Virus record (IMG/VR): IMGVR_UViG_3300032332_000236
Span: 1-30,729 of that record
Direction: 5' to 3' (one strand)
Source: a virus
Taxonomy: Duplodnaviria > Caudoviricetes
Length of the DNA stretch: 30,729 nucleotides
Made by a program: the position numbers and the translations under genes
In this document: positions 1 to 30,729 of the stretch, in pieces
Numbering within the stretch: position 1 is the first letter of the stretch
Layout of the letters: each line of letters starts with the position of its first letter
The notes under the pieces: generated by a model
Seen by the model: only the letters and a program-made list of their open reading frames with translations
Told to the model about the DNA's origin: nothing
The model's database searches: none

Positions 1-918
1 AGCGGTGAATTGGCAGACAACTTAACACAAAACAACGCTATTCTTCAGCGCCTCCAACAGAAGGGCAATGTACGCCCATTCTCGGGCGGTAATGTGATTC
101 TCGAAGAAATTATGTATGACGATAGCGCTACAAACAACGCTAACTCTTATAGCGGATATGAAGTATTGAACATTGCTCCAGATAGCCCTATTTCTGCTGC
201 TCAGTTCAAAATTGCACAGTATGCTGATGCAGTTACCATGTCTGGTCTTGAGATGTTACAAAACTCCAGCAAAGAAGCAATCATTGACTTGTTAGATGGT
301 CGTATGCAAGTTTCCGAAGCCCGCTTGTTAAACCGTATTTCTGGTGACTTGTATGGTAACGGTACTGGTAACGGTGGTAAGAATTTGGATGGTCTAGGCG
401 CTGCGGTTGCAGTTTCTCCTTCTTCTGGTACTTACGGTGGTATTAACCGTGCAGTATGGACTTTCTGGCAGAACCAGATTACTACTGGTGCTACTTCTGC
501 AAACATTTTGTCAAAAATGACTGACGCTGCTATCAAACAGATTCGTGGCACAGACAAAGCTGACTTAATTGTTGCTGGTAACACAATGTACTCTTACTAT
601 GTAGGCGCATTGCAGTCTATTCAGCGTATCGCTGCTGAAGAGTCAGGCGCTGCTGGTTTTGCTTCCCTCAAGTTCTACGGTGGCGGTACATCTGCTGATG
701 TGGTATTGGGTGGTGGTTATGGCTCACAAGAGACAGCTACTTATATGTATATGCTTAACACTAATTACATTTTCTTACGCCCACACAAAGAGCGTAACTT
801 TGTACCTATTGGTGGCGAGCGTCAGTCAATCAACCAAGACGCAATCGTGAAGTTATACGGTTGGGCTGGTAACTTGACTACATCTAACAGCTTCCTACAA
901 GGCTTGTTGACAACTTAA
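1..918 (+). CDS. Major capsid protein (podovirus type), 5'-truncated
   Basis: Frame is open from base 1 (SGELADNLTQNNAILQRL). Motifs FSGG..ILEEIMY, SGLEMLQNS.KEAIIDLL and LYGNGTGNGGK match a podoviral capsid family as I recall it. Heads the structural block. Confidence 0.85.
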   Translation, partial: SGELADNLTQNNAILQRLQQKGNVRPFSGGNVILEEIMYDDSATNNANSYSGYEVLNIAPDSPISAAQFKIAQYADAVTMSGLEMLQNSSKEAIIDLLDGRMQVSEARLLNRISGDLYGNGTGNGGKNLDGLGAAVAVSPSSGTYGGINRAVWTFWQNQITTGATSANILSKMTDAAIKQIRGTDKADLIVAGNTMYSYYVGALQSIQRIAAEESGAAGFASLKFYGGGTSADVVLGGGYGSQETATYMYMLNTNYIFLRPHKERNFVPIGGERQSINQDAIVKLYGWAGNLTTSNSFLQGLLTT

Positions 919-945
919 TAGATAGGGGGAAACCCCTACTATTTT
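917..945 (+). terminator. GAAA-tetraloop hairpin after the capsid gene (weak terminator or stability element)
   Basis: TAGGGG(923-928)-GAAA-CCCCTA(933-938), extended by AATAG/CTATT, with a short T run at the 3' end. Confidence 0.5.
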
Positions 946-972
946 GCTCATTTAATATATAAAGGAAATATC

Positions 973-1272
973 ATGGCATATACCATTACCCCCCTATCAG
1001 GGATTGATTTTAACGATACACAAACTGCTGCTGAATTGGCTTTAAATGGCACAACAGCCCCTACATTTGGCCCTACTGGTGCTGAAGTGTTTGGTTCTGA
1101 CGGTCGCCGTTATGTATGGGCAGTAGCAGGTGCAGCTATTACAGCTTCAACAGCAACTTGCTCTATCAACGCTTCAACCTTTGTAGCTACTGGCTCTGCT
1201 GGTACTTACTTAGCACCAGCAGTCGCAATGGCTTCAGGCGATTATGGTTGGTTCTCAGCAGCTTCTGTTTAA
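973..1272 (+). CDS. Probable capsid decoration/cement protein
   Basis: 99 aa, Ala/Thr/Gly-rich, AAGGA RBS, directly after the capsid gene and before a strong terminator. Function inferred from position. Confidence 0.55.
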   Translation: MAYTITPLSGIDFNDTQTAAELALNGTTAPTFGPTGAEVFGSDGRRYVWAVAGAAITASTATCSINASTFVATGSAGTYLAPAVAMASGDYGWFSAASV

Positions 1273-1309
1273 TAGGTTAACCCTCTTAAATTGAATATGT
1301 AGTAAAACT

Positions 1310-1346
1310 GGGGCTATCTCAAAAGGGTAGCCCCTTTTCTTTTTTT
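1310..1346 (+). terminator. Rho-independent terminator
   Basis: GGGGCTATCT/GGGTAGCCCC stem (two G-U pairs) followed by TTTTCTTTTTT. Confidence 0.85.
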
Positions 1347-1376
1347 AATAACCCTAACCACTTAGGAGAAGTAAAA

Positions 1377-2000
1377 ATGGCAATAGAAAGCGATATTCAA
1401 AACGCAGATTCACGATTAGCAGTCCAATTCTATAAAAAAAGTATGAAGCAAGAAGATGCTTCAAACGAGGCAGGTAGACCAATTTTTAAAGAATTTGATT
1501 TCGTAAGAATTATGATTCCTGGCGATAATTTGACAGAAATCGACACTTACGCACAAGAATCCCATAAACAACGCTTTCCCCGTCAATGGGCGCATTATCA
1601 AAACCAAGTAGCAGGACAAGAAGATATTGTTGGCACACCTTTAGACCAATGGCCTCAAGTTACCCGTAGCCAAGCCGAAGAATTGCGTGGGCTTAAATTC
1701 TACACAGTAGAAGCTATTGCTGACTGTTCTGACCAACAATTACAGCGTATTGGCATGGTAGCTGGTATGTCACCGCATAATTTCCGCCTAAAAGCCAAGG
1801 CTTTCTTAAATTTAGCTAATGAATCTGCCGAAGTAGCACAAAGAGAATCAGAATTGCAAGCATTAAAGGAAGAAAATGCTAAAATTAAGGCAGAAACAGA
1901 TGCGAAGCTGACAGCTATGCAAGAACAAATGTCAGCGCTACTTGCGGCTGTTGCGGAAAAGACTCCAAAAACACGCAAACCGAAAGTAGTAAAGGCCTAA
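1377..2000 (+). CDS. Conserved phage protein in head-completion region, C-terminal coiled coil
   Basis: 207-aa ORF with AGGAG RBS, between capsid and adaptor genes. Confidence 0.7.
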   Translation: MAIESDIQNADSRLAVQFYKKSMKQEDASNEAGRPIFKEFDFVRIMIPGDNLTEIDTYAQESHKQRFPRQWAHYQNQVAGQEDIVGTPLDQWPQVTRSQAEELRGLKFYTVEAIADCSDQQLQRIGMVAGMSPHNFRLKAKAFLNLANESAEVAQRESELQALKEENAKIKAETDAKLTAMQEQMSALLAAVAEKTPKTRKPKVVKA

Positions 2001-2001
2001 T

Positions 2002-2913
2002 ATGTCCCAAACGATGTTGCAACTGGTTCAACAAACCACAGCAGAATTAAACTTAGCCGTACCTACCTATGTGGCTGGAAACACCTCACAGGATGTACAG
2101 CAAATATTAGCTTTAATGAATGGTGCTGGCTACGACTTGCTAAAAGAATATGATTGGCAAGCTCTCCAGGTGCAATATCGTTTCTACACACAATCTTTAA
2201 CCGCCAATGCCACAACTGTTAATGGTTCTGCTACATTAACTTTTGCGGCAGGCACAGATTTAAGCAATGTTGATAGTCAATGGCAGTTATCAGGCTATAA
2301 CATTCCTCAAGACACTTATGTAGTAACTGCAAATAACACTACAAAAGTAGTTGTGATGAGTCAATATGCTACAGGCGATGGCGTACAGTCAGTAGTTTGC
2401 GCCCAAACTGCTTATGACTTGCCTGCGGATTTTGAAACTATTACAAATCGCACTCAATGGGATAAATCCAAGCATTGGGAAATGTTAGGGCCAGAAGATG
2501 CTCAACAATGGCAATGGCTAAAGTCTGGTTATATTTCTACAGGGCCAAGAGTGCGCTGGAGAATAGTAGATAATCAATTTGAAATATGGCCTATTATGAA
2601 TACCCAAGAGTATTTGGGTTGGGAATACAGGTCAAAAGGTTGGGCAAGAAGCGCTGCTGGCGCTGTAAAGAATAGCTTTACTGCTGACACAGACACTACG
2701 GTTTTAGATGACCGTATTATGGTTTTAGCTACTAAACTCAAATACTTTCAGATTAAATCATTTGACACTACTGCTTTAATGCAAGATTACCAACGCTTTT
2801 TGTCAGTTGCCAAAGCTAACGACAAAGGTGCACCAAATCTATCATTCTCGCCACAAGCAAGCAGAGTGCTTATTGGCTACGCCAACATACCAGATACAGG
2901 CTATGGGTCATGA
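2002..2913 (+). CDS. Head-tail adaptor (tail tubular protein A-like)
   Basis: MLQLVQQ..AEL N-terminus, YDLPADF, RWRIVDNQFEIWP motifs; precedes the nozzle gene. Confidence 0.65.
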   Translation: MSQTMLQLVQQTTAELNLAVPTYVAGNTSQDVQQILALMNGAGYDLLKEYDWQALQVQYRFYTQSLTANATTVNGSATLTFAAGTDLSNVDSQWQLSGYNIPQDTYVVTANNTTKVVVMSQYATGDGVQSVVCAQTAYDLPADFETITNRTQWDKSKHWEMLGPEDAQQWQWLKSGYISTGPRVRWRIVDNQFEIWPIMNTQEYLGWEYRSKGWARSAAGAVKNSFTADTDTTVLDDRIMVLATKLKYFQIKSFDTTALMQDYQRFLSVAKANDKGAPNLSFSPQASRVLIGYANIPDTGYGS

Positions 2914-4685
2914 TTTTAGGACAACCTAAGCAACGAAGTGCATTAACAGCTTCTTTGCCATCTCCTATTGGGGGTTGGAATGCTAGGGATTCTCTTGCTA
3001 GTATGTCCCCTACAGACGCAGTAGTTTTAAATAACTTTTTTCCTACGCCTACGGATGTAACCCTTAGAAAAGGGTATTCAAAAATTTCTACAGGCATTAC
3101 AGGGCAAGTCTATAGCTTAATGAACTATGCTGGCACAACTAGCCAAAAGCTATTTGCTGCCGCAGGAAACACTATTTATGACACTTCTACTAGCACCGCA
3201 ACTTCAGTATTTACAGGGCTTTCTAACGCTAAATTTCAGCATGTCAATGTAACTACCGATGGTGGGCATTTTTTAGTAGCTTGTAATGGTCAAGATGCCG
3301 TAGTAATTTATGACGGCACAAGATGGTTTTCAGTAGCTACAACTACAACTGCACAAACAATTAGCACTATTACAAGGGGTGGTACAGGCAATTTAACCGC
3401 CACGATGACTACTGCTGCACCGCATGGCTTAGTTACTGGCAATAGAATAACTGTTTCAGGCGCTACACCTACGCAATTTAATGGCACTTATGTTGTTACA
3501 GTAACAGGCGCAAGCACTCTTACCTACACAATGGCAAGCGCCCCAAGTGGTAATGCTACAGTTGTAGGGGTTTACACTACTATCGGTATTACAGGCATAA
3601 ACAGTAACAAATTTATTAATGTTAATTTGTTTAAAAATCGCCTGTTTTTTACCGAAAAAGATTCCATGAATGTATGGTATTTGGATGTCAATGCCATTGG
3701 TGGATTGGCTGAAGTATTGCCTTATGGGTCTATTGCTAGAAACGGTGGCTATGTACAAGCCGTAGGTACATGGACTCTAGACGCTGGACAAGGCGCAGAT
3801 GACTACTTTGTTGTAGTTACAAATATGGGCGAAGTTATCGTTATTAACGGTACAGACCCTACCGCAGCAGAAACTTGGGTGCTTAAAGGCGTATGGCAAC
3901 TAGGACAAACTTTTAGCCGTAGATGCTTTTTTAAGTGGTCTGGTGACTTGCTTTTGCTGACTCAAGACGGATTAGTGCCGTTGGCTTCTGCCCTACAATC
4001 TAGCCGTTTAGACCCTAGAGTTAACATTACAGACAAAATTTATTTTGCTGTAAGCCAAGCGGCTACTACTTATTACGCTAATTTTGGTTGGCAAGTAAAC
4101 TACTTTGCCTCTGAAAATATGCTTATTTTGAATATTCCTATTGATGGTGGCACACAGCAGTATGTAATGCACACTATTACTAAGTCATGGGGACAATTTA
4201 CTGGCATAGAAGCTAATTGTTGGGAAACTAACGGCAATAATGGAATGTTTTTTGGCGGAAATGGGTTTGTAGCTCAGTTTTACACTACCACTTCCGATGA
4301 CGGTAATAACATTGTTGCAACAGCCCAGCAAGCATATAGCTATTTTGACAACCCAGGACAGCTAAAAAGATTTACGCTAGTGCGCCCTATTCTACAAACA
4401 GACAACGGCTTACCGACTGTTTTATGCGGTATTAGCACCGATTTTGAAACAATACCATTAACGAATGCAATAGCCTTTAACCCATCTACATTAGATATTG
4501 GTGTTTGGGACACAGGTTTATGGGATGATACTAATTGGGGTGGAAATCTTGTTGTAACTAAGTTTTGGCAAGGTGTTACAGGGTTAGGTTTCTCAGGTTC
4601 AGTTAATATTAATGTGGCATCACAAGGAATTGACTTTCATTGGGCTAGTACCGATTATGTAATGGAAAAAGGAGGGGTACTGTAA
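2910..4685 (+). CDS. Tail nozzle / DNA stabilization protein (tubular protein B or P22 gp10-like) with Thr-rich inserted domain
   Basis: 591 aa beta-rich; LPSPIGGWNARD N-terminus, FKNRLFF propeller-like motif; ATGA overlap with upstream gene. Confidence 0.7.
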   Translation: MILGQPKQRSALTASLPSPIGGWNARDSLASMSPTDAVVLNNFFPTPTDVTLRKGYSKISTGITGQVYSLMNYAGTTSQKLFAAAGNTIYDTSTSTATSVFTGLSNAKFQHVNVTTDGGHFLVACNGQDAVVIYDGTRWFSVATTTTAQTISTITRGGTGNLTATMTTAAPHGLVTGNRITVSGATPTQFNGTYVVTVTGASTLTYTMASAPSGNATVVGVYTTIGITGINSNKFINVNLFKNRLFFTEKDSMNVWYLDVNAIGGLAEVLPYGSIARNGGYVQAVGTWTLDAGQGADDYFVVVTNMGEVIVINGTDPTAAETWVLKGVWQLGQTFSRRCFFKWSGDLLLLTQDGLVPLASALQSSRLDPRVNITDKIYFAVSQAATTYYANFGWQVNYFASENMLILNIPIDGGTQQYVMHTITKSWGQFTGIEANCWETNGNNGMFFGGNGFVAQFYTTTSDDGNNIVATAQQAYSYFDNPGQLKRFTLVRPILQTDNGLPTVLCGISTDFETIPLTNAIAFNPSTLDIGVWDTGLWDDTNWGGNLVVTKFWQGVTGLGFSGSVNINVASQGIDFHWASTDYVMEKGGVL

Positions 4686-5129
4686 TTGCGTAATGTAACT
4701 ACAGAAAACCAGCAATATTTAGGGGATTGGCTAGTCAGAATGATGAACTATCCTTTGCCATTGGAAACAGTATGTATAGGTCAAGAAGTAGACGGCAATT
4801 TAGCGGCAGTAGTAGGGTTTTGTAGTTTTATGCCAAAAGCGTGCCAAATGCACATTGCGGCAGTAGATGAAGTAAATTGGATGAGTCGAGATTTGTTGTG
4901 GGCGGCTTTCGATTATCCCTTTAATAAACTTGGAGTTAGCGTTATAATTGGGCAAGTTTGTGGCGATAATGAAAGCGCCCTAAAATTGAACCGACACCTT
5001 GGTTTTAAAGTGATAGCCGAAATCCCAGATGCCCACATGGATGGTGACTTAGTGATTATGGCTATGAGGCGTGAAGATTGTCGATGGCTCGACATCAAAT
5101 GCCCTTTAAGAACAGCAAGAGGAGAATGA
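4686..5129 (+). CDS. GNAT-fold acetyltransferase-like virion assembly protein
   Basis: AFDYPFNKLGV..IIGQV..DNESALKLNRHLGF is a GNAT signature; usual position after the nozzle gene in podoviruses; TTG start with GGAGG upstream. Confidence 0.75.
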   Translation: MRNVTTENQQYLGDWLVRMMNYPLPLETVCIGQEVDGNLAAVVGFCSFMPKACQMHIAAVDEVNWMSRDLLWAAFDYPFNKLGVSVIIGQVCGDNESALKLNRHLGFKVIAEIPDAHMDGDLVIMAMRREDCRWLDIKCPLRTARGE

Positions 5130-5130
5130 C

Positions 5131-5967
5131 ATGGGTGGTGGTGGATTTTTAGGGTTAGGCCCAGCGCCAAGTGCGCCAGCAGCGCCCGATTACAGGGCAG
5201 CAGCACAAGAAACTGCCGCAGGTAATGTGGATGCAGCAAGATTAGCTACAGCCGCTAACCGTGTAAATCAAGTCACACCTTACGGAAACCTTGACTATTC
5301 AATTACAGGTCAAGACCCATACGGCAATCCTACTTGGACTGCTACTACTTCATTGTCTAATGTAGGCCAACAACTTTTAAACAACCAAAACCAAACTTCT
5401 TTAGGTCTTGGTGGAACAATTAATGCAGCTTTAGGTCAAGTGCAAAGTACTATGGGTCAAGCATTTAACCCTAATTTGCCTTCTACTGGCATCAATCCTG
5501 GGCAGTCTTATCAAGACGCTTATATGCAACGCCTTGCGCCACAACTTGCACAAAGTCGTGAGTCTACGCAAGCTCAGTTAGCAAACCAAGGTATTGTGCC
5601 AGGTACTACAGCATACGACAACGCTATGCGTCAACAATCTATGAGAGAAAACGATTTGTTGTTAGGCGCTACTACACAAGGTTTTGGCACAGGTTTACAA
5701 GCAAATCAGCAAGCCTATAACCAGGCCATGACTAACTACAATATGCCACTTAATACTTTAAGTGCGTTGCGTAGTGGTTCTCAAGTGCAAAACCCTACTT
5801 TTGTAAATTCTGCCCAACAAGCAACAACAAGTGGTGCTGATATTTTAGGCGCAACACAAATGGGTTATAACGCTCAAATGGGCGACTTTAATGCTAAACA
5901 AGCAGCACAACAAAATTTGAATAGTGGCCTTATGGGCTTGGGTGGCGCAGCAATGATGGCGTTTTAA
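5131..5967 (+). CDS. Internal virion / DNA ejection protein
   Basis: G-rich N-terminus, APAAPDY..AA, NRVNQVTPYG; Q/A/N-rich helical body; C-terminal GLMGLGGAAMM. Confidence 0.7.
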   Translation: MGGGGFLGLGPAPSAPAAPDYRAAAQETAAGNVDAARLATAANRVNQVTPYGNLDYSITGQDPYGNPTWTATTSLSNVGQQLLNNQNQTSLGLGGTINAALGQVQSTMGQAFNPNLPSTGINPGQSYQDAYMQRLAPQLAQSRESTQAQLANQGIVPGTTAYDNAMRQQSMRENDLLLGATTQGFGTGLQANQQAYNQAMTNYNMPLNTLSALRSGSQVQNPTFVNSAQQATTSGADILGATQMGYNAQMGDFNAKQAAQQNLNSGLMGLGGAAMMAF

Positions 5968-6269
5968 TGCAATTAACAGATGAAAAAATAAACTCTTACT
6001 TTTATGAGCCTAGTATTGCAATATGGGAATCAGATGAATTTAAGGTTTATGCGTTTCAAGATGGTAAAGCAGTTAGGTTGGATATAGAAAGAAAAGATGG
6101 TTTAGATGGTATTACTTGGGATGAATTACAACAGATTAAAAACGATTGTGGTTTTGCTGATTGTGATGCAGTTGAGTTTTATCCTTCTGAGTCAGATGTT
6201 ATTAACACAGGAAATTTGCGACACTTGTATGTGTTTTTTGAAAAACTACCTTTGATTAGAAGACTATGA
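5967..6269 (+). CDS. Small globular protein (resembles DUF7694 as recalled)
   Basis: ITWDELQQIK..GF....AVEFYP.ESDVIN..NLRHL motif; TAATG coupling to the upstream gene. Confidence 0.6.
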   Translation: MQLTDEKINSYFYEPSIAIWESDEFKVYAFQDGKAVRLDIERKDGLDGITWDELQQIKNDCGFADCDAVEFYPSESDVINTGNLRHLYVFFEKLPLIRRL

Positions 6270-6604
6270 ACGATTACTTTACTACTGTAAATCCATATTT
6301 TGCTCAACAAGACCAAGGTTTAAATCCTGTTTTTCAAAATATTGCACAACAACAACAAAACCAAAATGCTGCGCTTGCACAACAAAATCAGCTAAATGCA
6401 CAAGCTGGTCAAACGCAACAACAGGGTGGCATGAACCCTATGGCTATGGCAATGGCTTTAAGAGGTCAAAATAAACAACCAGGATTAGGCGAAACAACTA
6501 ATTCGTTTGGAAAAGTTATTAAAGACCCTACTTATGGTTCTGGAAATGCTTATAGCAATATGACTCCTGGTGAAATGAGCAACATGATGGTAAATGGAAT
6601 CTAA
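6266..6604 (+). CDS. Q/N/M-rich small virion (ejection module) protein
   Basis: 112 aa, low complexity, overlaps both neighbours. Confidence 0.6.
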   Translation: MNDYFTTVNPYFAQQDQGLNPVFQNIAQQQQNQNAALAQQNQLNAQAGQTQQQGGMNPMAMAMALRGQNKQPGLGETTNSFGKVIKDPTYGSGNAYSNMTPGEMSNMMVNGI

Positions 6605-7811
6605 TATGGAAAATATGAATATGGGGAATATGTCTCCAGAAGATTACGCACAACAACAAGCATTAAATCGCCAACAACAAATGGCTGCTTTATTAATGCA
6701 ACAAGGTGTGCAACAACCACAAGGCCAAATGGTTAGTGGTAGATATGTTCCTACATCTTTTTTTCAAAATTTACTTCCTATAGCTAATATTGCTGCATCG
6801 CAATATGTAGGTAGAAAAGCTGATACAGAAACCGCTAAATTAGCACAAAAAATTAGAGATGCTAAAAATACCAAAGAACAAGCCATTACCAACTTAATTG
6901 CTGGTACTCCTGACCAAACTACTGAAATGGCAGGGCCTTATGGTCAAGGTGTCGGTAAAGGTGGTGCTAATGTACCTATGCCTGTAGCTGTACAGCAAGG
7001 ACAAAAGCCTGACTTGGCAGCAGCATTAAGAGAAATTGGCACAAACAACCCTTATGGCGTTGGAAAAGAATACAAAGCAAGTATTTTAAGCAACATGATT
7101 CCTAAAACTCCTGATGAAGTTGCTAAATATAATTTTGCTAAAACACCCGAAGGTGGTAATTTTAAAGGTTCGTTCAACGATTTCCAAAATCAAATGAACG
7201 AATATCAAAAACGCTCATTGGCTATTCAAGGCGCAAATCAAGCTCAATCAAGAGTTCCTATGGGCTATCGCATGAAACAAGATGGTTCTTTAGAGGCAAT
7301 TCCTGGAGGCCCAGCAGACCAAAAAGCGCAAACTATTGATATTGGCAGACAAACAGTAGATACATTAATTACTGGATTAAAAGATAAATATAATTTGTTG
7401 AAAGAATCTGGTGGCATTACAAGTACAAGCCAAGGCGCTTTAAGCAATGTTCCCGCTTATCTTTCTTCTAGTGGTGTTGGTCAGGCTTTGGGTAAAACTT
7501 TTGCTACTGAAAATCAATCTGCTAGAAACACTATTGCGCAATCTCGCCCATTATTGTTACAAGCTATTGCTAGAGCAACTGGAATGTCATCTAAGCAAAT
7601 GGATTCTAATACTGAATTGCAAATGTACTTAAAGGCCGCTACAGACCCAACATTAGATTACGAAGCCAATACATACGCATTAAATCAATTACAGACATTG
7701 TATGGACTCGGTGGAACTGCGCCTGTTGCTGGTGGTGGTGGAAATGTGCCAAGCGTTTCTGACATTGATGCTGAAATAGCAAAAAGAGCAAATAAAAAGA
7801 AACCAGGATAA
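6594..7811 (+). CDS. Internal virion / ejection protein
   Basis: 405 aa; Q-rich N-terminus, PQGQMVSGRYV, PMGYR...DGSLEAIPGGPAD motifs typical of ejection proteins. Confidence 0.65.
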   Translation: MESNMENMNMGNMSPEDYAQQQALNRQQQMAALLMQQGVQQPQGQMVSGRYVPTSFFQNLLPIANIAASQYVGRKADTETAKLAQKIRDAKNTKEQAITNLIAGTPDQTTEMAGPYGQGVGKGGANVPMPVAVQQGQKPDLAAALREIGTNNPYGVGKEYKASILSNMIPKTPDEVAKYNFAKTPEGGNFKGSFNDFQNQMNEYQKRSLAIQGANQAQSRVPMGYRMKQDGSLEAIPGGPADQKAQTIDIGRQTVDTLITGLKDKYNLLKESGGITSTSQGALSNVPAYLSSSGVGQALGKTFATENQSARNTIAQSRPLLLQAIARATGMSSKQMDSNTELQMYLKAATDPTLDYEANTYALNQLQTLYGLGGTAPVAGGGGNVPSVSDIDAEIAKRANKKKPG

Positions 7812-7816
7812 TAATA

Positions 7817-9325
7817 ATGGACTTATCTCAATTATCTGATGCTGATTTAATGGCTTTAAAGTCTGGTGGCTTGTCTAAAGTATCAGATGAGGGTTTAATG
7901 CTATTAAAGGGTACGCCTGCACAACCAGCACCTAAAAATACTACATATATTGCTCCTGATGTGCCATTACTTGCAAGTCAAAGTCCTAAATTAACTCCTA
8001 TTGAAGAACCTAAAACTTCAATGATGGACAAGTTAAAAGCATTATATGAAGTGCCTACTGCCATTGCTTATGGAGCAGTTAAAGAGCCATTGTCTATGGC
8101 TTATGGTCTTGGGGCAAGTGCTGTAGAAGGTGCTGTGCAAGGAAAAATGCCTACTGCTGAATCTAGGGATGCTTATTACAGACAAGCAAAACAATTTGCA
8201 CCATATCAGCCAACATCACCTGCTTCTATGAACGCATTGGAATCTATTGGTGGGGCATTGGAAGCAGCAAAAATTCCTCCTTATTTAGGTGCTATTGGCG
8301 CTATTCCCTCTGCCATTCAAAAAGCGCCTAATGTGCGACCTGTAGTGCAAGAATCGGTAATGCCTGTAGCTAATAGAATGGCTGGTGCATTGCGTAATGA
8401 AGGTGAAATGATTGCACAAGCAGCACAACCAATTACTAGCAAAGTTTCACAAGTTTTAGAACCAGTAGGCAGTAGGATGGCAACTGCATTGCGTAAAACT
8501 CCTACACTTGAAGAAACAGCACCTACTTCTGAGTTTTTAGCTCAAGAGTCTACTAAGTATTTCAATAAAGCCAAAAACTCTGGCGTTGAATTAAACCCAG
8601 AATATTTTGGCAACATGATGCAAAGCGTTGGTTCTGATTTAAGAGGATTGGGTTATGACCCTAGAACTATGCCTAAAGTAGCTGTTGCATTAGACCAGTT
8701 ACAAAATAAACAAATTCCTAAAGATTTTGAAGAATTAAGTGTTCTTAGAAAATTTATTAGAAATGCTCAAAAAAGCAAAGAATCTGATGAAAAAATGGTT
8801 GCTACCCATTTAAAAGCAGAATTTGATGATTACATTGCTAACATGCCTGATTCTTCCATTATTGGTGGAAACAAACAAGGTTTAGCAGATTGGAAAAAAG
8901 CTAGAGATTCTTATACAAAATTAAGCAAATCTGAAGTATTTGAAGATATGCTTGATAAAGCTGAAATTAGAGATTCTAAACTTAGCACCGAACAATATTT
9001 GCACAATAAGCTATTACAACTATCGGAAGATGATAGGCGTATGCGCTTGTTTACGCCTGATGAGCAAGAAGCCATTAGAAGTGCCGCCAAAGGCACTAGA
9101 GCGCAGAATTTCTTAGCCCAAGCTGGTAAATATAGTCTTAAAAATATTAGTGCGACTACTTTAGGGTCTTTATTAGGACTTGGTTTAGCTGGCCCTCTAG
9201 GTGTTGTTGTAGCCCCAGCTATTGGTCAAATGGCTAAATACAAAGCTACTAAAATTAGAAAAAATGATGTAAATAATTTAGCCGCAATGGTACGGGCGGG
9301 AAAAACAGGAGTAGAAAATGAGTAG
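7817..9325 (+). CDS. Large internal virion / ejection protein
   Basis: 502 aa; repeated LS..SD..L..L N-terminus; Gly/Ala hydrophobic segment near the C-terminus. Confidence 0.65.
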   Translation: MDLSQLSDADLMALKSGGLSKVSDEGLMLLKGTPAQPAPKNTTYIAPDVPLLASQSPKLTPIEEPKTSMMDKLKALYEVPTAIAYGAVKEPLSMAYGLGASAVEGAVQGKMPTAESRDAYYRQAKQFAPYQPTSPASMNALESIGGALEAAKIPPYLGAIGAIPSAIQKAPNVRPVVQESVMPVANRMAGALRNEGEMIAQAAQPITSKVSQVLEPVGSRMATALRKTPTLEETAPTSEFLAQESTKYFNKAKNSGVELNPEYFGNMMQSVGSDLRGLGYDPRTMPKVAVALDQLQNKQIPKDFEELSVLRKFIRNAQKSKESDEKMVATHLKAEFDDYIANMPDSSIIGGNKQGLADWKKARDSYTKLSKSEVFEDMLDKAEIRDSKLSTEQYLHNKLLQLSEDDRRMRLFTPDEQEAIRSAAKGTRAQNFLAQAGKYSLKNISATTLGSLLGLGLAGPLGVVVAPAIGQMAKYKATKIRKNDVNNLAAMVRAGKTGVENE

Positions 9326-9995
9326 AAACGGTAGCGGTACATACACCCTCCCTGCGGGTAATCCCGTAGTTACAGGCACAACCATTAGCTCTACATGGGC
9401 TAATAACACTCTTGCTGACATATCTACAGCTTTAACTGGTTCTTTAGCTTCTGACGGCCAAACTACCGCTACTGGCAACCTTAAAATGGGTAGTAACCGC
9501 ATTACTGGTTTAGCCGATGGATTAGCGTCTACAGATGCGGCAACAGTTAGCCAGATTACGGGGTTTGTTACTGTTGGTACAGCTATTCTTAAAGGTAGCG
9601 GCACAGGCGGTATTAGCAACGCAACAGCAGGTACAGATTACACAGTAGCTACTGCTGTAACTAATTTTTCTAAACAACAGTATTTTGGTAATGTTGCTTT
9701 AACTGATGCCGCCACTATTGCTTGGAACGCTAGAGATGCCCAAGTAGCTACTTTTACCTTTGTTTCTAGCAATCGTACTATGGATGCGCCAACTAATTTA
9801 GTAAGCGGTGCATACTATGGTCTTGCTATAATACAAAATGCTGGCAGTAACACTTTGACATGGAATTCTGTGTTTAAATGGACTGGCGGTACAGCGCCAA
9901 CACTATCTACAGCCGCAGGTGCAAAGGATTACTTTGTATTTAGAAGTGATGGTACAAATATGTATGAACAAGGTCGTTCACTAGGGGTTTCTTAA
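9318..9995 (+). CDS. Proximal tail fibre protein
   Basis: MSRNGSGTYTLPAGNPVVTGTTISSTWAN attachment domain; NRITGLADG...TDAAT fibre repeat; C-terminal WTGGTAPTLSTAAGAKD. Confidence 0.75.
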   Translation: MSRNGSGTYTLPAGNPVVTGTTISSTWANNTLADISTALTGSLASDGQTTATGNLKMGSNRITGLADGLASTDAATVSQITGFVTVGTAILKGSGTGGISNATAGTDYTVATAVTNFSKQQYFGNVALTDAATIAWNARDAQVATFTFVSSNRTMDAPTNLVSGAYYGLAIIQNAGSNTLTWNSVFKWTGGTAPTLSTAAGAKDYFVFRSDGTNMYEQGRSLGVS

Positions 9996-12355
9996 TGACT
10001 TTACCTGTCGTATTTACAGCTAATGGGCCGTCAGGCTATAACTTAACTAAATCTTTAAGGTTTAGGGCTAGTGCTTCTGCTTATTTAAATCGTACTCCTG
10101 CAAGTGCTGGCAATTTACAAACTTGGACATATAGTGTTTGGGTCAAGCGTGGATTATTAACTAGCGGTGGTTCTTTGCAATTATTGTCTATTGGTGCGGC
10201 AAGTAACGCAAGAACTGAGTTATTTTTTGACCCAACTTCTATAGACTTGTTTAGTAATAATGCTGGTAGCACTATGGAAGTTACTACAAGTGCTGTATAT
10301 CGTGACGCTTCAGCTTGGTATCATATTGTTGTTGCCGTAGATACTACACAAGCCACAGCTTCAAACCGAGTAAAAATGTATGTTAATGGTTCACAAATAA
10401 CAGCATTTTCAGCCGCTAATTACCCTAGCCTAAATTACAATACTTATGTAAATTCAGCAGGACTTCATGCTATTGGCAGACAACAAAATGTGGCATCAAA
10501 CTATTTTGATGGTTACATGGCTGAAATTAACCTAATTGATGGTCAGCAATTACCAGTAACTTCTTTTGGTTCATTCAATTCATTAACTGGTGTATGGCAA
10601 CCAGTTAAATATGGTGGTTCATACGGCACTAATGGTTTTTATTTGCCATTTACCAACACTACAAGCACAACTACATTAGGTTACGACTTTAGCGGTAATA
10701 GCAATAACTGGACTACCAATAACCTAAGTCTTACTACTGGTAGCACTTACGATTCAATGACTGATGTACCTACATTGACAAGTGCAACAACAGCTAACTA
10801 TGCGGTTATTAATCCTTTAATTTATCGTTATACTTCTGGCAATTCAACATTTAGCAATGGCAATTTAACTATTACAGGTTTAAACACTGGTAATAGTCAT
10901 TTTCAATTAGCTTCTATTGCTATCCCATCTTCTTCAAGTAAGTTTTACTGGGAAAATACTTTAGGAACTACGTCATCAGGAACATATTTAGGTATTACTC
11001 AATTTTCAAATTTTCAATCAGCAAATTGGGATGCTTGGTACGACACAATTAATGGAGTTATTTATAAAGGAGCGTCATCGTTTGCTTCAGTAGCTACTGC
11101 GGCATCAGGTGATATTGTTGGTATTGCTTATGATTCAACTGCAAATACTTGTGCTTTTTATAAAAATAATACATTACTAACAACTGTTACAGGATTAACT
11201 GCGGCTGAACAAGTGCCTTTAATGTGTACCAGACAGGCATCAGTCCTTAACTTAAACTTTGGTCAACAACCATTTACCTACACCCCACCAACAGGCTTTG
11301 TAGCACTCAATACTTTTAACTTACCTACTAGCACTATTGTTAAAGGTAATACAGTAATGGATGCTACTTTATATACTGGAACTGGAAGTGCATTATCTGT
11401 AACTAATACGGCTGGATTTAAACCTGATTTGGTTTGGATTAAAGGTAGAAGTTTTACTTCTTTTAACGGCTGGATTGATAGCAATAGAGGTAGGGCTTTT
11501 GATTTATATTCAAATTCAACAAGTGCAGAAGAAACTTCAGGTAGCACAGAAGATTTAACATCATTCAATACCAATGGATTTTCTTTAGGTACATCCGCAA
11601 GGTTTGCTTCTAATAATAGCGGCCAAACTTATGTCGGCTGGCAATGGCAAGCTGGTCAAGGTTCATCATCATCTAATACAAGTGGTTCTATTACATCCAC
11701 AGTAAGCGTAAATGCTTCTGCTGGATTTAGTATTGTTACTTATACAGGTAGCGGTCTAAATGCTACTGTAGGTCATGGTTTAGGTGTAGCACCATCATGG
11801 GTGATTGTTAAAGGTCGTAATCTTGGTTCTACTAACTGGTTTATTTACACCGCTACACAAGGTGCTACTAAGTATTTAGACTTTTCAAGCGGCACAGGCG
11901 GTACAGATTCTTCTGCATGGAACAACACAGCCCCTACAAGTTCTGTATTTAGCGTTGGTACTTCTTACTATACAAACTTTGCTCTTACTACTTATGTAGC
12001 CTATTGCTGGGCAGAAATTGCTGGCTTTAGTAAGTTTGGTAGTTATACAGGTAATGGTTCTACTGATGGGCCATTTGTATATACAGGATTTAGACCAGCT
12101 TTTATTATGATAAAGCGTACAGATACAGGTGGCACAGATTGGGTAACTATGGACAATAAGCGTCTTGGCTACAATGTAACTGATGTTGCTTTAAACCCAA
12201 ATGCAAACTATGCAGAAAATTCAGGATATGCAACAGATTTTACATCCAACGGCTTCAAATTAAGAACTACAACAAGTTTCTTAAATGGCTCTGGTGCTAC
12301 TTACATTTACATGGCATTTGCCGAAAACCCCTTTAAAAACGCTTTAGCGAGGTAA
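9995..12355 (+). CDS. Receptor-binding fibre: ConA/LamG-like lectin, SPRY-like and C-terminal repeat domains
   Basis: TWTYSVWVKRG, YRDASAWYHIVVAVDTTQ, YFDGYMAE (LamG-like); KFYWE, GDIVGIAYD, LNFGQQPF (SPRY-like); repeated YTG.G and GF.P..I.IK motifs. Confidence 0.8.
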   Translation: MTLPVVFTANGPSGYNLTKSLRFRASASAYLNRTPASAGNLQTWTYSVWVKRGLLTSGGSLQLLSIGAASNARTELFFDPTSIDLFSNNAGSTMEVTTSAVYRDASAWYHIVVAVDTTQATASNRVKMYVNGSQITAFSAANYPSLNYNTYVNSAGLHAIGRQQNVASNYFDGYMAEINLIDGQQLPVTSFGSFNSLTGVWQPVKYGGSYGTNGFYLPFTNTTSTTTLGYDFSGNSNNWTTNNLSLTTGSTYDSMTDVPTLTSATTANYAVINPLIYRYTSGNSTFSNGNLTITGLNTGNSHFQLASIAIPSSSSKFYWENTLGTTSSGTYLGITQFSNFQSANWDAWYDTINGVIYKGASSFASVATAASGDIVGIAYDSTANTCAFYKNNTLLTTVTGLTAAEQVPLMCTRQASVLNLNFGQQPFTYTPPTGFVALNTFNLPTSTIVKGNTVMDATLYTGTGSALSVTNTAGFKPDLVWIKGRSFTSFNGWIDSNRGRAFDLYSNSTSAEETSGSTEDLTSFNTNGFSLGTSARFASNNSGQTYVGWQWQAGQGSSSSNTSGSITSTVSVNASAGFSIVTYTGSGLNATVGHGLGVAPSWVIVKGRNLGSTNWFIYTATQGATKYLDFSSGTGGTDSSAWNNTAPTSSVFSVGTSYYTNFALTTYVAYCWAEIAGFSKFGSYTGNGSTDGPFVYTGFRPAFIMIKRTDTGGTDWVTMDNKRLGYNVTDVALNPNANYAENSGYATDFTSNGFKLRTTTSFLNGSGATYIYMAFAENPFKNALAR

Positions 12356-12357
12356 TC

Positions 12358-12876
12358 ATGTTTTATTGCACACAAAACCAACAATACATTAACGAAGGTA
12401 CAGCCTTTGAAATCAATGGCGTACAGTACCCAGCTAATTGGTTAAATCTGTCCACACCTGAAGAAAAAGCTGAAGTAGGCTTAGAAGAAGTTGTGGCTAC
12501 CAATAGCCCTGCTGACCAAACCTATTACTGGGTAAGTGAAACATTAAGCGAAGCAACGCTTACTTACACAAATACACCAAAAGACCTGTTACCAGTTAAA
12601 ACGAGTGCGTTAAATCAAATCAACGCTACTGCTTACTCTATTCTTTTGCCTACCGATTGGATGGTAGTCAAAGCTGTTGAAACTAGCACCCCTATCAACC
12701 CATCTTGGAATACTTGGCGGCAATCTATCCGCACTACTGCACTAAACGCTACAAATGGCGTAGAAGGTGCGGCTGATGTGGATGCGGTAGCTACTGTTAT
12801 GGGTTCTATTGTTTGGCCTAAAGACCCTAACCAAGTAGCTTTAGATGCGGCACAAAATACATCCCAAGAGGCTTAA
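12358..12876 (+). CDS. Tail fibre assembly chaperone-like protein
   Basis: QYPANWL, LLPTDWMVVK..E and WP.DP motifs; follows the fibre gene. Confidence 0.6.
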   Translation: MFYCTQNQQYINEGTAFEINGVQYPANWLNLSTPEEKAEVGLEEVVATNSPADQTYYWVSETLSEATLTYTNTPKDLLPVKTSALNQINATAYSILLPTDWMVVKAVETSTPINPSWNTWRQSIRTTALNATNGVEGAADVDAVATVMGSIVWPKDPNQVALDAAQNTSQEA

Positions 12877-12877
12877 T

Positions 12878-13033
12878 ATGAACTTTACATTTACCTGGAT
12901 ATTAGATAAGTTTGGCTTTCAACCTAAAATTGAAACCTTTGACTTTCCTATTAAATCAGAAATTAAACCTGCTGCTAAAAAGCCTGCCACCAAGAAATCA
13001 GCAGCTAAAAAAACTGTACGAAAGAAAGCGTAA
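12878..13033 (+). CDS. 51-aa cationic peptide with PAAKK-type repeats
   Basis: ATG at 12878 with AGAGG RBS (preferred over 12845). MNFTFTWILDKFGF...KPAAKKPATKKSAAKKTVRKKA. Confidence 0.7.
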   Translation: MNFTFTWILDKFGFQPKIETFDFPIKSEIKPAAKKPATKKSAAKKTVRKKA

Positions 13034-13035
13034 TC

Positions 13036-13218
13036 ATGCCTAGCCTAACTGACAAAGAAATAGAGGACATTGTTGAAAAAGTAACTGAAAGAGTTATTGA
13101 AAATGTCTATACCTCTGTTGGTAAGTCGGTTGTTACCAAATTTTTTTGGTTTGTAGGTATTGCCGCAATAGGTATTGTTACTTATCTAGCTGGCGTAGGC
13201 CATATCAAGGTGGGCTAG
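13036..13218 (+). CDS. Small single-TM membrane protein in lysis region
   Basis: 60 aa; hydrophobic FFWFVGIAAIGIVTYLAGV segment. Confidence 0.7.
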   Translation: MPSLTDKEIEDIVEKVTERVIENVYTSVGKSVVTKFFWFVGIAAIGIVTYLAGVGHIKVG

Positions 13219-13222
13219 TAAT

Positions 13223-13678
13223 GTGGCAGACCCATTCGGAATATCTGAAGGTGTCAAAAGCCTTACAGGAAGCCTTGAAGCAAGTAGAACCGCAAGCAAA
13301 GGCTTATCTGAATCTATTGAAAACATACAGCGAGATGGCCTGGATGTTGCTAACAAACAAGCCCAAGAAAGACTAAGGGCAAGACGAGAAGCAGAGTTTA
13401 GGAAAGAAAGGGCATTAATTAAAGCCCTAGACTCTTGGAAACATAAAAAACAAATAAGTGATGAAGAAGCCAAGCTAAAAATAGATTTTGTAAAAAAGTA
13501 CGGTGCAAAAGAATGGGAAGCAGTCCTTAAAATTAAACTGGACATCGAAAATATGCAACGCAAAGATAACGAAGAATTCCAACATGATTTAAAAGCAGTT
13601 AGACGGGTGCAAGTATGGTGTTTTATTGCTGCGTTAGTTGTTACTTTGTGGCTTAAATTTATCTTAGGAGCTTTTTAA
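13223..13678 (+). CDS. Coiled-coil protein with C-terminal TM helix
   Basis: 151 aa, GTG start; charged helical body then VWCFIAALVVTLWLKFIL; TAATG-coupled to the holin gene. Confidence 0.7.
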   Translation: MADPFGISEGVKSLTGSLEASRTASKGLSESIENIQRDGLDVANKQAQERLRARREAEFRKERALIKALDSWKHKKQISDEEAKLKIDFVKKYGAKEWEAVLKIKLDIENMQRKDNEEFQHDLKAVRRVQVWCFIAALVVTLWLKFILGAF

Positions 13679-14082
13679 TGTTTCCATTAGGCGCAATACT
13701 TGACATTGGCAGCAAGTTAATTGACAAATTCTTTCCTGACCCAGAACAAAAAGCCAAGGCACAATTAGAATTGTTGCAGATGCAGCAAAATGGCGAATTA
13801 GCGCAAATTAATGCTGATATTGCAGAACAACAAGAATTAACAAAACGCCAACAAGCGGATATGGCTAGTGATAGCTGGTTATCTAAAAACATTCGCCCTT
13901 TGACTTTAATATTTATTTTGGTGTTTTATGTGGTATTTGCCATGATGAGTGCTGGCGGCATTGACACAAACCAAAAATATGTAGAACTATTAGGACAATG
14001 GGGTATGCTAATTATGTCGTTTTATTTTGGCGGCAGAACCCTTGAAAAAATAATTGATATGAAGAATAAAGATGGCAAGTAA
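13678..14082 (+). CDS. Holin (3-TM, GTA-holin-like family)
   Basis: LIDKFFPDPEQKAKAQLEL, SDSWLSKNIRP and FYFGGRTLEK signatures; directly upstream of the endolysin. Confidence 0.85.
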   Translation: MFPLGAILDIGSKLIDKFFPDPEQKAKAQLELLQMQQNGELAQINADIAEQQELTKRQQADMASDSWLSKNIRPLTLIFILVFYVVFAMMSAGGIDTNQKYVELLGQWGMLIMSFYFGGRTLEKIIDMKNKDGK

Positions 14083-14584
14083 TTTTAAAGAATGTTTAGA
14101 GTTAGTATTAAAGTCTGAAGGTGGTTGGGTTAACCATCCTAGCGACCCAGGTGGCGAAACAAATCTAGGTGTCACCAAGGCTGTTTGGGAAGAGTATGTA
14201 GGTCATCCTGTAAAGACTATAAAAGACCTCACTAAAGACGATGTAGCGCCCTTGTACGAACTTAAATACTGGAGGACTTGCTACTGTGAAGTATTACCTA
14301 GAGGACTCGATTTTGTTGTCTTTTCAATGGGAGTTAACGCTGGGCCAGGAAGAAGCGTTAAGTTGCTTCAGCAGTCTATTGGCTGCGTACCTGATGGAGT
14401 TATCGGCCCAAGGACAAGAGAACTCATTTCATCCAGCAATGGCGCAGATATTATCGCAAAATTCTCTGAAACTAGACGGGAATACTACCGTTCATTAAAG
14501 ACTTTTCCTATTTTTGGTAAGGGATGGATTGCAAGAGTAGACAGAGAAGAAGCCGAAGCCCTTGATATGGCTAAAAATGGCTAA
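14072..14584 (+). CDS. Endolysin, glycoside hydrolase family 108 with peptidoglycan-binding domain
   Basis: EGGWVNHPSDPGGETNLGVT catalytic motif; DGVIGPRT; FGKGWIARV. Confidence 0.92.
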   Translation: MASNFKECLELVLKSEGGWVNHPSDPGGETNLGVTKAVWEEYVGHPVKTIKDLTKDDVAPLYELKYWRTCYCEVLPRGLDFVVFSMGVNAGPGRSVKLLQQSIGCVPDGVIGPRTRELISSSNGADIIAKFSETRREYYRSLKTFPIFGKGWIARVDREEAEALDMAKNG

Positions 14585-14787
14585 CGAACACGCATTACTT
14601 TAGCTTTTTTCATTACTAATTCGTATTCTTTTCTAGCTTGGTCATCAAGTTTGCGTAATGGCAATTCTTGATAATGCTTCCACTTGGCTAAATATTCTGG
14701 CAATTCAGACGGTGGAATCCAACCAGCTAACTTCCAGCGCACAGTAATGTCTGTGCCTACAGGCGTGTATATGTATTCGTTATTCAT
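14581..14787 (-). CDS. Hypothetical protein (68 aa)
   Basis: Start reassigned to ATG 14787 (GGAG RBS, ATGA overlap): MNNEYIYTPVGTDITVRWKLAGWIPPSE. Confidence 0.7.
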   Translation of the reverse strand: MNNEYIYTPVGTDITVRWKLAGWIPPSELPEYLAKWKHYQELPLRKLDDQARKEYELVMKKAKVMRVR

Positions 14788-14879
14788 CTTTTCTCCATCC
14801 AAATTAACACAATAATAGCCATTACACCTATCCAAGCTATCATTCCCGATAAAGCAAAAAAACCAATAAATAGTGTCAT
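14784..14879 (-). CDS. 31-aa single-TM peptide (not in ORF track)
   Basis: MTLFIGFFALSGMIAWIGVMAIIVLIWMEKR; ATGA overlaps at both ends. Confidence 0.6.
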   Translation of the reverse strand: MTLFIGFFALSGMIAWIGVMAIIVLIWMEKR

Positions 14880-15043
14880 TTTTTACCTTTCTTCGCTGGC
14901 ATTTTGTACTCAGTAATAGCTTGTTTAAGCATTTCAATGATGCCGTACTGCACCATTATTTCTAGGCCTGCTTTGTCAAAATGTACTAATGCGTCTGCTG
15001 ACCCATCTTCATTTTCTTTAACTATTTCAATCCTGATGTCCAT
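14876..15043 (-). CDS. Hypothetical protein, 55 aa (not in ORF track)
   Basis: MDIRIEIVKENEDGSADALVHFDKAGLEIMVQYGIIEMLKQAITEYKMPAKKGKK; fills the gap in a tightly packed operon. Confidence 0.7.
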   Translation of the reverse strand: MDIRIEIVKENEDGSADALVHFDKAGLEIMVQYGIIEMLKQAITEYKMPAKKGKK

Positions 15044-15239
15044 CTTGTGCCTTTCTTAGTATTGCTTTAGCAAAATCAATAACACCTTCTGCCGTATTTA
15101 CTGGTCGCTTCATCCACACTTCTTTTATTTCCTCATCTGTTAGTGTCTTTAATTGTGGCGAACAAGTATGAATAGAATCACTCGTAACTCTTTGCCCACA
15201 ATCTAAACAAGAAGTCCACACTACTGGTTCATTGTTCAT
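15027..15239 (-). CDS. Hypothetical protein with CxxC...HxC and LTDEEI motifs
   Basis: MNNEPVVW..CLDCG..HTCSPQ..LTDEEI..FAKAILRKA, a common small early phage protein pattern. Confidence 0.65.
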   Translation of the reverse strand: MNNEPVVWTSCLDCGQRVTSDSIHTCSPQLKTLTDEEIKEVWMKRPVNTAEGVIDFAKAILRKAQDGHQD

Positions 15240-15513
15240 CTTGTTCTTCTTTTTCAAACAAATCTACAATACCCATCTGTTCTTTAGCCCTAATTGATTT
15301 CATATAGTTTTTAAGGGCTTTATCATCTTCTTTAAATATCTTGTTAAACATATGTCTAGTAGGCTGCCTTACTGTATATGGTTCAAATCTGCCATGTAGC
15401 ACATAGTAACTAAATGCCCTACAAGCCCATTCATATTCCCTACAATCTTCTGTTTGGCTGCATTTGTCGCATGGGGCTTCACCCTCAAAAATTCTGCGTA
15501 CATACTCATCCAT
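15229..15513 (-). CDS. Hypothetical Cys-containing protein
   Basis: 94 aa; PCDKC....C......C pattern; TAATG coupling. Confidence 0.65.
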   Translation of the reverse strand: MDEYVRRIFEGEAPCDKCSQTEDCREYEWACRAFSYYVLHGRFEPYTVRQPTRHMFNKIFKEDDKALKNYMKSIRAKEQMGIVDLFEKEEQDEQ

Positions 15514-15728
15514 TACCTTGTCCTTGCACGGTATTCATAGCAGGCTTCCTGGGCATCTTCTAAAAACTTATCCCAACCGCCTAATTCAATAATCATTTCT
15601 AATACATTAATGTCCGTGTCGGTAATATATATTTCGCATATATCCTCATCACCATAGCCGTGTACATCTACAGATGTGTCACCAACATATAACCAACCCA
15701 TGTACGGTGCTTTTTTGTCTTTTGTCAT
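15513..15728 (-). CDS. Hypothetical acidic protein
   Basis: 71 aa; AAAGGGGAA RBS; first gene after a promoter cassette. Confidence 0.7.
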   Translation of the reverse strand: MTKDKKAPYMGWLYVGDTSVDVHGYGDEDICEIYITDTDINVLEMIIELGGWDKFLEDAQEACYEYRARTR

Positions 15729-15812
15729 TTAATTCCCCTTTGTTGATGTAATGAGTTTCTTAGAGATTGCAATAGAAGTCACTAAGTATTTACACCTATG
15801 TTGTTTTTATAC
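15729..15812 (-). promoter_or_regulatory. Phage-specific promoter/leader cassette, copy A
   Basis: Minus strand: GTATAAAAACAACA-TAGGTGTAAATACTTA-GTGACT-N17-GAAACT ... AACAAAGGGGAATTAA-ATG; matches 18738-18816 block by block. Confidence 0.65.
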
Positions 15813-15846
15813 CAATTTATACCAATGTATAGCGCTGTATATTTTT

Positions 15847-15932
15847 GGGTTGTATTTGGCAGTTGCTATCAATGGGCGAGAAAGCCGCAAAATTACCCAA
15901 TTACTGCATCCTACATTGGCGGCTTAACACCC
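15847..15932 (-). ncRNA. Candidate pseudoknotted structured RNA (86 nt)
   Basis: Nested pairings GGGU/ACCC, UGUA/UACA, GCAGU/ACUGC, UGGGU/GCCCA plus a 7-bp pseudoknot AAGCCGC/GCGGCUU; intergenic. Confidence 0.55.
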
Positions 15933-15994
15933 TTATAAATGTCTTATTTTTGCATGATTTTTTATTGAAATTTCATGCACTTAAAAGCGTTTTT

Positions 15995-16061
15995 AAAAAA
16001 GGTGGGGGCGGTCTGCACGGACAAACATGGTAGGTGAAAAGGGGAAAATCACCTCGCCCCC
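15995..16061 (-). ncRNA. Three-way-junction RNA / terminator with C-rich loop
   Basis: GGGGGCG/CGCCCCC closing stem, AGGUGA/UCACCU hairpin with loop UUUUCCCCUUU, small GUC/GAC hairpin, then UUUUUU; just after the exonuclease stop. Confidence 0.6.
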
Positions 16062-16066
16062 GTTGA

Positions 16067-16813
16067 TTAGTTTAACCCAGTTTTGAGTTTGTATATTTTT
16101 AATAAAGACAAGAACATTTCATACCCATCTCGAATGTTTTGTTCGCTATGTTCGTAAATTGCTACTTCGTTAGTTGTTCCATTGATGTAGACATTGGCGC
16201 ATCGTGCAGCAGGCGCTAAAACCTCTCTGTAAGCTGCTAACTGTAGTGTATGCTCTAGGTAGGGTGTTAAATCACCAGGGGATTTTTCCGTAGTTTTAAA
16301 GTCAATTACGACCCCATTGAAATCATGCTTTGGCTTGGCATATAAGTCACACTTACCGCCATAGCCTTCTTGGTTGACTAAAGACTGTTCTGGAATCCAT
16401 AGCTGTGCGCCAAAATGGGCTGTGATAGCCTCATCTACCTTACGGACATACGCTGGCATCTCTGGCATATATTCTTGGTTGTAGAACGCTTCTATGAAGT
16501 CATGTATAAGAGTACCCCTAGTCATGGCTTCTTGGGATTTTTGTTTGGCAATATATAGAATCCTATCTACATATTCTTTTTCAGGTTCTTCTAGACCCTT
16601 TGGGTTTTCTGATGCAGCTTTTATGGCTTCAGATTGCAACCATGTATTAAGGCCATCTTTTGATAGTTGTCCATTAATTGTAGATACGCTTGGGACAAGT
16701 GTACCTGGGTTTGCTTTGGCATCCCTGAGTGTAGTGTTTCTTTCTTTACCGTTTTTGCCAATGGTTGTATAGCGTGGCGAGCCTGTAACGGCATCATACC
16801 AATGCTGTGACAT
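16067..16813 (-). CDS. PD-(D/E)XK exonuclease (Cas4/RecB-like phage family)
   Basis: PSVSTI, RGTLIH, E...GYGGKCDL, IDFKT, QLAAY motifs; beside SSB-like and Erf genes. Confidence 0.85.
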   Translation of the reverse strand: MSQHWYDAVTGSPRYTTIGKNGKERNTTLRDAKANPGTLVPSVSTINGQLSKDGLNTWLQSEAIKAASENPKGLEEPEKEYVDRILYIAKQKSQEAMTRGTLIHDFIEAFYNQEYMPEMPAYVRKVDEAITAHFGAQLWIPEQSLVNQEGYGGKCDLYAKPKHDFNGVVIDFKTTEKSPGDLTPYLEHTLQLAAYREVLAPAARCANVYINGTTNEVAIYEHSEQNIRDGYEMFLSLLKIYKLKTGLN

Positions 16814-16845
16814 ATGTTTCCCCTTATGTACATTTTATTGTGTAG

Positions 16846-17046
16846 TTAATTACACATTTTTAAAATTGCTTCTCTTTCGGCTGCATCTGTTACTTTGTCA
16901 GCAGCGACTCTGACAACCGTATTAATAACACTAACCAACCCCTCAGTAGTCATAGATATTAACTGCCTTGTTTCATCAACATGAAAGTCCTCATCGTGAA
17001 TTGACTCAATGTTTTGTTGAATAATGTCATTAATAGCGGTTTTCAT
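16846..17046 (-). CDS. Hypothetical protein
   Basis: 66 aa; AGAGGA RBS. Confidence 0.65.
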   Translation of the reverse strand: MKTAINDIIQQNIESIHDEDFHVDETRQLISMTTEGLVSVINTVVRVAADKVTDAAEREAILKMCN

Positions 17047-17054
17047 ATTATCCT

Positions 17055-17309
17055 CTAAAAGGGTACATCATCTTCAATGGTGTTTTTAGGCAACTCATTA
17101 CTGCCTGCTTCAGTAAAGCCTTTAGGTTGTTTTTCTTTGCCAATAGATATGCTAAAAAACTTGCCCTTTGTGCCTTCCTTAACCCACGCAGATAGATAGT
17201 GTTCACGGTTATTGACCATAATGCTGCCTGTATAGTCTGGGTGATTTTCAGTCGTTTTGCGGTCATTTTTAAATAAACTCCCAGAACCTTCTTTTGGTAC
17301 ATATGCCAT
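17055..17309 (-). CDS. Single-stranded DNA-binding protein-like (small OB-type, acidic tail)
   Basis: GSLFKN.RK...HPDYTG...LSAW motif and C-terminal EDDVPF resembling the SSB tail; between Erf and exonuclease. Confidence 0.75.
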   Translation of the reverse strand: MAYVPKEGSGSLFKNDRKTTENHPDYTGSIMVNNREHYLSAWVKEGTKGKFFSISIGKEKQPKGFTEAGSNELPKNTIEDDVPF

Positions 17310-17311
17310 GA

Positions 17312-17740
17312 TTAAATATCCTTTGCTTTTACTACTGGTTTAGGTGACGAAGCGGCATTACCGTCATCGTCTGCTTGTACAACACCAACTACCGCAGCAA
17401 GGCTATAGCGCCTCATATACGATAAACAACTGCCCGCACCCTGGGCATCTACTTTTGACATAGGCACAGACATTTCTTGGCTAATCCATTCACCAGAAGA
17501 ATGGGCCAAAATTGTTGTAAGAGACATAGACTTGTCTAAATCTGAATAAGTCCCAGGGAATTGAGCCACAGCCAAATTGTTGTCAGCCAACAAATCACGG
17601 CAAGCATCCCAAACAGACTCAAGGTCAGCATATTTACTTTTAAAAAAAGGATTAGCAGAATCTTTCTTAGCATAGGTCAGTTTGCCTTGTACGATTGATA
17701 ATGCTTTGGTTAGGTTAGCAATGCTTTCACTCTGTAGCAT
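17312..17740 (-). CDS. erf: ERF-family single-strand annealing protein
   Basis: NPFFKSKYADL, HSSGEW, QGAGSCLSYMRRYSL...DDDG signature. Confidence 0.92.
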   Translation of the reverse strand: MLQSESIANLTKALSIVQGKLTYAKKDSANPFFKSKYADLESVWDACRDLLADNNLAVAQFPGTYSDLDKSMSLTTILAHSSGEWISQEMSVPMSKVDAQGAGSCLSYMRRYSLAAVVGVVQADDDGNAASSPKPVVKAKDI

Positions 17741-17912
17741 AATTTTTCTCCCTATGTTTTTGCAAAACAGAATCGTATTCTTCTGTCAAAATTCCTATTG
17801 CGTCTTTAAGAATGTCAGCTTTCATAAGCCAATCCTGTTCTTGAAATTCAGATGAATAAGAAATAACTGTTTCATCATGCTCTAACCAACGCACATCAAA
17901 TGCTTTAATCAT
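17727..17912 (-). CDS. Hypothetical protein
   Basis: 61 aa; GGAGG RBS; overlaps both neighbours. Confidence 0.65.
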   Translation of the reverse strand: MIKAFDVRWLEHDETVISYSSEFQEQDWLMKADILKDAIGILTEEYDSVLQKHREKNYATE

Positions 17913-18109
17913 TTTGTACCTCCAAAAATTGTGCCAAAGTCATTAAACATTTCTGTTAATACAACATTTTTGTTGTGTTTTGGTTTGCCACACGCTTGAC
18001 GAATACAGTCAACTTGCTCTTGTGTAAGCTCGCCACCGTACTCCATGTCATCGAGCGATGACTCTAAAAACTCTTCGTGTTCTAGCATTAGTTGGTTTAA
18101 TTCACCCAT
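17909..18109 (-). CDS. Hypothetical protein, first gene of leftward operon
   Basis: Start reassigned to ATG 18109 (AAAGGGGA RBS): MGELNQLMLEHEEFLE. Confidence 0.7.
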   Translation of the reverse strand: MGELNQLMLEHEEFLESSLDDMEYGGELTQEQVDCIRQACGKPKHNKNVVLTEMFNDFGTIFGGTK

Positions 18110-18219
18110 ATAAATCCCCTTGAATGGCATAGCAAAATTGCTATAAAAGAATATTAACACAAGTAAATTAAAAAAGTAAAGTGTATGCAAATAAACAACA
18201 TATAGGTTAAACTTCGTGA
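18110..18219. promoter_or_regulatory. Divergent promoter region
   Basis: Rightward ATGCAA(18185)-N17-TAAACT(18208-18213), 6 nt before the ATG. Leftward TTTACT...TGtTAATAT. Inverted repeat ATAGCAA-AA-TTGCTAT at 18129-18144. Confidence 0.6.
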
Positions 18220-18501
18220 ATGGAAAGACAATTAAAACTTACAGACACAGCAATTATTGACCTGTTAGGCGGTACTGCAAAGGTGGCAAGAATGTGCAAG
18301 GTAGACTCCGCAGCAGTATCTAATTGGAAGGTTAGGGGTATACCAGCCGATAAATATATGTTTTTAGGGGCAAGGATTGAAGAAGCTAGTCATGGTCTTG
18401 TGACCCGTCAAGACCTTTTTCCTAAGAATTATTTTTTAATTTGGCCTGAGTTGTTGAAAAACAACGCATTCGGCTTGCAAAAGGATTCAGACGAGGAGTA
18501 G
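18220..18501 (+). CDS. Cro/YdaS-like HTH transcriptional regulator
   Basis: IIDLLGGTAKVARMCKVDSAAVSNWK.RGIP...IE.AS.GLVTRQDLFP...IWPEL, the typical Cro-like pattern; first rightward gene. Confidence 0.85.
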   Translation: MERQLKLTDTAIIDLLGGTAKVARMCKVDSAAVSNWKVRGIPADKYMFLGARIEEASHGLVTRQDLFPKNYFLIWPELLKNNAFGLQKDSDEE

Positions 18502-18504
18502 AAT
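18475..18504 (+). promoter_or_regulatory. Putative sigma70 promoter for the structured element
   Basis: TTGCAA(18475-18480)-N18-TAGAAT(18499-18504); predicted start near 18510 coincides with the first hairpin. Confidence 0.55.
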
Positions 18505-18509
18505 CACCT

Positions 18510-18700
18510 TCCTATCTCGAGGCTCTAACGACATACCAGGGGATAGGATTAATAGCGCTACTGGGGGTAATGGTTGAAACAGCGCAATATAGGTGGCGAA
18601 GATAGTGCCTATACCATGCAAGACTGTCGGGTGATGCGATTCCTCAATGGAAGCATTTGAAGGCAAACCTAGGTAGGCTAGGTGTGCTTAAACCTCTTGG
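18510..18700 (+). ncRNA. Candidate multi-hairpin structured RNA (or ssDNA origin element)
   Basis: Five consecutive stems plus loop-to-distal complementarities in a 315-bp gap with no ORF; see findings. Confidence 0.6.
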
Positions 18701-18737
18701 AAGTAACTATAAGTATCTAGATACTATCCATTAACAT

Positions 18738-18816
18738 AAATACAACACTAGGGAAATTACTTAGTGACTTCCCCGCAAAATAATAAGAAACTAAGTTTTT
18801 AACAAAGGGGAATTAC
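18738..18816 (+). promoter_or_regulatory. Phage-specific promoter/leader cassette, copy B
   Basis: AAATACAACAC-TAGGGAAATTACTTA-GTGACT-N17-GAAACT ... AACAAAGGGGAATTAC-ATG. Confidence 0.65.
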
Positions 18817-19128
18817 ATGGGTTCATTTATAAAAATTGTATTGGTTTTTGCGTCAGGGTTTTTGTTGTGTCAATACACACATGAGGCAGAAGCCCAAACA
18901 GTACAGATGACCAATGCACAAGGTTACAATGTTGGTTCAGTACAAATTAACGGTAACACAGCACAATTTGTAAACCCTATGGGAGTTACTACTCAAATAG
19001 CTACGCTATATCCAGGTCAAGTTATCATTCAGACACCAAGTGGTGTAACTACTGCGGTGATTGGCAATACAGGCTACACAGTACCGCCAAGCCCAACAAC
19101 ACCAATGACACCCAAAGTTATGCAATGA
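18817..19128 (+). CDS. Secreted/periplasmic beta-rich protein
   Basis: Signal-peptide-like MGSFIKIVLVFASGFLLC...AEA cleavage motif; Pro/Thr-rich tail; strong RBS. Confidence 0.7.
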   Translation: MGSFIKIVLVFASGFLLCQYTHEAEAQTVQMTNAQGYNVGSVQINGNTAQFVNPMGVTTQIATLYPGQVIIQTPSGVTTAVIGNTGYTVPPSPTTPMTPKVMQ

Positions 19129-19244
19129 GTTTTACCATCTACACGCATGATGGCATGAAAGTAATTCAATGGTTCTTTAATATAGATGAACTTATTAAAG
19201 CAATGATTAACAACCCACTTGATAGGTATCATAGGAATGTTTGA
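19125..19244 (+). CDS. 39-aa hypothetical protein (not in ORF track)
   Basis: MSFTIYTHDGMKVIQWFFNIDELIKAMINNPLDRYHRNV; ATGA overlap upstream and 8-nt overlap downstream. Confidence 0.55.
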   Translation: MSFTIYTHDGMKVIQWFFNIDELIKAMINNPLDRYHRNV

Positions 19245-19608
19245 TGAATTCTGGTCTTTATATCCACGAAAGATTGCTAAAGCAACTGCAAGAAAAGCCT
19301 GGGCAAAACTTTCAGCAGAACAACAACTTATGGCTGCAAAAGCTATTAATACACATTGCGAATACTGGAAAGCCAAAGAAACTGAGTTAGAATTTATACC
19401 CCATTGCGCCACTTGGCTTAACGGTGAACGCTATGAAGATGAATTGGTAATAGAACCCAAGAAAGAAAAGATTGATAAAAAGTGGATGTTTTCTAACGAG
19501 GGTATTGAGGCCAAAGCAAGAGAACTTGGAGTCTTGGGTACTGGTTATGACTCATATGACAGTCTTAAACGCAAATGTATGAACAAGCTAGGTATCGCTG
19601 TGCAGTAA
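19237..19608 (+). CDS. Stand-alone C-terminal domains of a phage replication initiator
   Basis: FDEFWSLYPRK.AK..A.KAW and FIPHCATWLNGERYEDE, followed by W..S.EGIEAKARELG; I recall these motifs from C-termini of lambdoid O-like initiators. ATG at 19237. Confidence 0.65.
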   Translation: MFDEFWSLYPRKIAKATARKAWAKLSAEQQLMAAKAINTHCEYWKAKETELEFIPHCATWLNGERYEDELVIEPKKEKIDKKWMFSNEGIEAKARELGVLGTGYDSYDSLKRKCMNKLGIAVQ

Positions 19609-19793
19609 GGTATTTGTGTTATTTACGACACAAAAAAGGTTTGAAATGGTTTCGCAATTACATATCTGAAAAAGAAAATTTACATCAATATTTTGCAGAT
19701 TTTCAAGAGCAATACACATTAGGAAATAGGGGAGAGTACGGTAAATGGATATTGAAAAATACATTGTTGCAGCAACGGGGCTTGGGTATTTAG
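19575..19793 (+). CDS. Hypothetical protein (resembles DUF7696 as recalled)
   Basis: RYRCAVR.L..LR...G..W...Y and GNRGE.G.W motifs; follows the initiator-like gene. Confidence 0.6.
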   Translation: MYEQARYRCAVRYLCYLRHKKGLKWFRNYISEKENLHQYFADFQEQYTLGNRGEYGKWILKNTLLQQRGLGI

Positions 19794-19894
19794 TAGTAGG
19801 CCTAGCACAATACTTTAAAGGTTCGCCATCTAACGCATTTATATGGTTAGGTTATGCAGCAGCTCAAGTAGGTTTATGGATGAACCTAAAATGA
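19745..19894 (+). CDS. 49-aa two-TM membrane protein (not in ORF track)
   Basis: MDIEKYIVAATGLGYLVVGLAQYFKGSPSNAFIWLGYAAAQVGLWMNLK; ATGA overlap with the next gene. Confidence 0.65.
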   Translation: MDIEKYIVAATGLGYLVVGLAQYFKGSPSNAFIWLGYAAAQVGLWMNLK

Positions 19895-20439
19895 TTGCCG
19901 TTTTATTTGCACGAAACGACAGCCGATATAAGCAATTAGATGGTTATGATGTTTATGACATTGACCGTGATGCTAGAAATTTTAATGAATCCTACCCTGT
20001 TATTGCACATCCTCCATGCAGGGCCTGGGGTATGTTAAGTCACATGGCAAATCCTAGGCCAGACGAAAAAGATTTGGCTTGGTTTGCTATTGATAAAGTA
20101 CGCAAAAATGGTGGCGTATTAGAACACCCAAAAGGAAGTAGGTTTTTTAAAGAAGCTGGTTGTAAAGAAATAGGGGGGGGCTACGATTCTTATGGTGGAT
20201 TTACTATGCTAATTGACCAATTTGATTTTGGTCATGTAGCTCATAAAAATACTAAACTTTATATTTGTGGAATAAAAATAGAAGATTTGCCTAAATTGCC
20301 ACCAAAAAATACAAACTCTACCGATAGGTCAATTTGCGGAAATGTTAAAGGCACTAAGCGCTGTACTCAATATCAAAGGGAATATACACCTGATGGTTTG
20401 ATTGAGTTTATGACTAAAATTTGCGAGAAAATTAAATGA
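19891..20439 (+). CDS. Divergent C5-cytosine DNA methyltransferase-like protein
   Basis: VIAHPPC (motif IV), VLEHP (motif VI), DQFDFGH.A.K.T.L (motif VIII), R..TP; motif I is degenerate (VLFARNDS). Start at 19891. Confidence 0.6.
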   Translation: MIAVLFARNDSRYKQLDGYDVYDIDRDARNFNESYPVIAHPPCRAWGMLSHMANPRPDEKDLAWFAIDKVRKNGGVLEHPKGSRFFKEAGCKEIGGGYDSYGGFTMLIDQFDFGHVAHKNTKLYICGIKIEDLPKLPPKNTNSTDRSICGNVKGTKRCTQYQREYTPDGLIEFMTKICEKIK

Positions 20440-20765
20440 AAGACTATGACCCAAATGATGCGATTGACTTCATTTTCAAGAAAGCGCCAGATTATGCAAA
20501 GGCAAAAGGAAACCTCGCTCAATTCGAGGCGTTTAAACACAGTCTTAAAGCTCTTGAAATGGTTAAGTCAACGGCAACAACTATTGGGGGCAAAGAAATG
20601 GATGCGTATTCGTCTCAGGCTTACCAAGAGTTATGTGAGGCCATTGGATTGGCGACAGAAGAAACAGAAGCTCTTAGATGGCAACTAGAAGCAGCCAAGA
20701 TGAGATTTGAAGCATGGCGTACAGAATCAGCAACAAATCGTAACATAGAAAGAATGACTAGATGA
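20436..20765 (+). CDS. Conserved helical phage protein
   Basis: 109 aa; YAKAK....E.FK.SLK...AY....Y..L...WRT..A..R pattern. Confidence 0.7.
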   Translation: MKDYDPNDAIDFIFKKAPDYAKAKGNLAQFEAFKHSLKALEMVKSTATTIGGKEMDAYSSQAYQELCEAIGLATEETEALRWQLEAAKMRFEAWRTESATNRNIERMTR

Positions 20766-20941
20766 ATGACTACTCTGAAAATTATTTGCGTATACAAAAA
20801 TTATTAAAGTGCTATCACAATGCAACATTAAAAAATCAGTATGAAACAGCTACCAAAATAGCACACGACCTTGCTGATGAAACTATTAGATTGGAGATTG
20901 CCAGCGTTAGGGCATTGAAAGAACAATGGCTGAGAAACTAA
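20762..20941 (+). CDS. 59-aa hypothetical protein (not in ORF track)
   Basis: MNDYSENYLRIQKLLKCYHNATLKNQYETATKIAHDLADETIRLEIASVRALKEQWLRN; ATGA and TAATG overlaps. Confidence 0.65.
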   Translation: MNDYSENYLRIQKLLKCYHNATLKNQYETATKIAHDLADETIRLEIASVRALKEQWLRN

Positions 20942-21306
20942 TGCGCAATATGTTTGCTACGCATACAGACTATGCGGATTTTAAAGGGCTAATCTCCGCT
21001 AATCCTGCGTTTGTACCAAGCAATGTAGATGGTATTGCAGAACGCAATGGTTACTTTTTAATTATGGAATGGAAGCGACCTGGCGAAAAAGTAAGTGATG
21101 GGCAAAAGCGCTTGTTGCAAGCATTGGCAGCCACTCCTAAGTTTATGGTTGTTGTTATCATAGGTGATACAGATAACGGCACTAACATACAAGAGTTTTG
21201 GCAATACACTACAGACGGCAAACCTTTTAAATCTGGTTTAGGTTTTGGTTCTTTTAAAGAGTTTTATAAACTATGGTACGAACTGGCTAATGGCGACAAA
21301 AGATGA
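20926..21306 (+). CDS. PD-(D/E)XK (VRR-NUC-like) nuclease
   Basis: SNVDG...FLIMEWK......S.GQ..LL..L; start may be 20941. Confidence 0.7.
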   Translation: MAEKLMRNMFATHTDYADFKGLISANPAFVPSNVDGIAERNGYFLIMEWKRPGEKVSDGQKRLLQALAATPKFMVVVIIGDTDNGTNIQEFWQYTTDGKPFKSGLGFGSFKEFYKLWYELANGDKR

Positions 21307-21580
21307 AAAGAACGCTCTCAATAAGATTGCAGAACTCGGATGTATTCTATGTTCCGAATACTTTGGGATTGAAGGCAGCCCGTCAGAACTCCATCATGTT
21401 AGACGGTATGGAGCTAAACGTTCTACATCCCCAATCTTGCCTTTATGCCCAGAACACCATCGGGGAAATAGTGGGCTTCACGGATTGGGTGTCAAAGGTT
21501 TTGAAAGAAAATACCAAATATCCTGTGAGAGGTTATTGGAGCGAGTCAGCGAAAAACTTGGAAAAGGAATTGGCGAATGA
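21290..21580 (+). CDS. ref: Ref-family RecA-dependent HNH nuclease (recombination enhancement)
   Basis: ELGCILC...ELHH.R...LPLCPEHHRG..GLH...FERKY, the P1 Ref-like pattern; start at ATG 21290. Confidence 0.8.
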   Translation: MATKDEKNALNKIAELGCILCSEYFGIEGSPSELHHVRRYGAKRSTSPILPLCPEHHRGNSGLHGLGVKGFERKYQISCERLLERVSEKLGKGIGE

Positions 21581-21604
21581 CTACATTTACTACGGAAGAC
21601 AGAG

Positions 21605-21952
21605 TTAAAGCTCTAGAGGGTCAAAGCCTAACTCAGACGAGATACGGTGCGCTCTATTACGAAACTCCTTATCGTGATGAGTCCACTTGCTCGATTTGTA
21701 ACGGCTCATGTGGATACATTCATGGCACAAAACACGAATTACCGTATCAAGATGACCGCAACGAGCAGAAGAAATAGTTATTGTATGTTCGTACTTTTCG
21801 CCATCATCGTATAAATAACTACCCATCAACTGTGGGTCGCTATCCACAATAAAACAAATCTGCTCTGGTAATGGCATATTCCACCTATCAAAAGGCTTCA
21901 TGCAATAAATTGCTGAATATAGATTACGAAGGATAGGTTCTGTCAGTTTCAT
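21605..21952 (-). CDS. SprT-like zinc metallopeptidase-domain protein
   Basis: VLCHECIH (HExxH) followed by HDKEF; ATGA-coupled to the phosphoesterase gene. Confidence 0.75.
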   Translation of the reverse strand: MKLTEPILRNLYSAIYCMKPFDRWNMPLPEQICFIVDSDPQLMGSYLYDDGEKYEHTITISSARCGHLDTVIRVLCHECIHMSRYKSSKWTHHDKEFRNRAHRISSELGFDPLEL

Positions 21953-22908
21953 ACTTGATGTATCTTGCCTCTAAATTCAACTTCATCCTCACCCCATACC
22001 CTAATCATTTCAGGCTGCAATAACTTGCTGCGCTCAAAAGATAACATTACAAAGCCACTATTCCAATCTTTAGGCGTATCTTCGGTATAACTAAATTGCT
22101 GACCATTAGGGTCGGCAAGCGTGCCTGTTTGTACTCCCCAGCGTGTGCCGTTGTAATCATTAAATGGGATAGCTGAAAGTACATGGGTATGTCCAGTAAT
22201 CATATTCACACCAGAATTGACAGCGTTATTTCTGCCGCCTGTCCATCCACCTTTCCAACGATGTTTAATACAAGTATCTTCATTTACCCAAAAAGACCAA
22301 CAAGGTTGCCACATAGGGAAGTAGTCTTTAAGGCTAGTGCCAGGTATACCCTCAAACGATGGAAGGTTAGCCACAATGTTAGCTTCTAGTCTTTGGTCGT
22401 GATTACCCATTGGAAAAAACAATTTAGCGCCTTTGGCTACAGCTTCAATTTCTCCCAAGAAATATTGACAAGCCTCCAGCTCCTCTTTCATTGTTGGCAG
22501 CTTACTCCAATCAGTACGAGGAAAACGACTAATAGAAGCACCATCTAGAGCGTCACCATTGCATACTATAGCAGTCGGGTTAAACTCTTTAATCATTTCA
22601 ATAAGAGCTTTAAACGCTGTAGTAGTTTCATCAGGCCAAAAGTGGGCATCACTAAATACAATGACTCGCCCTTTTTCTATATCCATACCTCTGCGTACAT
22701 TGCCAGGGGTTTGTTGTATTTTCTTTGTATAAGCTGGATTTTGGCTATTAAATGTATCTAATTTGATACGCAGTCTATTTTCTATTGACCTACGCCTTGC
22801 CATTACATTTCTAACTGCTATTTGGTGTATTTTTGCAAACTCACTTGGACTACCAACTTTATTCCAAGACTCAATCCATTCTTCATCCGTCAAGTGATAG
22901 CCAGCCAT
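21949..22908 (-). CDS. Calcineurin-like metallophosphoesterase with N-terminal HTH-like extension
   Basis: SDAH, NGDALD, GNHD, KH and GHTH motifs are all present in order. Confidence 0.88.
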   Translation of the reverse strand: MAGYHLTDEEWIESWNKVGSPSEFAKIHQIAVRNVMARRRSIENRLRIKLDTFNSQNPAYTKKIQQTPGNVRRGMDIEKGRVIVFSDAHFWPDETTTAFKALIEMIKEFNPTAIVCNGDALDGASISRFPRTDWSKLPTMKEELEACQYFLGEIEAVAKGAKLFFPMGNHDQRLEANIVANLPSFEGIPGTSLKDYFPMWQPCWSFWVNEDTCIKHRWKGGWTGGRNNAVNSGVNMITGHTHVLSAIPFNDYNGTRWGVQTGTLADPNGQQFSYTEDTPKDWNSGFVMLSFERSKLLQPEMIRVWGEDEVEFRGKIHQV

Positions 22909-22955
22909 GAAATTTACCCTATAATCAATAAGTTACCAAATACTAACCTAACAAT

Positions 22956-23240
22956 ATGTCATTTGCCAAAAAAGTAGATAAAAATCAAACTGTTGTTGTA
23001 AAAGCACTACGAGATTATGGTGCTGATGTCCACTTATTACATATGGTAGGTGCGGGTATACCCGACTTACTTGTGGCTTATGAGGGACACACTATTTTAA
23101 TGGAAGTAAAAGATGGTGCTGATAAAAAGTTTACCCCTGACCAGATTAAGTTTATTGCTGGTTGGAAAGGTGGGCATTTATATAGGGTAAATTCAAGCGA
23201 AGAAGCCCTAGATGTTTTAAAATCAGTAAAAATGGAGTAA
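22956..23240 (+). CDS. VRR-NUC-like endonuclease (possible Holliday junction resolvase)
   Basis: VDKNQ..VV.ALR..GA, GIPDLLV, LMEVKDG, TPDQIKF. Confidence 0.8.
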   Translation: MSFAKKVDKNQTVVVKALRDYGADVHLLHMVGAGIPDLLVAYEGHTILMEVKDGADKKFTPDQIKFIAGWKGGHLYRVNSSEEALDVLKSVKME

Positions 23241-23244
23241 TTCT

Positions 23245-23604
23245 ATGAATGATAATGTAGCTATGTTTGCCGCCACTTTGTTGCACTCAGCGACAAATAC
23301 CCATTTTTTCCATTGGTCTACCGATTCTTTCAGTAAACACATGGCTTTGGGTGAATATTATGACAACATAGTTGAGCTTACAGATGCCTATGTAGAGGCC
23401 TATATGGGCGCATACGATAAGATTACGACTTTCCCAAGCGTATATCACCAGCCAAAAGACCCAATTAAATACTTACAAAGCCTGCAAAATTTTGTAAAAG
23501 AAGCCCGCCAAGATTTGCCGCAAGACGAACAATTATGCAATTTGGTAGATGCCATTGCTGATTTAATCGACTCTACCAATTACAAACTACGCTTTTTGAA
23601 ATAG
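23245..23604 (+). CDS. Ferritin/Dps-like protein
   Basis: H..HW....F..H.AL.EYY......D..VE resembles the Dps metal-binding signature; ends YKLRFLK. Confidence 0.75.
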   Translation: MNDNVAMFAATLLHSATNTHFFHWSTDSFSKHMALGEYYDNIVELTDAYVEAYMGAYDKITTFPSVYHQPKDPIKYLQSLQNFVKEARQDLPQDEQLCNLVDAIADLIDSTNYKLRFLK

Positions 23605-23612
23605 GATTCAAT

Positions 23613-23798
23613 ATGCCAATGGACAAATCAGGCTCGGCTCAATCAGTCGGCAAAAACTACAAAACTGAAGTAGCCGCAGGAAAGCCTAAAAAACAGGCAT
23701 TGGCTATTGCACTTAGCGAAGAGCGTACCCATGCTAAAGGCAAGCGTAAAGCTAAGTTAGAAGAACAATACGCTAAATATGTGGCTGAAAACGCATAA
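23613..23798 (+). CDS. Small basic phage protein
   Basis: N..TE.AAGKPKKQALAIALS motif. Confidence 0.7.
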   Translation: MPMDKSGSAQSVGKNYKTEVAAGKPKKQALAIALSEERTHAKGKRKAKLEEQYAKYVAENA

Positions 23799-24064
23799 TG
23801 AGCCGTAAAGACCAAATTCGTGCAGCAGTAGAAAAGCACGATAAACCTATTCCAAAGACCACAGTCGGCAAAGATAAGAATTATTTGCCAACCGAACAAG
23901 GCGCTGGAATGACGGCTAAAGGTCGGGCAGCTTATAACGCTAAAAACAATAGTAACTTACAAGCACCCCAAGCATCAGGCCCTAGACATGATAGTTTTTG
24001 TGCCAGGTCTAAAGGATGGACAGGGGAACGAGGAAAAGCAGCAAGAGCTAGGTGGAAATGCTAA
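23798..24064 (+). CDS. Small basic phage protein
   Basis: GMTAKGRAAYN...SFCARS...ARARWKC motif; TAATG coupling. Confidence 0.7.
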   Translation: MSRKDQIRAAVEKHDKPIPKTTVGKDKNYLPTEQGAGMTAKGRAAYNAKNNSNLQAPQASGPRHDSFCARSKGWTGERGKAARARWKC

Positions 24065-24246
24065 TGAAAGACGGATTGTACGCAAATATTCATAGAAAAA
24101 GGGCTAGGATAGCTGCGGGTTCAGGCGAAAAGATGAATAAGCCTGGCACTAAAGGCGCTCCAACTGCTAAAGACTTTAAAGAATCCGCCAAAACAGCAAA
24201 ACCCACAAGAAAACAAGTCATTACTGACAAAATGAAGGATATGTAA
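24064..24246 (+). CDS. Small basic phage protein
   Basis: MKDGLYANIHRKRARIAAGSGEKM.KPG.KGAPTAKDFKESAKTAK; TAATG coupling at 24064. Confidence 0.75.
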   Translation: MKDGLYANIHRKRARIAAGSGEKMNKPGTKGAPTAKDFKESAKTAKPTRKQVITDKMKDM

Positions 24247-24467
24247 TGAAACACATGACAAGAAGCTACCCGCCAGAGAACGCTATGCTGCGACCGCACA
24301 AAGAATCCACGCTCGAAAAACAACAAAAAAAGCGTCAAGACCACAATCCTCCATTGGAATTAGACGATAGCAACATTCTTAATAAGAAAGCTAATGAAAG
24401 AATGAAGCGTAAAGAGGCGCTGTCTAAGGCCATGAATAAATACCACGACCCAGATATTGTTGGCTAA
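24246..24467 (+). CDS. Small basic phage protein
   Basis: 73 aa; TAATG coupling; AAGGA RBS. Confidence 0.65.
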   Translation: MKHMTRSYPPENAMLRPHKESTLEKQQKKRQDHNPPLELDDSNILNKKANERMKRKEALSKAMNKYHDPDIVG

Positions 24468-24561
24468 TTACAAATTCACCGTGTAACTCAGACCTAACTT
24501 TGGTTGGGCTGTTTTTACAAATTTACCGTGTAATATTCACCCAACTTTGGTTGACCTGTTT
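24468..24561. repeat. Imperfect 47-bp tandem duplication with internal palindromes
   Basis: Units 24468-24514 and 24515-24561 match at 38 of 47 positions; each contains TTACA-N9-TGTAA and AACTTTGGTTG. Confidence 0.85.
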
Positions 24562-24728
24562 TCCATCATTTGTTTGAATTGTAAGCAAGCCATGCCGATG
24601 TAATTAGGCGGGCTTTGCGCCCCCGTCTCCCATCTTGTGTATGTAACCCTATGCACTCCAAGCAAAGCGCTTGCGCCCTCTTGTGTAAGTCCTAAGGATG
24701 AGCGCCACCCTTTCAGGTCAAAGACCAT
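24537..24728 (-). CDS. XRE-family HTH regulator
   Basis: LKGWRSSLGLTQEGASALLGVHRVTYTRWETG; start at ATG 24728 with GGGGA RBS. Confidence 0.85.
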   Translation of the reverse strand: MVFDLKGWRSSLGLTQEGASALLGVHRVTYTRWETGAQSPPNYIGMACLQFKQMMENRSTKVG

Positions 24729-24742
24729 AATAAAATTCCCCG

Positions 24743-24768
24743 CAAAAATATAGGGGGACAAGCCCCCT
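24743..24768 (-). terminator. Probable intrinsic terminator/attenuator before the HTH gene
   Basis: Minus strand AGGGGG-CTTGT-CCCCCT followed by ATATTTTT. Confidence 0.55.
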
Positions 24769-24782
24769 GGATTAGTTAATCG

Positions 24783-25049
24783 TTAGTATTCAAGCCCAGC
24801 ACAGTCCATAGTAGTGTGCTGATTATTGATAAGCGCAGTTCTTAAGCCTTTTAAAGCTCTACGCAGCATCCATTTATTAGGCTCTTCCTTTTCTGACTCT
24901 TGAATGATGAGATAGAGCAAGCCTAGAAGCTCGTCTTTATCGTCATAATCCATATATAAAGCCTGTTCGAGGATAGCGTTATTCATTTCTAATTTTGCTA
25001 TCTGTTCGGCTGGTGTTACTTTTTTCTCTGGTAATTTCTTTGTAGCCAT
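24783..25049 (-). CDS. Hypothetical early protein
   Basis: 88 aa; AGGGGA RBS. Confidence 0.7.
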   Translation of the reverse strand: MATKKLPEKKVTPAEQIAKLEMNNAILEQALYMDYDDKDELLGLLYLIIQESEKEEPNKWMLRRALKGLRTALINNQHTTMDCAGLEY

Positions 25050-25051
25050 GT

Positions 25052-25246
25052 TTATTCCCCTAATTTAATAATGCGGTAATCGTCAAAATCAAAATCTTCC
25101 ATAAAGCCGTCTGCGATAGCCTCCTCACAAATGACTATTTCCTCATTGAGCGCTTGAATAGCATCTTCCTCTGTTGCGTAGGTTTCCTCTACTCCATCAC
25201 AAAGCCAGATAGGCTCATCGTGGTACATCCTAATGACATAACTCAT
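25052..25246 (-). CDS. Hypothetical acidic early protein
   Basis: 64 aa; AAGGGGG RBS; ATGA overlap. Confidence 0.7.
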   Translation of the reverse strand: MSYVIRMYHDEPIWLCDGVEETYATEEDAIQALNEEIVICEEAIADGFMEDFDFDDYRIIKLGE

Positions 25247-25434
25247 AAAACCCCCTTATATTGAGAGCCATCCCAAACCTCTAAATTGTCGATAATTACC
25301 CCCTGAGTGCTACGCTTGGCCTCGCTCAATGCTCCCTCGGTACTTTTAGCGCCAATCATTATCCAGCCATAGCGCCCCTTATAACGATATGAAGTAAGTC
25401 CATGAGCTGCGCATGGTTTGTCCCAATGATTCAT
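25243..25434 (-). CDS. Hypothetical early protein
   Basis: SYRYKGRYGWIMIGA....AL.EAKRS......LEVWDG; GGAGG RBS. Confidence 0.7.
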   Translation of the reverse strand: MNHWDKPCAAHGLTSYRYKGRYGWIMIGAKSTEGALSEAKRSTQGVIIDNLEVWDGSQYKGVL

Positions 25435-25607
25435 AAATCCTCCCCAATCAGACGGCCTGTGTCTACTTTGTAATTGTGAGCCAGCTCATCTAATAGCCTA
25501 GATAGCTCAAACGAGACATCTATCACTTGTTTGACATCCAAAATATCGTGAATGCGCTGATATATGTATTGAGTTGATACGCTACTGTTACCAAATCCAT
25601 TATTCAT
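25431..25607 (-). CDS. Hypothetical early protein
   Basis: Start reassigned to ATG 25607 (AAGGGGA RBS); 58 aa. Confidence 0.65.
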   Translation of the reverse strand: MNNGFGNSSVSTQYIYQRIHDILDVKQVIDVSFELSRLLDELAHNYKVDTGRLIGEDL

Positions 25608-25630
25608 GTTAAATCCCCTTTTAAATGCGT

Positions 25631-25720
25631 TTAAATGTAATGTATAGCGGTTAGATACCAAATAAAGTATAAAATTCCGCCAAAAAGAATAGATAAAGCC
25701 AACGCCTGCCAATTCTTCAT
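25631..25720 (-). CDS. 29-aa single-TM peptide (not in ORF track)
   Basis: MKNWQALALSILFGGILYFIWYLTAIHYI; ATGA overlap with the upstream gene. Confidence 0.55.
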   Translation of the reverse strand: MKNWQALALSILFGGILYFIWYLTAIHYI

Positions 25721-25971
25721 GATGCTCTCACTACTGAATGAGAGAAGCAGAACACAAACCCGTTCTTTGTACCACCACAACGCATATCTTCTAAGTTCCA
25801 ATCTAGATTGTGTTCAGATACCATTGCCTTTACTGCTTTGAAGTGCCTTGCCTCATCATCTAAGCTATAGTCATAACTGATAGTAGTTGAGAAGCCTGTA
25901 TCAGTCCAAGCCTTGATTCTTGAACCTCTGCTATTAGTTGGTCCAATGTACTTTGTTTGAATAGCTACCAT
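25717..25971 (-). CDS. Hypothetical early protein, first gene of operon
   Basis: AIQTKYIGPTNSRGSRIKA motif, common in phage early proteins; AAGGGAG RBS. Confidence 0.75.
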   Translation of the reverse strand: MVAIQTKYIGPTNSRGSRIKAWTDTGFSTTISYDYSLDDEARHFKAVKAMVSEHNLDWNLEDMRCGGTKNGFVFCFSHSVVRAS

Positions 25972-26115
25972 GTTTAATTCTCCCTTTGTTTTACTGCGTT
26001 GATGTGTACTACATGATTGAATTGTAGCGTTGCACTACATATATGATATTAGGACAAACCCTTATATACCAATATATTTTGATTACTGTTGTTTTTATAC
26101 AAATTGTGATATATT
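25972..26115. promoter_or_regulatory. Divergent control region between the early operon and terS
   Basis: Leftward -10 TACAAT (26026-26021) overlapped by TGTAG-N7-CTACA; TAGG-N7-CTTA box at 26050-26064; TGTTGTTTTTATAC at 26087-26100; rightward extended -10 TGaTATATT at 26107-26115. Confidence 0.55.
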
Positions 26116-26189
26116 GCGTTCAATAGAATCAATGGCTTAGAGTTTAATTAAATCCTTAATTGCTGAAAGTTATAGAAAGCTAGTAAACC

Positions 26190-26597
26190 ATGACAAATTC
26201 GTCTGATATTGTGACCATAAATGAAGATGGAACAATACAAAAGCCCACAAAAAGACTTCCTCCCAATGCTGGAAAAGGTCGACCCGTTGGTGCTGTTAAT
26301 AAACACACAGCCATTGCAAAGGAAGCCATTGCCAAATTCGTAGATAAGAACTCTCCCCGTATGCAACATTGGTTGGAGGAAGTCGCAAGCGGCATTCCCA
26401 AGACTGATAAGGAAGGATGTATCAGATACGATAAGAATGGGGATATTGTTTGGATTGTCCCGCCCAATCCCGAGAAAGCCTTTCTCATGTTGCAGGCCGT
26501 AATGGAGTATCACTTACCCAAGCTCGCTAGAGTTGAGAGCGTTGGAGATGAGGCAGCCCCTCAGCGTATGGTAATTAGTTGGAAGCGCCCTGAATGA
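26190..26597 (+). CDS. terS: Terminase small subunit
   Basis: PPNAGKGRPVGAVNK motif, EYHLPKLAR, C-terminal VISW; overlaps the terL start. Confidence 0.75.
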   Translation: MTNSSDIVTINEDGTIQKPTKRLPPNAGKGRPVGAVNKHTAIAKEAIAKFVDKNSPRMQHWLEEVASGIPKTDKEGCIRYDKNGDIVWIVPPNPEKAFLMLQAVMEYHLPKLARVESVGDEAAPQRMVISWKRPE

Positions 26598-27940
26598 GCG
26601 AGGGATTATTAGAGGTAGAGCTGGACTATTGCCCCCGTCAAGTCTTTGAGGATTTCCACGATAGACAGGAAAGATGGAGCGTGATAGTAGCCCATAGGCG
26701 CTGTGGTAAGACTGTTCTATGTATTAATGACCTAATCTATAGAGCATTGATAGAGGATAAAGAGGATGGGCGGTATGCTTATGTCGCCCCTTATATGAGT
26801 CAGGCTAAGACCATTGCATTCGACTACTTGCTTAAATACTCCCGCCCTGTCATGGCTAAGTCTAACCAAGCGGAGCTATGGGTCGAGCTAATCAATGGAG
26901 CAAGGATACGGCTATTCGGTGCAGACAATCCAGACGCTTTACGGGGGCTATACCTTGATGGGGTTGTATTGGATGAATACGCTGATATGAAGCCTAGTAT
27001 CTTTGGGGCTGTCTTGAGACCGTTATTAGCAGACCGTAAGGGCTGGTGTACCTTTATCGGGACTCCTAAAGGCCACAATGCTTTCTGGGAGGTCTATAAC
27101 AATGCCACGCAAGATAAGAGCTGGTATGTCAAAGTCCTACGGGCTAGTCAGACGGGGCTACTAGACAAGGCGGAGCTAGATGACGCAGCCAAGACAATGA
27201 CTCAAGACCAATATTTACAAGAATTCGAGTGTGACTTTGAAAGTGCTATTCTCGGGGCTTACTATGGTAAAGAGATGAGGGCATTAACTGATGGGGGGCG
27301 TATTACCGAGATTGAATATGACCCCTTATTCCCTGTTCATACGGCATGGGACTTGGGGTATTCAGACGATACGGCTATATGGTGGTATCAAGTCGTTCAT
27401 GGGGAGATTCGTTTATTAGACTATCACTCCTCTAATGGTCAACCCGTTGCTTTCTATGCGGGGATTATCCAAGCTAGGGAAGAGGAGAGGGGCTATGTTT
27501 ACGGGACTCATTGGTTGCCCCATGACGCTAGGGCTAAGACCTTATCTTCTAATCGTTCTGTAATCGAACAACTAGGCGATAAGATACCCCTAAAAACAAT
27601 CAAAATAACCCCTAATTTAAAACTCCAAGACGGAATTCAGGCTAGTAGGTTAGCGCTTACTCGGGCATGGTTTGACCACAAATGTACTGACGGTATTGAG
27701 TGTCTAAGGCAATACCAAAGGGAATACGATGAGGATAAAAAGGTATTCAGAGATAAACCTCGCCATGATTGGACTTCTCATGGTGCTGATGCTTTTAGAT
27801 ACTTGGCTATTGTATGGAAAGACGAAGCAAAGATTGTTGACCCTGAAGCACCTATACGGGGGGTATTTGTCGGCAAAACTGAAGTAAGTCTCAATGACTT
27901 ATGGAAAGAGACTAAAGTAAAAACAAACAATCGGATATAA
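26594..27940 (+). CDS. terL: Terminase large subunit
   Basis: Walker A AHRRCGKT, Walker B VVLDE, GTPKG, nuclease motif WDLGYSD, SHGADAFRY. Confidence 0.95.
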   Translation: MSEGLLEVELDYCPRQVFEDFHDRQERWSVIVAHRRCGKTVLCINDLIYRALIEDKEDGRYAYVAPYMSQAKTIAFDYLLKYSRPVMAKSNQAELWVELINGARIRLFGADNPDALRGLYLDGVVLDEYADMKPSIFGAVLRPLLADRKGWCTFIGTPKGHNAFWEVYNNATQDKSWYVKVLRASQTGLLDKAELDDAAKTMTQDQYLQEFECDFESAILGAYYGKEMRALTDGGRITEIEYDPLFPVHTAWDLGYSDDTAIWWYQVVHGEIRLLDYHSSNGQPVAFYAGIIQAREEERGYVYGTHWLPHDARAKTLSSNRSVIEQLGDKIPLKTIKITPNLKLQDGIQASRLALTRAWFDHKCTDGIECLRQYQREYDEDKKVFRDKPRHDWTSHGADAFRYLAIVWKDEAKIVDPEAPIRGVFVGKTEVSLNDLWKETKVKTNNRI

Positions 27941-27993
27941 AAAAGGTAAAATGAGCAAACATTTCGCCAAATATTTAAACATTAAGGCAATTC

Positions 27994-30276
27994 ATGGCAA
28001 ACGATAAAGCTACAGTCAATCATACCTACGAAGATTGGTATAAAACCATTATGGGCTATGAGCGCTCATATAAACGATGGGAAGCCAGAGTTGACCGCAT
28101 AGTAAAGAAATACAAAGATGATAGCCGCTACGACAGAAACCCTAATGCAAGATTTAACATTCTCTGGAGCAATGTTCAGACTATACAGCCAGCTATCTTT
28201 GCAAGACTGCCTAGACCTGATGTTAGCCGTAGGTTTAGAGATAATGACCCAATAGGTCGAGTAGCTTCAATGATGCTTGAAAGGGCATTAGAGTTTGAGA
28301 TTGAACACTATGGTGACTATAAGTCAGCCATGAACAACGCAGTATTAGACCGTCTATTAGGTGGTCGTGGTGTAGCCTGGGTTCGTTATGAACCGCATAT
28401 CGTTGGCGAAACCGAAGATATGCCTGATGACGGTTTAGAAGTAACCGAGGATAGCGATGAGGCTGAAACTCCTGAAGCTACTGAAATTGAGAATCCAGAG
28501 CGTATTGAGTATGAGTGCTGTCCTGTTGATTATGTTCATTGGCGTGATTTTGGTCATACAATCGCAAGAACTTGGGAAGAAGTAACCGCAGTATGGCGTA
28601 GAGTCTATATGTCTCGCCCTGCCCTTGTTGAGCGCTTTGGCGAAGATTTAGGTTACAAAATCCCATTAGATACCAAACCAGACGACTTAAAGCAATCTTA
28701 TAAGTCTGATGACGGTGTATATGAGGCGGTGATATACGAAGTCTGGGACAAAGAAACAGGCAAAGTCTTGTGGATTTCTAAGTCACTTGGCAAGATTGTT
28801 GACGAAAGAGATGACCCACTAGGATTAGAAAACTTCTGGCCTTGTCCAAAGCCACTCTATGCGACTCTGACTACAGATTCCCTAGAACCAATCCCTGATT
28901 ACACCATTTACCAAGACCAAGCTAGAGAATTAGATGTTCTGTGCGACAGAATTGATGGCTTGATTAACGCCCTTAAAGTGCGTGGTGTATATGATGCCTC
29001 GGCTTCTGAACTACAACGCTTGTTTTCTGAAGGCGAAAACAACACCATGATTCCAGTAAGCAACTGGATGGCTTTTGCTGAAAAGCAAGGCATGAAAGGT
29101 GCTATTGATTTAGTCGACTTAACCCCATTTGCAAGCGCATTGATGTCTTGTTATCAAGCAATGGAGCAAGTTAAGGGGCAAATCTATGAATTAATGGGTA
29201 TTGCTGATATTCAGCGTGGTCAAACTGACCCTAGTGAGACTCTTGGTGCGCAAATCATTAAGTCAAACAACGCTGCTGGTCGTTTAAAGACTCAACAACA
29301 CGCAGTAGTAGATTTTGCAACATCTCTGTTGTCTATTAAAGCTCAGATTATTTGCAATCACTTTACTGATGACACGCTTGTTAAGATTTCTGGCGCAATG
29401 CAACTGTCTGACCAAGACAAACAGTACATTCCACAAGCTATTGCACTCCTAAGAGACGAAGCAGCCAAGAATTTCCGCATTGAAGTCACTTCTGACTCAA
29501 TGATTTATCAAGATGAACAACAAGAAAAGGCCGATAGAACCGCATTTTTAGCTGCTGTTGGTCAATTTGTGTCTATGGCGCTTCCAACTGCTCAAGCTGC
29601 ACCAGAAATGACTCCTATGTTGTTAGAAATGCTCAAGTTTGGCGTAACTGCGTTCAAAGCAGGTAAGCAATTAGAGGGAATCATTGACCAAACTGCTGAT
29701 GACATGAAAAAACAGTACGAAGCTACTAAAGGTCAGCCTAAACCGCCTCCTGTAGAGATGCAAAAAGCGCAGATGGACAATCAATCTAAGATGCAACAAA
29801 TTCAGATGCAAGCTCAGATTGAACAAGCTAAGTTACAGGGTCAAATGGAGCTTGAAAAGGCTAAACAAGAGTACCAGGCGCAAGAAAATCAACTTAAATT
29901 CCAACTTGAAGAACAACGAAATCAGCGTGACGCAGAGATGGAAATGATATTGTCTAAACAAAAGACAGAAACAGAAAATAATAAAGAAATCTTGCTTGCC
30001 TACCTTGATAACGCTACTAAGATTGAAGCTGCCCGTATTTCAGCAGGTCTTGATGATGGTTCAGAAGCCTATATTGAGAATGTTGAGCAAGCTAAAATAA
30101 TGCAAGACAACATGGGATATTCACAAATGGCTACTCATCCACTTAAACCAGCAATGGACAATATGCACCAATCAAATCAACAGCTTGCACAAATGCTTGC
30201 TATGTTGCTTGAAAAAATGCACCAGCCTAAAGAAATTGTCCGTGATGAAAACGGCAAAATTGTTGGAGTTAGATAA
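27994..30276 (+). CDS. Portal protein with long Q/E-rich C-terminal coiled coil
   Basis: 760 aa directly after terL; NILWSNV, GIADIQRG...ET motifs; helical barrel-like tail. Confidence 0.85.
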   Translation: MANDKATVNHTYEDWYKTIMGYERSYKRWEARVDRIVKKYKDDSRYDRNPNARFNILWSNVQTIQPAIFARLPRPDVSRRFRDNDPIGRVASMMLERALEFEIEHYGDYKSAMNNAVLDRLLGGRGVAWVRYEPHIVGETEDMPDDGLEVTEDSDEAETPEATEIENPERIEYECCPVDYVHWRDFGHTIARTWEEVTAVWRRVYMSRPALVERFGEDLGYKIPLDTKPDDLKQSYKSDDGVYEAVIYEVWDKETGKVLWISKSLGKIVDERDDPLGLENFWPCPKPLYATLTTDSLEPIPDYTIYQDQARELDVLCDRIDGLINALKVRGVYDASASELQRLFSEGENNTMIPVSNWMAFAEKQGMKGAIDLVDLTPFASALMSCYQAMEQVKGQIYELMGIADIQRGQTDPSETLGAQIIKSNNAAGRLKTQQHAVVDFATSLLSIKAQIICNHFTDDTLVKISGAMQLSDQDKQYIPQAIALLRDEAAKNFRIEVTSDSMIYQDEQQEKADRTAFLAAVGQFVSMALPTAQAAPEMTPMLLEMLKFGVTAFKAGKQLEGIIDQTADDMKKQYEATKGQPKPPPVEMQKAQMDNQSKMQQIQMQAQIEQAKLQGQMELEKAKQEYQAQENQLKFQLEEQRNQRDAEMEMILSKQKTETENNKEILLAYLDNATKIEAARISAGLDDGSEAYIENVEQAKIMQDNMGYSQMATHPLKPAMDNMHQSNQQLAQMLAMLLEKMHQPKEIVRDENGKIVGVR

Positions 30277-30729
30277 TGGCTATTACTGTAAAGCACACGA
30301 AGGTATCGTCAATACCTGACGGGGATGACACATCCGTAGTCCGCCCAAGTGATTGGAATGCTGACCATCAATTAACAGGCACTATTTCTGTTGAAAATGG
30401 TGGTACAGGCGCATCAACCTTAACTGGCTATGTTAAAGGTAGTGGTACTAGCAATATGACTGCTAGTTCTACTATTCCTAATACAGACATTACAGGTCTT
30501 GGTACAGCATCAACAAGAAACGCAGGTTCAGCTAATGGTGTAGCTACATTGGATTCAGGCGGTAAAGTGCCTGTTTCAGAACTCCCAGCCGCAGTATTGG
30601 GCGCACTAAGTTATCAAGGAACATGGAATGCCAGCACAAATACCCCTACTCTTACTTCGTCTGTTGGTACTAAGGGTTACTACTATGTTGTATCTGTTGC
30701 TGGTAGCACTAATCTTAACGGGATTACAG
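30276..30729 (+). CDS. Fibre-like structural protein, 3'-truncated (not in ORF track)
   Basis: TAATG-coupled to portal; MAITVKH...VRPSDWNADH..GGTGAST...NGVATLDSGGKVP...YQGTWNASTNTPTL; frame is open to the window end. Confidence 0.75.
   Translation, partial: MAITVKHTKVSSIPDGDDTSVVRPSDWNADHQLTGTISVENGGTGASTLTGYVKGSGTSNMTASSTIPNTDITGLGTASTRNAGSANGVATLDSGGKVPVSELPAAVLGALSYQGTWNASTNTPTLTSSVGTKGYYYVVSVAGSTNLNGIT

Follow-up and report, generated by a model that had tools for sequence, protein, structure and literature searches.

In ColE1, as described in PMC5043065, the replication transcript stays hybridized to its template and is extended by Pol I; this plasmid RNA II is 550 nt long. ColE1-type replicons also involve an RNase H cut and an antisense RNA I that is complementary to the 5′ end of the primer. 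The MRB plasmid replicons of Vibrionaceae likewise combine an RNA II, of 465 nt, with an antisense RNA I (PMC3035462), and, together with PAGEV, ARRPOF and GEBRO (PMC5737381), they are described as structured non-coding elements of 200–500 nt at or near origins. Among phages, the cluster A mycobacteriophages are presented in PMC7157519 as an either-or system: sister phages replicate via the RepA protein or via a non-coding RNA region, as part of plasmid-like prophage maintenance beside parABS in Actinobacteria.

The element analyzed here, type A, lies in a whole virus record of 30,729 bases (the window), which contains genes for a major head protein, portal, terminase, holin, and endolysin. 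It would share with ColE1 RNA II the proposed logic, in which a promoter-driven folded RNA opens and primes the origin without a sequence-specific initiator. However, it is about 195 nt long, much shorter than the RNA II of both ColE1 and MRB, it belongs to a phage, and it is often accompanied by accessory phage proteins. It has no sequence or Rfam similarity to RNA II, and no antisense partner was found in the window: neither a complementary RNA I, nor an Rfam match to RNA I, nor a promoter-like or terminator-like site on the − strand over the element. MRB, PAGEV, ARRPOF, and GEBRO are plasmid-borne, and the window, types B and C, and the other element types described below have no Rfam match to them. 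The mycobacteriophage origins show the same pattern, a choice between protein and RNA. In the phages studied here, by contrast, the slot belongs to the lambdoid early replication module and can be filled by any of several RNA folds. By analogy with these systems, the element is, on balance, probably an RNA-primed, ColE1-like origin that replaces the DNA-binding half and the iterons of the initiator. At the level of sequence, comparative analysis demonstrated its structure, its promoter position, its one-for-one exchange with unrelated folded elements, and its mutual exclusion with full-length initiators. The features of the locus are as follows.

18220..18501, + strand: Cro/YdaS-like repressor gene (PF15943, E 1e-8; PF14549; phrog_35), whose 3′ end holds the −35 box of the element’s promoter
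18475–80 (TTGCAA) and 18499–504 (TAGAAT), + strand: predicted sigma70-type promoter, with a predicted start near 18510
18510–48, 18555–85, and 18589–612, + strand: core stems of RF02932 (Rfam model and covariation)
18536–39/18561–64, 18571–74/18613–16, and 18601–06/18623–28, + strand: pseudoknots (covariation)
18575–79, + strand: TGAAA loop, T-loop-like
18629..18703, + strand: 3′ extension beyond the Rfam model, with stems 18633–57 and 18662–88 and two imperfect direct repeats
18629–52 and 18680–703, + strand: the imperfect direct repeats, which change to the same letters together
18704..18792, + strand: A+T-rich spacer (by composition), whose 3′ end is a conserved promoter-like pair
18764–69 (GTGACT), 17 nt, 18787–92 (GAAACT), + strand: the promoter-like pair, found by eye
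18817..19128, + strand: 103-aa ORF with no family match, present in some relatives and absent from others
19125..19244, + strand: 39-aa ORF, likewise optional among relatives
19237..19608, + strand: 123-aa stand-alone C-terminal half of a lambdoid-type initiator (phrog_270, phrog_9327)
19575..19793, + strand: 72-aa conserved gene, found 3′ of short and full-length initiators alike

The leftward arm of the genome, with genes for an exonuclease, SSB, and Erf, diverges from the cro-like gene, and no helicase, primase, or polymerase was found among the scanned ORFs of the window. The gap of 315 nt at 18502–18816, which the initial annotation had described as free of ORFs, indeed has no ORF of at least 30 aa on the + strand, but the − strand carries a TTG-started ORF of 59 aa at 18487–18666. 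A coding role for the latter was rejected, as any reverse frame is open in at most 17 of 62 homologues. The gap has a higher G+C content (47.5%) than its flanks, with 33–38% just downstream.

Positions 18509–18632, i.e., the 5′ 124 nt of the element, match RF02932 (Betaproteobacteria-1) over model positions 1–120 of 120, with a score of 94.4 bits against a gathering cut-off of 49.4; no other Rfam family matches the window. A hit to an Rfam family, named in the initial annotation as a refutation, has thus occurred, albeit to a family of no known function. The motif itself is known, and what is new is its distribution, i.e., the pattern of exchange and exclusion, together with its uncatalogued interchangeable partners. 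RF02932 reportedly goes back to Weinberg et al. 2017. Rfam types it as ‘Gene; sRNA’ and gives no function. The motif is not named in the main text of PMC5737381, and a search of the openly accessible literature, the supplement of that paper excepted, returned no paper linking RF02932 to replication. On comparative grounds, the element is real, its 5′ part is an orphan Rfam motif, and the conserved element is about 70 nt longer than catalogued. In IMG/VR, about 670 stored stretches match one 16-base pattern of it.

All five stems of the initial annotation are present in the sequence. The fold of the single sequence does not exceed chance expectation (z −0.69, matched by 51 of 200 shuffles), and the evidence for structure is therefore comparative. 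In 38 homologues, hand-picked for spread and aligned with plain MAFFT, 83.3% of the cells were paired compared with 69.3% after shuffling, a level reached by 0 of 500 shuffles, and at most 46% were paired when the structure was slid along the alignment; the first stem was poorly aligned (59.9%). The three pseudoknot helices were paired in 98.9%, 95.9%, and 99.6% of the cells, with two-sided changes. Mutual information among 62 non-redundant copies of 147 extracted likewise recovered complementary pairs for the five stems and the three pseudoknots. The pseudoknots 18571–74/18613–16 and 18601–06/18623–28 had escaped the initial annotation, as had the Rfam match, and of the three distal pairings that it had drawn from the first loop only CCAG/CTGG stood; GAGG/CCTC and CGACA/TGTCG were paired in 55.0% of the cells compared with 55.2% after shuffling (303 of 500 shuffles as good). 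The loop at 18575–79, which we take to resemble the T-loop motif, reads TGAAA, TGTAA, TGAGA, or TGCAA among homologues.

The predicted promoter, TTGCAA-18-TAGAAT, is present, although on its own it is not significant, with 9 such sites in the window against 9.6 expected; its support is comparative. In close homologues, all 35 distinct upstream sequences have a TAnnnT −10 box that ends 5 nt ahead of the first stem, following varied genes, and a −10 box lies at a fixed offset in 12 of the 13 type-B copies that have no upstream terminator. The promoter-like pair at 18764–92 would start the downstream genes independently of the element.

These features bear on whether the structure works as RNA or as single-stranded DNA. 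Since G-U pairs outnumber A-C pairs by 206 to 44, the + strand is favored, as claimed. A primosome-assembly or primase site on the displaced strand, similar to pas/ssi, could also account for several observations: pas/ssi-like signals are exchangeable modules, G-T pairs can form in DNA, and the element abuts primase genes in some genomes. Such a DNA signal seems quite improbable, however, given the conserved −10 box at the 5′ edge and the loops of T-loop-like and of UUCG/GNRA-like type; in type B2, GNRA-like and UUCG loops swap, and a G4AG6 tract lies at the end (by eye). Furthermore, each of four runs, all from different studies, gave a single mapped contig of 155–179 nt, which lay inside the element without loose ends. 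Because the assignment of these runs to RNA is a guess and this very stretch was used to find them, the contigs are a weak hint of a discrete RNA. In runs X1, X2, X4, and X23, the contigs span genes plus the element and are thus uninformative in this respect, and uncovered parts are no evidence either way.

The two direct repeats of the 3′ extension scored on average 6.7 with their own partner and 3.0 with those of other sequences, the permutation maximum being 3.8 (66 sequences; kinship inflates these values). Pairing between the RNA of the first repeat and the template strand of the second is conceivable and would account for their joint changes. Twin sites for protein binding, or a folding switch, would fit equally well.

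The protein encoded at 19237 consists of C-terminal initiator domains only, in agreement with the initial annotation. From its residue 2 onward, it matches positions 179–258 of 383 of phrog_270, a replication initiation protein (E 4e-19), and it comprises a helical domain (residues 1–75) and a small helix-extension-helix-like domain (82–124); the N-terminal DNA-binding domain is absent. Its relatives are all short (114–141 aa). The C-terminal half of lambdoid O-type/DUF1376 (PF07120) initiators is homologous to this protein, but these initiators also have an N-terminal domain and a linker with iteron-like repeats, both of which it lacks. The protein may resemble a DnaT/DnaD-like ssDNA-binding domain. 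It has no Pfam match, and its nearest named Atlas cluster is Phg_2220_C at 0.89, which serves as a lead only. A relative was modeled with a pLDDT of 88, and weak matches to SAP/Rho-N-like structures were obtained (Z 4.6–4.8, rmsd 2.5–3.0, 42–48 aligned residues); the structure searches revealed no clear relative, which is not evidence of a new fold.

The key prediction of the initial annotation was that the element accompanies initiators lacking the N-terminal half and is absent beside full-length ones. Loci were fetched with a profile of the short protein, with the 72-aa gene as a neutral anchor, and with full-length initiators (at least 200 aa) ending in the same domains. After removal of duplicates and of loci without cro in view, 200 distinct cro-to-initiator intervals remained. 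The prediction was borne out: exactly one structured element, either A or a type absent from Rfam, was present in 158 of the 159 intervals with a short initiator, and none in the 41 with a full-length one. The sole exception, L217, has a 249-aa DUF1376-type initiator and a P-like gene directly after cro; the short protein is kept and no element is present. Among the neutral-anchor loci, all 58 that had a short initiator and a visible cro carried A or B, and all nine full-length loci had neither an element nor a gap of 150 nt. Across 584 scanned loci, which overlap in part, an element was found in 442, the N-terminal half of an initiator in 73, and both in none. None of the ten near-complete full-initiator records (94–100% estimated completeness) carried any element type anywhere in the genome, with the window as positive control.

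Of 14 full-initiator genes tested, 8 contained repeats spaced by 11 to 14 bp in the linker (no more than 1 of 30 codon shuffles as good), which may be read as iterons by analogy with lambda O. The window has no phased repeat array, and tblastn gave no match that would derive the elements from initiator coding sequence. In a weak tree of the anchor gene (66 columns), three changes between short and full initiators were seen, a single origin being possible, and A, B, and C were freely mixed. Since short and full initiators cluster by descent, the counts are not independent events; the comparative evidence for a role of the element at the replication origin is strong but lineage-bound.

The same slot is occupied by several interchangeable elements. 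With the 19237 protein as query, 80 viral loci were obtained, to which that of the window was added. Cro and the 19237-type protein were both found in 74 of these 81 loci, and all 74 carry exactly one element: A in 39, B in 26, and C in 9. The three types share no detectable sequence, they are mixed even where the anchor protein is identical, and neither B nor C matched Rfam at E 0.5 in nine loci. Compensatory changes were observed in types B, B2, and C. Covariation was run on A, B, B2, and C only; types D–K were seeded from gaps in the loci themselves, and their self-hits are therefore circular.

At least ten other non-coding elements of 190–320 nt occupy the slot, and none in 19 scanned loci matched Rfam; they include L048:3669–3899, L014:3156–3344, L555 (after a primase), L222, L236, L275, L516, L533, L534, L543, L545, and L581. 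An optional leader, absent from the window, may stand between promoter and element (L011:1347–1494, L012:3221–3365, L014:2968–3150, L080:1954–2101, and L590:11430–11560). It comprises a short upstream site complementary to the loop of a long hairpin with a T run at its end; site and loop change together (by eye), and no Rfam match was found. This leader is reminiscent of the c4/P4-CI immunity RNAs. In L259, element B and cro are inverted relative to the short initiator and lie about 3.7 kb off, which reflects either an inversion or an assembly artefact.

This pattern also bears on two further explanations. According to the first, which had been put forward in the initial annotation, the 19237 protein is bound by the RNA, whose dedicated task as scaffold or guide would be to replace the protein’s DNA-binding domain. 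Seen from the side of the protein, the co-occurrence is near-perfect; the last 40 residues are weakly similar to the SAP/Rho-N nucleic-acid-binding folds, and the twin repeats could be twin binding sites. Yet unrelated A, B, and C elements swap beside near-identical proteins, the same C-terminal domains occur in full-length initiators without any element, and in L217 the protein persists without one. Furthermore, when viral loci were collected from the RNA side, the short protein was present in only 34 of the 60 A loci that had a long flank downstream, and in L123, L501, and L643 cro and A are present with the short protein not in view. Thus, the same protein stands beside at least three unrelated elements and the same RNA beside unrelated proteins or none. 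As elements also follow helicase-primase modules and occur in genomes without a recognizable initiator, the proposed partnership is not supported, and a dedicated pair is improbable. What all contexts share is that an HTH-bearing initiator is missing, rather than that the short protein is there.

According to the second, the element is a trans-acting phage small RNA or a selfish RNA, unrelated to replication, whose distribution follows phage lineage. The Rfam type, the multi-copy orphans described below, and the clustering by lineage would agree with this. It does not explain, however, why exactly one of several elements is present in 74 of 74 loci, never two or none, why the element is lost where a full initiator fills the slot (L217), or why the same exchange occurs in a second, unrelated module, the helicase-primase one. 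We regard this explanation as very improbable.

Element A is found in diverse contexts. In other A loci, a primase lies just upstream, or a ParB-like gene and an SF2 helicase lie downstream; in L157 and L446, A precedes a different headless O-like half with a P-like gene. Among 80 helicase-primase loci fetched with the primase, A lies 3–656 nt after the primase in 36, and some element type reaches at least 60 bits in 65, a count that is partly circular. The cultured Acidovorax phage AP1 has genes for a ParB-like protein, a helicase, and a primase, followed by A; blastn of cultured phages with the window’s element and with type B2 gave no match. Bacterial copies in GTDB (62) are mostly from Burkholderiales: 15 lie after a Toprim primase and 4 before the short protein. 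Orphans number about 30; they have their own −10 box and lie among unrelated chromosomal genes, some being truncated. Multi-copy orphans occur in Paraburkholderia and Caballeronia. Among 72,556 plasmid records, only two matched, both large replicons and one over 46 nt only; no small plasmid was found.

Some cases are less easily accommodated. No profiled replication gene was found in 11 of 24 RNA-anchored metagenome loci with long flanks (three with a T7-like primase-helicase by eye). A search run without a positive control found no short initiator or DUF1376 in five A-bearing records. In a scan of 96 selected ORFs from four of these, G001, G002, and G005 had no PHROG-named initiator, helicase, primase, or polymerase, and G004 had an O-like half; the scan left three terminally repeated A records with no named replication protein among the ORFs covered. 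In the L606 prophage, A lies on the leftward arm and the other arm carries an initiator-like ORF of about 170–240 aa and a DnaB-like gene, making it a possible exception to the exclusion between element and full initiator. The detrended GC-skew minimum lies within 500 nt of the element in two of five genomes; as it follows the switch in gene direction, it was not used as origin evidence.

The position of the element and its varied neighbors are also what supports the main rival reading, a cis-acting early-operon leader or RNA antiterminator, similar to put of HK022, by which RNA polymerase would read through downstream. In lambdoid phages, the slot after cro holds the nut/put sites. Moreover, a terminator-like GC+T run closes 162 of the 312 distinct upstream regions, and the element heads varied operons, with terminase (L089 and L107) and recombination genes among them. 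In some cases (G004 and L632), the element and the replication genes are on different strands, and it faces away from them. Nevertheless, an antiterminator gives no reason for the exclusion by the N-terminal half of the initiator. None of 32 downstream proteins (80–320 aa, within about 4 kb, from six full-initiator loci) matches a known antiterminator family, the downstream genes seem to have their own promoter (by eye), the window genome has a single copy of the element, and the orphan copies keep their own −10 box and share no downstream gene. We consider this reading possible but unlikely.

An element that is obligatory with the headless initiator, absent with the full one, and common to unrelated helicase-loading modules would most simply supply the opened origin. 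In the RNA-primed origin that we favor, transcription of 18510–18703 would start from the promoter at the 3′ end of cro, and the RNA would fold cotranscriptionally. The transcript may stay hybridized to the template near its own 3′ end, like ColE1 RNA II, and the resulting R-loop would separate the two strands next to the A+T-rich tract and provide a primer or an entry site. The replisome could next be loaded by the stand-alone C-terminal half of the initiator, by a helicase and primase, or by host restart proteins alone. The 19237 protein would thus act after opening and would not need to recognize a particular RNA. More tentatively, though as a serious possibility, unrelated and interchangeable pseudoknotted RNAs of 200–260 nt may serve tailed phages of betaproteobacteria as plug-in origins; each would take the place of the sequence-specific half of a protein initiator, along with its iterons, and would be combined with several helicase-loading modules or with host proteins alone, type A forming its R-loop by pairing of the upstream repeat with the downstream template.

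If true, this would assign a function to an orphan RNA motif common in freshwater phages and account for replication in many small phages whose initiator is headless or missing. The lambdoid early module would join ColE1-like and MRB plasmids and mycobacterial prophages as a site of RNA-primed initiation. The trigger of persistent RNA-DNA hybrids at origins is treated as speculative in PMC5043065, and several folds with one job would allow it to be tested by swaps and compensatory mutations. Small replicons for Burkholderiales might also result.

Several minor observations were made at related loci. In L442–L503 (Paraburkholderia, Caballeronia, and Burkholderia), a unit of about 400 nt, composed of a T-rich tract, a −10 box, an extra 5′ hairpin, element A, and a tail, occurs at as many as three sites per genome, amid unrelated genes; these copies could represent either remnants of small replicons or a mobile unit. 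In L477, an integrase, AlpA, and an HTH_39 protein precede element A in a satellite-like island. In L590:8985–9416 (− strand) and L632, an O-like C-terminal half is fused to an apparent ribbon-helix-helix domain, with element A on the opposite arm.

In the window itself, near-identical 23-nt ribosome-binding regions open the two arms and form an inverted repeat (18099–18121 and 18805–18827). The rightward arm contains an insertion on the opposite strand with SprT-like and metallophosphoesterase genes (21605–22908, − strand), and a 47-nt unit occurs twice between convergent genes (24468–24562). The sole other ORF-free gap of at least 170 nt (25972–26189; 29% G+C) lies 5′ of the packaging genes and is probably a late promoter region.
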